From Promethearchaeota archaeon Loki_b32 (GTDB taxonomy: Archaea; Asgardarchaeota; Lokiarchaeia; Sigyniarchaeales; SOKP01): a stretch of 64,000 bases of DNA. The stretch is from the NCBI GenBank assembly GCA_005223125.1, contig NJBH01000005.1, positions 96,001-160,000 of the forward strand, written 5' to 3'. The first letter of the stretch is position 1; the number at the start of each line of letters is the position of its first letter. The position numbers and the translations under genes were made by a program. A model generated the notes under the pieces. It saw only the letters and a list, made by a program, of their open reading frames with translations, had not been told where the DNA came from and did no database searches. This document shows positions 1 to 64,000 of the stretch, piece by piece.

Positions 1-14
1 GATAAAGAAGTATA

Positions 15-1622
15 TTAATTATTTTTCTTAAATACTGACTTACCTCTAATGATAGTTTCAACTATTTGAATATCCTTAATCTTATCTTTTAGAACTTCAA
101 GGGGATTTTGATCTAAGATTACAAAATCTGCTAATTTTCCCGCTTCTATACTACCTTTAATTTTTTCTTCAAATGCTCCATAGGCTGCATTTAACGTATA
201 AGTTTTTATTGCTTCTTCCATTGGAATGCATTGCTCTGGAATAAATCCATTTCTATTAACTAATGCATGAAGTCCTAGTATTGGATTTGGGTCTTCAATT
301 GGAGCGTCACTTCCTGAAATCAGTACTACGCCTGCATCGATTATTGATTTCATTGGATACGTATATTTGCATCTTTCTTTTCCCAATCTCTTTTCGAGCC
401 ATTTATATTCTGAATTTATGAAAGGTGGTTGACATGATGCTATAATTCCATACTTATTCATATCTTCTATAACATCATCAGTTAACATTGAAGCATGCTC
501 AATTCTATGTCGATGATCATCTCTAGGAAATTCTTTTAGGAGGCGTTTATATAAATCTACACAGATCCTGTTTCCTTTATCCCCGATTACATGAATAGAT
601 ATTTGAAATCTATTGTTATGAGCTACCTTCATTTTCTCATAGATATTATCTTCTTCAACAACACAAAAACCGCACATATCTGGAGCATCAGAAAAAGGTT
701 CCCACATACAAGCAGTCTTCGCTCCAAAAGTTCCATCAAGAAATAATTTCAGGCTTCCAACTTTGAATTTACTATCTTCTGAGCCCCCATCTAAAGGTGG
801 CTTTTTAATTTTACTCAATTTCTTTGGATTATCTGTAGAAATAAGGCCATACCAGCTCTGAAGAATTTTCTCTTGAACAGATTTAAAAATTAGTGTTTCA
901 ACAAGCCCCAAATCTCCGCCTTCACCGCTTCTACCAAGTTGTATAATTCCATGAAGAGAAGTTATACCTTTTTTAGCTAAAAGTTTAAATGCTTTATCGG
1001 CAGTTTCTTGTATAACATCAGGTTCGGGGATAAGATATTTAGTTATTTTTGAATAAATTAAATCTAAAGCATTTTCAGTTATAACTCCTGTTAATTCCCC
1101 CTCCACATCCTTTTTTATTTCTCCACCTTCAGGTACTTTAGTCTCGAAATTAAACTCGAACAAATCGAGAGCTTTTGAGTTTGCTATGCCAATATGAGAA
1201 TCATATCTTAACATAAATAATGGATTTTCTGGACATGCCTCATCCAGATCCCATCGTGTAGGTAATACAGGGACATCAAATTCCTCTTCTTTTAAGCTCA
1301 GTCCAAAGATAAATTCTCCTTTCCTTTTTTCTTTAGCAGTATTTTTTAATACTTCCTGAAGTTCTTTTAAACTTTTAACAGAAGAAAGATCAAGATTTAT
1401 TAAAAACAACATAAACGTAACTGGATGTATATGACAATCAATAAATCCAGGAAGTAGTGAATTCCCTTCTAGATCAATCAATTTCACATCTTTCCCCATT
1501 TTTTTTTTTACTTCTTCAAGACTACCCGTAGCAACAATTTTATCTCCTTCAATACCCACAGCATCAACAAAAGGTTGATTATCATTCATGGTAATAATCA
1601 GTCCACCATAAAAAATAATCAT
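15..1622 (-). CDS. YtcJ-like amidohydrolase (amidohydrolase_3 family)
   Basis: PGFIDCHIH metal motif, KLFLDG, IHVIGD, RHRIEHAS, SGSDAP, GSIEAGKLADFVIL. Confidence 0.92.
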   Translation of the reverse strand: MIIFYGGLIITMNDNQPFVDAVGIEGDKIVATGSLEEVKKKMGKDVKLIDLEGNSLLPGFIDCHIHPVTFMLFLINLDLSSVKSLKELQEVLKNTAKEKRKGEFIFGLSLKEEEFDVPVLPTRWDLDEACPENPLFMLRYDSHIGIANSKALDLFEFNFETKVPEGGEIKKDVEGELTGVITENALDLIYSKITKYLIPEPDVIQETADKAFKLLAKKGITSLHGIIQLGRSGEGGDLGLVETLIFKSVQEKILQSWYGLISTDNPKKLSKIKKPPLDGGSEDSKFKVGSLKLFLDGTFGAKTACMWEPFSDAPDMCGFCVVEEDNIYEKMKVAHNNRFQISIHVIGDKGNRICVDLYKRLLKEFPRDDHRHRIEHASMLTDDVIEDMNKYGIIASCQPPFINSEYKWLEKRLGKERCKYTYPMKSIIDAGVVLISGSDAPIEDPNPILGLHALVNRNGFIPEQCIPMEEAIKTYTLNAAYGAFEEKIKGSIEAGKLADFVILDQNPLEVLKDKIKDIQIVETIIRGKSVFKKNN

Positions 1623-1689
1623 TTTTTATTAACTCCTATTATTATAAACAGATTATGAATTCTTAAAGAAAAATATTAATAAAATTTTA

Positions 1690-2268
1690 TTATTTTCTCT
1701 TAAGTTTTAATTCTATGGATTTAAAATTTGCCAACTTAGTAAGATTATCTTTTAGGACTTTAGATTTAGCCTTTAAGTCTTTTGCATCGATTTTTTCCTC
1801 TTTAATTTGTCGTTTACTTTCTTTTAAACCCTTTTCTAAATCATCTATTGGAAGTAAAGCTGTTGCAATACAAAAAAAACTCTTTGACCTACCTTCATTA
1901 AATTCTTCCAACATAAGTTCAAGCAGTTCAATTCTTCTTTTCTGTTGAGTTAGGAATTGTTCAATGCCTTCTTCCTTTATTATTTCCAAATTTGAAAGCG
2001 ATACTTTATGAGAGATAAAGGAATCATATTTATCCCATTTATTTATTTTTGAGCATGGAAATTCACTACACTCTGCACACGTCTCAAAATTACTTTTTTT
2101 TACGCAACATGTAATTATTGAACATGAAGGATGCTTATTAATAAAGTTAGGGCCACAACAACCAGGGCATTTTGAAGGTCCTTTAGTATAATACATTGGA
2201 CATAACCCACAATCTAATCCACAGCAAGCAACTGTAGGATATTTTTTAATTGGATATTCTGTAGTCAT
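1690..2268 (-). CDS. DUF3795-like Cys-rich (putative Fe-S/Zn) protein
   Basis: CCGLDCGLCP..CPGC..CSIITCC..CAECSEFPC pattern, then FNEGRSKSFFC. Confidence 0.75.
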   Translation of the reverse strand: MTTEYPIKKYPTVACCGLDCGLCPMYYTKGPSKCPGCCGPNFINKHPSCSIITCCVKKSNFETCAECSEFPCSKINKWDKYDSFISHKVSLSNLEIIKEEGIEQFLTQQKRRIELLELMLEEFNEGRSKSFFCIATALLPIDDLEKGLKESKRQIKEEKIDAKDLKAKSKVLKDNLTKLANFKSIELKLKRK

Positions 2269-2402
2269 TATTGGAACCTTCTAATAATTGAATTTAATAC
2301 TTATTACTTACATTTTAAGAAATAAAAAGATTATAAGAAAAATATTAAAAATATGAAATAATTTTAGGATTAATCAATAGGGAAAAATGTGAAATTTAGA
2401 AA

Positions 2403-4745
2403 ATGAAACCCTCACTTTTGAAAAAATTAAATTTAATAATTGAAGAAGCTAATGCTTTTAAAAATAAAAACAATTTTCAAAAAGCGATTAAAAAGTTCCA
2501 AGAAGCGATAACTTTTATTAATGAAAAAGTTAAAGAAGAAGAAGATAAAAATACAGAAATTATTAATATCAAAAATGCGATTAATCAAACTTACTCTGTT
2601 CAAGTTGATAACGTAGTTCAAGGAGCAATACGTTTAACAGCACAAAAAAAATTTGATAAAGCAAAAGAGGAATTTCAAAATGCCTTAAAAGTTGTTGATG
2701 ATATTGATGATCCTGATCTTCAAGAAGCTGAACTTGATGAAATTAATAAGTTAATTAAGGAAAATGAAATAGAACAATTAATGACAAAAGGATTTGAGTT
2801 GAAAATTGAAAATAAATCTGATGAAGCTGTAGAATTCTTCAAACAAGCGTTAAGTATTGCAGAGGTTGTTTATGTATCAGATTTCAGAAATGAAGGATTA
2901 GCAAGAATTAAAATTGAAATTACTCAAATTTATGATTCTAAGATTGATGATATTGTTGAACAAGGCAAAAAATTTAAACATGAGGGTCAAAATGATGATG
3001 CTATCAAAACTTTTAGAGAAGCTTTACAAACAATCGAAAAATACTTCGATCTTGATGCCAAGAAAACTCAAATAACTACAATTAAAAATTCTACAAATGA
3101 AATTTATTCTAATCGCATTAAACCGCTAGTTAATGAGGGAAAAGATTTATTAAAAAAAGATTTAATTGAACAAGCCATTTCTGAGTTCAATAATGCGGTT
3201 TCTTTAGCAAATAATATGTATGCTTCTGATCTCAAAAATCTTGAGATAAGTCTTATTGCTGAAGCGTTAAACCCTATTTATATAGAACGCATTAAACCAA
3301 TAATAGAAAAAGGAAGAAAAGTTACGTCTCAAGAAAAATTTGAAGAATCAATTAACTTAATTAATGAAGCAGTTGATATTTTCCATCAAGCTCTTGATAT
3401 AGCTAATTCTATGGTAGCTTCGGAAAGAAAAGAAATTGAAATTAAAGAAGTTAGTGAATTGATTAATGGTGCATGTAGCTCTGGTATTGATGTAATTAAA
3501 GATAATTCAATTCAGTATATCGTCCAAAAAAAATACGTTGACGCTGTAAGTGATTTATACATTGCTTTAAGTTTGGCAAAAAGAATGGCTTTTCCTGAAG
3601 AAGAGAACCCTGAACTAGATAATCTTAAGAAACTCGTTAACAAGGTCTATACAGCCGAAGTCACAGAAGTTGTAAATAAAGGAAAGAAATTGGACGAACA
3701 AAAAGATTATGAAAATGCAATTGAAACCTATAATAAAGCATTAACCATGACAAACAAAATGTATTTAACAGATGAAATGGAGAAGGAGGTCGGAATGATT
3801 AAAAGTTTAATCTACGAAACTGAAGTAAAACTATTGGTTGGCGTGGGAGGATTAGCAGAAGAACAAAAATTAAAAGAAAAAGAAATTGAGAAACTAAAGA
3901 AACGATTAGATTATGCTCAATCAATTGACGATCCAGAACGGAGAGCAGCAGAAATGACTAAGATTAAACTCCTAATCGATGATGTTCATTCTGAAGAAAT
4001 AAAATTGCTGATTGAGAAGGGTAACCAACTTGCAGATACAAAAAATTACGATGATGCCTTTAAATTTTATGAAAGAGCGTTAAAAGTCACTGAAATGATG
4101 GAATCACCAGATGTAAAAAATAAAGATTTAATAAAAACCTCCTATAAAAGAGAACTCATTAATCGAGCAAAGATAGAAATTGAGAATAAAGAATATGATA
4201 AAGCTATAAAAAACTGCCGAAGAGCGTTAGATCTTGATGATATATTTGTTGAGGCATATTATCACATTGGACTTGCTTTTAATTATAAGAGGAAATATGA
4301 TAGTGCAATTGAAAACTTTCAAAAAGCTGTTAATTTTGATAAAAAACATGTTAACTCTTGGAATTCTCTGGGATTAGCATTTGAAGCAAAAGAAGAGTAT
4401 GATAATGCCCTTAAGAATTTAAATAAATCAATAGAAATTGAGCCTAATTTTTCTGATGGCTGGTTTAACATTGGAAATGTGTACAAACTAAAAGAAGAAT
4501 ATGATATGGCTATTGAAAATTACACTAAAGCAACTGAAGTAGACCCCGAATTCGCAAAAGCATGGTTCTTCATGGGTTGTGCTTATTTTGATAAGAAAGA
4601 TTATAATAGTGCAATCCAATATATTGAAAACGCAATTAAAATTGATCCAAACTTAGGTCGAGATGTCAATCCAATTATTAAAGATTTAATGGTTAATCTA
4701 GATAAACTCAAAGAAACCCTTTCGTTGTCCTTTATAAATAAGTAA
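2403..4745 (+). CDS. TPR-repeat alpha-solenoid protein
   Basis: Canonical C-terminal TPRs (AYYHIGLA, SWNSLGLA, GWFNIGNV, AWFFMGCA; 34-aa spacing) preceded by longer helical repeats (ALxIAxxMY..IY...I...G). Confidence 0.9.
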   Translation: MKPSLLKKLNLIIEEANAFKNKNNFQKAIKKFQEAITFINEKVKEEEDKNTEIINIKNAINQTYSVQVDNVVQGAIRLTAQKKFDKAKEEFQNALKVVDDIDDPDLQEAELDEINKLIKENEIEQLMTKGFELKIENKSDEAVEFFKQALSIAEVVYVSDFRNEGLARIKIEITQIYDSKIDDIVEQGKKFKHEGQNDDAIKTFREALQTIEKYFDLDAKKTQITTIKNSTNEIYSNRIKPLVNEGKDLLKKDLIEQAISEFNNAVSLANNMYASDLKNLEISLIAEALNPIYIERIKPIIEKGRKVTSQEKFEESINLINEAVDIFHQALDIANSMVASERKEIEIKEVSELINGACSSGIDVIKDNSIQYIVQKKYVDAVSDLYIALSLAKRMAFPEEENPELDNLKKLVNKVYTAEVTEVVNKGKKLDEQKDYENAIETYNKALTMTNKMYLTDEMEKEVGMIKSLIYETEVKLLVGVGGLAEEQKLKEKEIEKLKKRLDYAQSIDDPERRAAEMTKIKLLIDDVHSEEIKLLIEKGNQLADTKNYDDAFKFYERALKVTEMMESPDVKNKDLIKTSYKRELINRAKIEIENKEYDKAIKNCRRALDLDDIFVEAYYHIGLAFNYKRKYDSAIENFQKAVNFDKKHVNSWNSLGLAFEAKEEYDNALKNLNKSIEIEPNFSDGWFNIGNVYKLKEEYDMAIENYTKATEVDPEFAKAWFFMGCAYFDKKDYNSAIQYIENAIKIDPNLGRDVNPIIKDLMVNLDKLKETLSLSFINK

Positions 4746-4777
4746 TATATCATTAATTTTTAAAGAGATTAATATAG

Positions 4778-5806
4778 ATGAGAAATGCAAAAAGCAATGA
4801 TTGTTATAAATTAATTATTTTAGCTTTCATATTTACTGTGGTTTTATTATTTTTATCACTTGAAATCCCAATAATTTTAAACACTTATTTAGAGCCAATT
4901 TTTCCTGATATACATCCTGTTATAGAAGCGGATAAAGTTACAGATTTTATTAATTTTATGAGACCAATAGGCTATATTTGTCTTTTTGCTATTCTAGTTT
5001 TGATAATTATTGGATTCTTGATAAACAAAAAAAAGATAACAACAACAAGTTCATTTCTATTATTTCTTCCTACATTTGGTCAATTTATACAAGCAATGCT
5101 CTTTTTGGCAGGAATTGGAATCCTTCAAGTAATCTGGCTTCCTTTATGGTATCCAAAATTAAATTTTCTTGATTTAGGATATATTATTAATATTCCCTTC
5201 TTGTTTACAGATATTATGTGTTTATTAATATTTCCAAATCATCCCTTTTACCTCATAATAAAATATTTGATTGTGTTTGTAGGTCTCTTTATATTTATGT
5301 ATAGTATCCTCATTTGGTTCCATGAGAAACGTAGAGAAAAAGAAGTTTTTAATGTGTCAATTTATAAATACTCAAGACATCCTCAATATCTTGGATTCCT
5401 TATTTGGAGCTATGGAATGCATTCTTTGGCAAATTACCCCTTAAAAGCGCTACCAATGGGAGCTCTTTGGATAGATTATAGTTTACCTTGGCTTTTATCC
5501 GCTTTAATAATAATTAGCGTTGCTTTAATCGAAGAAATTGATATGAAAAAAAAATATTCAGAGAACTACATAAATTACCAAAAAGAGACACCATTCTTGT
5601 TTCCTCTTCCTAAGACTATTAAATCTATACTGATGTTCCCTTTAAGAAAAGTATTTAAAAAGAATTTCCCGGAAAATAAAAAAGAAGTTCTTTTTATTGT
5701 TTCATTCTATGGAGGGATTCTTGTTTTGATCTCTTTTATAACTCTAGCCGTTAATTTAGATGATTTGATCATTCAATTGATGATTGACATAATTTATAAG
5801 TTCTAA
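4778..5806 (+). CDS. ICMT/PEMT (DUF1295-like) integral membrane methyltransferase family protein
   Basis: Multiple TM helices; IYKYSRHPQYLG, EE and Y..Y...TP..FP motifs. Confidence 0.75.
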   Translation: MRNAKSNDCYKLIILAFIFTVVLLFLSLEIPIILNTYLEPIFPDIHPVIEADKVTDFINFMRPIGYICLFAILVLIIIGFLINKKKITTTSSFLLFLPTFGQFIQAMLFLAGIGILQVIWLPLWYPKLNFLDLGYIINIPFLFTDIMCLLIFPNHPFYLIIKYLIVFVGLFIFMYSILIWFHEKRREKEVFNVSIYKYSRHPQYLGFLIWSYGMHSLANYPLKALPMGALWIDYSLPWLLSALIIISVALIEEIDMKKKYSENYINYQKETPFLFPLPKTIKSILMFPLRKVFKKNFPENKKEVLFIVSFYGGILVLISFITLAVNLDDLIIQLMIDIIYKF

Positions 5807-5964
5807 ATATATCTCTTTAATTTTTATGAGTTAGTATGTTTCGACTCCTCCTCCTCATATTTCAAAATTTTGAAATTACAAAAATGTAATAATGATAATA
5901 ACATATTTCTCTTTACAGCTTTAGTTACAATTTAATTGGTATATACGAAATCTTAGGATTATAA

Positions 5965-7089
5965 ATGAAAAGAATAAAAAGCATAGATACTTTTCGCGGT
6001 TGGTGTTTATTTATGATGATTTTTGGACATATGCTTTCCTGGTGGGTAAGATCTGAGGATCGTTGGTTAACTTCAGCAATTCATTCAATTTTCGGTGATA
6101 TAATAGGTACTGGATTCTTATTTGTTTCAGGATTAAGTGCTGTATTATTCTTCAAGAGTAGACTTATTAAAGCTGAAGCTTCAGAAGATATTAATATAGA
6201 GCATGTAAATAATGAATATTTATTTCGGGCTTTACTTATATTAATTGCTGCTTTAATATTTAATAGTATTACAGCAATAGGGACATTAAACCCTTTAAAT
6301 ATTTGGAAATGGTATATCCCACTTACAATTGCGATTTCACTCTTATTTGCGTTTTCAACATTAAAAACTCCAAAATGGTTTAGAATATTACTAGCCGTGA
6401 TTATTTGGATCTTCCATTATTATATTCTTTCAATTCTTTTACCTTATCAAGGACAGATTCATGTTTTTGGAGTATTATTTCATATTCTATATAATTCCAT
6501 GGGTTTACATCCCATTCTATTCTATTTCAGTTTTTTTCTAATAGGAACAGTTGTAGGAGATGTAATATTTGAAATTTACCTTATAGATAATCAAAAAGAA
6601 AGAAGATCACAATTTAAAAAAAAAATTTTACTTCCTTTATTAACAATTGGCTCAATTCTATTATTAATAGCATTTTTATTCCTTTTTCCTAGTTTTTTAT
6701 TACATGCTACTTTTTCATCAACAGTTTATTCTCTAGGAACGTTGTTTGTTTCATTCTCAGTTTTATTAATCTTTGAAGAATATAAAGTCATAAAAGTAGA
6801 AAAAAGCTATAGATTTTTCTTATTCTACTCTTTTTATTCTTTCACCATCTATTTTTCACATTTTATCTTATATTTTATTTTTTTAAATCGATTAAATGCA
6901 TTTAACTTCTGGATCGCCTTTTTCGGGACATTTATTTTGTTAACTTTATTAATTAGAATCGTGTATAAAAAATATAATATAAAGGCTTCTTTAAAGGTAC
7001 AAATTGCTAGGATATCGTTAATTTTAGTAACAAGGATGGAAGTAAAAAAAAAAAAGAAAGACAGAATTCTTTTACAAAGTAAAACATAA
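5965..7089 (+). CDS. Membrane acyltransferase, HGSNAT catalytic/DUF1624-like
   Basis: N-terminal RIKSIDTFRG..MMIFGH and FLFVSGLS; about 10 TM helices. Confidence 0.75.
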   Translation: MKRIKSIDTFRGWCLFMMIFGHMLSWWVRSEDRWLTSAIHSIFGDIIGTGFLFVSGLSAVLFFKSRLIKAEASEDINIEHVNNEYLFRALLILIAALIFNSITAIGTLNPLNIWKWYIPLTIAISLLFAFSTLKTPKWFRILLAVIIWIFHYYILSILLPYQGQIHVFGVLFHILYNSMGLHPILFYFSFFLIGTVVGDVIFEIYLIDNQKERRSQFKKKILLPLLTIGSILLLIAFLFLFPSFLLHATFSSTVYSLGTLFVSFSVLLIFEEYKVIKVEKSYRFFLFYSFYSFTIYFSHFILYFIFLNRLNAFNFWIAFFGTFILLTLLIRIVYKKYNIKASLKVQIARISLILVTRMEVKKKKKDRILLQSKT

Positions 7090-7094
7090 AATAT

Positions 7095-8363
7095 TCATAA
7101 TAACATAGCTTTAAAGAATTTAGGACTTAAAGTTATTTTTGAAAGAGTAGGAAGTTTACCAAACCATTTTTCTCCCACGTATCGATCATTACTAGTATTG
7201 TGGTTTGCTAAGTCATGATTAATATATGCTTCGTAAATGTATTTTCTGGCTAATTTATTTTCATTAAGTAATTCTGTATATATACGCCATAAAGACTTTA
7301 CATGTGAACCTTCGTTGTAGATCAAGTATTCAAGGGCATTTCCATTCTTAAAATAAGGCAATAAGACACGTTTAACTTCTTTATCGTATTTTTGTAATTC
7401 TAATCGACTAAATTTACTTCCTTTCTCAAAGAGAGGTTTTAGCGTGTTATTTGCTATATCCGCACATGCTACTCCAGGTAACAACCCCTCATAAAAAAAG
7501 GCAGTGACTAATCCCGTTGCTTCACCAAGAACGAGAACTCGATCTTTTGAGAAACTTTTAATGGGATGTTTTGAGATATCGCCAACAATAGCAGTAGATA
7601 AATCATATTTCAATCCTTCGATTATGGGTTGAATTGGTTTATAATTTTTTAAAATTCGATCAAGTTTATCAATAACTGCATCCTTCGATTCATTTTTTCC
7701 ACCTAGAAATCCAGTTGCTATTCTCTCTTTACCTTTATTAAAATAAAAAGGTCCCATACTCGAGATCTTGGGATTTATGTGAAATACATAATTATATTCT
7801 AAATTTTCATTTATTTTATCTTCATTTCCAAATAAATGAATTAATGCTCCAGTGTAATGATCAGGTATTTCAAATCCTAAAGATCGTTGTAGATCAAATC
7901 CTCGTGAACCAGTCGCGAGAGCTAATAGCCTTGTATTATAAGATTCACCTTTATTATTGATTAATTCCAAATAATCATCATGTCTATTAATTTTAGAAAT
8001 TTTTTCATTTGAATTGAATGTTCCTCCTTGTTGCTCAAGTTGATTAATAAATTCTTGTAAAATGTTTTCAGTATAACACATATTTCCTAAAGGAATTCCA
8101 AATTCTGTAGAATCGATGATACCGTTAAATTCATCGCTCATATAATTCGATTTAATATGTGGGCATGGAAAGATTACTTTATCATCCCAGTTTATTTCCT
8201 CCTTTATAAAAGGTTTATTATGTTCGGGAAATACGTTTGTCCTAATTGGTATTTCTTTTCGGTAATCCTGCGCTTCAATTAGAAGCGTTTTTGCGTATTT
8301 AGAAATTTTAGATGCAAGTGTCGCACCAGCAACTCCCGCACCAATAATTATAACATCATACAT
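7095..8363 (-). CDS. FAD-dependent oxidoreductase, geranylgeranyl reductase-like
   Basis: YDVIIIGAGVAG dinucleotide fold, ATG motif, VLGEATGLV...EG (variant of GDAAG). Confidence 0.75.
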   Translation of the reverse strand: MYDVIIIGAGVAGATLASKISKYAKTLLIEAQDYRKEIPIRTNVFPEHNKPFIKEEINWDDKVIFPCPHIKSNYMSDEFNGIIDSTEFGIPLGNMCYTENILQEFINQLEQQGGTFNSNEKISKINRHDDYLELINNKGESYNTRLLALATGSRGFDLQRSLGFEIPDHYTGALIHLFGNEDKINENLEYNYVFHINPKISSMGPFYFNKGKERIATGFLGGKNESKDAVIDKLDRILKNYKPIQPIIEGLKYDLSTAIVGDISKHPIKSFSKDRVLVLGEATGLVTAFFYEGLLPGVACADIANNTLKPLFEKGSKFSRLELQKYDKEVKRVLLPYFKNGNALEYLIYNEGSHVKSLWRIYTELLNENKLARKYIYEAYINHDLANHNTSNDRYVGEKWFGKLPTLSKITLSPKFFKAMLL

Positions 8364-8529
8364 AATTAATCATAACTTTCAAATGAATTGAAATTATTAG
8401 TTAAAATCTTCCTCTTGTTTTTAATTTTTAGTTGGAAAGTTTTTATAGGTGTGACATTCTAATTAACATGAACAAAAAATTTTATTATCTAAACAAAAAA
8501 AAATTCAATTAAATTAAAGGTGGTAAATT

Positions 8530-10236
8530 ATAGGATTAAAATTAGCTTCGGGACTTGCTATAACATCCCTATTTGCATTGATTTATGCTGTCATTTTCGT
8601 GATAGGCGTTTGGTTTTTACCTTCGTCAATATTCGGTCTTCTAATCATGGTTGCTCTTACAATCGGTATGGTACTATTACAATATGGAATATCTCCATTA
8701 ATCATCAATTGGCTCTATAGAATAGATTGGATTCCTTACGAACAATTTGCGGCAGAATTCCCCCATTTAGCAGACTCTCTTGATAAAGTGGTAGCTTATA
8801 ACCGTATAAAGATGCCACGACTAGGAATTATTAGGAATGATTTTAACCCTAATGCTTTCACTTTCGGATATACTAAAAATTCAGCAAGAGTTGTACTAAC
8901 AGACGGAATATTGAAATATTTAAACAAGAAAGAGCAAAATGCCGTATTTTCACATGAATTAGGACATGTTGTTCACTCTGATTTCATTTTAATGACTGTA
9001 GTTTTTGCAATTCCTTTATTGCTTTTAACAATAGCTAGATGGGCTTATTATGCTAGTTTATTTTCAAGAGGTAGAAGAAGTGATAGTGATGAGGCTTCTT
9101 ATCTTCGACTTGCGTTAATTGCGATAGCAGTATTATCTTATTTGACTTATTACTTAAGTTATTTTATCTCACTGATTATAAGCAGAATTAGGGAATATTA
9201 CGCGGATGAGCATAGTGCTGAAGTTTTAGAGGATCCAAATGCATTATCGACGGGACTTGTTAAGATAGCTTACGGTTTATTAGTTGATGGTAATATTGAA
9301 GAAAGAAAAAAATCACGAGTGCGAGCACTTAGAGGAATGGGTATATTTGATCCTAGAGCTGCAAAGGGACTTGGTATCATAAGTGTTGGAACTACACAGA
9401 CCTTCTCTATGGAAGCGATACAAAAAGCTGCAGCCTGGGACTTATACAATCCTTGGGCTAAATATTATCAAGCTATGTCAACACATCCGTTACCAGCGAA
9501 AAGAATAATGCGCTTAAATATGTTATGTGAAATTTACGGCATTCAACCAGAAATTGATTTTTCTGATGCGAAACGATTAAAAGAAGAACAAGCAGGAAAA
9601 TCAATGTGGGATGAATTTCTGTGGGATCTTTTCATGAAAACACTTCCTACACTAGTTTTCATTGCTTTACTAGGAATAACAATTGTTTGGATCTTAGATC
9701 CATTCATAACTGCATATAGTATATCGTTGTTCACTCCCAAATTTATGTTATTACTCTGGGCGGTTGGCTTTTATGTTATAGGCTTTATGTCGATATTAAA
9801 AACGAGATATATGTATAAAAGTGGTTTTGAAGATAAAACAGTATTAGACTTGGTTACTAATGTGAAAGTTTCTCCAATCAGAACAGTACCTGCCTTTTTG
9901 GAGGGAAAGATTGTTGGAAGAGGGATTCCAGGGTATTACTTTAGTGAGGATATGTATTTCCAAGATAATACTGGCTTGATGTATGTAGATTATAGGTTCG
10001 GAATTGGGCTTGTAGATCTTATATTCTCACTAAGAACTGTTAAGCGCTTAATGGGGCAAAGGGTGAGAATTAAAGGATGGTATAGAAGGGGTCCAAGTCC
10101 ATATATTCAAGTAGATACAATTTGGTCTGAATCTGGAAAAAGATACAGAAATTATTCTAAAGCTTTCAGGTATGTCTGGGCTGTTTTAGCATTCATTCTA
10201 GGGATCGTGTGCATTTACTTTTGGTTCCAATTTTAA
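8530..10236 (+). CDS. htpX: HtpX-family (M48) membrane zinc metalloprotease with C-terminal extension; start probably ATA at 8530 rather than TTG at 8578
   Basis: PNAFTFG, HELGH, SRIREYYADE, STHP; frame is open back to 8527 and adds hydrophobic GLKLASGLAITSLFAL. Confidence 0.88.
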   Translation: MGLKLASGLAITSLFALIYAVIFVIGVWFLPSSIFGLLIMVALTIGMVLLQYGISPLIINWLYRIDWIPYEQFAAEFPHLADSLDKVVAYNRIKMPRLGIIRNDFNPNAFTFGYTKNSARVVLTDGILKYLNKKEQNAVFSHELGHVVHSDFILMTVVFAIPLLLLTIARWAYYASLFSRGRRSDSDEASYLRLALIAIAVLSYLTYYLSYFISLIISRIREYYADEHSAEVLEDPNALSTGLVKIAYGLLVDGNIEERKKSRVRALRGMGIFDPRAAKGLGIISVGTTQTFSMEAIQKAAAWDLYNPWAKYYQAMSTHPLPAKRIMRLNMLCEIYGIQPEIDFSDAKRLKEEQAGKSMWDEFLWDLFMKTLPTLVFIALLGITIVWILDPFITAYSISLFTPKFMLLLWAVGFYVIGFMSILKTRYMYKSGFEDKTVLDLVTNVKVSPIRTVPAFLEGKIVGRGIPGYYFSEDMYFQDNTGLMYVDYRFGIGLVDLIFSLRTVKRLMGQRVRIKGWYRRGPSPYIQVDTIWSESGKRYRNYSKAFRYVWAVLAFILGIVCIYFWFQF

Positions 10237-10293
10237 ATTTAAGTATTATGAATTGATTTTTTTATCTTATTTTTTATTTTTTTTGTATATTGT

Positions 10294-11052
10294 CTAAATT
10301 ATATTAGTAATCCTATTAGCTGTTTTCCGTAGGTTCATTTCAGCCATTCCTAAAGGTACTGTATCGTCAAAAAGAACAACAAATAAAAGCGGGTCTAATT
10401 TCCAAGGAATATCAATTATTTTGGAAAATACTTTTTGTCCATTCTCTAGACCGTAATACATTTCTGGAAGATTTAAAGCACCCACCATATATCTGATTTC
10501 TAATTCTTTCAAAGAATTAACCAATATCTCACTTGGAAGAGAAGTATAAATTATGTTTCCCTTAGTTGTAAGGAGTGCAGCTCCAACAATTTCATTCTCA
10601 TGTAATAATTCTTCAAAAAGATCGATTGCTTTTTGGTAAAAAGTTTTACTCATATAGATTTCATCTTCTCCTTTAATTATTGATTCAATCATTTTATCCA
10701 GTTTTGGGTTTTCAATTTGTTGGTAATCTTTAATTTCACTACTATCTGGATACTCCTCAAGAAAAACATCAGATATTCTTTCCAAACGAGTACTTACAAA
10801 CAAAAGACTCGCTGTTGAATCCGATAAAATTGAAAAGATGAGATCTTGATGTACCTTAAAGACAAATCTCAATTCTCTCATTTCAAGAATCTCAGGGGTT
10901 TTACGAGAAATTACATTCTCAGAAAAAGAAAATATTGCTGAAAAGAAAGGTGTAATTAAATTAACCTCTATATTCTCAAATTCTTTCGTAAAATTTTTAT
11001 GAAAGATACAAACACCTGACTTTTTGAGTATAAAAAGTGAATGTATTTTCAT
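10294..11052 (-). CDS. Longin-roadblock fusion protein (eukaryotic-signature type); start probably ATG at 11052
   Basis: N-terminal IHSLFILKKSGVCIF..NLITPFFSAIFSFS is a longin pattern; C-terminal EIVGAALLTTKGNIIYTSLP..LFVVLF..VPLGMAEMNLRK is a roadblock pattern; the 11169 start overlaps the next gene. Confidence 0.72.
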   Translation of the reverse strand: MKIHSLFILKKSGVCIFHKNFTKEFENIEVNLITPFFSAIFSFSENVISRKTPEILEMRELRFVFKVHQDLIFSILSDSTASLLFVSTRLERISDVFLEEYPDSSEIKDYQQIENPKLDKMIESIIKGEDEIYMSKTFYQKAIDLFEELLHENEIVGAALLTTKGNIIYTSLPSEILVNSLKELEIRYMVGALNLPEMYYGLENGQKVFSKIIDIPWKLDPLLFVVLFDDTVPLGMAEMNLRKTANRITNII

Positions 11053-11140
11053 TGTGAGTGATACCTTAATTATCTTATAAGTTAAATTATAGCAATACAG
11101 TCTTTTAAGTATTTTTAATATAGATTTTAATAAAAGAAAT

Positions 11141-12004
11141 CTATTTGAATTCTTGTAAGCATTTTTCAATATCTGGTTTTATTTCTTCCCAAGATGCCAT
11201 TCTATTAATAACGGGAGTCCCGTTTAAACATACTCCCCTAGATAACCCTAATTTCTGAATGAATTCCCTCTTATTTGAATCTACAACGTTAACTTTTATG
11301 TTTGAATATTTATCTAGTCCTTTTTTAATCGTATTGATCATAAATCTTGACCATGGACATTGATCATTAGCAAAAATATCAAAGTTGATTTTTTTACTCT
11401 TCTTAGAATCCTTAGCTTTATGGAATATAAATTTGGGCTTTGCTTTAGAATCTAAATTGAGGAACATAAGAACCCGACTTCCATCTCGATCAACTTCCTG
11501 AAAACCAAATTTATTAAAAAAGGATGAGGGCATGTATTTTATGGAGGTTCCAAACCATCGGTCTCCATCATATGCTAATACACTAGCTCCACTATAATGT
11601 TTTGCTCTAAGAATAAATGAATCAACCAAAGCTGTACCTACTCCTGTATTCCAAAATGGTGGCAAAACCCACATACAATTAATAAAAAGTGATTCTGCTC
11701 CTATTATTGGTTCTAATGCATGTTCTATAGGGATATATTCGAGCAGTCCCATTGGTACCTGTCCTTGAATTGCTAAATCTGAATGAAGCATTTTACCAAC
11801 CCATTTATAATGGATTTCTTCCTGTCTAGGATTTTCAAGTGCTACTAATATTTCAAGACCTTTAGTCATCATCTTCTTAATCCAACAAATTCTTTTGTCC
11901 ATACCATTTTCCATAAGGTCTCTTGTTTCTTGATCCACACTAGGATCAAGACAAATAGCACAAATTAAATCTAACTTGTCCTCTGTTATGATTTGAATTT
12001 CCAT
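11141..12004 (-). CDS. GNAT N-acetyltransferase (YoaP-like) with thioredoxin-like C-terminus
   Basis: FINCMWV..WNTGVGTALV acetyl-CoA motif, FFNKFGF, C-terminal NDQCPW. Confidence 0.75.
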   Translation of the reverse strand: MEIQIITEDKLDLICAICLDPSVDQETRDLMENGMDKRICWIKKMMTKGLEILVALENPRQEEIHYKWVGKMLHSDLAIQGQVPMGLLEYIPIEHALEPIIGAESLFINCMWVLPPFWNTGVGTALVDSFILRAKHYSGASVLAYDGDRWFGTSIKYMPSSFFNKFGFQEVDRDGSRVLMFLNLDSKAKPKFIFHKAKDSKKSKKINFDIFANDQCPWSRFMINTIKKGLDKYSNIKVNVVDSNKREFIQKLGLSRGVCLNGTPVINRMASWEEIKPDIEKCLQEFK

Positions 12005-12071
12005 AAATCTGATGTTATTTTTAATAAATTTAAATTAATATGGTTACAATATTTTTGGAATTTATGGAGAA

Positions 12072-12860
12072 TTATTCCTTTTTCACCCAATCTTGAATAG
12101 CAACTTTAACTGAACGACTCATTTCTTGCGAGAACTCAGAGCCTGTTTTCCCTAAATAGTAATCTTGTCCAAGATTCTCAGCATTTTTTACTAAGGTATC
12201 TTTTGCAAAGTCCTTAAACATTTCAGAGAACTCTTCTTTATTCAATCGTTTATAAGTATCTATAAAATGGATGAATTTTTTAGGAAATCGTTGTTTGAGT
12301 ATCCTTTTGGATGGATCCTGCTTAGGATATCCAAAACATAACATTATAATTGGAAATACCCATTTTGATAGATTAAACATTTCACGATGAGTTTCAATAT
12401 TTTCTATGATATCCGCTATATAACATGAACCTATTCCCATTGATTCAGCGACAATAACAGCATTCTGGGCTGCAATAATAGCATCACAGCATGCAAGTAA
12501 TAGATCCGACTCATCTGGAGTACGATACACGAGATCTTTCTCAGCACATAATTCTGGTATGCCCGATACTACATAATAATCATACCAGCGTTGCATATCA
12601 GCTAAAAAAATAAGAACTAAAGGTGCTTTTGCTATATGAGGTTGATTATCACAAGTCGTTACTAATTTATCCTTCATTTTTTGATTCTGAACTTCAATAA
12701 TAGAATAAAACATCATGTTCCCTGCGGTTGGAGCACGCATAGCTCCGTGAATGATCATATCTACTTCTTTTTGGGATATGAGTTTTTTGTCGTAAGCACG
12801 AACAGTGCATCTGTAATTTATTACTTCTAATACCTTGTTAATTTTTTCTTTTTCATTCAT
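12072..12860 (-). CDS. Nitroreductase (NfsA/FRP family)
   Basis: TVRAY, RAPTAGNM, DAIIAAQN..AESMGIGSCYI, LCFGYP. Confidence 0.92.
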   Translation of the reverse strand: MNEKEKINKVLEVINYRCTVRAYDKKLISQKEVDMIIHGAMRAPTAGNMMFYSIIEVQNQKMKDKLVTTCDNQPHIAKAPLVLIFLADMQRWYDYYVVSGIPELCAEKDLVYRTPDESDLLLACCDAIIAAQNAVIVAESMGIGSCYIADIIENIETHREMFNLSKWVFPIIMLCFGYPKQDPSKRILKQRFPKKFIHFIDTYKRLNKEEFSEMFKDFAKDTLVKNAENLGQDYYLGKTGSEFSQEMSRSVKVAIQDWVKKE

Positions 12861-13023
12861 AACTTCTTACCTATCAAATATTTACAAAATTGTTGTCAAT
12901 TATACCTTATTAAATTTTGTTAAATTTTTTTTGTTAACTTTCTTCGATTGTTTGTCTCAAAACTAGGCTCGTTTATTTCTATGTAGAATATTTTTATTAG
13001 TTAACACCTTAAATAAATTTGTC

Positions 13024-13776
13024 ATGAAAGAAAAAGATAATATTATATTTTATAATAGTGCTGAAATCTCTGAGAAATTTTTTCACAATAGGGTAAAACC
13101 AGAAGAAATCATTGATTATTTTGAAGCAGGAAAAATAGAAGGTAAAAAAATAGATAATAAATGGCATGCTGATGAAAAAAACATTGAAAATTTTATCCGA
13201 AATGTATATTTGAAAGAAAAGAGTTATGAAGCGGGGCTTCACAAAGTTGATTTATCTCAAATTACTTTAAATGGGAGAATTTTAGATATTGGAGGTGGAG
13301 GAGAGGGTATTATAGCGCAATTTAAAGGGGAATCTGTTGTAGCTATAGATCCTAATAAAAAAGAACTTGAAGAAGCACCAAGTAAAGGCGATTTAAAAAT
13401 AGTTATGGATGCAAAAGACCTTAAATTTTTAGATAATACATTTGATACAGTAACTTCATTTTACACATTGATGTATATCCCGAAAGAAGATCATAAAAGG
13501 GTTTTTCAAGAAATTTATAGAGTATTAAAAAATGATGGAGAATTTGTAATATGGGATTCCATAATGCCTACAAAAGGAGATAATGATAAATTAATATTTT
13601 TTATAAGTCTTGAAGTTAATATAGGTGCTAAGAAAATTGAATCGGGTTATGGTGTACAATGGAAAAATGAACAAAATTCTGAATATTTTTCAAACTTAGC
13701 AAAAGATGTAGGTTTTGAAATGCTTGAAAGTAATGAAGAGAAATTTACTTTTTACTTAAGATTAAGAAAAAAATAA
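13024..13776 (+). CDS. Class I SAM methyltransferase with N-terminal excisionase/MerR-like HTH
   Basis: ILDIGGGGEG, MDAKDLKFLDNTFD, EIYRVLKNDG; N-terminal YFEAGKIEGKKIDNKW resembles HTH_17. Confidence 0.8.
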   Translation: MKEKDNIIFYNSAEISEKFFHNRVKPEEIIDYFEAGKIEGKKIDNKWHADEKNIENFIRNVYLKEKSYEAGLHKVDLSQITLNGRILDIGGGGEGIIAQFKGESVVAIDPNKKELEEAPSKGDLKIVMDAKDLKFLDNTFDTVTSFYTLMYIPKEDHKRVFQEIYRVLKNDGEFVIWDSIMPTKGDNDKLIFFISLEVNIGAKKIESGYGVQWKNEQNSEYFSNLAKDVGFEMLESNEEKFTFYLRLRKK

Positions 13777-13883
13777 CTTGATAAAATCCAGTACAAATTA
13801 AATCTGGTTTAATTTCTATATTTTTAATTATTAATAAAGCGGTTTTTTGAATCTTTTTATAGGATTTCGACCAAATAAATATT

Positions 13884-15233
13884 ATGAAAAATAAAACTCA
13901 TCAATCTTCAATTATTTCTATACTGTTATTCATTGTTATTCTTTCATTAGTTAATTCTGTTCAAAATTTGATTTCGCCAAATTTAATTATAATTTCAAAT
14001 TACTTTGGATTTGGTGGTAATACATCTCAATTAGGTGTTTTAACATCGACATTTATGATATTATCTGGGATATCAATAGTATTTTTTGGTTATCTTGCAG
14101 ATAAAATTACAAGAAAATGGATTGTTCTTAGCGGTACGATATTTTATTCAATTTTTTCAGTTCTTACGATTTTAGTATCCCCAAACTTAGATGGTTATTA
14201 TTTATTTTTTTTCCTCACAGCTATGAATGGAATTGGTTTTGGAGCTATAATTCCGAGCATCTTCTCTTTAATAGGTGATTTAATATCTCAAGAAGATAGA
14301 TCAAAGGGATTTTCATTTTTTTCGATTACCTCCCTTTTAGGAATGGCATTGGGGCTAATAATAGCCACAATCGTCGGCCCCATGGATTGGAGGTTTTCAT
14401 ATCTAATTATAGGAATAATTGGATTAAGTGCTGCTTTTTTTATTCTATTCTTTAATGAACCTTCACGAATTGGTAAGGATTTCTCTTTTTTAACTGAAAA
14501 AGGCGCAATAGATTATACTTATAGAATAAAAAAGTCCGATTTAAAGGTAATCTTCAAAAAAAAATCAAATGTCTGGTTAATAATTAATTTTGTTGATACA
14601 ATTCCAACAGGAATAATCTTGTTTCTAATATTCTATTATATGAGTGATTATCATAACGTTCCGGAAGATATTTCATTAATATTTTTAGGTACAATTTTAC
14701 TTAGTACTTTAATTGGCACAGTAGTTTTTGGATATGTTGGTGATAATTTATTCAAAAAAGGTAGAAAAAATGCACGCGTATTGCTAGCTTTAATAGGAAA
14801 TGTTGTTCCTATACCACTTCTATTTGTAGCTCTAATTATTCCCTTTCAAGCACCAAATAATGTATCTACGGGAGAACTTTTTGCAATTCCAGAAGCAATT
14901 ATTATGTTAATCTTAATGATGATAGGGATGTTTGCTAATGGAGCCGTGAATGGAAACTGGTATGCTACAATTGTAGACTTAAATCTTCCGGAACATAGGG
15001 GGACTACTCTAGCTACGGCTAATCTTTTTGATGTAATTGGAAGATCTCTGGGCCCTCTTATCGGATCTTTTGTCAGAGACGCTTTTAGTTCTGTGTACGG
15101 CATGATGATGTCGATAGTTGCGTGGATCCTAATTCCATTCTTCTGGATACCTGTTCTTAAAAATGTTATAACGGAAATGAATGCTACAGAAAAGATTTTC
15201 TCAGAACGTATAAAAAAATTAGAAAATTCTTAA
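13884..15233 (+). CDS. MFS transporter
   Basis: GYLADKITRK motif A; 12 TM helices; EHRGTT. Confidence 0.92.
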   Translation: MKNKTHQSSIISILLFIVILSLVNSVQNLISPNLIIISNYFGFGGNTSQLGVLTSTFMILSGISIVFFGYLADKITRKWIVLSGTIFYSIFSVLTILVSPNLDGYYLFFFLTAMNGIGFGAIIPSIFSLIGDLISQEDRSKGFSFFSITSLLGMALGLIIATIVGPMDWRFSYLIIGIIGLSAAFFILFFNEPSRIGKDFSFLTEKGAIDYTYRIKKSDLKVIFKKKSNVWLIINFVDTIPTGIILFLIFYYMSDYHNVPEDISLIFLGTILLSTLIGTVVFGYVGDNLFKKGRKNARVLLALIGNVVPIPLLFVALIIPFQAPNNVSTGELFAIPEAIIMLILMMIGMFANGAVNGNWYATIVDLNLPEHRGTTLATANLFDVIGRSLGPLIGSFVRDAFSSVYGMMMSIVAWILIPFFWIPVLKNVITEMNATEKIFSERIKKLENS

Positions 15234-15242
15234 TATATTATT

Positions 15243-15464
15243 TTATCTCCAAGCTGCATGTTTCAATATAGCATTAAATGGGCAAGTGTCTTGACATGCT
15301 CCGCATTCAATACACTCACCAATATTTTCCGCATCAACTTTTCCATTAATAACTTCATAGACTTCAGCTGGACACACACTAACACATTCCCCTGATCCCA
15401 TACAGAGATCCAAATCAATTTCTACCCAGTGATTATCTTCTTCCCATTTTTTAATATCAGTCAT
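15243..15464 (-). CDS. Dicluster ferredoxin
   Basis: CMGSGECVSVCP and CIECGACQDTCP. Confidence 0.9.
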   Translation of the reverse strand: MTDIKKWEEDNHWVEIDLDLCMGSGECVSVCPAEVYEVINGKVDAENIGECIECGACQDTCPFNAILKHAAWR

Positions 15465-15558
15465 GGATAAATTAACCTTCCTACTTTTCTTATATGGAAG
15501 ATTATTTTATATAATTTATAATCAAAAAAATAAATATTTTCTGTAAATAATATAACTT

Positions 15559-16713
15559 ATGACTAGTTTAGAAACTCTTTTTAGTCCAGAAAAAATTGGA
15601 AATATTCAAATTAAGAATAGAATTGTGCGTTCTGCGACCTTCATGGCAAGTACAGAAAAATATGGGTATGTCAGCCAGAATCTTATTGATATTTATAGCG
15701 AATTAGCACGTGGAGGTACGGGATTAATAATATCTGGTTTTACAGCAGCAGATCCAGGAGGAACTGCTAGTCCTTTTCAGGCAGGTTTGTATGATGATTC
15801 ATTTATCCCTGGCCAAAAGAAGTTAGTAGAAGCAGTTCACGAGTATTCAGGTGTGAAGATTGCTATTCAAATAGCGCATACGGGTCGGCAAGGATATCAT
15901 CCAAAATATCACCCCGTAGCACCATCTCCTATACCCTTCAAAACAACAGGTTTAACACCACGAGAATTATCATCTGAAGAAATAAAAGATCTAATACAGA
16001 AATTTATAGACACAGGAAGAAGAGGGTATGAGTGTGGCTATGATATGATACAATTACATGCAGCTCATGGATATCTCTTGAGTAACTTCATTTCACCATT
16101 TACAAATAAAAGAACAGATGAATATGGTGGAAATATTGAGAATAGAGCAAAGATTTTAATTGATATATTTACTGGGTTAAAAGATGAATTAGGCAAAAAT
16201 TTCCCATTGATTATAAAATTACAGACAGAAGATTTTATTCCAGAAGGATTAAAATTAGAGGAGGGGGTTCAATTTGCTAAACTTCTTTCAGAAATTGGAT
16301 TTGATGCAATTGAACCTAGCGGAGGTGGAGGAGATGCCCAAATTCTTAGCAAAAAAGCATATCCTAGCCTAGTTATCAAAAACCCTGAAGAAGAGAATTA
16401 TTTTTTATCACACGTTAGAGAAATCAAGCAATACATAAATCGTAGCAAATTAATCTTAATGGGAGGAATTAAAAATCCAATTTTCGCTGAGAAAATCCTT
16501 AAAGATAAAATCGCTGATTTTATTTCGATGAGTCGCCCTTTAATCTTTGAACCAAACCTTCCAAATCGTTGGAAAGAAGGAGATCATTCACCGGCGAAAT
16601 GTATCAGTTGTAATGGTTGTTATATGACTGTGCGAGATGGTCCTGTATATTGTGTTACCAAAAAAAGATTAGAGAAAAAGGCTAAAAGGTTATCAAATTC
16701 TAAGAAAATATAA
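15559..16713 (+). CDS. NADH:flavin oxidoreductase (Old Yellow Enzyme family)
   Basis: IKNRIVRSAT, QLHAAHGYLLSNFISP..NKRTDEYGG, C-terminal CISCNGC. Confidence 0.93.
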   Translation: MTSLETLFSPEKIGNIQIKNRIVRSATFMASTEKYGYVSQNLIDIYSELARGGTGLIISGFTAADPGGTASPFQAGLYDDSFIPGQKKLVEAVHEYSGVKIAIQIAHTGRQGYHPKYHPVAPSPIPFKTTGLTPRELSSEEIKDLIQKFIDTGRRGYECGYDMIQLHAAHGYLLSNFISPFTNKRTDEYGGNIENRAKILIDIFTGLKDELGKNFPLIIKLQTEDFIPEGLKLEEGVQFAKLLSEIGFDAIEPSGGGGDAQILSKKAYPSLVIKNPEEENYFLSHVREIKQYINRSKLILMGGIKNPIFAEKILKDKIADFISMSRPLIFEPNLPNRWKEGDHSPAKCISCNGCYMTVRDGPVYCVTKKRLEKKAKRLSNSKKI

Positions 16714-16736
16714 AATTATCTTAAACAGGAACTAAT

Positions 16737-17660
16737 ATGGAAAGTAATCGAAGCAAAAGTGCCTATTCGGACCATTTGTTCCAATTTCGCTTGGTAGAAC
16801 GAAGGAAATTAATCTTATCTCTATCAATTACAATAGTCGTAATGATTTTAGAGATACTTGGAGGATTTATTACTAACAGTATTGCTCTACTTAGCGACGC
16901 AGGACATATGTTTACACATGCATTTGCTATAGGGATTAGTTTGTTAGCTACAACAATCGCGAGAAAACCACCCTGCCATCATAAAACCTTTGGGTTATAT
17001 CGAGCTGAGGTTTTAGCTGCTTTTATTAATGGTTTATTTCTTATTCCTATTGTGGGCATTATTATTTATGAGGCTATTCTTAGATTCTTAAACCCACAAG
17101 ATATTATTGGTTCTTATATGCTAATTGTAGCGTTTATTGGGTTGGGAGTAAATATTACAAGCATTCTTATCCTTCAAGGTAGCCAAAATAATAATTTAAA
17201 TATCAGAAGCGTCTTCTATCATATGATCGCGGATGCCGCATCATCAATAGGAATTGTAATTGCCGCTTTTATTATAATATCAACTGGATTAGTAATTCTT
17301 GATCCTATTGTAAGTTTAGGGATATCTATACTCATTATTTATTGGGCTTATGGAATTTTAAAAGAATCAACCCGTATTTTACTTGAAATGGCACCAAAAG
17401 GAATGAACATAGATACTATTAGTGAGGATTTAAAAGTTAATTTTCCTGAAATTATCGAATTATTTGATGCCCATTTATGGACAATTATTCCAGATATGCT
17501 TATATATTCCGTACATGTCAAACTTAATAATGACCCGATAGAAGGTAATCAAGAAGAACTCATATCAAAAATCAACGATTTCCTGTCAAAATACTATAAA
17601 ATAATTGAATCCACTATACAGATTATGCCTAAAGAATCAGTAGAAGCCTGTAGTATTTAA
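16737..17660 (+). CDS. Cation diffusion facilitator (CzcD/ZitB-like)
   Basis: SIALLSDAGHM, TFGLYRAEVLAAFING, HMIADA, HLW. Confidence 0.92.
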   Translation: MESNRSKSAYSDHLFQFRLVERRKLILSLSITIVVMILEILGGFITNSIALLSDAGHMFTHAFAIGISLLATTIARKPPCHHKTFGLYRAEVLAAFINGLFLIPIVGIIIYEAILRFLNPQDIIGSYMLIVAFIGLGVNITSILILQGSQNNNLNIRSVFYHMIADAASSIGIVIAAFIIISTGLVILDPIVSLGISILIIYWAYGILKESTRILLEMAPKGMNIDTISEDLKVNFPEIIELFDAHLWTIIPDMLIYSVHVKLNNDPIEGNQEELISKINDFLSKYYKIIESTIQIMPKESVEACSI

Positions 17661-17763
17661 AACCATTTCCATTCAAAATATAAAATAAACATTTAAATAA
17701 TCCTCTAACCCAAAATTATTAATAATAAAAAATTTCTTATGAAAATTTAACGAGGAATTTATT

Positions 17764-18198
17764 ATGTCATCCGAAAGGAATATAGATCCGTTTGCCGTAA
17801 TGATTTTAGTTCTTAGTGTTATTGGGTTAATATTATTAGCGGCTTTAGACTTTGCAGCTTTTGATTTAAATGGTTCAGGAACCAGATGGTCATGTTTAAG
17901 TTGTGAATATAGTACAACAGGTGATATAATCGCACAAGTGGTAATTCTAATTTTACTTATACTACAAATAGTTATTGCCTTAAATGAGCTTCTGCCAAAA
18001 AGATTAATTGAGAAAGATCTTAACTTAATCGGTATGATTTTAGCATGTCTTACTATACTTTTTGTTATTATTGGAATAGCTTCATTTGGTATTGAATATA
18101 GTGAATATTATTGGTGGCCAGAAACAGGATTTTATGGTGCTATTATAGCAGGAATACTCAATTTAGCTTTGTTCTTCCTAAAATTTAAAAATAGATAA
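17764..18198 (+). CDS. Four-TM membrane protein with extracellular WSCLSC motif
   Basis: Four hydrophobic segments; GAGG RBS upstream; oligo-T downstream. Confidence 0.7.
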   Translation: MSSERNIDPFAVMILVLSVIGLILLAALDFAAFDLNGSGTRWSCLSCEYSTTGDIIAQVVILILLILQIVIALNELLPKRLIEKDLNLIGMILACLTILFVIIGIASFGIEYSEYYWWPETGFYGAIIAGILNLALFFLKFKNR

Positions 18199-18216
18199 GT
18201 TCTAGATTTTTAAACC

Positions 18217-18226
18217 CTTTTTTTTC
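18217..18226 (+). terminator. Oligo-T tract, archaeal-type terminator
   Basis: T-run about 20 nt after the 18198 stop, in a convergent gap. Confidence 0.45.
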
Positions 18227-18262
18227 TTTCTTGAATAATCTGATTAATTGAATAATTTCAAA

Positions 18263-19960
18263 TTAACTTTTTAAGATTTGATGGCTCTCTCTTAATTTCC
18301 TCCTAAAAATTTTACCAACTACAGTCCGAGGCAATACATTTACAAATTCTACCTTACGAGGATATTTATAAGCAGCCATTTTTTCTTTTGACCATTCAAT
18401 AATATCGATTTCTGTAACTTTTTCTTTATATTCTGGTCTAAGAGCTATATATGCTTTTATGGTTTCTCCAATATTTGGATCGGGAGCGGAAACTACTCCC
18501 GCTTCTAAAATTCCTGGGTGTTCACATAATTTTTCTTCGACTTCTTTTGGCATAATCTTATACCCTTTGTATTTTATTATATCTTTTGTACGACCTTCGA
18601 TATAAAAATACCCTTCATCGTCCATTCTGGCAAGATCACCTGTTCTAAGCCACCCATCGACTATTGTTTCAGCAGTTTCTTCTGGCTTTTTCCAATATCC
18701 TTTCATGATTTGGGGTCCTTTTATTAATATTTCTCCTATTTCGCCTGGAGGAAGTTCTTCTAATGAATCGGGATTCACAATTTTTACATCAGTATCAATA
18801 AGAGGAATACCGATACTTTCGATTATTATTTTAGGTAACCAAGTTGGGCTCATATGTGTTATTGCCGCGGTTTCTGTTAGCCCAAAACCTTGCCCAACTT
18901 TAAATCCAACCACTTCTTCCCATTTTCTGTTTAATTCTGGAGACAATGCTGCTGACCCAGAAATTGCTGATTCAAGACTTGAAAGATCTCGATTTCTAAA
19001 ATCAGGGGAGTTAACTAACATTTGAAACATAACTGGTACACCAATAAATATAGATGTTTTGTAGTATTCAATCGCTTCTAGAACTTCAGAAGCATTAAAT
19101 GACTGGAACATAACAAGCATCGTTGCTAGCACTGATGATGAAAGTAAGATTTGAAAACCAAAAGAGTGGCAAATAGGAAGAACTGTTAAAACTGTATTTT
19201 TACCATATATATCAATGTCTTCTACATCATCCTTTTTCAAACCATTTAAGCTCGCAAGAGAGCAAGCTACTAAATTATTATGTGTTAGCATAACTCCTTT
19301 CGGTAAACCTGTTGTACCACCAGTATACAATAATGCTGCAATATCGTTCATTGGATCTATGTCCACTTCGGGAGGTTTTGGTGTCTTTCCACTTATAAAC
19401 TCTTGGAAGGTGATAGTATCAGGTTTAGCTTCTTCTGTTCCAAGAAGAATAACGTTCTTAAATTCAATATCCTTTCTAACTTTCTTAATAACCCTGAAAT
19501 TATTTTTGTGAACGAAAATAGTATCAATAATTCCAGCATCTTTAATAATATGTGTAACATCCACCTCTTTGAGAAGGGGGTTTATTGGAACTAAACTTGC
19601 GCCAGTTTCCATAATACCTAAACAACAGAATAAAAACTCAGGACAATTACTTGTCATAATCGCTACTCCATCTCCTTTTTTCACACCCGCCTCGTGTAAA
19701 GCATTTGCGATTCTGTCTGAAATATTGACAAGGTCTCGATATGTGTATTTTTTATCTTTCGGTTTATAATAAACACAAACATTATTAAGATATTTAGTAA
19801 TTGTCCTTTTTAGATATTCATGCACCGGGATAGGATCAAATTTAATTGATTTTGGAATGTAGTCAGGCCTAAATTTTAACCAGGGACGATTTGGATTCTC
19901 GAGATAAGGAGATTCATTTTCGTAATCTAAATATGGTTCCCAATCTGAATAATCTTTCAT
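18263..19960 (-). CDS. Long-chain fatty acid--CoA ligase
   Basis: YTGGTTGLPKG, GFGLTE, GWLRTGD, PRTVVGK. Confidence 0.93.
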   Translation of the reverse strand: MKDYSDWEPYLDYENESPYLENPNRPWLKFRPDYIPKSIKFDPIPVHEYLKRTITKYLNNVCVYYKPKDKKYTYRDLVNISDRIANALHEAGVKKGDGVAIMTSNCPEFLFCCLGIMETGASLVPINPLLKEVDVTHIIKDAGIIDTIFVHKNNFRVIKKVRKDIEFKNVILLGTEEAKPDTITFQEFISGKTPKPPEVDIDPMNDIAALLYTGGTTGLPKGVMLTHNNLVACSLASLNGLKKDDVEDIDIYGKNTVLTVLPICHSFGFQILLSSSVLATMLVMFQSFNASEVLEAIEYYKTSIFIGVPVMFQMLVNSPDFRNRDLSSLESAISGSAALSPELNRKWEEVVGFKVGQGFGLTETAAITHMSPTWLPKIIIESIGIPLIDTDVKIVNPDSLEELPPGEIGEILIKGPQIMKGYWKKPEETAETIVDGWLRTGDLARMDDEGYFYIEGRTKDIIKYKGYKIMPKEVEEKLCEHPGILEAGVVSAPDPNIGETIKAYIALRPEYKEKVTEIDIIEWSKEKMAAYKYPRKVEFVNVLPRTVVGKIFRRKLRESHQILKS

Positions 19961-20086
19961 AATAACTACCCCTAATATTCAAATTTACATATATTAAATC
20001 TTAAAATATATAAACTCTAATATAAAAAATTCAATCTAAATATTTAAAAGTCTTCACTTATGAAAGAGACGGAATTGTAAATGAAA

Positions 20087-20440
20087 TTACATCCATGAAA
20101 CTATTTTTTCTGATTCTACTAGAACGTCAACTAACTGATCATATCCAATACCTTTTACTTTATCATTTAGAGTTTTAGGGTCCATTCCTCTAGCTTTAAT
20201 ATCAGGTATTAAAGCATAAACACTGATGGGCAGATTTAAAAGATTCCTTAGTTTTTCAGTTGTTAGTGTTCTTTTTGATGTGCCAATTACACCATCATGT
20301 AAAAAAATTATTATCATATCGATATTTAATTGGGAATGTTCTTGTATGATCTCGAATAAAATATCGAATTTTGCATCATTGGTATGGCTAAAACCATACA
20401 AGTAAACAATTTTTTTTTTTTCTTGCATTTCTATCACCAA
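20087..20440 (-). CDS. dsrH: DsrH/TusB-like sulfur relay subunit (true start probably the ATG 4 codons in)
   Basis: FLHDGV, VYALIPDIKARG, IGYDQLVDVL..KIVSWM; third gene of the dsrEFH cluster. Confidence 0.82.
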   Translation of the reverse strand: MVIEMQEKKKIVYLYGFSHTNDAKFDILFEIIQEHSQLNIDMIIIFLHDGVIGTSKRTLTTEKLRNLLNLPISVYALIPDIKARGMDPKTLNDKVKGIGYDQLVDVLVESEKIVSWM

Positions 20441-20441
20441 A

Positions 20442-20819
20442 TCAATACTTAAAGCTCATATCAGCGTCTAAAATGAGCTGAGAAATTTCTTGAATATTTA
20501 CAATTTTTAAATTTTCCTTTAAACTTAGATCATTAACTTCTAATCCTGCTATTTTTAATGCTTCATCATGAATTAGTATTTCAAGTTCAGAGAGTTCTAT
20601 TAATCTCATAACATTTGTAAATTTGTCCACGTTTAAGGCCTCTGGATTTAAATTCTTATCAAAAAAGTAAACAGCATCTTTTAAAATAATAACTTTTACA
20701 TCCTCTACATCTCCTACTGCGAGGATTCCCGCAGCCATACGAATAGATTCTATTACCGAATTTTTGCCAAATGGAGATTCTTCACACATAATAACAACTG
20801 ACTCGACCATTCCCCTCAT
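20442..20819 (-). CDS. dsrF: DsrF/TusC-like sulfur relay subunit
   Basis: ESPFG..ESIRMAAG, LKDAVY; lies between DsrE and DsrH. Confidence 0.8.
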   Translation of the reverse strand: MRGMVESVVIMCEESPFGKNSVIESIRMAAGILAVGDVEDVKVIILKDAVYFFDKNLNPEALNVDKFTNVMRLIELSELEILIHDEALKIAGLEVNDLSLKENLKIVNIQEISQLILDADMSFKY

Positions 20820-21184
20820 CCTCCAGGACCAAAAAATATGACTTTATCGGATCTAGCAATTAAATCAGATAATCCGCCCAAACCTTCTCGATAAGCACCT
20901 TCAATAAATTCTTCCTTTTTAATCCCAGTAAAACCAATCCAAGTACTGCAAGCTAAGAGTTCTATATTATAAACTTTACAAAAATTTTCAAGAAGATCTG
21001 ATAAATTACGATCAGAAGTACTCTTGATAATTCTCTTTTTAATATTATACACACCGCTGCCATAGAGAAATATTCCTAAAATTTTATGCCCTTTTTTAAT
21101 TATAGCTTCACCTAAATTAAGTAAAGTATCCATAGCTTCATATTTATAGGGTTCTGCACATACGACAAAAGTAAATGATACCAT
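20816..21184 (-). CDS. dsrE: DsrE/TusD-like sulfurtransferase subunit
   Basis: EPY, KGH..IFLYGSGVYN, ACSTW (position of the persulfide Cys), GLGGLSDLI..SDKVIFF. Confidence 0.85.
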   Translation of the reverse strand: MVSFTFVVCAEPYKYEAMDTLLNLGEAIIKKGHKILGIFLYGSGVYNIKKRIIKSTSDRNLSDLLENFCKVYNIELLACSTWIGFTGIKKEEFIEGAYREGLGGLSDLIARSDKVIFFGPGG

Positions 21185-21288
21185 CTTGAATTATCTTTAT
21201 ATTTTAATTTTTCGTTAGAATTAGAAATTTAATAATAAATTTAATTCTTATTTTAACAAAAAATAATAAAGTTAAAAAAAAATGGACC

Positions 21289-22200
21289 TTATTTTAAAGG
21301 TTTTATAGCTTTAACATTTATACTTGTATTAGAAACATCTAATTCAGTAAAATCATTGAATGATTTAACTTGATCTCCCAAAAGTTCTTTAACATTTGGA
21401 TCATTCAGCAAGAAATCAACTGTAGAGAAGTTGCTATCTTCAAGGATCTCAACCTCTTGAAATCCTGCCTTTTCAATTGCTTCTATATATTTATCTTTTA
21501 AAATCGCTCCACCTATACAACTGACATAAGCTTCTATATTAGATTTTATTTCTTCAGGGAGTTCCTTTAATAAAACTATGTCTGAAACCATAATCCTCCC
21601 TCCAGGCTTTAAGACTCGATAAGCTTCTCTAAACACTCTTTCTTTATCTGGCGCAAGGTTAATTACACAATTTGACATAATAAGATCAACTGAATTATCA
21701 GCAACCGGTAAATTTTCTATTTCGCCAAGTCTAAACTCAACATTATCAAAATTACCTTCTTTAGAATTTTTACGAGCTCTATCTATCATTGCAGGGGTCA
21801 TATCTACTCCGATTACTTTTCCTGTTCTTCCTACACTGTTTGCAGCAATAAAGCAATCTAACCCTCCACCAGAACCAAGATCGAGAACAACTTCTCCCTC
21901 TTTTATAGAGGCATGAGCCGTTGGGTTCCCACATCCTGCGCCTAGATTTGCTCCTTTAGGAATACTTTTAAGATCATCTTCAGTATATCCTAAGTGAGCA
22001 CTATAATTCTTCATAAAATCTTCAATCTTATCAGCAGGAATTGCGATTGGGGCACAAGTACCCGTCCCACAAGAACTTGATGAAATATTTTCTGAATTTG
22101 TAGAGGGACTGCAACAACTTGAACCCCTAGATCTTGTAGCTACTTTACCATATGCTTCTCTTACAATTTTCTTTATCTTATTATCTTCTAATTCAACCAT
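21289..22200 (-). CDS. arsM: Arsenite S-adenosylmethionine methyltransferase, copy 1
   Basis: VREAYG, GAGCGNP, LDLGSGGGLDC, SNCVINL, SCIGGA; N-terminal CC..C..C. Confidence 0.93.
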   Translation of the reverse strand: MVELEDNKIKKIVREAYGKVATRSRGSSCCSPSTNSENISSSSCGTGTCAPIAIPADKIEDFMKNYSAHLGYTEDDLKSIPKGANLGAGCGNPTAHASIKEGEVVLDLGSGGGLDCFIAANSVGRTGKVIGVDMTPAMIDRARKNSKEGNFDNVEFRLGEIENLPVADNSVDLIMSNCVINLAPDKERVFREAYRVLKPGGRIMVSDIVLLKELPEEIKSNIEAYVSCIGGAILKDKYIEAIEKAGFQEVEILEDSNFSTVDFLLNDPNVKELLGDQVKSFNDFTELDVSNTSINVKAIKPLK

Positions 22201-22225
22201 ATTTTTTACCTCTATCCTATTATTT

Positions 22226-22354
22226 CTATTTTATACCTTTAAATAGGCAGTAGCCCAATGTTCCATTAAGAACTACTTCCAAAAATTTTCTTTGATTTTC
22301 AAGTGCTTTATTTACTCCTTCTTGAACATATTCATTAGTGATTTTATCTCTTTG
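22226..22354 (-). pseudogene. Start-less 42-codon C-terminal gene remnant, possibly from a methyltransferase
   Basis: Reads QRDKITNEYVQEGVNKALENQRKFLEVVLNGTLGYCLFKGIK*; the GYxxxxGxK ending is typical of class I MTases. Confidence 0.45.
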
Positions 22355-22404
22355 TTATTTTAAATTTTTAAAAAAAAGAATAATAGTAAAATAAAATTTT
22401 ATTT

Positions 22405-23271
22405 CTAGATATCTTTAGGTTTATATGCCTTAACTTTCAAACTTATCCCTGCCTCACCAAAATTTCGAATTTCTTCTATTTGTTCAGGAGTCAAGTCTAA
22501 TTTTTCCTTGAATTCAAGTAAATTATGATCTGATATCATGAATTTGATTGGAAAATAAGATTCTCCAACTATTTCAACATTTTGAAATCCCGTTTCTTGA
22601 ATGATTCTTATATAATCTTCTCTTAATAGTGCTCCTGCTACACAGCCAATATATGCTTCTAAATTTTGCTTTAATAGATAGGGTAATTCTTCCATTAAAA
22701 CAATATCAGAAATCAATATCCTTCCACCTGGTTTTAAAACACGATAAGTTTCCTTAAAAACCTTTTCTTTTTCAGGAGAAAGGTTGATAACACAGTTAGA
22801 AATCACAAGATCAGCAACATTATCAGCAACAGGTAAATTTTCAATTTCACCAAGTCGGAATTCTACGTTTTTATAATCTTCTTTTCTTGCATTTTCTCGA
22901 GCTGTATCAATCATCTGAGGTGTCATATCTACACCAATTACTTGGCCATTTTTTCCTACTTTATTTGCTGCTAGAAAACAATCAAATCCGGTACCTGAAC
23001 CAAGATCAACAATAGTTTCGCCTTCCTTTATAGAAGCAAGTGCAATTGGATTTCCACACCCTAAACCTACTGTACCTTGAGGAACATTTTTAATTTCCTC
23101 TTCTGAATATCCGATTTTAGTACTATAATTTTGTGCTGTCTTAATTGAATTCGTCGAAGAGCAACCACAAGCATAACTCTTTGCACGATCTGCTGTTTTA
23201 CCGTATTGCTCTCTTACAATTTTTCGTATTTCTTGAGTATCTAATTCTACCATTTTTTTACCACACTCCAA
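22405..23271 (-). CDS. arsM: Arsenite methyltransferase, copy 2 (true start probably MVELD)
   Basis: VREQYG, GLGCGNP, DLGSGTGFDC, SNCVINL, GCVAGA; N-terminal CGC. Confidence 0.93.
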   Translation of the reverse strand: MECGKKMVELDTQEIRKIVREQYGKTADRAKSYACGCSSTNSIKTAQNYSTKIGYSEEEIKNVPQGTVGLGCGNPIALASIKEGETIVDLGSGTGFDCFLAANKVGKNGQVIGVDMTPQMIDTARENARKEDYKNVEFRLGEIENLPVADNVADLVISNCVINLSPEKEKVFKETYRVLKPGGRILISDIVLMEELPYLLKQNLEAYIGCVAGALLREDYIRIIQETGFQNVEIVGESYFPIKFMISDHNLLEFKEKLDLTPEQIEEIRNFGEAGISLKVKAYKPKDI

Positions 23272-23330
23272 TTCAATAATTATTTTTTATAATTTTATTC
23301 AATTATAAATAATCAACTATAGAATATAAA

Positions 23331-23355
23331 GGTTCCGAACATTTCGGATCCGAAC
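23331..23355. promoter_or_regulatory. Candidate MarR operator upstream of arsM
   Basis: GGTTCCGAACATTTCGGATCCGAAC contains the perfect palindrome TTCGGATCCGAA (23343-23354) overlapping TCCGAA-N3-TTCGGA, a GC-rich island in an AT-rich gap. Confidence 0.65.
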
Positions 23356-23393
23356 TATTTCTGAAAATAAAAAAGCTATTTCAAATAATGAAA

Positions 23394-23894
23394 TCAAGCT
23401 TGATATACGTCCATCTCATTCATTTCAAATGAATTATCTAATTTTTTCAGAAGATGGACCAGGTATTTAATCTCTTCAGCTTCAAAACCACCACAACAAT
23501 CCTTTACAACAATCTTAATAGGTCGAGGTAGAGATTTTAAATTTTTTCCTTTTTCAGTAAGTTTTACTAAAAGACTTCGTCTATCATTTGGATTTGATTC
23601 TCGTGTTACTAGATTATTTTTTTCCATAGTATCAACAATCCCTGTTATTGTTGATTGAGAACAACAATATGCTAAAGCTAGCATTTTAAATGGTTTTTCA
23701 TCTGATTTCCAGAGTTCTTGTAGGATTGAGTATTGAGGAGGAGTGAGATTTGATTCCTTAATAACACGACGTTGTAATTTTTTATATTTTTTATTAATTC
23801 TATTGATCAATTCGAAGATCTCTGAAAAATAAATTATTTCTACATCATCATCGTTGCTTTCAATATTAAGTTCAGTCATTATATTTTTTACCAA
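23394..23894 (-). CDS. MarR-family regulator with two vicinal Cys pairs
   Basis: LTPPQYSIL, STITGIVDTMEKNNLVTR..NDRRSLLVKLTEKG; AYCCS and KDCCG. Confidence 0.9.
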   Translation of the reverse strand: MVKNIMTELNIESNDDDVEIIYFSEIFELINRINKKYKKLQRRVIKESNLTPPQYSILQELWKSDEKPFKMLALAYCCSQSTITGIVDTMEKNNLVTRESNPNDRRSLLVKLTEKGKNLKSLPRPIKIVVKDCCGGFEAEEIKYLVHLLKKLDNSFEMNEMDVYQA

Positions 23895-24033
23895 ATTATT
23901 AGGATATTAATTATTTACTTCCTTAATATATTAATAATTTTATAATTTATTATTGTTTCGCTTTATTTATGATAAATAAAAAAAGAATTGGTAGTTTCAC
24001 CTAATATATATTAAACTATTGATTAAAATTTAA

Positions 24034-24696
24034 GTGGAAAATAATATCTTTCTCTTTCAAATAGATGGTATTGAACTCAAAATGAAAAATCCCTATGATA
24101 TCTGTATTTGGAAAGATACTGCAGAGTGTGGAACTTGCCCAATTAATGGTAAACTAATATGCCACTTTCATAGAAAATATTTGTTTAGTTTTATTGGATT
24201 CTTTTTTGCTTTTGCTGTTACTGCTTTTATCGGGGTTATAATAGCAGGTTACGGTTGGTTTTTATTGGGTTGGGTTGGTTTTTGGTTATTTTTCTTTGAA
24301 TTTTGGGAAATTCGAATTCTGTGTAGCCATTGTCCCTACTACGCTGAAAAAGGGAAAACATTACATTGTATTGCTAATTATAGCAGCTTTAAACTCTGGA
24401 AATATCACCCTGAACCTATGAATTTATCCGAGAAAATCCAATTGTTAATTGGTTTTATTATTCTTATTGGATATCCTTTAATTTTTTTGATGATCGGTGG
24501 TCAATTTATCTTTTTAATAATTACAATTATCGAAATTTTCATTTTTTTTGGCTTTTTAATAGTAAAAAGGTGTGGAAATTGTTTGAATTTCTCGTGTCCT
24601 TTCAATCGTGTAAAAAAAGAATGTGTTGATATTTTTCTAAAAAAAAATCCAGTAATGAGAAAAGCTTGGGAAGATAAAGGGTATAAAACAGATTAA
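24034..24696 (+). CDS. Cys-rich four-TM hypothetical protein
   Basis: CGTCP, CSHCPYY..HC and CGNCLNFSCP flank two TM hairpins. Confidence 0.75.
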   Translation: MENNIFLFQIDGIELKMKNPYDICIWKDTAECGTCPINGKLICHFHRKYLFSFIGFFFAFAVTAFIGVIIAGYGWFLLGWVGFWLFFFEFWEIRILCSHCPYYAEKGKTLHCIANYSSFKLWKYHPEPMNLSEKIQLLIGFIILIGYPLIFLMIGGQFIFLIITIIEIFIFFGFLIVKRCGNCLNFSCPFNRVKKECVDIFLKKNPVMRKAWEDKGYKTD

Positions 24697-24741
24697 TTTA
24701 GAAAAATTAATATAAAAAAAAGTCTAAAATTTGTTCTTTAA

Positions 24742-25197
24742 TTATATTTTTATTTTTATAGCTATTATTTCTCCAGTTACATATTCTATTTCTTTAACGA
24801 AAAGCGAGCAGGATACAGTTATTTTTCGTTCTTTCATTTCCTTTATTCGTGCTCGAAAGACCCACGGTTTATTCAATGGTGTTGGTTTTAAGAATTTCAC
24901 AAATAACGAACCGGTTGCATATGCGATTGGAGGATCGGTACCTTCCTCTCGACCTTCTGCTCTGTGAGCTGCTGAAGCAGCAGTATTAAGACAGTGACAA
25001 TCAAGAATAGTTGCTATTATTCCTCCACATCCTCTACCAGGATATGCACAGTGATATCTTTTTGGTTTCCAAGTACAGACACATTCATCTCCTTCCCAAT
25101 AGCTTTTGATTTGTAATCCATGTTCATTATTCTTACCACATCCCCAACAGTAGTTTCCCATATCAGGCCATTTATCTTGAATGGCTTTATTTTCCAT
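24742..25197 (-). CDS. PaaI/hot-dog thioesterase
   Basis: CWGCGKNNEHGL, GGIIATILDCH, VKFLKPTP. Confidence 0.88.
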   Translation of the reverse strand: MENKAIQDKWPDMGNYCWGCGKNNEHGLQIKSYWEGDECVCTWKPKRYHCAYPGRGCGGIIATILDCHCLNTAASAAHRAEGREEGTDPPIAYATGSLFVKFLKPTPLNKPWVFRARIKEMKERKITVSCSLFVKEIEYVTGEIIAIKIKI

Positions 25198-25326
25198 ATA
25201 AAATTCTCCTTTTTTTTTACTTTTTCATAAAATCTATTGAATTTCATTAATAAATTTTTTTGATAGAAACGTCAATTTTTAATTAAATAAAAAGATTATT
25301 TAACTCTTATGGGATTTATTGATTTC

Positions 25327-25956
25327 TTATAATGCAAATTCCTGACCTATTGAGAGAAATTTTGAATTAATACCATTATCAACAAGATACTCTGTTAATT
25401 TTTTTGCTTCATTCTCCTTTTCATAGTTAAAATGATATGGTATTGTTATTTTTGGGTGTATAATTCTAAGAAATTCTAAATAATCATTAAAATTTGACTC
25501 AAAACAAGCAACAAAACACAGATCGATACTTTCATCTATAGATTTTAATTGATCTGAAAATTCAGCTGAATCAGCTGTGTGTAGAATTTTTTTGTTTTCA
25601 ATAGTAAATAAATAAGCAACACAACCTTCTGCTTTCCAACATTTATTTTCAAAAACCTCTACAAATCCATCGTTCAAATTAATTCTTGAATTCGGTTGAA
25701 TAAGGGTAAAATCAATATTTAATTCTTCATAAACACACAACGGACCAAAAATCTCCAGTTCTTTATCTTCTTTCTTATAATTATTCAAAATTTCTTTTAA
25801 TTTTTCTTGAGAGACGTGATCTGAATGATGATGTGTTAAAAAGACCTTTTCGATTCCTTTTTGTGGCGCAGATAAAAATACTGGATCAATGATAATATGA
25901 TCTTGTTTACTGATAATTTCTATACATGCATTTCCTAAAAATTGAATATTAACCAT
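25327..25956 (-). CDS. MBL-fold metallo-hydrolase
   Basis: IIIDP, THHHSDH, IPYH. Confidence 0.85.
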   Translation of the reverse strand: MVNIQFLGNACIEIISKQDHIIIDPVFLSAPQKGIEKVFLTHHHSDHVSQEKLKEILNNYKKEDKELEIFGPLCVYEELNIDFTLIQPNSRINLNDGFVEVFENKCWKAEGCVAYLFTIENKKILHTADSAEFSDQLKSIDESIDLCFVACFESNFNDYLEFLRIIHPKITIPYHFNYEKENEAKKLTEYLVDNGINSKFLSIGQEFAL

Positions 25957-26119
25957 ATATTATATCACCATAAATTTAGATTTATATCGTTCTTGAAATT
26001 TTATTAGGATTTTGAAAAGTTAAGATGATTATTAATAAAAAAATATTTTTTTTATTCTTTTGAAGTTTACTTTTATACTATAATTTAAGTTTTCGACATA
26101 CTTAATAATCAAGATAATT

Positions 26120-26473
26120 ATGAAAGAAAAAAAATGCCGAGTTAAGGAGGATTATAATTCTCCTTACACAGAACCACTCCTGATTACTAAAGGAGAAATA
26201 TTATCAATTGGAGAGAAAGAAAGTGAATGGTCAGGATGGATTTGGTGTACTAATAAAGAAGGAAAAAGCAGGTGGGTGCCTGAAAATTATCTTGAAATTC
26301 ATGGAAATACAGGTAAAGCAAACCAGGATTATAATGCAACAGAACTTACTGTTTCTATTGGAGAAGAATTAATCATTGAAGAAGAGGAAGCTGATTGGTT
26401 CTGGGTTACAAATCAGCAAGGAAAAAGCGGTTGGGTTCCTATTAAAAATGTTCAAATAATTAATAAAATATGA
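26120..26473 (+). CDS. Tandem SH3-domain protein
   Basis: Two repeats of DY..(E/P)L..GE..W.W...GK..WVP..(Y/N). Confidence 0.85.
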   Translation: MKEKKCRVKEDYNSPYTEPLLITKGEILSIGEKESEWSGWIWCTNKEGKSRWVPENYLEIHGNTGKANQDYNATELTVSIGEELIIEEEEADWFWVTNQQGKSGWVPIKNVQIINKI

Positions 26474-26529
26474 AATTTTAGATAAAACAAAATTGCTAAA
26501 TATTTTACCTTTGAAAAGTCAATAGAATC

Positions 26530-27336
26530 ATGTTCAAATACTCAAACAGTAAAGATTGGTTCGAAATCATAAAATATAAGGATTATCTATATGTAATCCG
26601 GGAAAGGTTGGATGAAATTGATCCTCGGTTTTATACTTCTTATACTAATTTATATTTAGTTGTTGGTTCTCATTCCGCTTTATTAGTAGATACTGGTTCT
26701 GGATTATTTCCCCTTAAACCAGTTATTAGCGATCTTATCTTAGATAAAAGATTGATTGTAATAAACACTCATTCTCACTTTGATCACATTGGTGGAAATA
26801 ATGAATTTGATGGAGTTCTCATTCACAAGAAAGAGTGTAAAGAAATTTCTAAATCTTGTGATATATTATTCTTAAAAGATTCTTCTAATGAAATAGTTAA
26901 ACTTTATGAGAGAACAAATTATACTCTTCCGCCCGCTAATAATATCCAATCAATAAAAGATGAGGATACTATAGATTTAGGTGAATTATCAGTAAAGATT
27001 ATTCATACTCCCGGACATTCACGAGGCTCAATATCTTTATTAACTAACAGAAATGAACTTTTCACGGGAGATACCGCTCATTATGGTACTATGTACCTCA
27101 CAAAAAAGACTTTTCCAATTGTATTATCAAGCATATCAAAATTACTTGATTTATTTCAAGAATCTAAAATTGAAGTTTATCCATCTCATGAAGAATTTGC
27201 TGTTGGTAAAGAATTATTAGTAGAACTAAGTAATGGGATAAAAAATATTGATAAAATCTGGGATACAAAAGTTAGAGATGATTTCCTAGAAGCTTGGATA
27301 TTATCAGACGAATATTTCAAATATGCAATATTTTAA
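26530..27336 (+). CDS. MBL-fold metallo-hydrolase
   Basis: VDTG, THSHFDHIGG, HTPGHS, FTGD, PSH. Confidence 0.9.
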   Translation: MFKYSNSKDWFEIIKYKDYLYVIRERLDEIDPRFYTSYTNLYLVVGSHSALLVDTGSGLFPLKPVISDLILDKRLIVINTHSHFDHIGGNNEFDGVLIHKKECKEISKSCDILFLKDSSNEIVKLYERTNYTLPPANNIQSIKDEDTIDLGELSVKIIHTPGHSRGSISLLTNRNELFTGDTAHYGTMYLTKKTFPIVLSSISKLLDLFQESKIEVYPSHEEFAVGKELLVELSNGIKNIDKIWDTKVRDDFLEAWILSDEYFKYAIF

Positions 27337-27371
27337 AATGCAAATAATGAAGATAACCGATTCTCTTTTAC

Positions 27372-27929
27372 TTATATCAGTTTTATTTGAGCATATCCCT
27401 GTTCACTAAGTATCCTCAACAGTAAATCTTTAAATACTAATTCCACATTCTCTCCGGTTTTAGATGAACATTCAATATAATTATGGAATTTATATAATTG
27501 CATTATGTCTATAGCGTCTTCTTCTCTACATATTCGTTTCTCTTCAAGATCTAGTTTACTACCTACCATAATTAGAGGAACTCTTCTAGCTATTTTTCTA
27601 AATTCTGGATGCCAATTAATTACATTGATTAAACTATCATAATTGGTGAGATCAAACATAAAAATTCCTCCTGATGCTCCTTGAGCGTAAGATGAGATTA
27701 GAAATTTGAACTTTTCTTCGCCCCCAAAATCCCAAACTTGAAGGGTTGCTTTTCCCTTATCTAAATCTACGTATTTAATATGTATTGCAGCCCCCAGAGT
27801 TGATTTAATATTTGTAAGAAAATTATTCGTGAGATAACGATTTACTATTGTTGTTTTTCCAACACCGCTGTCCCCAAATATACAAATCTTATATGTTAGG
27901 TTTAATTCATTTTGTTCTGTTACTATCAA
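27372..27929 (-). CDS. Rab-like small GTPase (Asgard type)
   Basis: G1 GDSGVGKT, G2 STLG, G3 WDFGGE, G4 SKLD, G5 SSK. Confidence 0.92.
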   Translation of the reverse strand: MIVTEQNELNLTYKICIFGDSGVGKTTIVNRYLTNNFLTNIKSTLGAAIHIKYVDLDKGKATLQVWDFGGEEKFKFLISSYAQGASGGIFMFDLTNYDSLINVINWHPEFRKIARRVPLIMVGSKLDLEEKRICREEDAIDIMQLYKFHNYIECSSKTGENVELVFKDLLLRILSEQGYAQIKLI

Positions 27930-28155
27930 ATCTAACCAGGGTAGTTATATTATTGATTAATTACGAGTTACCAATCCTATTCTCATACCTTAACTTCAAG
28001 TCATTTCGAGAAGTATATCTTTTAGAAAATGATTTTATATATTTAAAATTTTCATCTTAAGATTTATTAATAATTTCAAGTGGGGAATTTCGATAGTTTT
28101 TATATAATATTATCAACTTAAAAAATGAAATCCGAGTATGATTATGATCATAAAA

Positions 28156-28869
28156 TTAATGTTTTTTCCACCAATAAGGTATTTCTACGGTAATCAATTT
28201 ATTAGAATCAAGAAGTAAGATGTTATCCTCTTTAAATGAAAAAGCAAAACCTCCAAGATAATTTATCCACTTTTTGTCGGGAGGTATTCCAAACCAGCCA
28301 AACCTTAAAGCTAATAAATGAAGGTCATGAGTTACGTGAATATCTAATAGTGATTCTGAGGACTCTTGATTTTTTACCCACATGAGTTCTGCAGCTTTTT
28401 GAGAGTATGGTGTTAAGGGAGCCCAAAGTTCAGGAGAATAAAGACCTGCACTCCAACGATTAAAAATTTCAAGTATATTATATTTTTTGTTTTCTTCTAT
28501 AAAAAATTCTATACTAATACCTATACGATATAATGGAAGTAAATTCCCCTCTAAAACAGCTTCACCGCCAATTTTTTTAAAACCATTGAAAATTTCTTCA
28601 GCAGTCTCCTTACATCTGTCAGCTTTACTGTGAAAGAAACGAATTGGTTTATTTTCTGGTAAATTTTCACCAAAAACCTTAGCTATTTCTCGACCTTGAT
28701 TTGTCAGGTTTAAATCTGCATCCACGTCAAATTCTTTAGGTTCATTCCTTTGAGAGTGTCTTAAAAGAAGAATTATTTTTGAATCATCTGGAAATTTCTT
28801 AAGTCCGTTGATTAATTGTCTTGCTTGAGATGGCCAATCGGCTTCCTTCCAGATTTTATTGATGTCCAT
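28156..28869 (-). CDS. Histidine phosphatase family protein
   Basis: LLRHS, LT..G, RCKETA, VTHD. Confidence 0.85.
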   Translation of the reverse strand: MDINKIWKEADWPSQARQLINGLKKFPDDSKIILLLRHSQRNEPKEFDVDADLNLTNQGREIAKVFGENLPENKPIRFFHSKADRCKETAEEIFNGFKKIGGEAVLEGNLLPLYRIGISIEFFIEENKKYNILEIFNRWSAGLYSPELWAPLTPYSQKAAELMWVKNQESSESLLDIHVTHDLHLLALRFGWFGIPPDKKWINYLGGFAFSFKEDNILLLDSNKLITVEIPYWWKKH

Positions 28870-29007
28870 ATTATTTTGAATATTTTATAGCTTTAGAAAA
28901 TTTTCTTCTTATACAATAAATGATAGGATTAGGTATGAAACTATAAATAAGATAAAAGTGACGATATAATATTATAACCAAATATAAAATTTAAAAAAAT
29001 TGATTAA

Positions 29008-29889
29008 ATGACAACCATTAGGAAAGAAGGAAAAGTTAATGACGATACAATTCTCATCGATATTAGAATGTTTGGAGTTCCGAAAATCACAGCTATTTAT
29101 CTTATAGAATCTGGAAAGACATGCTTAGTTGATGCGGGGACTCATACAGAAGCTCGAAAAATCCTTAGACAGTTAAAAGCATTAGATGTATTCCCTCCAG
29201 ATATGATTATTCTAACCCATTCTCATTGGGATCACTGTCAAGCAATTCCTTTTTTATTGCAAAGAGCTAAAAAGGAGGGAAAGGAAATTGAGATATTAGC
29301 TTCAGAAAAAGCTATCCCTAATCTAAGAGATCAATCCTATAATGAAGTTTTTGGAACAGGACCTTTTACCAATATTGAAGAAGATATTAAGCCACTAAAA
29401 GAAGGAGATATTGTTGATCTTAATGGTATAACTTTAAAAGTTATTGAAACACCGGGTCATATGACCGATCATATTTCCTTTCTAGATGAAAAAAATAAAA
29501 ACCTTTTCGTGGGAGATGTTCTTGGAGACAAGGTCTCAGATATTGTATTTGTACCACCATTCATGCCTCCCTATTGGGATAAGGATGCATATCTTAATTC
29601 AATCGATAAACTTAAGAAACTTGATTTTGAGACAATAAGTTTACATCATTTTGGCTTGGTCTATGAAGATGAAGCTAAGAGTATTTTAGACGAATCTATA
29701 ACTAATTTAAATAAATACTGGGAATTGTATGAGGAAAATATTGAACATCTAGACGATATCCCTTTTTTGATTGAAAATGCACTTACTAGATATATACCTA
29801 AGTCAGAACTTGAGAAATATCCCCAAAAACTTAAAGAAGCTATAGCATTTTGGTTAAGTGAAGGTTTTAAAATCTCGAAAGGGATTTGA
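29008..29889 (+). CDS. MBL-fold metallo-hydrolase
   Basis: VDAG, THSHWDH, TPGH..DH, FVGD, HFG. Confidence 0.9.
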   Translation: MTTIRKEGKVNDDTILIDIRMFGVPKITAIYLIESGKTCLVDAGTHTEARKILRQLKALDVFPPDMIILTHSHWDHCQAIPFLLQRAKKEGKEIEILASEKAIPNLRDQSYNEVFGTGPFTNIEEDIKPLKEGDIVDLNGITLKVIETPGHMTDHISFLDEKNKNLFVGDVLGDKVSDIVFVPPFMPPYWDKDAYLNSIDKLKKLDFETISLHHFGLVYEDEAKSILDESITNLNKYWELYEENIEHLDDIPFLIENALTRYIPKSELEKYPQKLKEAIAFWLSEGFKISKGI

Positions 29890-29906
29890 AAGTATAAAAA
29901 GAATGT

Positions 29907-30242
29907 TTACTTCTCGCTTAATCCGCTTAACATTCTCTCCATTTTTTTCCGATAAACTTCAAAGGATTCTCTGCCTTGTTTACTAAGCTTTAAAATCGTC
30001 TGAGGTTTTTTACCCTTAAATTTTTTTTCTACTTCCACATATCCAGCAGTTTCAAGTTTACTTAAATGAGATGATAAATTCCCATCAGTCAGTCCAGTTT
30101 GGTTTCTCAAGAAAACGAAATCAGCACTCTCAACAACATATAGATATGACATAATCATCAACCTTGCAGGTTCATGAATTATTTTATCAATATCGCTGAG
30201 AGGTTGGATAATATCGTCTGATTCCGCCTTCTTCTTTGCCAT
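29907..30242 (-). CDS. Winged-HTH transcriptional regulator (ArsR/MarR-like, HTH_34 type)
   Basis: IIHEPARLMIMSYL..DF..L...GLTDGNLSSHLSKLETAGYV. Confidence 0.9.
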   Translation of the reverse strand: MAKKKAESDDIIQPLSDIDKIIHEPARLMIMSYLYVVESADFVFLRNQTGLTDGNLSSHLSKLETAGYVEVEKKFKGKKPQTILKLSKQGRESFEVYRKKMERMLSGLSEK

Positions 30243-30252
30243 TAAGACCCAC

Positions 30253-30888
30253 CTATTCTGATAAAGGATATTTTTTTAAGAAGCGAATAAAATAATATAA
30301 TCCGATTATTACAATTGCCCCTCCAGTAATAGCAAAAGAGAGAATAATATCCAGAGGAGAACTTACAATTGGATTAAGCATTTCAGTTAAGAATAACCCA
30401 ATTCCTGCTAAAAAGGCATAAAAATACAATCGTGTAAATTCTAAATAATAAGGTACAACACAAAACGGAAGAGTAAATGCGCCCAATCCTAATACTAAAG
30501 TTAACATGAGAGGTTGGATTTGAATGTTTCTAAGTACGCCCGTAAGTGGTATAAATAGTAAAATTATATTTACTAAAAACATAAAAAGCAAAAAAATTTT
30601 TAATTTTAGCTGTTTAACCTTTCTTTTAGGGCCAAATTTAACAAAACCCATGCGCGGGATAGTAATAAACTTCTTACCTAAATAAAATATCAAGAATGCA
30701 ATTATATTCATTATTAACACTGGAATAATTGTATCCCAGCCTTCAGGTAAATTAAGTATTGTCCCAATAAATGTACTAAGACCTATACTTAAAATAATCA
30801 AGCCCATAAACAAATCCCATATCCCGTCATCAAATATTGACCTATACGCTTTTCTCTCAAGTGCTTTTAATTCATCATCTTCAGACAT
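30253..30888 (-). CDS. Six-TM membrane protein, paralog 3 of a tandem triplet
   Basis: Shared motifs LK.(L/I)E.K, DG..D...G, I..PR.G..K.G, F..KYPL. Confidence 0.8.
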   Translation of the reverse strand: MSEDDELKALERKAYRSIFDDGIWDLFMGLIILSIGLSTFIGTILNLPEGWDTIIPVLIMNIIAFLIFYLGKKFITIPRMGFVKFGPKRKVKQLKLKIFLLFMFLVNIILLFIPLTGVLRNIQIQPLMLTLVLGLGAFTLPFCVVPYYLEFTRLYFYAFLAGIGLFLTEMLNPIVSSPLDIILSFAITGGAIVIIGLYYFIRFLKKYPLSE

Positions 30889-30891
30889 TAA

Positions 30892-31530
30892 TTAACTCAC
30901 CTCCTCCTTCTTTAATGGATACTTTTTAAGAAATTTAATAAAAATGACCAATCCTATAAAAAAAATAATACCTCCTATAATCCCATATGATAAAAGCCAT
31001 CTAATTCTATAATCTATGGGATCATATAATAGCTCGTTGATGAATATAGCCAACCATATAAGCATTCCAATAAAATATAATCGTGGATATTTCATTAAAT
31101 ATGCTATAATAGCGAAAATGGGTATAAAAAATAAACCTATCATTAATATAAACATCATTCCTTCTACGTGTATTCCACGACCAATTCCAATAACTAATAG
31201 GATAACAAATGTTAAATGGATTACAAATTGAATAAAAGTAACAATGAATAACTTCTTTCTCATTGATTTTAAGGATGGACCAGGTTTAGCAATTCCTGTT
31301 CTAGGCTGAATGACGTATTTGATAATAATAAAAAGTAATAAATCTGCAATTATAACAAGAATTAATGGCCATAAAAAATATTTATGTGGTGAAGGTAGAC
31401 TCTCACGGAAAAAAGGACCAAACGCCATTCCCGTTACAACAAAACCAATAAACATATCAAAAAAACCATGTTGGTGAGCTGATTTGAGAATGTTTTTCTC
31501 AATAACTTTCAAATCAATATTCTCTGCCAT
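30892..31530 (-). CDS. Six-TM membrane protein, paralog 2 of a tandem triplet
   Basis: Same shared motifs; 3-nt and 2-nt gaps to its neighbours. Confidence 0.8.
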   Translation of the reverse strand: MAENIDLKVIEKNILKSAHQHGFFDMFIGFVVTGMAFGPFFRESLPSPHKYFLWPLILVIIADLLLFIIIKYVIQPRTGIAKPGPSLKSMRKKLFIVTFIQFVIHLTFVILLVIGIGRGIHVEGMMFILMIGLFFIPIFAIIAYLMKYPRLYFIGMLIWLAIFINELLYDPIDYRIRWLLSYGIIGGIIFFIGLVIFIKFLKKYPLKKEEVS

Positions 31531-31532
31531 TT

Positions 31533-32180
31533 TTAAGTCATCTCCTCTTTAGATAATGGGTATTTCCGAATGAATTTAATTAAAGATATAATCCCCATAG
31601 CTATTATTGCGCCACTTACAATGCTAAATACTATTAAAGTATCGAAAGGTTCAGGTATAAAAATTGAGAATAGATCTGATAAAAAGAAACTCAATCCCAC
31701 CAGCAAGCCTATAAAGTAAAAACGGGAATATTGTATGAAATAAGCGGCAAAACATATAGGAGCTGTTATAAAGAGTAATCCAAGAATTAATCCTTCTAAA
31801 TATCCAGGAAAATCCAAACTTAATTCAGGGTTAATAAACCGGATTAAAAAGAGGATTAAAAGAATAATAAAATTTATGGATAACATAATTAATGTCTTTA
31901 ATTTACGTCCTTTTCGTTTCAATCCAAATTTTACTACACCTAACCTAGGTTGAGTAATAAATTTTTTTGTAGTTAAAAAAAAAGCTAACCCAATTCCAAT
32001 AAAAATAAATGGTATAAATTTATCGAAAGGATTAGGCACCACAGGACTAAGGGTCATACCCATACCAATACCTAAAACTAATATACCAAAATAAATATCC
32101 AAAATTCCATCTTCAAAAGTAGATCTCCATGATTTTTTCTCGATTTCCTTTAAATCAATATTTTCTGTTATTTTTTTCAC
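31533..32180 (-). CDS. Six-TM membrane protein, paralog 1 of a tandem triplet (start possibly ATA at 32171)
   Basis: Same shared motifs; the called GTG lies inside an AGGTG RBS. Confidence 0.8.
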   Translation of the reverse strand: MKKITENIDLKEIEKKSWRSTFEDGILDIYFGILVLGIGMGMTLSPVVPNPFDKFIPFIFIGIGLAFFLTTKKFITQPRLGVVKFGLKRKGRKLKTLIMLSINFIILLILFLIRFINPELSLDFPGYLEGLILGLLFITAPICFAAYFIQYSRFYFIGLLVGLSFFLSDLFSIFIPEPFDTLIVFSIVSGAIIAMGIISLIKFIRKYPLSKEEMT

Positions 32181-32194
32181 CTTAATATTAAATC

Positions 32195-32290
32195 TTAGGT
32201 TATTTTATCTAAGAACATCATAGTAAGCACTACAAAAATTGCAGAAAATGCAATTATTAATATGATTCTTAAAAGTAATAACTTATCCAT
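32195..32290 (-). CDS. 31-aa single-TM microprotein, not in the ORF track
   Basis: MDKLLLLRIILIIAFSAIFVVLTMMFLDKIT*, preceded by strong RBS AAGGAGGAG, inside a co-directional operon. Confidence 0.7.
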   Translation of the reverse strand: MDKLLLLRIILIIAFSAIFVVLTMMFLDKIT

Positions 32291-32382
32291 TTATTTCTCC
32301 TCCTTTGTTTTATTTTTTTTTATTTCTTAATTGATAACTTATTAAAAAAAAAAGAAATATGTATAATTTCTTGGTTAAAATT

Positions 32383-34062
32383 TTACTCCAGTTTATTCAA
32401 TTTTTTCATGCCAAAATATAGGATTGGAAGACTAACTCCAATGATGTAAAGAAATAAAGGAATTTGTAAAACTAATCTCAGTAATTCAATACTCCTTGGT
32501 CTAAAGAACACCAATAATCCTATTGGCAAAAACAGAAGTGGTTGCAGTAGTAACATAGAGATCATAGCATTTCCTTTCATGCTTGAGTCTTTCTCACCAA
32601 AAGCAGGAGAAATACATTGAAGCCCCATAGCTTGACACATTGATATCTGTGCAAATAATAGAAATTCGATAAAGAAAATCACCGTATTTAGAAGATCAAT
32701 ATTCGAGAATATTGTAAGCATTGTGGTTATGAAAATTGTTAAGAAAACATTAAGTATTAACATCATTAGCAAATAAGAATATACAATTGCTTTTATTCCC
32801 CTTGGAGATCGCTTATAGACCCATATTAGATCCTTTGAATCAACAAATGCCAGATGTCCTATAATTATACTTCCAATTCCACCCCCCATAGCGATTAGTA
32901 TAGTGGAACTGAAGACTGTCATAAATGCATCATCATTCATTCTTGAAATAAACCAACTCATAAACCCTAAAAGCCCTACTACATAGGCAACTCTGGCAAT
33001 ATTCGCCTTTTTTCTGAAAAATCTCTTTAGTTGCAGAACTATTAAGCCACCCCACTTACGACCGGAAATTTTTCTTACAAGCACATAAAATAGATTTTCA
33101 TGCTCGATGATCGTAACACTGCTCTTTTCAATGCCTCCTTCTAAAGTATAAAACGATTCAGCTTTTTTATATGAAACATATAAAGTAATAATTGGGATAC
33201 CAACGGCTAATAGAACACTTATCCATATATTTAGAATGAATGTATTGAGTAAAACTGGATCTATAGAGTATAATATGATATTTGAAAACCATAGAGATGG
33301 ATAAAATGCCAACCAGTTTTTTAGTTCAGGGTGTTCCAATAGAAAATTAAGGAAAAACATTACGGCATACATAATAACAACCAAAATAATTGTAAATACC
33401 CATATCAAAGTCTTTCCTAAATCCCTTGCTTTTTCATTTTTTGAAATTTTATGTTCAAACCAACTTGCGATAATTGATCCTATTAGATTGGCAAAGTATA
33501 CATGACCAAAAACTGTCCCATATATTACGACATACTGAATTAAAGTCAATTCAATGATGGGATTTATCAATCCTACGATAATCGGAGCAAGTATTAATAT
33601 TGCAATAGAATATATTGGAGATTTGCCCAAGAATTCCCCTAAAAAGATATCATTTTCCTTAACTGGTGTTGCCAGCAAAGTTTCTTTGGTTGCACCTTCG
33701 TTTTCCTTATAAATATTGTTTAATGGGTATATTACAAGCACTAAAAACAACATCATCATGATAGATTCGATGGTAATTGCAACCACGGGTTTGAATACAT
33801 CGGAGAATTGAACTGCCAAAGTTGGTATAAACAAATCGAATAGATAGGGAGCGATAATCACCGCCCATATTACTAAAAGCGAATACAATGCTATAAAAAA
33901 TAATCTACGATGATTTCGAAAACTACTTGTTCTTATCCTTATCTCATTCCTTGCTATTATTTTCCATGAACTCCTTTTTTGATGTGCTAGATTAAGTGAA
34001 AATTTTCCCTTAATATTATCTGTGGATGAATCGATTACCTCCTCTTCTGTTAGAACCGTCAT
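32383..34062 (-). CDS. ABC exporter permease (ABC-2-like, about 12 TM helices)
   Basis: IARNE, ETLLATPV...IFLGEFLG; adjacent to an ABC ATPase. Confidence 0.8.
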   Translation of the reverse strand: MTVLTEEEVIDSSTDNIKGKFSLNLAHQKRSSWKIIARNEIRIRTSSFRNHRRLFFIALYSLLVIWAVIIAPYLFDLFIPTLAVQFSDVFKPVVAITIESIMMMLFLVLVIYPLNNIYKENEGATKETLLATPVKENDIFLGEFLGKSPIYSIAILILAPIIVGLINPIIELTLIQYVVIYGTVFGHVYFANLIGSIIASWFEHKISKNEKARDLGKTLIWVFTIILVVIMYAVMFFLNFLLEHPELKNWLAFYPSLWFSNIILYSIDPVLLNTFILNIWISVLLAVGIPIITLYVSYKKAESFYTLEGGIEKSSVTIIEHENLFYVLVRKISGRKWGGLIVLQLKRFFRKKANIARVAYVVGLLGFMSWFISRMNDDAFMTVFSSTILIAMGGGIGSIIIGHLAFVDSKDLIWVYKRSPRGIKAIVYSYLLMMLILNVFLTIFITTMLTIFSNIDLLNTVIFFIEFLLFAQISMCQAMGLQCISPAFGEKDSSMKGNAMISMLLLQPLLFLPIGLLVFFRPRSIELLRLVLQIPLFLYIIGVSLPILYFGMKKLNKLE

Positions 34063-34069
34063 TTATAAT

Positions 34070-34903
34070 CTACCTCGATTTTTTGCTTTTCTTTTTCTTT
34101 TTTTTACTATTATTAGATTCATGATTAATAGAATTCTCCTCTCTCCAACCAAGTAGATCATCTATATGAGAAGCCCCAGTAATTTTTAAGTATGCTTCCT
34201 CTAAAATTTCAGCACCAACAGAGTCAATTATTTCTTTTGGACTACCTTCAATTTTTAGCTGCCCATCTATAATTAACCCAATTACGTCACATAATTCTTC
34301 AGCTGTATCAAGAAGATGGGTACAAATAAAGATTGTCTTATCTGCTTTCTTAGCTAGTTGAGATATTAAATCTTTTACCATTCTAGCAGCTGCAGGATCT
34401 AAATTCGATGTAGGCTCATCCAAAAATAATATTTCAGGATCTTGAATCAATGCCGCACATAAACAGACTTTTTGCTTCATTCCTCTTGAATAGCTCTCCA
34501 AAAGATCGTTTTCTCGACCTACCAAATTGAATAACTCTATCAGTTCATTAATTCTGACGGAAATTACATCTTTTTGCAAAAAATATAATTCTCCAATAAA
34601 CTCTAAGAATTCTTTTGCGGTAAGTTTAGAGTATAGTCCAGGAGATTCTGGTAAAAAACCACATATCATTTTCACTTTCTTACTTTCAGAAACAATATCA
34701 TACCCGCCGACTGATGCATTTCCTGAAGTCTTAGAGATAATTGCATTAAGCATTCTTACAGTTGTAGTTTTTCCAGCTCCATTTGGTCCCAATAAACCAT
34801 ATGTTTTTCCATAAGGAATATTTAAAGTTAATTTGTCGACTGCAAGAACAGTACCAAAATTTTTAGAAAGATTCTGAGTTCTAATTGCGTATGCTTTACT
34901 CAT
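34070..34903 (-). CDS. ABC transporter ATP-binding protein
   Basis: GPNGAGKT, YSRGM, LFLDEPT, CTH. Confidence 0.95.
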   Translation of the reverse strand: MSKAYAIRTQNLSKNFGTVLAVDKLTLNIPYGKTYGLLGPNGAGKTTTVRMLNAIISKTSGNASVGGYDIVSESKKVKMICGFLPESPGLYSKLTAKEFLEFIGELYFLQKDVISVRINELIELFNLVGRENDLLESYSRGMKQKVCLCAALIQDPEILFLDEPTSNLDPAAARMVKDLISQLAKKADKTIFICTHLLDTAEELCDVIGLIIDGQLKIEGSPKEIIDSVGAEILEEAYLKITGASHIDDLLGWREENSINHESNNSKKKKKKSKKSR

Positions 34904-34959
34904 CTTTTTTTACCTCCTTTTATTTTTTTAATTTTTTTTTTTAATTTTAAAATTTGAAG

Positions 34960-35241
34960 TTATAATATACTTAGAATTAAATTCATGCTCTCAGTTATGA
35001 TTAAGCATGACATTAATACCCATAATACTTTTTTATATTGAAATGATTTATTTTGTTTCATTTCTAGCTCCTTCTTAGTTTCTAAATAAACTGCTGGCAT
35101 AACTATAAGAAATATTGGAATCATATATCGTTCTCCAGGTGCTGCAAACAAAAAATTATATAAAATTAATAATAAACTTACAATGTCCGAGATAACCAAT
35201 GAAGCAATCAAACCTCTCTCAGATGTATTCAAAGTTTTCAA
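34960..35241 (-). CDS. Small three-TM membrane protein, first gene of the ABC operon
   Basis: TTG start after AGGTGAGG; hydrophobic segments. Confidence 0.65.
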   Translation of the reverse strand: MKTLNTSERGLIASLVISDIVSLLLILYNFLFAAPGERYMIPIFLIVMPAVYLETKKELEMKQNKSFQYKKVLWVLMSCLIITESMNLILSIL

Positions 35242-35293
35242 TATCCCTCACCTTTTTCTTATCCATTTTTTTCATCACTTCTTTTTTTTCTAA

Positions 35294-35347
35294 ACCTAAA
35301 TTGAACTAATTGATATATTTTAAATTTGATTACCTAAATTGGACTAA
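35294..35347. repeat. 16-bp direct repeat ACCTAAATTG(A/G)ACTAA, two copies
   Basis: Copies at 35294-35309 and 35332-35347 with one mismatch. Confidence 0.7.
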
Positions 35348-35437
35348 GAGTATAAACTATGAATTTGATTTTACTTCTCTTATCCAGTGGGACTTTCTTA
35401 AGTCCCAATAATATAATAGAAAAGTTACTATTTAAAG

Positions 35438-35489
35438 CTTTGTATTGCAAAGTACAATTGAATGACAAAGTTGAGAACCAATACAAAGT
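35438..35489. promoter_or_regulatory. Candidate operator: CTTTG-N5-CAAAG palindrome plus phased CAAAGT half-sites
   Basis: CAAAGT starts at 35448, 35466 and 35484 (exact 18-bp period); adjacent to TATA-like TTTAAA at 35431-35436. Confidence 0.6.
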
Positions 35490-35704
35490 TATAATTAAAT
35501 TAATTAAAAATAATATATATTAAAAAATTGGGCAGATTTGCCTGTAAATCTGAATTATTGTAGGATAAATGTTTTAATAGACATAATATGATTTAAGAAA
35601 AAGCGAGATTCTTTAATAATTTAATAAATAAATTGAAATTTGAAGGTATAAATAATATTAAATCATATTATTATAATAATCCAAAATTACAAGTGATTTT
35701 AAAA

Positions 35705-36616
35705 ATGGAAAGTAGTTATGTCCATAGAACGATTAGGAAAAGAGAAGATGTAGGTAGACAAGGAACAATATGTTCATTAAAATTTACGCCTGATGGTAAA
35801 AATATTGTTTGTGCTTCAAAAAACTACATTGAAGTATGGGATATTGAATCTGGCAATCAAATTAGAAAAATTAAAGCGACCACAGGTACGTTTAGTTGGG
35901 TAAATGATGTTGCAGTTTCTCTAGATGGAAAATATATTGCGTCTGGAATAGAAAATATTAGAATAAAAGTGTGGGAATTTTCATCTGGAAACTTAGTATG
36001 GGAAGCTAAGACAATGAGCGCTGTCATAAAGGTTGATGTTTCTGCTGATGGGAAGTATGTAATTGGAGCAGCTACGCCATATAGTGGAATACGCACATGG
36101 GATTTGGAAACAGGGGAATTAATTGATAAATTTAAAACGGGGGGATATTCTAGGACATTTGCAATCTCGTCAGATAATAATTATATAGTTTATCAGAAGG
36201 GAAAAAAAGCCATTTATGTATGGGATGTTTCAAGCAGAACTAAAATCAGAGAACTTAAAACTAAAAAAATCGGGTGGGTTTACGCGCTCGTAATAACCCC
36301 TGATATGAAATATGTCATTAGTGGTTCATATAATAAGCGTATACATGTTTGGGATTTTTCTACAGGTGAAAAAATTACTACAATTGAGGGTCATAAGGGG
36401 CCAGTGTATTCTCTTGTATGTACTCCTGATGGAAAATATTTAATCAGTGGATCAGGGGATTGGACTATAAAAATATGGGAGATATCCACTGGTCAATTAA
36501 CTCGCACTTTAACCGGGCACAAGGGTGCGGTATTTGCGGTTGCAATCTCACCTGATGGAAAATATATTGCCGGTGGATCAACGGATCAAACTATAATAAT
36601 ATGGAAAATTACATAG
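35705..36616 (+). CDS. WD40 beta-propeller protein (start probably ATG at 35705)
   Basis: Seven repeats of GH...V......PDGKY..SGS.D.TI..W(D/E). Confidence 0.93.
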   Translation: MESSYVHRTIRKREDVGRQGTICSLKFTPDGKNIVCASKNYIEVWDIESGNQIRKIKATTGTFSWVNDVAVSLDGKYIASGIENIRIKVWEFSSGNLVWEAKTMSAVIKVDVSADGKYVIGAATPYSGIRTWDLETGELIDKFKTGGYSRTFAISSDNNYIVYQKGKKAIYVWDVSSRTKIRELKTKKIGWVYALVITPDMKYVISGSYNKRIHVWDFSTGEKITTIEGHKGPVYSLVCTPDGKYLISGSGDWTIKIWEISTGQLTRTLTGHKGAVFAVAISPDGKYIAGGSTDQTIIIWKIT

Positions 36617-36699
36617 ATACAAAATCTCTTTCAATATAGAATAGATAATAGAAGATTTTTTTGAATAAAATGAGATCAAAAAAATAATGGAATTTTTTT

Positions 36700-37017
36700 T
36701 TAATTTTCTTCTTGTTTCTTGGCTTTCTTCGTTGCCTTTGCTTGTTTCAACTCAAGGAGAGTTTTTTTTAAGTAATCTGGTTTTAAATAATAAGTTAATA
36801 TAAATGCACCTCCGACAAACATAGGAATTAAACACATCACAATGCTCAAAACATATAAACCAACATCGGAATATGCTCTCAAAGCTATAATAATGTTTAA
36901 AAAAACTAGACCTATGATAAAAGCTGCTATACCACTATTACGCGCCTTATTTAATTCTTTATCAGTAATTTCAATTTCTGAAATTTTACTTACGCCTCTC
37001 TTATATTTTAAATACAT
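36700..37017 (-). CDS. Small two-TM hypothetical protein (start uncertain)
   Basis: Two hydrophobic helices and a basic tail. Confidence 0.6.
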   Translation of the reverse strand: MYLKYKRGVSKISEIEITDKELNKARNSGIAAFIIGLVFLNIIIALRAYSDVGLYVLSIVMCLIPMFVGGAFILTYYLKPDYLKKTLLELKQAKATKKAKKQEEN

Positions 37018-37107
37018 TTCAAGATATGGGTAATCATCCTTATTTCATTCCGGAACAAAAATATTTCTTAAATTAGGAATAGATTACAAAAAATTTACGA
37101 TTAAACT

Positions 37108-37698
37108 TTAAATTTTCCTACAAACCAATTCTCCTTTTCCGATAGGCACTATCAAAGCATCTACTCGCCCATCAGCAAGTGCTTTATCCAACATCGGTTT
37201 TAAAGTTTTATAATGATTAATCGCATTATCGGCTATAAGAATACCCCCTTTAACCATATTTGGTATTACTAGATCATAACAATCTTCATAAACTTCTTTC
37301 TCAGCATCTAAAAAGCAAAAAGAAATGTTCTTATATTTTGGAATATAATCTCGTGCATCACCCTCAATTAATTCGATAACATCTTTTAAATTAGTTAACC
37401 TGAATGTTTCTCTAGCTAATTCAGCTTTTTCTTTTAAAATTTCAAATGTAATTAGTTTATTTCCATTGAGTTTACATGCAAGAACTATCCAAAGAGCAGA
37501 ATATCCTGCACTAGTCCCTATTTCTAAAAATTCCCCTTTTGGAGCACTAGCAGCGAGAAGTGATATAAATTTACCGGTTTCAGGGGGGATCTGACGGAGT
37601 CTTTTCATTCTAGGTGTCCCATCAAGTCGATCTTGAGTATCCAATTTTTCTAAGTATTCCATTCGATCTTTTATTACATCAGGTATACTATGAAACAT
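37108..37698 (-). CDS. O-methyltransferase (CCoAOMT/YrrM-like)
   Basis: [28 protein letters not shown]. Confidence 0.9.
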
Positions 37699-37738
37699 AT
37701 CTCATCAATTTGGATTATTTGAAAAATTATAAAATGAA

Positions 37739-38584
37739 TTAGATAATTTTAAAGTTTGTCATTTTGGTACTAATCTCCCAGATTCGCTTAGCATTTTCTT
37801 CATTGTAAGATTCTTCGGAAGACTTATGTTGTTCCTTTTTCGTCCAGTATTTACCTGTTATGCCCTCTACATCAGGAGACGAAGCTAGATAAATTGATGT
37901 TTCTGCTCCTTTCTCTGGACCTTTGAAAAATGCTTTTCCAAAACCCTGGCTAAATTTAGATTGATCTCGACCTAAATTAGTATTAATCAAACCAGGATGG
38001 AGAGCATTAATAGTTACACCGGTTCCTTCTAACTTCCTACTTAATTCATATGTAAAAAGCATCACTGCTAATTTTGAGACTCCATAAACTCTAAATAAAC
38101 GATACTTTTTTTTTTCACTCTGAAGATCATCAAAATCCATTTTTGCCATTCTGTGTGCTGCAGAACTTACAATAACAATTCGACTCGGAGCACTCTTTTT
38201 TATTACGTCAAGCAATAAGTTCGTCAATAAAAATGGTGCTAGGTGATTTACGGCAAAATTCATTTCAATTCCATCAACGGATAATACCCGATTTTTAAGC
38301 ATAACTCCAGCGTTATTTATTAATACGTGTAAATTTTGATATTTTTTTTTAAATTCTTCAACAAGATTTCGAATTTGCCATTGAGACGATAAATCACAGA
38401 GTAATAAATCAATATTTTTATTTCCCGTTTGATTTATTATATCTTCTCTGGCTATTTCTCCACGCTCTTTATCACGACAAACCATTATTACTGTAGCATT
38501 CATTTCAGAGAGAGCTTTTGCTGTTTCTTTACCAATCCCAGAATTTGCCCCAGTGATCATACATATTTTTCCTTCCATACTCAT
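37739..38584 (-). CDS. SDR oxidoreductase (retinol dehydrogenase-like)
   Basis: TGANSGIG, NNAG, YGVSK, LHPG. Confidence 0.92.
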   Translation of the reverse strand: MSMEGKICMITGANSGIGKETAKALSEMNATVIMVCRDKERGEIAREDIINQTGNKNIDLLLCDLSSQWQIRNLVEEFKKKYQNLHVLINNAGVMLKNRVLSVDGIEMNFAVNHLAPFLLTNLLLDVIKKSAPSRIVIVSSAAHRMAKMDFDDLQSEKKKYRLFRVYGVSKLAVMLFTYELSRKLEGTGVTINALHPGLINTNLGRDQSKFSQGFGKAFFKGPEKGAETSIYLASSPDVEGITGKYWTKKEQHKSSEESYNEENAKRIWEISTKMTNFKII

Positions 38585-38819
38585 GGTCTACAATTCCTTC
38601 CAATTAATATTATAGTACGTATTTTTTTTGACTTATTAAATGAGATGATTAATTTTTAAAAAGAAGTAAAACATCCCTTAATCCTAAATATAGTTATATT
38701 CTCTAATCTTTAAGTTTTATTGATGTTTTATTTCAATGATATTAGGTATCTTAATATTTGAATTAGGTTCTTTCATGAAGGTAAAAAATCGGATAACATT
38801 ACGTAAACGAGGAAAACGA

Positions 38820-40250
38820 TTAATATGGACAGCTTAAATCGCTTTCGAGCCAATTATCCGTTAACCCGTAAGCTGTTAATCTACATCCTCCACAAAGATT
38901 CTTTGTAATACATTTCGAACATTTTCCTATTATTTTGCTCCTATTTCTAATTTGATTTAGAATTGTATTTTTAGTCCAAATATTATGTAAACCCTCTTTT
39001 AAGATATTTCCCAGTTTAATATGTCCTGCTGGAGCACAAGGTATTACAGTTCCATCACAATCTAATCCACAATAAAACAAACCTGTTGCACACCCACTAA
39101 AGAATCTGCTTAGGCGATGGAGTAAATTAACTGTATTTCCATCAAATAGATCTTGATATTTTGCCTCGTAACCAGTTAATATTTCACATAGAGGATAATA
39201 GTGACCATTACTTAATTCATAACACGATCTACTAAAATATGGCATTCCCCTCCCTAAAACTTCTAAAGATTGATTGTCTTCAATATTTTCAATGAATTTT
39301 TCTGCCATAAATTTCATGACATTGTATTTTGTTTTTTTGTCAACATCGTGGGTCATATAATATTTACCTCTACCTACTGGCAGTATACGAGACACATAAA
39401 ATCGTGTTGCGCCTAAATTTTTGACGTATTCATATATTTGAGGAATTTCCTCATAATTAAAATCCGCCAATGTAGTATTAATTATTAATTCATCAAATTT
39501 ACCAAATTCAATAGCATTATTTATCCCATCAATTGCTAAATCAAATGCTCCAGGTATATTACGTAAATTATCATGTTTATTCTTAGAAAGGCTATCTAAA
39601 CTAATTGAAACACTACGTACACCGGTATCATATATTTTTTGACAAATATCTTTCGTCATTAACGTTGCATTTGTGGAAAGAGACGGATAGATATTATTAT
39701 CTTGAGTATACATCATAACCTCAAATAGATCATCTCTCGTAAGAGGTTCTCCACCACAAAAATTAACAGTAATAACATCATTTGCAGCCAATATATCTAT
39801 TACTCTTTTTGCTTCCTCAGTTGTAAGTTCGTTTTTAGATTTTTGTTTGAATTTTGAATCAGAAAAGCAATGAGAACATCTTAAATTACATTTTTTAGTA
39901 TAATTCCAAACAATACTCAAAGGAGCTCCTGTGACAAATGGCATCCTTAATCCAAATATGGCAAGCCCTTTGAATATATTCTTTAAGACCTTTCTAAAGG
40001 TTTTATCTGCATAGAATTTATAAAAAATATGAGAACTTATATCAAAAAAAGAAAACCACCTCATCAACACAAATTTAAAAGCATTTGCTTGAAATCGACA
40101 TCTGGAGCATAAATTATCATTTTTACCAAAAATATAATCTAAAATTCCATCAAATCTATTAGTATTGCATTTTTTGCATGTTTTAGTAAAGTTTCTTCCA
40201 AAACTCATCATCCCCTGCTTTAATAATGGGATAGAAAAAGCATTAAACAT
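38820..40250 (-). CDS. Radical SAM/SPASM-domain protein
   Basis: CNLRCSHC, GGEPL, SPASM Cys motifs (CATG..PC..CSKC..CGGCR..CPY); N-terminal CKKC/CSRC. Confidence 0.9.
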   Translation of the reverse strand: MFNAFSIPLLKQGMMSFGRNFTKTCKKCNTNRFDGILDYIFGKNDNLCSRCRFQANAFKFVLMRWFSFFDISSHIFYKFYADKTFRKVLKNIFKGLAIFGLRMPFVTGAPLSIVWNYTKKCNLRCSHCFSDSKFKQKSKNELTTEEAKRVIDILAANDVITVNFCGGEPLTRDDLFEVMMYTQDNNIYPSLSTNATLMTKDICQKIYDTGVRSVSISLDSLSKNKHDNLRNIPGAFDLAIDGINNAIEFGKFDELIINTTLADFNYEEIPQIYEYVKNLGATRFYVSRILPVGRGKYYMTHDVDKKTKYNVMKFMAEKFIENIEDNQSLEVLGRGMPYFSRSCYELSNGHYYPLCEILTGYEAKYQDLFDGNTVNLLHRLSRFFSGCATGLFYCGLDCDGTVIPCAPAGHIKLGNILKEGLHNIWTKNTILNQIRNRSKIIGKCSKCITKNLCGGCRLTAYGLTDNWLESDLSCPY

Positions 40251-40512
40251 CTTAATTAAACCATTTCAACAAAAATACATTGATATTAATGATTCAATTG
40301 ATCAAATTAAATAAGTTTTTGATTTTTTCGACTAAATTTTTTCCATATTGTTTCAAACCACCCTAAATTGAAAGGAATATCTCTTATATTTTCCCCTTCG
40401 ATTATCAGATCTTGGAATTTCTCTTTAAAAAAACCAAATATCTAAAAAAATAAAATTTACTATAAATCCTATTTATTTTTAATTATATATTATATTATTA
40501 CTATTTTAGTTA

Positions 40513-42564
40513 GTGAAAAAGTGGATGATTGAAATCAAGAAAGGAATGACTGAAAGTGAAATTGAAGACTACGTAAATTATGTTCTAGAACAGATGACCT
40601 TGCAAGAAAAAGTCGCTCAAATGATTGGGAATGGAATAAATATAAAAGTGTTATTTGATGGAGGATTTGGAAAAAGAGTATATGATGCGGCAGGTTCAGA
40701 AAAATACAATATTCCTTCGTTCAAATTTACTGATGGGCCTCGAGGAGTAATAATTCCTGGCTCTACCTGTTTTCCTGTATCAATGGCTCGTGGAGCATCT
40801 TGGGACTTAGATTTAGAAGAAAGAGTTGGTGATGTGATAGGGAAAGAAGTTAGAGCAAATGGAGGTAACCTTTTTGGAGGCGTTTGTATAAATAATTTAC
40901 GACACCCTTCGTGGGGAAGGGCTCAAGAAACATATGGAGAAGATACTTTTCAAATAGGTGAATTTGGTGCTGCTTTAACTCGGGGTGTACAAAAACATAA
41001 TGTTATGGCGACTGCTAAGCATTTTGCAGCTAATAGCATTGAAAAGGCTCGATTTAAAGTAAATGTTAAAATGGATGAGCGTACACTTCGTGAGGTTTAC
41101 CTTCCTCACTTTAAGCGTTGTGTGGAGGAAGGATGCGCTACTATAATGAGTGCTTATAATAAAGTTCGTGGGAAATATTGTGGTCATAATGATTATCTAT
41201 TACGGGATATTTTAAAAGGTGAGTGGAGTTTTCAGGGATTTGTTCATTCTGATTGGATCCATGGCGTGAAAGACACTGTAGGGGGAATAACAGGAGGATT
41301 AGATGTTGAGATGCCTCGAGCAAAATATTATAAATTTAAGAAAATTGAAACAGCTCTACAAGAAAGTAAGATTTCAGAAACCCTAATTGATGAGGCGGCT
41401 AGCCGAGTAATGCGGACAATTCTTCGCTATACTACTAAGGAAGATCCTCAAACATATGAACCTAGCTTAATTGGATGTAAAGAACATCGTCAGGTGGCAT
41501 TAGAAGCTGCAGAAAAAAGTATGGTCCTCTTAAAAAATGAAAAGGATGTATTACCATTGGATAAGAAGAAAATTAACAAATTAGCAATGTTTGGAAAATT
41601 AGCAAGAGTTAGAAATACCGGTGATCACGGTAGTAGTGATGTGAATATCAAAAAAGTTATTACTCCGTTAAAAGGAATAAGAAATTTTTTAGGAGATTCT
41701 ATTGAAGTGGCCTATGATGATGGAAAAGATCCAAGGGGTGTTAAAAATACTGCTAAAGAAGCAGATGCAGCGATTGTGGTCGTTGGATTAACCTATAAGG
41801 ATGAAGGTGAATATATTATTGAAAAAAGAACTGGTGGGGATCGAGAGAATTTGTCTTTACACGATGATCATATTGAATTAATTAAAGCAGTTGTTTCTGA
41901 AAATGAAAAATGTATTGTTGTTCTAATTGGAGGGAGTGCTATAACTATGGAAGGATGGAAAGATCACGTACCCGCTATTTTATTGGCTTGGTATTCAGGT
42001 GTAGAAGGGGGTAATGCTTTAGCGAAAATACTTTTTGGTGATGTCAATCCCGGCGGAAAATTACCTTTTACAATTCCTAAAGATCCTCAACATTTGCCTT
42101 TCTTCGATAAAAATGCAGAGGAAATTGAATACGGATATTATCATGGTTATACTCTTTTTGATAAAGAGAGTTATGAACCAGCGTTCCCATTTGGTTATGG
42201 CTTAAGTTATACTTCCTTTAATTATAGCAATTTAAATGTTGAAGTAACAGATGATAAAATAATTGCCACTGTAGATATTAAGAACAGTGGAAAAGTTGCT
42301 GGAGATGAAATAGTCCAACTATACATAGGATTTGAACTATCTCAGATAGATCGTCCTGTAAAACTTTTAAAAGGATTTTCACGAATGAATCTAGAACCAA
42401 ATGAAATTAAACCAGTTAAAATTGAAGTACCTTATAAAAATCTTGCGTGGTATAATCCAAAATCGAAATCATGGGAAATTGAACAGATAACATATACACT
42501 TTACGTGGGTTCATCTTCAAGAAAGGAAGATCTATTATCTACTCAATTTAATTTAAGAAATTAA
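40513..42564 (+). CDS. Glycoside hydrolase family 3 (beta-glucosidase-like)
   Basis: DGPRG, GRAQETYGED, KHF, SDW nucleophile, FPFGYGLSYT, Fn3-like C-terminus. Confidence 0.95.
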   Translation: MKKWMIEIKKGMTESEIEDYVNYVLEQMTLQEKVAQMIGNGINIKVLFDGGFGKRVYDAAGSEKYNIPSFKFTDGPRGVIIPGSTCFPVSMARGASWDLDLEERVGDVIGKEVRANGGNLFGGVCINNLRHPSWGRAQETYGEDTFQIGEFGAALTRGVQKHNVMATAKHFAANSIEKARFKVNVKMDERTLREVYLPHFKRCVEEGCATIMSAYNKVRGKYCGHNDYLLRDILKGEWSFQGFVHSDWIHGVKDTVGGITGGLDVEMPRAKYYKFKKIETALQESKISETLIDEAASRVMRTILRYTTKEDPQTYEPSLIGCKEHRQVALEAAEKSMVLLKNEKDVLPLDKKKINKLAMFGKLARVRNTGDHGSSDVNIKKVITPLKGIRNFLGDSIEVAYDDGKDPRGVKNTAKEADAAIVVVGLTYKDEGEYIIEKRTGGDRENLSLHDDHIELIKAVVSENEKCIVVLIGGSAITMEGWKDHVPAILLAWYSGVEGGNALAKILFGDVNPGGKLPFTIPKDPQHLPFFDKNAEEIEYGYYHGYTLFDKESYEPAFPFGYGLSYTSFNYSNLNVEVTDDKIIATVDIKNSGKVAGDEIVQLYIGFELSQIDRPVKLLKGFSRMNLEPNEIKPVKIEVPYKNLAWYNPKSKSWEIEQITYTLYVGSSSRKEDLLSTQFNLRN

Positions 42565-42735
42565 TAAAAATATATTTCTCTAATCTTTTAATTTATTCTT
42601 CTTTACTTGTTTCAGAAGATTTATATGATGATATTGATCTTACCCCTTTGACAAAGCAAAATTTTCTTCTCAGCCATAAATCATCAAAAGAAAAAATGAA
42701 AAATTCTTAATTAAAGGTTCTCTAATTATTAACTA

Positions 42736-44097
42736 ATGAACCTTAATCCTCTTCACAAACGGTTTGAAACATTTACATATAAAAATTTAAATGATTTAGA
42801 GAAAAAAGTTGCTGAATTGGGATTAGAAATTCCAATATATCCTCGGGTAGAAATTCTCCAGCAAAAAGTAAAAATAAAAAATGTGTTTATACCTAATCGA
42901 TTAGCTATACAGCCAATGGAAGGTTTTGATGCTGATTTAGATGGTACACCTGGAAAATTAACTTTTAGACGATATGAGCGATATGCTAAAGGTGGAGCGG
43001 GATTAATTTGGTTTGAAGCAACAGCGATTAACCATGATTGCCGTTCAAATCCTCATCAATTATTAATATCAGAAGAAAATTCTAAAAAATTAAAAGAATT
43101 GGTCTCATTTACAAGAGATATTTGTAATAAATCTCTAAAAAAATTAGGATTTGAAAATGAGTGCGTTTTAATTATACAATTAAATCATTCTGGAAGATAT
43201 TGTGTAAGAAATAGTAAAAAATACCCTATAAGGGCATATCATAATGTTGAGTTAAATAATGCAAAAGGACTTTCAGATAAGGATGGACGTGTAGTATCTG
43301 ATGAGGAACTCAAACAATTAGAGGATATTTGGGTTCAAAAGACGACTTTAGCAAAAAATATTGGTTTTGATGGAGTAGATATAAAATCCTGCCATGGTTA
43401 TTTAATCCATGAATTATTTAGCTCAAGAGTTCGAGAAGATTCTGAATATGGGGGAACTTCTCTTGAAAATCGATCAAGATTATTTCTAAATATTATTAAA
43501 AAATTGAATAATATAAGGGACTTCATAATAACTACACGAATGAGTGTTTATGATGGAATTCCATATCCTAATGGGTTCGGGGTAAAATCAGTAGAAAATG
43601 ATAAATTTCCAGCAATAATAGATCTTACTGAACCCATTGAGGTAATTAATAAAATTTATAATCAAGGAGTAAGATTAATTAACATTTCTGCTGGAAACCC
43701 TCATTATAAACCTCACATTACACGTCCATATGATATACCCATAAAGGGAGGAAGTCCGCCTAATGAACATCCATTATATGGAATAAATAGAATCTTAAAT
43801 TTAGTATCTTTAATTAAAAGTCATTTACCAGATGATATGATAGTTATGGGATCCGGCTATTCATATTTGCGCCAATTTGCAGGTTATATTGCAGCAGGTA
43901 TGGCTCATGAAAAAAAGGTGGATATTTGTGGATTTGGAAGGATGGCATTGGCTAATCCTAACTTCCCAAAACAGATTTTCCAAGAGGGGATTATTGATAA
44001 GAAAAAAGTTTGTATTACTTGTTCTAAATGCTCTGAATTTATGAAACTTGGAGAAAATGTAGGATGTGCTACAAGAGATCCTCAATATAAGAAATAA
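42736..44097 (+). CDS. NADH:flavin oxidoreductase (OYE family)
   Basis: NRLAIQPMEG, QLNHSGR, DIKSCHGYL, CITCSKC. Confidence 0.9.
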   Translation: MNLNPLHKRFETFTYKNLNDLEKKVAELGLEIPIYPRVEILQQKVKIKNVFIPNRLAIQPMEGFDADLDGTPGKLTFRRYERYAKGGAGLIWFEATAINHDCRSNPHQLLISEENSKKLKELVSFTRDICNKSLKKLGFENECVLIIQLNHSGRYCVRNSKKYPIRAYHNVELNNAKGLSDKDGRVVSDEELKQLEDIWVQKTTLAKNIGFDGVDIKSCHGYLIHELFSSRVREDSEYGGTSLENRSRLFLNIIKKLNNIRDFIITTRMSVYDGIPYPNGFGVKSVENDKFPAIIDLTEPIEVINKIYNQGVRLINISAGNPHYKPHITRPYDIPIKGGSPPNEHPLYGINRILNLVSLIKSHLPDDMIVMGSGYSYLRQFAGYIAAGMAHEKKVDICGFGRMALANPNFPKQIFQEGIIDKKKVCITCSKCSEFMKLGENVGCATRDPQYKK

Positions 44098-44216
44098 TGA
44101 TTAGTGTAATTATTATAAGTTTTGCCTTTCACAAGAAAATCAGTTCTTTTTGAAATTCGGTATACTAGCTGAATTAATTTTACTATTGATACTTGGTAGT
44201 TAAAAAAAAAAATTAG

Positions 44217-44981
44217 TTAAACATTTATAAATTTTACATTGCTCCTGCTTTTTCGAAGTTTTATCAATTTATCGGGATAATTTGTGTATATTCCGTCCAC
44301 AACTTTTCCTTCATATTTTAAATTTAGGTATTTCTTCATAAAGTATTTGAACAGAACTGCCCATAAATATAATTTAAAGCCATCTTTCTTTACACGTCTA
44401 AAAATTTCATGATTGAACCGATGATGACATAAATTAACAACTTGAATATTCAATTTTTTCATTTGATCTAGTAACAAAAAATTATCTTGTATGATTTGTT
44501 TATCTGAATACAATGAATTTACTAATGTTATTCGTTCATTTTTTTCTCTTAAAGGTTTAAGAAGAGAATCAAATGATTTCCTATAAGTAGCTGGTTTTGT
44601 AATCTCGATCTTGTCTATAAGATCATATTGCTTTGCAATATCAATAATCTTCAGTCCTGTTTCTACTTTAAATACATCGAAATTATACCTAATTTTATCT
44701 TTAAACGTCTCAAACATCTCTCGGAGTGTAAGAATAGATTCACCATTCTCTAAATTAAACTGCTTAATTTCTTTTAATTTTAACTCTTCTAATGGGGTCT
44801 TTTTGCCATCAATTAAAAGATATGGAAAAAATCTAAGAACAACGGCTCTATCTTTTGATAGTCGAGCCTCAGTTTTGATCCCATCAACTCCCATATCAAC
44901 TGCTTTCTTAAAAGATGACATTGAATTTTCAATTCCCCTAAAACCTGCTCCTCTATGACCCCATATTATTGTATAATCCAT
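44217..44981 (-). CDS. Glycerophosphodiester phosphodiesterase-like protein (divergent active site)
   Basis: GHRGA..ENS, DGIYTNYP; ExD and the second His are not canonical. Confidence 0.75.
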   Translation of the reverse strand: MDYTIIWGHRGAGFRGIENSMSSFKKAVDMGVDGIKTEARLSKDRAVVLRFFPYLLIDGKKTPLEELKLKEIKQFNLENGESILTLREMFETFKDKIRYNFDVFKVETGLKIIDIAKQYDLIDKIEITKPATYRKSFDSLLKPLREKNERITLVNSLYSDKQIIQDNFLLLDQMKKLNIQVVNLCHHRFNHEIFRRVKKDGFKLYLWAVLFKYFMKKYLNLKYEGKVVDGIYTNYPDKLIKLRKSRSNVKFINV

Positions 44982-45109
44982 ATTTTTCTCCCTTTCAAAT
45001 TAATTACTTATATAAATTATAAACAATTATTTAAACGAATTTATTTTAATTTAAAAATTTCTCAAACAGAATCGTTTTAAAAATTAGGAAAAATGGTGGA
45101 GGAATTTAT

Positions 45110-46006
45110 ATGAAATTATTACGTACACCTGATGATAAATTTGAAAATCTACCTGACTTCCCATTCAAACCTAACTATATAGAAATCGATGGAATCAGAA
45201 TCCATTATGTAGATGAAGGACCTAAAAATGCTGAAACTATACTCCTTATGCATGGTGAACCTTCATGGTCCTATTTATACAGGCATATGATTCCAATTCT
45301 AGTAAAAGCGGGTTTTAGAACAATTGCTCCTGATTTGGTTGGATTTGGGCGATCTGATAAACCAACTGAACAAAGTGATCACACTTATCGAAAACACGTC
45401 GATTGGATGGGAAAATGCTTAAAACACCTTGATCTTAGAAATGTTACTTTATTTTGCCAGGATTGGGGTTCTTTAATAGGTTTAAGAGTTGCTATTGAAA
45501 ATCAAGAACGATTTGTTAGGATTATTTTATCAAATGGAGGATTACCCACTGGAGAACAGAAGATGAGTAAAGCATTTTTAGATTGGCAAGAATTCTCTAG
45601 AATTACTCCGAAATTTTATGTTGGAAGGATTATACAGGGTGCTACGGTAAATAAATTACCTAGAGATGTAATCAAAGCATACGATGCTCCATTTCCGGAT
45701 GACACTTATAAAGCGGGAGCTATAATTATGCCTTCATTGGTTCCAACTACAAAAGATGATCCAGAGCATGAGGCGAATAAAAAAGCATGGGAACAGTTCT
45801 TTCAGTGGAAGAAACCATTTTTAACAGCTTTCTCCGACAGCGACCCAATTACTAGAGGGGGTGATAAGTTTTGGCAGGAAAATGTTCCTGGAGCACAAGG
45901 ACAAAATCATACCATTATTAAAAATGCGGGACATTTTGTACAAGAAGATAAAGGTCCTGAATTAGCTAACCTCATAGTGAAATTTATCAAAAATAATTCT
46001 TTGTAA
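45110..46006 (+). CDS. Haloalkane dehalogenase (HLD-I type)
   Basis: LRTPD..F, HGEPSWSYLY, QDWG nucleophile Asp, FSDSDPI, GHFVQE. Confidence 0.92.
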   Translation: MKLLRTPDDKFENLPDFPFKPNYIEIDGIRIHYVDEGPKNAETILLMHGEPSWSYLYRHMIPILVKAGFRTIAPDLVGFGRSDKPTEQSDHTYRKHVDWMGKCLKHLDLRNVTLFCQDWGSLIGLRVAIENQERFVRIILSNGGLPTGEQKMSKAFLDWQEFSRITPKFYVGRIIQGATVNKLPRDVIKAYDAPFPDDTYKAGAIIMPSLVPTTKDDPEHEANKKAWEQFFQWKKPFLTAFSDSDPITRGGDKFWQENVPGAQGQNHTIIKNAGHFVQEDKGPELANLIVKFIKNNSL

Positions 46007-46231
46007 AAAATTTCATTAAGATTTTTATTATGAGCTTTTAGGTGCTCCAAGTTTTTTTTAATCTCCAGATAATCCAAATGTTCTTGTTTATCGCGAAAGT
46101 TCTGAGCTGCCATTATATTCTTAAAAATAAAGATATATTAAGAACATTTTTTATGTATATTTTGGAAAGAAATGTAAAATTTTTCTGAAATTAGTTGAGG
46201 TATTTTAGATTTTTTGAATCAAGTGTTATAA

Positions 46232-47221
46232 ATGTCAGAAGAAAGTTTAAGAGAAGTAATAGGATTAGCCAAAAAGTCAAAATGGAATCAAATAAAGAAA
46301 TACATTAAATTTATTGTTCAAAAAACGTTGAAAAAAGAGGCAGGATATAGTTTAACGGCTCTTGATGTCTTAATTAATGGAAAAAAACTACCAAAATTAA
46401 CGATTGCAATTAAAAATAAAGAAGAAGTTAAAGAAATTGACAAAATTATGGATTTTAATCACCTCTCTCTTTATCAAGCTACACAGAATTCGAATAATTT
46501 GATCGAAATTTCACAAAATAATGGCACACTTCTCGTTTTAGCAAAATTTCTCGGTCCAAGCTTAAATAATTATCAAGTATTTGATTTTTCTGTACATTTA
46601 GATGCATTAGATGATCCTTTTTTCACAATTGGAAATGGGAAGAAAATAGATAGTTCTGAGATATTGAAGATTATTAATGCAAATTCAGTACTAAATGTTA
46701 AATCTAGAAAAGAAATAACAAAGAAAGATTCAAAACTAACAGAAGAGACAAAGATTCAAGATATAGAAGTTTTTATTTTTGAAAAATTGACTGAAAAAAA
46801 TGCTATTTGGAATGGAACTGAAACAAAAACTTTTCAGAATTGGAAGGTAAAATTGAAAAATAAATATCGTAAAGAATCGGGGAATATTGCTTATTATAAA
46901 GGAAAACCTACTAAAAAGTATTCACAGCATTTAGAAAATCTTCTTAGGAATAAAGAGAATAAAATTAGAAGACCTTCAAAAAAATTAATTAAAAAAGAAT
47001 CGAGTTCTAAGAAGGATGATAAAGAAATTTTAGAGCAATTCATCTTTAAAACGCTAGCTAATAAGAATGCTTTTTGGAATGGAGCTGAAACAAAAAACTT
47101 TATAGATTGGAAACGTAGAATCCATAAAAAATATAATAAAGATACAGGAAAAAATCCATTTTATAGAGGAAAATTAACTCAAAATTTTCAAAAATATCTA
47201 AAAAATCTTATTAAAACCTAA
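46232..47221 (+). CDS. Basic hypothetical protein with a duplicated C-terminal module
   Basis: Four units of KNA(I/F)W.G..TK.F-like motif. Confidence 0.75.
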   Translation: MSEESLREVIGLAKKSKWNQIKKYIKFIVQKTLKKEAGYSLTALDVLINGKKLPKLTIAIKNKEEVKEIDKIMDFNHLSLYQATQNSNNLIEISQNNGTLLVLAKFLGPSLNNYQVFDFSVHLDALDDPFFTIGNGKKIDSSEILKIINANSVLNVKSRKEITKKDSKLTEETKIQDIEVFIFEKLTEKNAIWNGTETKTFQNWKVKLKNKYRKESGNIAYYKGKPTKKYSQHLENLLRNKENKIRRPSKKLIKKESSSKKDDKEILEQFIFKTLANKNAFWNGAETKNFIDWKRRIHKKYNKDTGKNPFYRGKLTQNFQKYLKNLIKT

Positions 47222-47231
47222 TAAAAAGGCT

Positions 47232-47879
47232 TTAATGAGTGCCTTTTAATTTATTAAGTGCTTTCTTCAACACATTTCTATTGGAATTTGGATAATATTG
47301 GGAATAATCTAAAATCTTTTCTTCAGAAATTCCATCCAGCAATTTATAAGCCTCAATTAATATCCTGCTTTCATTCATGTGGTTATATTGCCATAAATAA
47401 ATTAAATCTAATATTGTTTTTTCGTGATCTGAATACTTGACCTTATTATCTATAATTCCAAAATTAAAAAGAGCATTCTTAAATGTTAAAAATCTAAAGT
47501 CTTTCCCTAAAATCTTGATAGGTTTTTCTTTTATAATTTGATCGTTAATAAGATAAAACATATCATTTTCATGTTCATATTCGAAATTGATTAGATTTAA
47601 TGCAGTATAAAGTCCGAAATACCAATTTTTAACATTTTTTAATTCAAGACCCTTTCCCACAAGTTCCAAGATTGAGTAGTTAAGTTTATTTTGCAGGATT
47701 TCTTCTTCAGATTTCACATAATAAATATCATCTAGAATATTTAATAAAAAACCACGAGTAACTAAATAATTACTGATTGTTCTATAATCTAAATAGAGAT
47801 CTTTACTATATATTTGTAATTCTTCAGAAGTTACAAATTCCTTATTATCTTGCTTTATTTTTTTTAGAACACGAATCAT
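47232..47879 (-). CDS. AbiEi-like (type IV TA antitoxin/regulator) protein
   Basis: N-terminal wHTH with YL..RG.L..I...IYYV, then WYFGLYTAL and YSD.EKTILD.IY. Confidence 0.65.
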   Translation of the reverse strand: MIRVLKKIKQDNKEFVTSEELQIYSKDLYLDYRTISNYLVTRGFLLNILDDIYYVKSEEEILQNKLNYSILELVGKGLELKNVKNWYFGLYTALNLINFEYEHENDMFYLINDQIIKEKPIKILGKDFRFLTFKNALFNFGIIDNKVKYSDHEKTILDLIYLWQYNHMNESRILIEAYKLLDGISEEKILDYSQYYPNSNRNVLKKALNKLKGTH

Positions 47880-48030
47880 AAATCTAATCTAAAAATTTAA
47901 TTGAACTTAAAAAAATCAAGAAAAAAATTTTACTATATCCTAAATAATGCACCTTAGTTTTAATTCTTTTAGGTAAAAAATGCAAATTTTAAAAAAAAAA
48001 TTATAAATCTTTAAGAATTTTTTAGAGAGA

Positions 48031-48483
48031 TTACTCACGCATGGCATACATTACCGCAATTAAAAATTCAATAATATATATCGCAATTAATATTTGAATA
48101 CCCCGTGAAAACCTTAAAGCACTTGAACTCTTGAAAAGTACATAAAAAATGGGAAGTTACATCCATGGAATGAAGCCTACGAATAGCCCAACAACAGATT
48201 TCAATACTAAAAAGAGATACAACAAAATTAACACCCCAATAATTATAATAATCCAAAGAATAGTTAGAGAATTAAATTGTCACTTATCTTTTTTAATTTT
48301 TTTTAATTTCTTCTCGATTTATGAGCCAATTTGGCAATAATATTACACCCTCATTAAAACCTAACATTTCCAAGATACTAGCATGCGGATATGTTGTATA
48401 GAACCAAATAGTAAGGGGTATCTAGAAAATGTGTACAATGCTATTATACTACCTAGAATCGCCCATAGTAAGAATATCCACAT
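48031..48483 (-). pseudogene. Degraded membrane-protein gene
   Basis: Hydrophobic segments (MWIFLLWAILGSIIALY.., LWIIIIIGVLILLYLFLVL.., IQILIAIYIIEFLIAVMY) broken by stops and frameshifts. Confidence 0.5.
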
Positions 48484-48603
48484 TAGAGAATTTTAATAGA
48501 AAGTCGATTTTACTAATTTGTCAAATGGGAAAAATTATACCTTATTTCTTTTTATGTCAATCGAATTTTGTTTAACCACACACATTTTATTGGGTGTTAA
48601 AAT

Positions 48604-50949
48604 ATGAGAAAAAAACAAATTTTAGCAATTTTAATAGTACTAATTATTGTAAATGTAGCTACTATTTCAATGGCTCTTTTGATAACCGGAAAAACTAAAA
48701 ATGATCTTAATCTCAATGACGATCTGCTAAACTACCTTACAATCAGGGATTATAAATCAGTTGATGGGACTCATAGCCTTGAAGGTAAAACAACAGATGA
48801 TCTACCATTTTTAAGCGGTTTAGCAATGTCAACTACACAACCATCTACAACAGACTCATGGCTTGTGAACTGTAGTGATGATTTTTATGGTGGTATTTAC
48901 GAACAAGAGTTTGAGTGCGTACTGGAAGGTGTTCATGTTAATATTTGGATTGGATTGAACCCAGAAGTTTGGGAGGACGGTTTCCAAGATGAATATGTTC
49001 CTGGTGAATGTTTTGAAGATGATGTTTGGTATTTTGCTTATCCTTGGAGTTCAATAGGCATTGATGCAGTTGAGGCTGGGGCTCCTGATCCTGATGAGGA
49101 TGGATTCTATTTACCACCTGGGTATCGAGACTGGATAACTGGAGCAGATTTGATCGAAATTCAAGGTGAATTCGATAACAATATTCATGATACTGTTGTC
49201 GATCATTTTGGTGAATATAGTGATCGACCAGGTCCCTTAGGTGATTATAAGATTCAAGTATTAATATTCAACATGCGGGATGGGCTCTTCTATGAACCAA
49301 TTGAAGCTGGTTGGTTTATAATGGGATATTTCTGGTCCAAAATAAGTGAAGAAAACAATGCAAACATATTCCATATGGATACATATCAATGGTGGAGACG
49401 ACAAGGTCATCCAACCGAAAGCTTTTATGGCCTTGAACCACTTCCAGTTCAATATGAAGGTACATTTGCCCATGAATTTCAACACCTTACACATTATGAT
49501 GTAGATAGTGATGAATTATCTTGGGTTAATGAAGGATGTTCTGTATTGGCTGAATGGATATGCGGATATGGATTTCCAGCAGGGCACATTTCAGAGTATT
49601 TACTCTACTGGTGGGATACTTCATTAGTAATCTGGCAAGGTACATTGGCTGATTACGGAGTAGTGTTTCTGTGGACTTTCTATATGTGGGAACATTATGG
49701 TGGAGATGCGCTAATATGGGATCTTGTTCATCATCAAGACAACGGAATAGAGGCATGGAATGATTTGCTCATAAATGAAGGATATGGAAATGGAAAAGAT
49801 TTTGATGCAATCTTCCAAGATTGGGCGCTTGCGAACTATATTGATGACACATCAATTGAAGGCGGGATTTATGGTTATTATGATTTGGATATTCCCTCTG
49901 AAGATACAGAAGGGTTTTCCATCTCATTAGCTATGGAACTATGGCAATCAGGTAGTAATATGCCCTTCTTTGACTGGCTCGTTAATAATTATCCGGCTTC
50001 TGGAATACCTTATCCATATGGTTCCTCACTACCCTATGTTGTTAATTATGTTAAATTCTACAAGGAAGGGGCATCCCACATACTCTCAGTTGAGTTTGAT
50101 GGTGATGATACCTGTGGTGTTTCAGCACATGATGGTGATTATAAGTGGCATTCAGGTGGAGATGCATGGGCATGGTTTAGACTTGGTCAAACCTTTACTA
50201 TACCAGAAGGAGGAGCAACTTTGAGTTTCTGGAACAACTTTGAGATCGAACTAGAGTGGGATTTTGGCTATGTAGAAGTTCATGATCTTACCGATGATGA
50301 GTGGTACACTCTTCCAGGAACCATGACAGTCGCAGATGTTGGTTTCAATTACCAAACTGACAATCCAAACTGCCCAGATGGCTTTGAACCAACGGACTAT
50401 TATGATGCTGACAGATGGTATGCTTTCACAGGTTCGAGTGGTGGTTGGTACCAAGAATTCATGGATCTCACAATGTTTGCAGAGCATGATATAGAATTAT
50501 ACTTTACCTACTGGACTGATCCATATACCCTTGAAGCAGGATGGTATATTGACGACATTTCAATCCCCGAAATTGGTTTTAGCGACACTGTTGAAGATGA
50601 AGAACATGGGTGGACAATATATGATGGATGGTTCAGAAGCAATATACTTTATGACAATGATTTTAATGTGAACTTTATCGACATTTTTAACGAATATGGC
50701 AAGAATGGAGTATTGGTGGATTCTACATACTTTATAGAATCTATGAGTCTCGATCCTGAAACTGAAATTGGTCTACATGAGGCACCTTTGATTGATAATG
50801 GTGGTTACGAGTCATATTCTGTAATGGTGGTTGCTAACCAACCAGGATTCGAACATACACATGGAAGTTCTTACTTGTTCAGTGCAGATGTTCTCAAAGT
50901 CGAAGACTATGATTGGCTTTGGCGCTGGTTATTTGGAGCGTTAATGTAG
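48604..50949 (+). CDS. Secreted or anchored zinc metallopeptidase (M30/M6 immune-inhibitor-A-like)
   Basis: N-terminal signal/anchor; AHEFQH..W.NEG.S..AE; C-terminal DFGYVEV..GSSGGW..DL..YWTD..GWYIDDI beta-sandwich. Confidence 0.82.
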   Translation: MRKKQILAILIVLIIVNVATISMALLITGKTKNDLNLNDDLLNYLTIRDYKSVDGTHSLEGKTTDDLPFLSGLAMSTTQPSTTDSWLVNCSDDFYGGIYEQEFECVLEGVHVNIWIGLNPEVWEDGFQDEYVPGECFEDDVWYFAYPWSSIGIDAVEAGAPDPDEDGFYLPPGYRDWITGADLIEIQGEFDNNIHDTVVDHFGEYSDRPGPLGDYKIQVLIFNMRDGLFYEPIEAGWFIMGYFWSKISEENNANIFHMDTYQWWRRQGHPTESFYGLEPLPVQYEGTFAHEFQHLTHYDVDSDELSWVNEGCSVLAEWICGYGFPAGHISEYLLYWWDTSLVIWQGTLADYGVVFLWTFYMWEHYGGDALIWDLVHHQDNGIEAWNDLLINEGYGNGKDFDAIFQDWALANYIDDTSIEGGIYGYYDLDIPSEDTEGFSISLAMELWQSGSNMPFFDWLVNNYPASGIPYPYGSSLPYVVNYVKFYKEGASHILSVEFDGDDTCGVSAHDGDYKWHSGGDAWAWFRLGQTFTIPEGGATLSFWNNFEIELEWDFGYVEVHDLTDDEWYTLPGTMTVADVGFNYQTDNPNCPDGFEPTDYYDADRWYAFTGSSGGWYQEFMDLTMFAEHDIELYFTYWTDPYTLEAGWYIDDISIPEIGFSDTVEDEEHGWTIYDGWFRSNILYDNDFNVNFIDIFNEYGKNGVLVDSTYFIESMSLDPETEIGLHEAPLIDNGGYESYSVMVVANQPGFEHTHGSSYLFSADVLKVEDYDWLWRWLFGALM

Positions 50950-50973
50950 GAGTCTTTATATCTAATAACTTAC

Positions 50974-50985
50974 TTTTTTTTTTTT
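50974..50985 (+). terminator. Oligo-T terminator
   Basis: Long T-run about 25 nt after the 50949 stop. Confidence 0.5.
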
Positions 50986-51129
50986 GATTTATTTATTCTT
51001 AGTTGTTTCATAATATAATTAAAATTTCTTTCTTGATTATTTTTTGAAGAGTAAATATTATATTCTCAATCAAACTAAGTATTATAGCAAAAAGAGTAAA
51101 TTGTATATAGAGAGGAGTTATTCCTTACA

Positions 51130-51627
51130 ATGTTTAACGATATGAAAGATCCTAGTTCTGAGTATGAAATTACGATTAATAAACTGTCAGAACAAATTAA
51201 CGAATTATTTTCTAAAATTCACTATTATCAGGCGCTAATTGCTGAAAAAGACTTACAAATAAAGCATCTTTCTAATGAGAATCAAAGGCTACTAGTTAAA
51301 ATTCAAAAATTATCGCAAATAGAAACTCCTCCCCCTGCTCCTACACCAAGTGAGCATTCTTATACTCCACCAACTCCTCCTCAACAGCCCTCTTCTCCAC
51401 CAATACCCCTACAACAACCTCTCACACCATCACCGATCCCCCCACAATCTAAGTCCTCATTTTCTTTAAGTGAAGATCCTCGAATTAATAAACGGCAATG
51501 TCCGAATTGTGGTGCAATGGGCTTTGCTATAAGAGAAGTAGATGATAGAACTAAGATACTCAGCTATAGTCCAAGAAGAATGTATGCTAAAAAAAAAGTG
51601 TGTACAAAATGCAGATATGAATGGTAA
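51130..51627 (+). CDS. Coiled-coil / proline-rich / Zn-ribbon protein
   Basis: Heptad N-terminus, PPPAPTP..PPTPP..PPIP..PIPP linker, CPNCG...CTKC; GAGGAG RBS. Confidence 0.8.
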   Translation: MFNDMKDPSSEYEITINKLSEQINELFSKIHYYQALIAEKDLQIKHLSNENQRLLVKIQKLSQIETPPPAPTPSEHSYTPPTPPQQPSSPPIPLQQPLTPSPIPPQSKSSFSLSEDPRINKRQCPNCGAMGFAIREVDDRTKILSYSPRRMYAKKKVCTKCRYEW

Positions 51628-51652
51628 AGTAATTCATATCAAGAATTTTGAT

Positions 51653-52579
51653 TTAAAAAAATGGACTTAAATTACGTGGGAGAACTTCATAATAATTAAC
51701 TAAGTCATACTGTTCTATTTTCTCCTTAGTCTCTATTGGAAGTTGATCCAAATTTTGCCCTTTTAATATTAATTTCGTTTCTTCTTCACTAAATTCAGGT
51801 CCTGGTTCAGTCCAATTTATAACATTCTTATTGACGGGGCATACTTTCTGACAATGAAGACATCCAACTAAACAATTATGCCATGTAGGATCCATCCATT
51901 CTGGAAAAGGAATCTCTCCTGGATGTTCATTGTGGAATGTAATACAACGTTCGACACGCAAAAGAAAACGATCAGTGGGAATTGCTCCTGTTGGGCATTT
52001 ACGTGTGCATGCAGAACATTCTTTACACATATCCATCATTCGTAACTCCTGCCAATTATCTTCCTCAGTTGGAAAATCTGAATATAGAGTTGTTAGACGA
52101 TGAAAACTCCCCATTCCCGGCACATAAGTGATATTATTTCTCCCATACTCTGCTAATCCACTACGCACAGCTAAGGTTTTTTGAGGAAGCATAGCATATG
52201 CTACTTTATATTCCCCTGATCTTAATATTTCAGAAAGAAATTCAATCATCTGATCAATTACGTTACGACCATATAAATAGGTAGGAGGGATAAGTAAAGA
52301 GATCTTCTTATTATTGCTATGAAAGACCGCTTCAAATTGAGGTTGAGGAACTGATATAATAAAAAGAGATTTTATATCAGCAAACTCCACATCTGGCTTG
52401 AATTCGAAATAGGATTTATATTCTTCATAAAAATCCGGGTCTAAAAGCCTTGCTTCATGATGCTTTTTGACATCTTGACGCAACTCTGGAATGTGTTTTA
52501 CAGAAACAATTTTTCCTTTATAACCTTTCTCTTCCAAGCGTTTATAAAAATTCTGAACAATGTAATTTTTATCCAACAT
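51653..52579 (-). CDS. Epoxyqueuosine reductase (QueG)-like double 4Fe-4S protein
   Basis: AVRSGLAEYGRN..GS, CKECSACTRKCPTGA, RC, GCLHCQKVCP. Confidence 0.8.
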   Translation of the reverse strand: MLDKNYIVQNFYKRLEEKGYKGKIVSVKHIPELRQDVKKHHEARLLDPDFYEEYKSYFEFKPDVEFADIKSLFIISVPQPQFEAVFHSNNKKISLLIPPTYLYGRNVIDQMIEFLSEILRSGEYKVAYAMLPQKTLAVRSGLAEYGRNNITYVPGMGSFHRLTTLYSDFPTEEDNWQELRMMDMCKECSACTRKCPTGAIPTDRFLLRVERCITFHNEHPGEIPFPEWMDPTWHNCLVGCLHCQKVCPVNKNVINWTEPGPEFSEEETKLILKGQNLDQLPIETKEKIEQYDLVNYYEVLPRNLSPFF

Positions 52580-52793
52580 AATTACTACTCTTTTGAAATA
52601 TTGTTATAATTTATAAATTTATTCCTTGATGACTATATTGTGTCAGAAAATGTAGTTCTTTAGGAAAAACTCCAGAATCTATTTAACTGAGAAATAAAAA
52701 CTAATAATTTATGTGTTAAAAATTTAAATTCTCGATATTGATAATTTAATTTAGTTAAGTTAAATCAATTTATCTAAATTAATAGGATTATGG

Positions 52794-55070
52794 ATGGGTT
52801 TGATTATGTATAAAAAATGCACAATTTTTTTGATACTCACTTTACCATTCCTATTTATTTTATATCAATCTGGAAATTTTGTTCATGCTGAGGAGTATGA
52901 ACAAATAGAAATAGAAGGCTTAAAATATCCAATGTATGAATCTGCTGATATTATTTCTCAAGTGAATAATACTGAATCAATTGAAATTGCTTTACCAGCA
53001 ACATCGTGGAATGTTACGAAAATAGAACTAAATTTTACTGACATAAGATTAGGAAAAGAGATAAAAGAATTTGAGGTAATTGATGCTGGTTTTAAAGTAA
53101 TTGAAAAATTTGGTAATAATTATGGATATGCAGTTCAAATCAATATATCTTCACCTACAACCGTTTATGGTACTTATATTTATGGTTTTAAAAATGATTT
53201 GGCTGATAAAATATTGAGAGTCCAAATCAATGGATATAATCTTGTTAAAAATGCTCCTGAAGATACCCTTTATGGTACTCCAATCTCACTTAATATAACT
53301 AAGAATGTAGGATGGTATTATCAAGAATTTGTTAATCCAATTAATCTTCCAATTGGAAAATATTTCTTAGTGGTTAATGGTTCAAATATATTTACAGCAC
53401 AAGATAAATATTACTGGGGATATAATGCTTACACTCAATTTCCAAATCTACACGTTTCAACATATGATGGGAATACTTGGAGCGAAGGAGTAAAGAATTC
53501 CACTTTATTATATAAATTGGTACAAAGTACTGACCGAATTTATAATCCCCAAGAAATAAATATGACACTAAAAATCGATAACACTTATTATAGCATCTTC
53601 AATGGCAATACTAATGGAACAGGTTATGTTAAAATACCTAAATTAAACTATTCCCCTGATATGAATCCTTTAATAATTCCAATTAAAAGTAACTCTTCAG
53701 CAAAACTTAATTTTAGTTATAACCATATTTTAGGGATAAAAAATAAATTTGATGCAGATGGTTCTGTCTTTTTGGAATTAGATAAGGTAGTTCAGTGGAA
53801 AATAGAGCCAATGATAATTAGAATAGAGAGTAATTACTCAGTTAAATTTTATTATCCTGTTAATTGGAATGATATAAAAATATACAGGAATGGATTACTT
53901 ATTAATTCAGAATTAAATGTTATAATAAATACAGATGAAAAATACATTAGTTTAAAGAGTGAAATTGTTTTAATTGGAGCATCTTGGTTGATAACAGCAT
54001 TATCTTCACAAGAAATATTGGATATAAATTTTCCTAAAAAGGAGTTTGAACCTAAGCAAGAACTAAAATTTTCAATAGAATTGCCTCAAGTTGAAGGAAA
54101 TGTCTCTTGGAAGTTAATTGACGTATTGGGTTTTGAAGAATTCTCTGAGACTAGAAGAGTTATTTCGGAAACAATGAGTTTTTCTTACCAAATTCCGGAA
54201 AAACCTTACGAAGGAAATTGTAAGGTCATAGTTATTTGGTATAATGATCAAAAGGCAGGTATATATTTACAAGACATTAAAATAAATATTCCATTTACTT
54301 TAGACCCTGATTCTATCATCTTAATTGTAACAATTATAGGAATAATTTCAACTGTTAGTACAGCATCATATATGACGATTAAAAAGGTTAGAAACAAAAT
54401 TCAGCGAAATAGAAAAAAGTTGATTGATAAATTTATGGATGTGCTTAACTTGAATTATTTTATGGTCATAGATAAAGATTCTGGACTATGTGTGTATGAA
54501 GAAATCTTAGTAGGTAAAATAGTAGATTCTACATTGATTTCTGGTTTTTTAGATGCGATACGTTCATTTGGAATCGAACTTACTGGTTCTTATCAACAAT
54601 CTAAGACTATAAAATTAGAATATAAAGATTCTAAAATACTAATGGTTGAGTTTAAGAATTTTAGGTTAATATTTATAATGAAAGAGAATCCTTCTAACGA
54701 TTTTTTAAAATCAATTACAGATTTATCCTATGAAATTGATGAAAAATACGGTTATCTCCTCTCAAATTTTAATAATGATGTAATGCCATTTAAAGGAATT
54801 AAACTTCTTGTAAAAAAGCATCTAAACACAACATTTTTAGCACCATTAAAGGTTGTAGAAAATAAAAATATAAAATTAAATTCTACTGAGAAAAATGAAA
54901 TTAATAATGCATTGGATTTTATGAAGGAAAATTTACTCGAATATTTTTATATAAGTTTTCTATTACCTCAACAGGATTGTGAACCAAGTAAAATAAAAGC
55001 AATATTTAATTTAATTGAAAAAGAAATATTTCAGCCCACGATATTGAAAGAGCAAAAATTACATAAATGA
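52794..55070 (+). CDS. Single-pass receptor-like protein: signal peptide, beta-rich ectodomain, TM helix, cytoplasmic longin domain
   Basis: Signal peptide ending VHA|EE; at least 14 N-x-S/T sequons before the TM (SIILIVTIIGIISTVSTASYMTI), then KKVRNKIQRNRKK; longin pattern FMVIDKDSGLCVY..STLISGFLDAIRSFG..IKLEYKDSKIL. Confidence 0.8.
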   Translation: MGLIMYKKCTIFLILTLPFLFILYQSGNFVHAEEYEQIEIEGLKYPMYESADIISQVNNTESIEIALPATSWNVTKIELNFTDIRLGKEIKEFEVIDAGFKVIEKFGNNYGYAVQINISSPTTVYGTYIYGFKNDLADKILRVQINGYNLVKNAPEDTLYGTPISLNITKNVGWYYQEFVNPINLPIGKYFLVVNGSNIFTAQDKYYWGYNAYTQFPNLHVSTYDGNTWSEGVKNSTLLYKLVQSTDRIYNPQEINMTLKIDNTYYSIFNGNTNGTGYVKIPKLNYSPDMNPLIIPIKSNSSAKLNFSYNHILGIKNKFDADGSVFLELDKVVQWKIEPMIIRIESNYSVKFYYPVNWNDIKIYRNGLLINSELNVIINTDEKYISLKSEIVLIGASWLITALSSQEILDINFPKKEFEPKQELKFSIELPQVEGNVSWKLIDVLGFEEFSETRRVISETMSFSYQIPEKPYEGNCKVIVIWYNDQKAGIYLQDIKINIPFTLDPDSIILIVTIIGIISTVSTASYMTIKKVRNKIQRNRKKLIDKFMDVLNLNYFMVIDKDSGLCVYEEILVGKIVDSTLISGFLDAIRSFGIELTGSYQQSKTIKLEYKDSKILMVEFKNFRLIFIMKENPSNDFLKSITDLSYEIDEKYGYLLSNFNNDVMPFKGIKLLVKKHLNTTFLAPLKVVENKNIKLNSTEKNEINNALDFMKENLLEYFYISFLLPQQDCEPSKIKAIFNLIEKEIFQPTILKEQKLHK

Positions 55071-55106
55071 ACAATAAAATAAGTTAAAATTAAAAAGGTT
55101 TGAAAA

Positions 55107-55649
55107 TTGGAACGTAAAGATAATAAAATTTTAATATTAGGTTTGGATAACTGTGGGAAAACTACTATTCTATTGAGTTTAAAAGAAGACACGAATCTTT
55201 TATCCTACTTATCTTTAAAACCAACAAGGGGGGTAAGCATTGAGAAATTCGAAGAGAACGATTTTAATATATATGTTTGGGATTTTGGGGGTCAAAAAGA
55301 GTACCTCTCAGATCATATTACAAATTTTAATAAGTACGTAAAAGGAGTAGATGAGATTATATATGTTATCGATGTTCAAGATTATAATCGTTATGATCAA
55401 GCATTAAAATTCTTAGAAGAGGTAATAAAATCTATGGAGAAAGAAGAATTAAAAGTAGAATTATCTATTTTCTTACACAAATATGATCCATACTTGAAAA
55501 ATAATGTTGAATTTAAAGATATTGATAAAAAAGTAAATTCTTTGATAAATAATCAAATTTTTGATTTAATCCCTGCTAAATTTAACTATAAAATTTACAG
55601 ATCCAGCGTTTATACATTATTTGAGAAAAATCTAATATTTTCAAATTAA
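55107..55649 (+). CDS. Arf/Rag-like small GTPase
   Basis: G1 GLDNCGKT, G2 PTRG, G3 WDFGGQ, IIYVID, G4 HKYD, G5 SSV. Confidence 0.9.
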   Translation: MERKDNKILILGLDNCGKTTILLSLKEDTNLLSYLSLKPTRGVSIEKFEENDFNIYVWDFGGQKEYLSDHITNFNKYVKGVDEIIYVIDVQDYNRYDQALKFLEEVIKSMEKEELKVELSIFLHKYDPYLKNNVEFKDIDKKVNSLINNQIFDLIPAKFNYKIYRSSVYTLFEKNLIFSN

Positions 55650-55670
55650 AATAGTACAATAACGGTAAAT

Positions 55671-56063
55671 ATGAGTAATATCAGCAGTATTTATGTGATA
55701 GATAATATGAAGACACCAATTTTCACTTTAGAGAACCATAAACAAGGTTCAAATGCAGTTTCTAAAACGTTAATGTCTCGTTTTATTGATTCCTTACAAT
55801 CTATTGCATCTCAAATAGAAAACGATGAAGGTCGAGTAATAAAGATTGGAAATAAAAATTATTTTATAATAAAAGATACAATAATTAATTTTAAATATAT
55901 AATAGAATATAGCAATGAGAATACATTTGACCAAATATCTTTAATCTTAAATAAAGTTAAAAATAAGTTTATTGAAAGATTTGAGGGTAAATTAGATTTG
56001 CCAATATCAATGAAAATTGATCTTGTAGCCTTGTTAAAAGAAGATATTTTAGAATTTATTTGA
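55671..56063 (+). CDS. Stand-alone longin-like domain protein
   Basis: ISSIYVID..TPIF (beta-beta), TLMSRFIDSLQSIA (alpha), IKIGNKNYFII..FKYII (three beta), ILNKVKNKFIERF (alpha); 130 aa. Confidence 0.65.
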   Translation: MSNISSIYVIDNMKTPIFTLENHKQGSNAVSKTLMSRFIDSLQSIASQIENDEGRVIKIGNKNYFIIKDTIINFKYIIEYSNENTFDQISLILNKVKNKFIERFEGKLDLPISMKIDLVALLKEDILEFI

Positions 56064-56156
56064 GATTAAGTTAATCCAATATCAATATAGGGAAGTAGTA
56101 TCAAGAATATGCCTTACGAATTGATGGATTTAAATATCAAATAGAGACATATTTTG

Positions 56157-56321
56157 CTATAGCAGAAGCTTATAAAATTTTAGGAATGGAGCCTCCTCCA
56201 AATTTTTAATACCAGATCCGTCACCTGTAGGTGCTGCAAAAATTATTTGATACAACCCAAGTCCTAGGGCCCCAATTGCAATTAAGAGGGCTACAATAGC
56301 TAAACCAGAGGATTTAGACAT
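56157..56321 (-). pseudogene. N-terminal fragment (54 aa) of a membrane-anchored protein
   Basis: MSKSSGLAIVALLIAIGALGLGLYQIIFAAPTGDGSGIKN.. runs into the antisense strand of another remnant. Confidence 0.55.
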
Positions 56322-56471
56322 TATATATTCATCTTTTTATTTTTTAATGTTTTAGATTAGATTTCTTAATTTTAAATTTATTAATTAATTTAGTATCTGG
56401 AAACAACATAATAAAAAGGTATTTTAAAATGTTAAATAAATTTAAATTATGCACTGAGCTTCATTTTCAAT

Positions 56472-57629
56472 TTAACTATTGATTGGATAAATTGCTGAAT
56501 CGGGTGCGACTTCTTTCTGGAGCATTTTAAAGGCTTTTTTAGAAGTTGAGAAAGTTTTGGCATTGAATTTTTTTATTATATCTTTAAGTTCCTCATCAAA
56601 AATTCGCACAAATACTTCAATATTTGGATAACGCAAGTTAAGTTTAGAAGTTAAATAAATTGATTCATCAAATTCAGATTCTCGCTTCCAACAAATAAAG
56701 ACTTGAGTAATTTCTTCTAAATTCACATGAGGGCGTAAATCACTTAAAAATCGAGCGAATTCATTAATGATATGTAATTTTTCATTCACTACAAACTCGA
56801 TACCATCATGTTCATCATCAAAAAGATATACTTCTCGTTCTGGTTGTTGAGAAATATGATATGCAATTCTGTGGGTTAAATTATCTCTTCCAATTACTAT
56901 TGCTTTTCCGATTTTATTTTTAGTCCATTCACGGACACCGTCCATAGCCCATTTAGATGTGGAGAATGAAAATGCATTTAAAGGAGGTTCTTTAAGATAC
57001 TCTTGCACATGATCTTCAAACGCCCGAACGTAAATTCGGCAACTTGAATTCATTTTACGTATCTTTTCGGTACAAATTAGTGCGATTCTAACATTATTTA
57101 CATTAATAAAAACCTCTCTAGAATGCTTTATATTTGCCAATTCAAGGTTGGTTGTCTCAGTTGCATCACCAATTACTATTGGGTGTCCTGCATTAAGTAA
57201 ATCTTCAACTGATTCTTCACTATCTTCAATAAGACAAAATTGTTTCTTATTTTTGACACAATATTCTATAACCCTCTCAGATAAATGATGATATCCAATA
57301 ATAACAGCATGATTTCTTTTATGTGAAGCGAGAATTCTACTAGTAATAACAGGATTATACTTTTCAAATAATTCTCCCATGATAAATCCAAAAAATATCA
57401 CTTCTAATAATATCGGCCATATGACACCATAGAATTGACCAAAATCTGCTGCATCAGAGGGAATGTTCACCGTTATTGAAAATAAAATTATTTCTCCTAA
57501 ATTATATTCAGGTTCTGTTATAAGAAAGAAAAGAAAACCAAAGAACCAAAACAGAAAGAAAAATATAAACTGTAATTTATATTGTTTAAGTTTGAGATGG
57601 ATTACTATAAATGTGTTTAGGAGATTCAT
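56472..57629 (-). CDS. K+-channel-like protein: two TM helices plus tandem RCK/TrkA-N domains, degenerate filter
   Basis: HAVIIGY, IGDAT..LELANI, IYVRAF and a second RCK domain; pore reads SITVNIP. Confidence 0.75.
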   Translation of the reverse strand: MNLLNTFIVIHLKLKQYKLQFIFFFLFWFFGFLFFLITEPEYNLGEIILFSITVNIPSDAADFGQFYGVIWPILLEVIFFGFIMGELFEKYNPVITSRILASHKRNHAVIIGYHHLSERVIEYCVKNKKQFCLIEDSEESVEDLLNAGHPIVIGDATETTNLELANIKHSREVFINVNNVRIALICTEKIRKMNSSCRIYVRAFEDHVQEYLKEPPLNAFSFSTSKWAMDGVREWTKNKIGKAIVIGRDNLTHRIAYHISQQPEREVYLFDDEHDGIEFVVNEKLHIINEFARFLSDLRPHVNLEEITQVFICWKRESEFDESIYLTSKLNLRYPNIEVFVRIFDEELKDIIKKFNAKTFSTSKKAFKMLQKEVAPDSAIYPINS

Positions 57630-57701
57630 ATCATAAGATAAAGCACGCTAATATAAAAAAGATATGATCTAACGATGATTACATATAAATTATTTTCAAA
57701 C

Positions 57702-58334
57702 TCATTTCTTTTGAACAATGTAATCAATATAGGAATCTTTCATTACTCGATCTTCAATTTTCTTGTGTAATATTCTTTTTTCTTTAAATAATATCTCGAT
57801 TTCTAGGTTTTTAAAAAAACTGTCAGATTCTTCGTCAGTAAAAAAAGTATGCATTACTTTCTCATCACCTTCAATTTGTATAAATTCACCAGGATTTTCT
57901 TCTTCACCTTCACCATAAAACTCTGAATCCACAGAGAGGAAATTAACGAAACAAAGACCCTCCGGTTTTAAAACACGAATCATTTCGTCTACGGCCTTTT
58001 TAATATCTTTTTTATTCATATGAAATATTGTATTCCAAGAGTATACATGTCCAAAATAATTGGATTCAAAAGATATTGTTCGCATATCACCCAATTGCAT
58101 AGAAAGTTCTAATTTGTGTTGTTTTGCATAATCTTGGGCCATTTCTAGTCGTTCTTCAGAAAATTCTATTCCAATAGCATCAAATCCTAATAGTACAAAA
58201 AGTTCCTGTTTAGGATACGGTCCACCTGAACCACAATCGAGAATTTGTCCCTTGACATCAGATTCAGAAAGATATGATAAAAAATTATAGAAAGGGGCGG
58301 GATATAATAACTCTTTTGCTATGATCATAAACAA
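57702..58334 (-). CDS. Class I SAM methyltransferase
   Basis: ILDCGSGG, GDMR, EMIRVLKPEG. Confidence 0.9.
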   Translation of the reverse strand: MFMIIAKELLYPAPFYNFLSYLSESDVKGQILDCGSGGPYPKQELFVLLGFDAIGIEFSEERLEMAQDYAKQHKLELSMQLGDMRTISFESNYFGHVYSWNTIFHMNKKDIKKAVDEMIRVLKPEGLCFVNFLSVDSEFYGEGEEENPGEFIQIEGDEKVMHTFFTDEESDSFFKNLEIEILFKEKRILHKKIEDRVMKDSYIDYIVQKK

Positions 58335-58444
58335 ATAAAAGCCATATCATTAAAAAATACATTTAAATTTACTTTTTATATTCAAAATATTGAAAATAAA
58401 GAAGGAGGATAAATTATACCCAAACTTTTCATTGTATTTCTAAT

Positions 58445-59287
58445 TCATGATATACTTTTAAACCAATCACGTACAACACGAAAAAACTCATCTGGTGTCT
58501 CAAAATAGGGGTAATGACCGCATTTTTCAAATATATGGAGTTCAGAATTGGGAATACCATCATGCATGCGTTGAGCTTGGGATGGTGGACATATAAAATC
58601 GTATTTTCCTACTAAAATTAATGTTGGTACTTCAATTTTAGTAAGCTGTGAGCTCACATTATATTTTGGCATCAAAATATCAGTGAGGGCTGCCACTTTG
58701 GGATTTAATATCATTTTATCTATTAATCTATTTGACATCTCTTCTGCTTCAGAAGTATACTCATAGAAATACAATGGTTGTAAAATTTTAAATTGATTTC
58801 TAAATCCTTCTATAGTAGGATCAACTGGAGTATTTAAAGTTTCTATAATTTCTGGTGTTGGATTTTTATTTTGGACAATCGCCATCACTTCTTCCATGTA
58901 ATCAAATGTAGGAGCAGTATCTATAAGCATCAGGTAATTAATGTTTTCTGGATGACGAATTGCGTAGTTTAAGGCAACATATCCACCGGAAGAATTACCA
59001 ATAACCCCTATTTTTTCATAACCTAATCTCTCACGTAATGCATTGGCATCATCGGCAAGTTGCTCATACGTGATGGTTTTGATCGGCGGTCTTCCAGAGC
59101 GCCCGTGTCCTCTATGATCAAAAAAAATCAGTTTGAAAATATCGCCTAAAGGATCAAGGGTTGGACGTAAATAAGTATGATCCATTCCTAACCCCCCATG
59201 CATAACTAAAAAGGGAGTTCCCGAACCAAATTCATTATAATACAATTCAGTATCATTAACCTTAGTTATAGTCATTATTTCACCCAA
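58445..59287 (-). CDS. Alpha/beta hydrolase (proline iminopeptidase-like)
   Basis: HGG, DHRGHGRS, GNSSGG, GKYD, GHYP. Confidence 0.9.
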   Translation of the reverse strand: MGEIMTITKVNDTELYYNEFGSGTPFLVMHGGLGMDHTYLRPTLDPLGDIFKLIFFDHRGHGRSGRPPIKTITYEQLADDANALRERLGYEKIGVIGNSSGGYVALNYAIRHPENINYLMLIDTAPTFDYMEEVMAIVQNKNPTPEIIETLNTPVDPTIEGFRNQFKILQPLYFYEYTSEAEEMSNRLIDKMILNPKVAALTDILMPKYNVSSQLTKIEVPTLILVGKYDFICPPSQAQRMHDGIPNSELHIFEKCGHYPYFETPDEFFRVVRDWFKSIS

Positions 59288-59385
59288 ATTAATTTGATTT
59301 TAAAAACTAAAATTGAATAAAAGTATATTAGAATATAATATTTAAAAACTTCTTTATTTGTATTTCAACTTTTTTTTTTAACCAA

Positions 59386-59770
59386 TTTGGGACTCTAAAA
59401 TCATCAACTACAATACATTTCCCATACTCCCTATCAATACTGAAAAACAAGAAAGAAATGGTGAATTAATCAGAACAATCAAAGGTTTTGCTGAAAGTAC
59501 TTTTAGTAAAAATTCTGTTGGACTAGAATTAACTTTAACAGGACATAAAGATTAGCAAAAGTCAATATTAAAAGTGGATATCTTTGCTGAAGATGAAGAT
59601 ATGAGCCCTCATATCATATCTGAATTTGAAAACGCTATGAAACCTCAGAATTGTCCTGAATGTGAGGAAGACTTACCCCAGAACTGGTGAAAAAATTCTT
59701 TTCAGAGTTACCTGCGTATTGTGAGGCTTGTGGTGCAGAATTGCATGAAACAAGTGAAAAAGATAATTGA
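59386..59770 (+). pseudogene. Remnant of a protein with a C-terminal double Zn-ribbon
   Basis: ..GELIRTIKGFAE..GHKD* (TAG 59553) QKSILKVDI..CPEC, 1-nt frameshift near 59680, ..CEACGAEL..*. Confidence 0.7.
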
Positions 59771-59820
59771 TATGATAGGGGGGAATGATTTTTAATATTG
59801 CTCTTTGATATATTTATTTA

Positions 59821-60651
59821 CTAGAGAAAGAAATCGTTATAAAGGTCAACACTAGAATCTATTGCGTATTTATCTAAATCGGTTATTCCATGGTCTTTAA
59901 GGATCTTCTCATCAATGAAAAAGTTACCTATACACTCTTTACTTGGTTTTGTTAGAATTAGGTAAGCAGCATCTGCTACAATTTCCGGTTTTCTTGAGTG
60001 TTTGACTGCTGATTTTCCACCTAATAAATTTCTAACTGCAGCAGTTGCGATTGAAGTGCGAGGCCATAAAGCATTGACAGCAATACCATCATTTTTAAAT
60101 TCTTCCGCCATACCTAGAACACACATACTCATTCCATATTTAGCCATTGTATAAGCTAAATTATTTTTGAACCATTTTGGGTCCATATTTAAAGGAGGGG
60201 ATAAATTTAAAATATGAGGATTTTCGGCTTTTTTTAAGAAGGGTATGCATAGCTTTGAGCATAAAAAAGTTCCACGTACATTCACAGAGAACATGAGATC
60301 GTACCGTTTCATTTCAATTTCTAGCGTTGGAGATAAATTTATTGCACTCGCATTATTTACAAGGATATCAATCCCTCCAAAGTTATCTAATGTCGCATCA
60401 ATAGCAGCTTGGATTTGATCCTCAAATCTTATATCTGCTATGCACGGAATAGCATTACCCCCCGCAGATTCAATATCTTCTACAGAAGAATATACTGTTC
60501 CAGGTAATTTTGGATGAGGTTCTTTCGTTTTAGCTACTACTGCTATATTAGCACCATCTTGAGCTGCTCTTAATGCTATTGTTTTTCCAATCCCCCTACT
60601 AGCTCCAGTGATGAATAATGTTTTTCCTTTTAAAGTCGACAACTTTATCAT
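59821..60651 (-). CDS. SDR oxidoreductase (HSDL2-like)
   Basis: TGASRGIG, PHPKLPGT, NNASA, YTMAK, NALWP. Confidence 0.92.
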   Translation of the reverse strand: MIKLSTLKGKTLFITGASRGIGKTIALRAAQDGANIAVVAKTKEPHPKLPGTVYSSVEDIESAGGNAIPCIADIRFEDQIQAAIDATLDNFGGIDILVNNASAINLSPTLEIEMKRYDLMFSVNVRGTFLCSKLCIPFLKKAENPHILNLSPPLNMDPKWFKNNLAYTMAKYGMSMCVLGMAEEFKNDGIAVNALWPRTSIATAAVRNLLGGKSAVKHSRKPEIVADAAYLILTKPSKECIGNFFIDEKILKDHGITDLDKYAIDSSVDLYNDFFL

Positions 60652-60840
60652 CTAAATTATTTTTTTTTTGAGTATATTGCTATCTTTATTTTCAGATTGT
60701 CTTAAATAGTTTATAGTAATAGTTCATAAGAAATTGTTTATTTTTCTAGTTTAATTACTACAATTCTTTAGTCTAGATGCTTCTAACTTGTAAAGGAAAA
60801 GAACCTATTTCTGACTATTTAATTAAGGATGAATATTTAA

Positions 60841-61764
60841 TTAAGGATTATAATCAGGGTGTCTAACTCCGAGTTCCTCTAATAAAGGGATTAGGAAGTT
60901 GTTATAGAAGTTTTTTATATGTAATACTTTCCCCAAATAGAGATGTAAGAATTCTTGAATCTCGTATTTGATCTTATTAATATCAATAAAATCATGTTCA
61001 GGTTTTATCTTTATCTTATCTAAATTTAAAGGAGCTAGTTGCTTCATTATTAAATATCGCATAAATTGTATAAAAGTGCTCTCAACCAAACTTTCTTCTT
61101 CTTCATTTAATTCATAAACCTCATGAGCAACTTTATTCCTTAAGTCTCCTACATCTTTGGTCAATATTTCAAGGTTCTTAGGGAGATTTAATTCCTCGAT
61201 TTTTTGTACTACTGTTTTATTATTATGATCCTCGACTTGTGAATCCAGGTAATCAACTAAAGTTGAGAAAAAGTGTATTAAGAATTTGAACGAATCAATG
61301 GATTTGTCTTCTTTCCATTTGTTATAAGAACTTCCCCATTGGTTAAAATTTACTTCATCTAAAGCATTCTTAATGCTTATTTTAATGCTATCCACTTTCT
61401 CTATAAAATAATCCGAATAATCCATGTACGGTTTCACACTTGGGTCAAACTGATATTTATATGTATTCCCAAATTCCTTAATTGCCCCCAATTTTTTTAT
61501 TAGAGAGGGGTCTTCTATAATTTCTTTTCTCCCAATTTCTGCCGCAAATCTTAGCAAATATCCACACTCCGGACAATATGTTACATATGACCCCCGGAAT
61601 GATGTGAATGGTTTGAGCTCAAGCTGATGTTTACCATTTGGAAACTCTATAAGTTTTCCTTTAGTTTCCATTGGATCAAAGTGTGTCTTTTCATAATGAA
61701 ACGATTCTGGGATAAATTTAGAAGTACAAACGGGACATTTAACATTCTCTCTTTTTTGTGTCAT
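60841..61764 (-). CDS. Zn-ribbon plus HEPN/DUF4145-like protein
   Basis: CPVC...CPECG; helical C-terminal half with LRNKVAH (Rx4H). Confidence 0.6.
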   Translation of the reverse strand: MTQKRENVKCPVCTSKFIPESFHYEKTHFDPMETKGKLIEFPNGKHQLELKPFTSFRGSYVTYCPECGYLLRFAAEIGRKEIIEDPSLIKKLGAIKEFGNTYKYQFDPSVKPYMDYSDYFIEKVDSIKISIKNALDEVNFNQWGSSYNKWKEDKSIDSFKFLIHFFSTLVDYLDSQVEDHNNKTVVQKIEELNLPKNLEILTKDVGDLRNKVAHEVYELNEEEESLVESTFIQFMRYLIMKQLAPLNLDKIKIKPEHDFIDINKIKYEIQEFLHLYLGKVLHIKNFYNNFLIPLLEELGVRHPDYNP

Positions 61765-61923
61765 GTTATTTCTCTATATTATTTTTTTTCGATAAAACTC
61801 CAAGTTACAAAATAATAAAACCTTATATATTAGGTTTATTGAAAACATTCACCAAAAGAATTATTAAATATTATATTATTTGAGAAATAGCTTACATTAT
61901 TTTTATTAACATAAAAGAAAATA

Positions 61924-62197
61924 TCATAATATTATCTGATCATCAAGAATTTCGATCTGAAAGATTTTTCCATCAGTCCAAACTTCACAAGTTTTTTGAT
62001 TTGTCCATAGATACGTGCCATCCCAGGTAATGACAATCGTCTCCTCTGAAACAGGATAAATTTTGCCTAATAAAGTACCATTCACCGCCCATTTTGTGAG
62101 TTCTGTTTCAGAAGCAGCCCAAAAGTGACTTCCTGTCCATGTTAAGATACTAAAAATCGTCCCTCCACTAAGATTTATACCATCATATCCCTTAGAA
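61924..62197 (-). pseudogene. Start-less C-terminal remnant of a beta-propeller protein
   Basis: Open frame with LTWTGSHFW and ITWDGTYLW repeats; no start codon after the antiporter stop. Confidence 0.65.
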
Positions 62198-63220
62198 TTA
62201 AATTTGAAACATGGATATTTTCAATATTGTATAAACGCCATAAAAACTAATTAATAGTATTCCTTCCCATCTTTTTAAGGTTTTTTTACTCCATAAGAAA
62301 TAGATCGCAATAAATAACGCCAAGAATAGAACAGGTATATCAAAAACCAGAATTATCCTCGGAACATTAAAATTAATTATTATTGCTCCTGAGCCTGTAG
62401 CTAATAAAATATCGCATATATTGGAACCTAATATATCTCCTACCGCGATTCCAAATGATCCTCTCCTAATAGCGGTTAAGTCAGCAACTAGTTCCGGTAA
62501 ACTTGTACCAAACCCAACTATTAAAATTCCAATTACATTTTCAGGAATATGAAATTCTCTTGATAAATCGTGTGATGATAATAGTGTGATTTCTGCTGCG
62601 AATACTAATATAAAAAGACCTATTAAAAAAATACAAATATCTTTAAATGTTGATGAGGTTTTATGAGGACTCTCAATTGGTTCAAAAGCTACTGTATCTA
62701 AACGTTCTTTTTCAAGATAACTAGATTCTAATTTTTTATATTTTGTTAGACGTCTCTCACTCCAAATTACTAATAATAGATAAATGATATATATTATTAT
62801 CATTAAGAGTGCTTCAAATCGGGTAAGAATTCCATCAAGGGAGAAAAAAAGAAAAATCAATAAGGAAATAAAGAGCATAGGACCTTCCCTTCTCAATTCC
62901 CACTTACTGACGAAAATCGGTTGGCTTACTGCTAAAATTCCAAGGATTAAAGTAATTTGGGTCAAAAAAGAACCAATTTTATTTCCAATCACTATTCCAT
63001 CAATGGTAGGATCAATACCAAGAAGCTTATCAAAACCACCCATTATACTGACTGCAATCTCTGGCAGACTAGTCCCAATCGATAATATCGTCAGTCCTAC
63101 CATTATATGACTAATATGAAAGCGATCTGCAATACTTTCAAGTCCAATTATCACAACTTTCGCGCCAAAAAATAACCCAATAAACCCTAATATTAAAAAG
63201 AGAAGTGATAATAAGATCAT
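62198..63220 (-). CDS. Ca2+/Na+ antiporter (CaCA, YrbG/NCX-like)
   Basis: Two alpha-repeats GTSLPE; GNKIGS and GDILGSN. Confidence 0.93.
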   Translation of the reverse strand: MILLSLLFLILGFIGLFFGAKVVIIGLESIADRFHISHIMVGLTILSIGTSLPEIAVSIMGGFDKLLGIDPTIDGIVIGNKIGSFLTQITLILGILAVSQPIFVSKWELRREGPMLFISLLIFLFFSLDGILTRFEALLMIIIYIIYLLLVIWSERRLTKYKKLESSYLEKERLDTVAFEPIESPHKTSSTFKDICIFLIGLFILVFAAEITLLSSHDLSREFHIPENVIGILIVGFGTSLPELVADLTAIRRGSFGIAVGDILGSNICDILLATGSGAIIINFNVPRIILVFDIPVLFLALFIAIYFLWSKKTLKRWEGILLISFYGVYTILKISMFQI

Positions 63221-63372
63221 GGCTTGTTAATAAAATTGTTATCAAATTTAAACTTTTAAATTAAAGTGCTTTAATGAAAATAATTGCAAAACTATAAATC
63301 AATAATGTTTTTTTGGATAAAATACTAATCCTATTTTATTGAAAAATCTTATAAAATAAAAGTGACTAGGGT

Positions 63373-64000
63373 ATGGATAAAAGAGGAAAGAGAATTATAT
63401 ATGTGAGCCAGTGTATACTTAATCAAAATTTAAGATTTCCAGGAATTGCAATAGAAAGTGGAGCTATCAGTGAACTTTTAATCCCTATTATGAAGAATGG
63501 CATAGGAATAGAATCAATGCCTTGTCTCGAGAGATTAGGATGGGGTGGAGTTCAAAGAACCACTTTTTTCAAATATTTTCCAATGATTTCTAAAAATATA
63601 GGCTCATTTAAGTTTCCGATAATAAAGTTTTTTCTAAGATCATGGTTGAAAAAATATAAGAACCTATGTAAGAAAGAAGCAAAAAAGATTATTCTTCAAA
63701 TGCAAGATTATCATAATTCAGGATATACAATATTAGGAATTATCGCTACAAATGATAGTCCTACGTGTGGTTATACTCAAACAATTAACTTTCTTGAAAT
63801 TATCTCAAAGTTTAAAGAATTAGATATAAAAGGTGAATTTGAAAACCCCACTCTAGAAAAAATGAAAATTATTATTCCCCGTCTATGCGAAAATGGATCT
63901 GGCTATTTTATGTCAGAAATGGCAAAACAAATAAAAAGGAGAGAACTTAAAGTAGATATTATTGGATTCAATATTTGGAATAATCTAGCGGAAGAAATTG
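63373..64000 (+). CDS. DUF523/TudS (2-thiouracil desulfurase)-like protein, truncated by the window end; not in the ORF track
   Basis: MDKRGKRIIYVSQCILNQN..MPCLE..LGII..DSPTCG..GSGYFM; frame is open to the end of the window. Confidence 0.75.
   Translation, partial: MDKRGKRIIYVSQCILNQNLRFPGIAIESGAISELLIPIMKNGIGIESMPCLERLGWGGVQRTTFFKYFPMISKNIGSFKFPIIKFFLRSWLKKYKNLCKKEAKKIILQMQDYHNSGYTILGIIATNDSPTCGYTQTINFLEIISKFKELDIKGEFENPTLEKMKIIIPRLCENGSGYFMSEMAKQIKRRELKVDIIGFNIWNNLAEEI

Follow-up and report, generated by a model that had tools for sequence, protein, structure and literature searches.

A putative membrane-bound small-GTPase switch encoded by a surface glycoprotein, GTPase and longin gene trio in Lokiarchaeia

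Three genes follow one another on the + strand of the window, the whole 64,000-nt stretch of Lokiarchaeial DNA that was analysed, with gaps of 36 nt between genes 1 and 2 and 21 nt between genes 2 and 3. A sequence-only reading of this DNA had placed them at coordinates that match the ORF calls exactly. The genes and the features of their products are:

52794..55070, + strand: gene 1, receptor-like surface glycoprotein, 758 aa (ORF, translation)
52794..52889, + strand: predicted signal peptide, aa 1-32 (KK n-region, hydrophobic core and cleavage site between VHA and EE, read from sequence)
52890..54314, + strand: ectodomain, aa 33-507, with 14 N-x-S/T sequons and of no known family
54315..54380, + strand: predicted TM helix, aa 508-529 (hydropathy; helical in the AF2 model)
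54381..54449, + strand: predicted basic juxtamembrane helix, aa 530-552 (AF2 model; K/R content)
54450..54833, + strand: predicted cytoplasmic longin domain, aa 553-680 (AF2 model, fold searches)
54834..55067, + strand: predicted small C-terminal alpha/beta domain, aa 681-758 (AF2 model, pLDDT ~90)
55107..55649, + strand: gene 2, Rag/Arf-like small GTPase, 180 aa (ORF, TTG start)
55671..56063, + strand: gene 3, free longin, 130 aa (ORF, AF2 model)

Inspection of the gaps revealed no oligo-T run between the three genes, and in relatives the genes are either 6 nt apart or share a 4-nt overlap. As a background rate, a GTPase gene is found within 300 nt of only 4% of the genes in the source genome. 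Judged from this close spacing and from the conservation of their order, the three genes look like a single operon. Contigs from two metatranscriptome runs span only 53563-54383, inside gene 1, and none reaches genes 2 and 3 or the junctions; these are RNA libraries in which DNA carry-over is possible.

The topology signals in its sequence describe the gene 1 product as a type I, single-pass protein. Hydropathy peaks at aa 9-27, ahead of the predicted cleavage at about aa 32/33, and the TM helix is followed by a basic stretch (9 K/R in the first 14 residues) that belongs to the juxtamembrane helix. In the AF2 model the latter continues the TM helix (helix 2-32 of the modelled piece) and leads directly into strand 1 of the longin. 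The 14 sequons of the ectodomain, a count that none of 2000 shuffles reached, compare with 5.3 +/- 2.0 expected, whereas the cytoplasmic part holds 2 against 1.8 expected; in relatives, 14-29 sequons are found in the ectodomain and 0-4 in the tail. Gene 1 is one of a large multigene family of Lokiarchaeia, of which each genome encodes several members, frequently arranged in tandem, and it matches no family in Pfam or NCBIfam. A recognised ligand-binding fold was likewise absent from the ectodomain when 29 members were run against Pfam, and in PDB-profile and protein-atlas searches, the weak leads being a lectin-like or Ig-like fold (score 0.77) and a Wzt carbohydrate-binding domain (E 0.03). 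Larger members of the family bear Ig-like (Big_1) domains, which are typical of adhesins. Identity to distant members is 31-36% in the ectodomain versus 47-55% in the tail; the ectodomain diverges faster than the tail, the usual pattern for receptors.

The longin of the receptor tail (AF2, pLDDT 82.7) displays the strand and helix order bb-a-bbb-aa (DSSP, in the numbering of the modelled piece: E34-41, E47-52, H60-72, E85-91, E94-101, E104-110, H116-138, H145-158). Pfam and NCBIfam contain no curated family that matches it at E <= 1. Foldseek retrieves AP sigma, Sec22b, VAMP7 and Tca17 (E ~1e-4), and VIA-align retrieves Sec22 and Fuzzy (Z 11.8) and the solved Lokiarchaeota longin 8yqg (Z 11.1). 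Altogether, the model scores Z 9-11.8 over 115-132 residues against solved longins, as opposed to Z 7.8-8.6 over about 100 residues against Roadblock, LAMTOR and MglB structures; SRX is found at Z 9.2-9.9, and the longins of AP sigma/mu and COPI zeta are also matched. The alpha1 helix is strongly conserved (LISGFLxAIRSFGxEL), and Arg624 in strand 5 is invariant. The C-terminal domain that follows has a winged-helix-like order of secondary structure in the AF2 model, and the two domains are conserved as one module, with a 235-position profile matching over its full length in 165 of 201 Asgard genomes. Kinship of the C-terminal domain with the ArsR wHTH encoded in operons of gene 2 paralogues was considered and rejected (hhalign probability 0.2%). 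Among the tail-family proteins, a soluble one weakly matches an MIT domain.

The gene 3 product is modelled with the same element order (AF2, pLDDT 81.6; DSSP E4-10, E16-21, H32-47, E54-59, E62-68, E75-80, H83-104, H112-129), so that both longins read b1-b2-a1-b3-b4-b5-a2-a3 in their models, without an N-terminal helix packed on the sheet. With the AF2 model as query, ranks 1-26 in Foldseek are all longins, led by the TRAPP longins Tca17, Bet5 and Trs23 (E 4e-5, TM 0.6), and LAMTOR first appears at rank 27. Here, too, Pfam and NCBIfam offer no curated family at E <= 1; the PDB profile match of the gene-3 family is a weak one to TRAPP Bet5 (E 0.55). When the free-longin family is aligned with the receptor tail, hhalign returns a probability of 93.9% (E 1.6e-7) in register over b1-b5. 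The alpha1 motifs are similar, and HMM searches of the source genome with the free longins and with the receptor-tail longins yield overlapping match sets. By these sequence comparisons, the free longin and the tail longin are paralogues. The free-longin family has the consensus D-x-x-G-x-P in the b1-b2 loop, where gene 3 itself reads N-M-K-T-P. We found no longer protein that fuses the gene-3 subfamily to another domain, which is weak evidence.

Gene 2 carries a complete set of G1-G5 motifs, including GLDNCGKT, T40, WDFGGQ and HKYD. It matches the Pfam families Arf (PF00025, 2.6e-24, 86 bits, cut-off 22.3), Gtr1_RagA (PF04670, 4e-18, 66 bits, cut-off 22) and SRPRB (2.7e-11), and its best solved relative is the RagA-like LokiRagO of Lokiarchaeota (8yl2, E 8e-23). 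The Arf profile, GLDxxGKT and WDxGGQ are thus present; the N-terminal amphipathic helix and the NKxD form of G4 that would complete an Arf are not, HKYD standing in place of the latter. According to the subfamily alignment, such mixing of Arf and Rag motifs is a hallmark of the whole GTPase subfamily rather than peculiar to gene 2. Just 6 residues (MERKDN) precede strand 1, and the ORF cannot extend further upstream, since no start codon lies between the TTG and the preceding stop. The protein has Glu at position 2 and ends in ...IFSN, and neither an amphipathic helix nor a lipidation motif nor a C-terminal roadblock domain is detectable in the sequence or alignment. Since the protein ends directly after G5, without a roadblock domain, it is Rag-like and not a Rag; we class it on its motifs and profile matches as a stand-alone G domain from a Rag/Arf-like subfamily. 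The longin-linked GTPases group together in a tree with moderate support (UFBoot 86, aLRT 89), and their cluster includes longin-then-GTPase pairs from another family. The nearest paralogues of gene 2 reside in operons of ArsR, GTPase and MASE3/PAS sensor kinase in at least 12 genomes, a setting that fits a signalling role for the GTPase subfamily.

Much of this architecture had been proposed from the letters of the DNA: a signal peptide, a sequon-rich ectodomain and one TM segment with a basic inner flank in gene 1, longins at about 54440-54830 and in gene 3, and an anchor-less GTPase with complete G1-G5 that joins an Arf P-loop to a Rag G4. Sequon counts and topology bear out the first of these proposals, and motifs, Pfam matches and termini the last. 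The fold check that had been suggested for the two longins came out in their favour, with AF2 models and Foldseek agreeing on both domains and VIA-align on the tail longin.

How widely is this arrangement kept? We searched 135 genomes from the same family as the source genome, which, as members of one family, are non-independent samples. The order receptor-GTPase-longin occurs in 8 of them, from 3 genera, with ectodomains of one family at all trio loci (E 1e-163 to 1e-189), and a receptor-longin pair without the GTPase occurs in 14 further genomes of the 135, from 4 genera. The suggested synteny check therefore did not refute the grouping of the three genes. A restriction of the trio to 3 close kin, as it appeared in a sample of 41 genomes that included only one genus of the family, was overturned by this family-level search. 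A receptor or GTPase gene immediately precedes 27 of the 30 gene-3 subfamily loci; distant free longins lie on contigs too short to include neighbouring genes. Beyond the trio, no flanking gene is common to different genera, and the conserved unit is therefore the trio itself. A few genomes (G246, G305) have a GTPase-longin pair without a receptor, and the order longin-GTPase occurs in another family. Most receptor paralogues adjoin neither a GTPase nor a free longin, which implies that the receptor family as a whole needs no such GTPase. An MglA-like GTPase is encoded directly upstream of another receptor paralogue on contig 36 of the source genome (G000) and in G006, and a Ras-family GTPase lies convergent behind the receptor-longin pair of G018; around all receptor paralogues, GTPase neighbours amount to 2-3 independent orthologue groups against the 4% background, which is suggestive only. 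The source genome also encodes longins of the same superfamily fused to a GTPase domain, and longin fusions to Rag-like G domains have been reported in Asgard archaea (PMC10933270; bioRxiv 10.1101/2020.10.19.343400).

How might the three proteins work together? We propose, with a probability of roughly one half, that the trio operon builds a membrane-bound small-GTPase switch around a two-longin platform, most likely acting outside-in; the heterodimer, GTPase binding, activity and direction are what we infer here. We envision that the surface glycoprotein holds its longin just beneath the membrane on a rigid basic helix continuing the TM helix, and that the free longin pairs with it through the conserved alpha1 helices and edge strands, in the way of eukaryotic longin/roadblock pairs. 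This platform would bind the anchor-less Rag/Arf-like GTPase and thereby bring it to the membrane, and it would set or read the nucleotide state as a GEF, as a GAP or by GTP-dependent docking. Ligand binding by the glycosylated and rapidly evolving ectodomain, or its clustering, might then change the platform and, through it, the GTPase. The sequence-only reading had likewise suggested a heterodimer of the two longins that would recruit the GTPase and switch it on an external signal. The paralogy of tail longin and free longin parallels that of the eukaryotic pairs Mon1-Ccz1, TRAPPC1-C4, FLCN-FNIP and NPRL2-NPRL3 (Tran 2024, PMC10933270). A complex prediction with the tail (aa 547-758), the GTPase and the free longin, scored on the free longin as partner, gave ipSAE values of 0.29 and 0.27 relative to a mark of 0.32, which we take as neutral evidence. 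Counting against the switch are the 14 genomes that have receptor and longin without a GTPase, the few that have GTPase and longin without a receptor, the many receptor paralogues that adjoin neither, and the absence of a recognised ligand-binding fold from the ectodomain. A fully specified outside-in version, in which one half of a longin GEF or GAP is part of the surface receptor and ligand or glycan binding, or clustering of the ectodomain, would switch the two-longin platform that loads or unloads the GTPase at the plasma membrane, we regard as unlikely.

Conceivably, control runs in the opposite direction. The SRX longin of SR-alpha serves GTP-bound SR-beta as a docking site, and Arf1 works with longin-containing coat adaptors. 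By analogy, the GTP-bound GTPase might dock on the membrane-held longin and control the place (protrusions, for instance) or the density at which the surface glycoprotein is displayed; on this view the receptor, an adhesin-like envelope protein, would be the target of the switch rather than its sensor. The likeness of the tail longin to SRX and to the AP sigma/mu and COPI zeta longins points this way, as do the SRPRB match of gene 2, the Big_1 domains of larger receptor-family members, the weak MIT match of a soluble tail-family member and the observation that Lokiarchaeia lack an S-layer yet are rich in surface proteins (PMC9834061). However, the nearest paralogues of the GTPase share operons with sensor kinases and ArsR, which fits signalling better than sorting, and no coat-like or SRP-like genes lie near the trio, so that we consider such inside-out control somewhat unlikely. 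Alternatively, GTPase and free longin could be a self-sufficient pair, MglA/MglB-like or akin to a split Rag, with a receptor that is only co-regulated and whose tail longins form homodimers or join with those of tandem paralogues. Receptor-free GTPase-longin pairs, the longin-GTPase order in another family, the many receptors (often in tandem) without a free longin and the known longin fusions with Rag-like G domains (PMC10933270) would all be expected on these terms. Yet the free and the tail longin are paralogues, and the former stands directly behind the receptor in 14 genomes without the GTPase, which makes it hard to explain the GTPase as its sole partner; we think this arrangement quite improbable.

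Chance could also have brought the three genes together in a genome with about 87 small-GTPase ORFs and about 20 longin-superfamily ORFs, all the more as MK-D1 GTPases are generally found outside operons with longin or roadblock genes (Tran et al., PMC10933270). Synteny speaks against an absence of any functional link: the order is kept at 31-55% protein identity over 3 genera while the flanking genes all differ, and a GTPase neighbour within 300 nt has a background rate of 4%. We accordingly disfavour coincidence and consider it very improbable.

Asgard archaea possess dozens of small GTPases and longin/roadblock proteins in cells without endomembranes. Since these GTPases and their candidate regulators seldom share operons, partners could not be matched (PMC10933270). 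In the trio, a GTPase comes matched with two longins and a membrane anchor, an arrangement kept across three genera, and this provides a set with which eukaryote-style GTPase regulators could be tested as they were before eukaryotes, using proteins small enough for biochemistry. If the proteins bind one another, then regulators of eukaryotic type would be tied to the Lokiarchaeial cell surface, and the origin of longin GEFs and GAPs would become testable in vitro. Should the outside-in reading of the receptor longin hold, the trio would be a living model of the ancestral state of Ragulator/GATOR/FLCN, Mon1-Ccz1 and the TRAPP core, and the expanded Asgard GTPases would serve surface signalling rather than vesicle traffic.

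Among eukaryotic systems, Ragulator-Rag, FLCN-FNIP, GATOR1 NPRL2-NPRL3, Mon1-Ccz1 and TRAPPC1-C4 each use a membrane-held, paired longin/roadblock platform to regulate a GTPase of Rag, Arf or Rab type. Ragulator-Rag and the longin GAP/GEF pairs share with the trio the paralogy of platform subunits and the Rag-type HKxD in the GTPase. In Ragulator, however, the anchor is lipidated LAMTOR1 instead of the TM helix of a surface protein, and the trio is set at the plasma membrane of cells that have no lysosomes. The C-terminal roadblock domain of Rag has no counterpart in gene 2, and a Rag-type heterodimer finds no support in the trio, which also lacks DENN or TINI domains. Longin GAPs of the FLCN, NPRL2 and SMCR8 type have an arginine finger and a GP motif in the b1-b2 region (PMC12290439); the receptor tail has its invariant Arg624 in strand 5, and the b1-b2 loop of the free-longin family carries the D-x-x-G-x-P consensus. 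In the SRP receptor, a longin (SRX of SR-alpha) binds an Arf-related GTPase (SR-beta) at a membrane, and the trio matches both folds, by structure for SRX and by profile for SRPRB, but the anchoring is reversed, the eukaryotic GTPase bearing the TM anchor and its longin being soluble; moreover, the NG domain is absent from the trio.

Modules that combine a membrane sensor, a Roadblock protein and a small GTPase are already known, as conservon, MglA/MglB and Ragulator-Rag illustrate. In Myxococcus and Thermus, the small GTPase MglA is controlled by the Roadblock-superfamily protein of a neighbouring gene, acting as a dimer, although MglB is a soluble Roadblock homodimer and MglA belongs to a different GTPase class. 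The actinobacterial conservon consists of the sensor histidine kinase CvnA, the Roadblock/MglB homologue CvnB, CvnC and the MglA-like GTPase CvnD (Komatsu 2006, reviewed in PMC4316618), and its small GTPase is thought to be the output (PMC4316618). Conservon and trio are alike as operons in which a small Ras-superfamily GTPase is encoded together with a membrane sensor and a member of the Roadblock/longin superfamily. With this precedent, the sequence-only reading overstated the novelty when it spoke of a prokaryotic receptor-to-small-G-protein pathway; new is the variant that joins a longin-fused surface glycoprotein to an Arf/Rag-like GTPase, and in the literature searched we found no description of such a module with a non-kinase receptor. 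Having neither a kinase domain nor a Robl_LC7 match in Pfam, the trio is not a member of the conservon/MglAB group. Its sensor is a glycosylated single-pass protein with a fused longin, the longin fold in two paralogous copies replaces Roadblock, the GTPase is Arf/Rag-like instead of MglA-like, and there is no CvnC; the ArsR-GTPase-sensor-kinase operons of the paralogous GTPases come nearer to the conservon than the trio does. By analogy, the trio may nonetheless work in the manner of a conservon/MglAB-type module.

The three genes most likely encode a membrane-bound GTPase switch. We envision that the receptor (gene 1) would keep one longin under the membrane, that the free paralogous longin (gene 3) would complete a two-longin platform with it, and that the anchor-less GTPase (gene 2) would dock there. 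This reading is based on the conserved gene order, the longin paralogy, longin-GTPase fusions and known longin/roadblock pairs, of which MglB, Ragulator, the TRAPP core, Mon1-Ccz1, FLCN-FNIP and NPRL2/3 have established behaviour. The platform might act as a GEF, as a GAP, or by a docking that depends on GTP, the way SRX works with SR-beta. The cassette lies in a Lokiarchaeial (Promethearchaeota) MAG of 4.13 Mb and 30% GC, genome G000, of whose contig 37 the window covers 96001-160000:

52794-55070, co-directional with genes 2 and 3: gene 1 ORF, receptor, 758 aa
in gene 1, cleaved at about VHA/EE: signal peptide
in gene 1, 475 aa: ectodomain
in gene 1, aa 508-529: single TM helix
in gene 1, aa 530-552: basic helix
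in gene 1, 230 aa: cytoplasmic part (tail)
55107-55649, co-directional with genes 1 and 3: gene 2 ORF, GTPase, 180 aa
55671-56063, co-directional with genes 1 and 2: gene 3 ORF, free longin, 130 aa

These co-directional ORFs, with gaps of 36 nt (genes 1/2) and 21 nt (genes 2/3), agree exactly with the sequence-only reading. They are flanked by unrelated genes on the opposite strand, for a ferredoxin-like protein upstream and a TrkA-N protein downstream, and RNA-library contigs over the trio cover part of gene 1 only. Two metagenome contigs of another study, X6 and X7 (~98% identical), match the window solely over 52692/52697-56112, that is, the trio plus ~100 and 50 nt, and are unlike it beyond either end. 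G000, G001 and G019 likewise have different upstream neighbours. A mobile or recombining cassette could explain this, as could spacers that simply diverge fast.

How well is the gene order conserved? A first sample of 41 genomes, with a single genus from this family, held the trio in G000, G001 and G019 only. Across 135 genomes of the family, the gene 3 subfamily is present in 34 genomes, which span 6 genera, and neighbours were examined at 30 of its loci. The proposed synteny extends to relatives: receptor-GTPase-longin order is found at 8/30 loci, in genera g1 (G000, G001, G019, G274), g16 (G244, G245, G249) and g15 (G306). Receptor and longin without a GTPase between them account for 14 loci (g1, g12, g16, g17), GTPase and longin without a detected receptor for 5, three of these at a contig end, and loci with none of the three orders for the last 3. 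In the distant trios the receptor ectodomain is of one family with that of gene 1 (E 1e-163 to 1e-189), and spacing is as small as 6 nt, or even a 4-nt overlap. Between genera, identity is 31-36% for the ectodomain, 52-55% for the tail, 47-48% for the GTPase and 31-35% for the longin. Because the order is kept across genera, the flanking genes compared between genera have none in common, and only 4% of genes in this genome lie within 300 nt of a GTPase gene, adjacency by chance is very unlikely, the genomes of one family being non-independent samples. One genus 16 genome (G249; L158:358-5820) has a four-gene arrangement, in which two receptor paralogues (773 and 768 aa) stand in tandem ahead of GTPase and longin.

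Both longins claimed from sequence were recovered in structural models. Gene 3 has no Pfam match, and its AF2 model (pLDDT 81.6) displays the complete longin strand/helix order; Foldseek matches it to the TRAPP longins Tca17, Bet5 and Trs23 and to zeta-COP, VAMP7 and sigma-adaptin (E from 4e-5, TM ~0.6). For gene 1, an AF2 model of aa 520-758 (35 homologues, pLDDT 82.7, pTM 0.78) has the basic helix continuing the TM helix and leading straight into a bb-a-bbb-aa domain, followed by a small, confident alpha/beta domain. Longins rank first in Foldseek (AP sigma, Sec22b, VAMP7, Tca17; E ~1e-4), and an independent all-against-all structure alignment scored the longins of Sec22 and Fuzzy at Z 11.8 and the solved Lokiarchaeota longin 8yqg at 11.1, versus ~8 at most for Roadblock, LAMTOR and MglB proteins. 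The modelled tail is thus a longin rather than a Roadblock. Its last 78 residues look winged-helix-like, judged by secondary-structure order. Longin and C-terminal domain together make up a tail module that is matched end to end in 165/201 Asgard genomes, in proteins of 460 to ~2250 aa, some with Ig-like Big_1 domains. Searched exhaustively by profile, the gene 3 family yielded 154 cluster representatives, nearly all stand-alone and ~143 aa long; when 57 of these were built into a profile, it aligned in register with that of the receptor tail across b1-b5 (hhalign probability 93.9%, E 1.6e-7), and HMMs of the two families retrieve overlapping ORF sets in this genome. By these profiles tail and free longin are paralogues, with a similar alpha1 helix highly conserved in both. 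The many receptor-longin pairs lacking a GTPase argue that the tail would be the free longin's primary partner; a single complex prediction for parts of the trio fell just below the mark and weighs neither way.

Elsewhere in G000, a soluble 457-aa protein (L122; contig 18, 101068-102441) carries the longin plus C-terminal module at aa 52-288 and, C-terminal to it, a weak MIT-domain match (E 1.3e-4) that hints at an ESCRT-III link. An ESM Atlas shape search with the tail model (window 54351-55067) gave, as leads only, Promethearchaeota V4R-domain proteins (TM 0.55 over 170 residues) and OmpA-family membrane proteins of bacteria, which form a very large cluster (TM 0.50 over ~150 residues); the latter may be the membrane proteins of Rup1 GTPase neighbourhoods (PMC4316618).

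Gene 2 encodes a bare G domain (GLDNCGKT, T40, WDFGGQ, HKYD, G5-like SSVY) with only six residues before strand 1. As anticipated, its translation contains neither Gly2 nor a CaaX motif, and there is no space for a longer ORF; the Arf-type P-loop and Rag-type G4 are indeed combined, although this mix is not peculiar to gene 2 and runs through a whole subfamily of ~182-aa stand-alone GTPases, whose counterpart in Tran et al. (PMC10933270) is the class 'Rag-like but close to Arf'. Pfam scores are 86 bits for Arf and 66 for Gtr1_RagA, and the closest solved relative is the Lokiarchaeote RagA-like LokiRagO (8yl2, E 8e-23), whose C-terminal roadblock domain gene 2 lacks. In a tree of the subfamily all longin-linked GTPases, including longin-then-GTPase pairs of another family, fall in one moderately supported cluster (UFBoot 86, aLRT 89), apart from paralogues in a conserved ArsR-wHTH/GTPase/MASE3-PAS sensor-kinase operon. 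This genome also encodes proteins fusing a longin of the same superfamily to a GTPase domain, and such fusions are reported for Asgard Rag-like GTPases (PMC10933270; bioRxiv 10.1101/2020.10.19.343400).

The ArsR operon lies outside the window in G000 (L067; contig 44, 72431-75954, minus strand; related loci L074-L099), with co-directional genes for an ArsR-type wHTH (111 aa), an Arf/Rag-like GTPase (182 aa) and a MASE3-PAS-HisKA-HATPase sensor kinase. Its stand-alone GTPase is 41-48% identical to gene 2. The operon occurs in at least 12 genomes, with ArsR and GTPase but no kinase in 5 more; G026 has an ArsR-GTPase fusion (L079:1198-2028), and another GTPase gene of this type, on contig 57, lies behind one for a response regulator. 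Such gene context marks the gene 2 subfamily as putative signalling GTPases. The operon resembles the actinobacterial conservon and looks like its Asgard counterpart.

In which direction might the switch work? The ectodomain contains 14 N-x-S/T sequons, as many as had been claimed, against 5.3 +/- 2.0 expected (0/2000 shuffles reached 14), and the tail has 2, a chance level; relatives show 14-29 and 0-4, respectively, so the topology signal holds across the receptor family. Neither Pfam nor NCBIfam matches any part of the protein. The most conserved ectodomain stretch, aa 170-213 (window 53300-53430; W174, Q177, F179, G188, Y190, W208), weakly matches the carbohydrate-binding domain of the O-antigen ABC transporter Wzt (8dky, 6o14; E 0.03), and an atlas feature search points to lectin-like and Ig-like domains (score 0.77); together these leads hint at glycan binding. 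We favour outside-in sensing, because the ectodomain evolves faster and the paralogous GTPases have a sensor-kinase context. An inside-out model, in which the GTPase switch would control the surface protein, is less likely but plausible, given adhesin-like relatives of the receptor and the S-layer-free, protein-rich Lokiarchaeial surface (PMC9834061).

Receptors of the 760-aa subfamily are encoded in several copies, often in tandem, and most of these genes adjoin neither GTPase nor free longin. Immediately upstream of a second paralogue (747 aa), and in the same orientation, are genes for an MglA-like GTPase (197 aa) and a helical protein of 125 aa; this arrangement is found in G000 (contig 36, 88000-102000; L031) and G006 (L101:2539-6548), whose two GTPases are 82% identical. 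The contig 36 locus also has, within 5 kb, genes for a Rag-like GTPase (302 aa), a JAB peptidase, a ThiF/E1-like protein and two proteins of 298 aa that combine an N-terminal longin with a P-loop domain. In G018, a receptor-longin pair is followed by a convergent Ras-family GTPase gene. Behind the receptor genes of one paralogue group there is nearly always a convergent gene whose product is a predicted membrane protein of 191-205 aa (at least 15 loci, such as G000 contig 18, 131011-131592, L030:5012-5593; also L020-L026, L111-L116, L119), which has only weak Pfam matches to GPDPase_memb and DUF3671 and may be a conserved partner of that group.

Longins, GTPases of the Rag-like and Arf-like kinds, and fusions of these are well documented in Asgard archaea; a full-text literature search returned no account of the present cassette. 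Tran et al. (PMC10933270) found that the GTPases of MK-D1 generally do not share operons with longin/roadblock-type regulators, whereas this GTPase sits in a conserved, predicted operon with longins. In bacteria, modules of membrane sensor, Roadblock and small GTPase are established, namely the conservon, MglA/MglB and Rup1 neighbourhoods (PMC4316618). Unlike in these, the longin here is fused to a non-kinase, predictedly glycosylated surface protein, a second, paralogous longin is free, and the Arf/Rag-like G domain has neither anchor nor roadblock domain.
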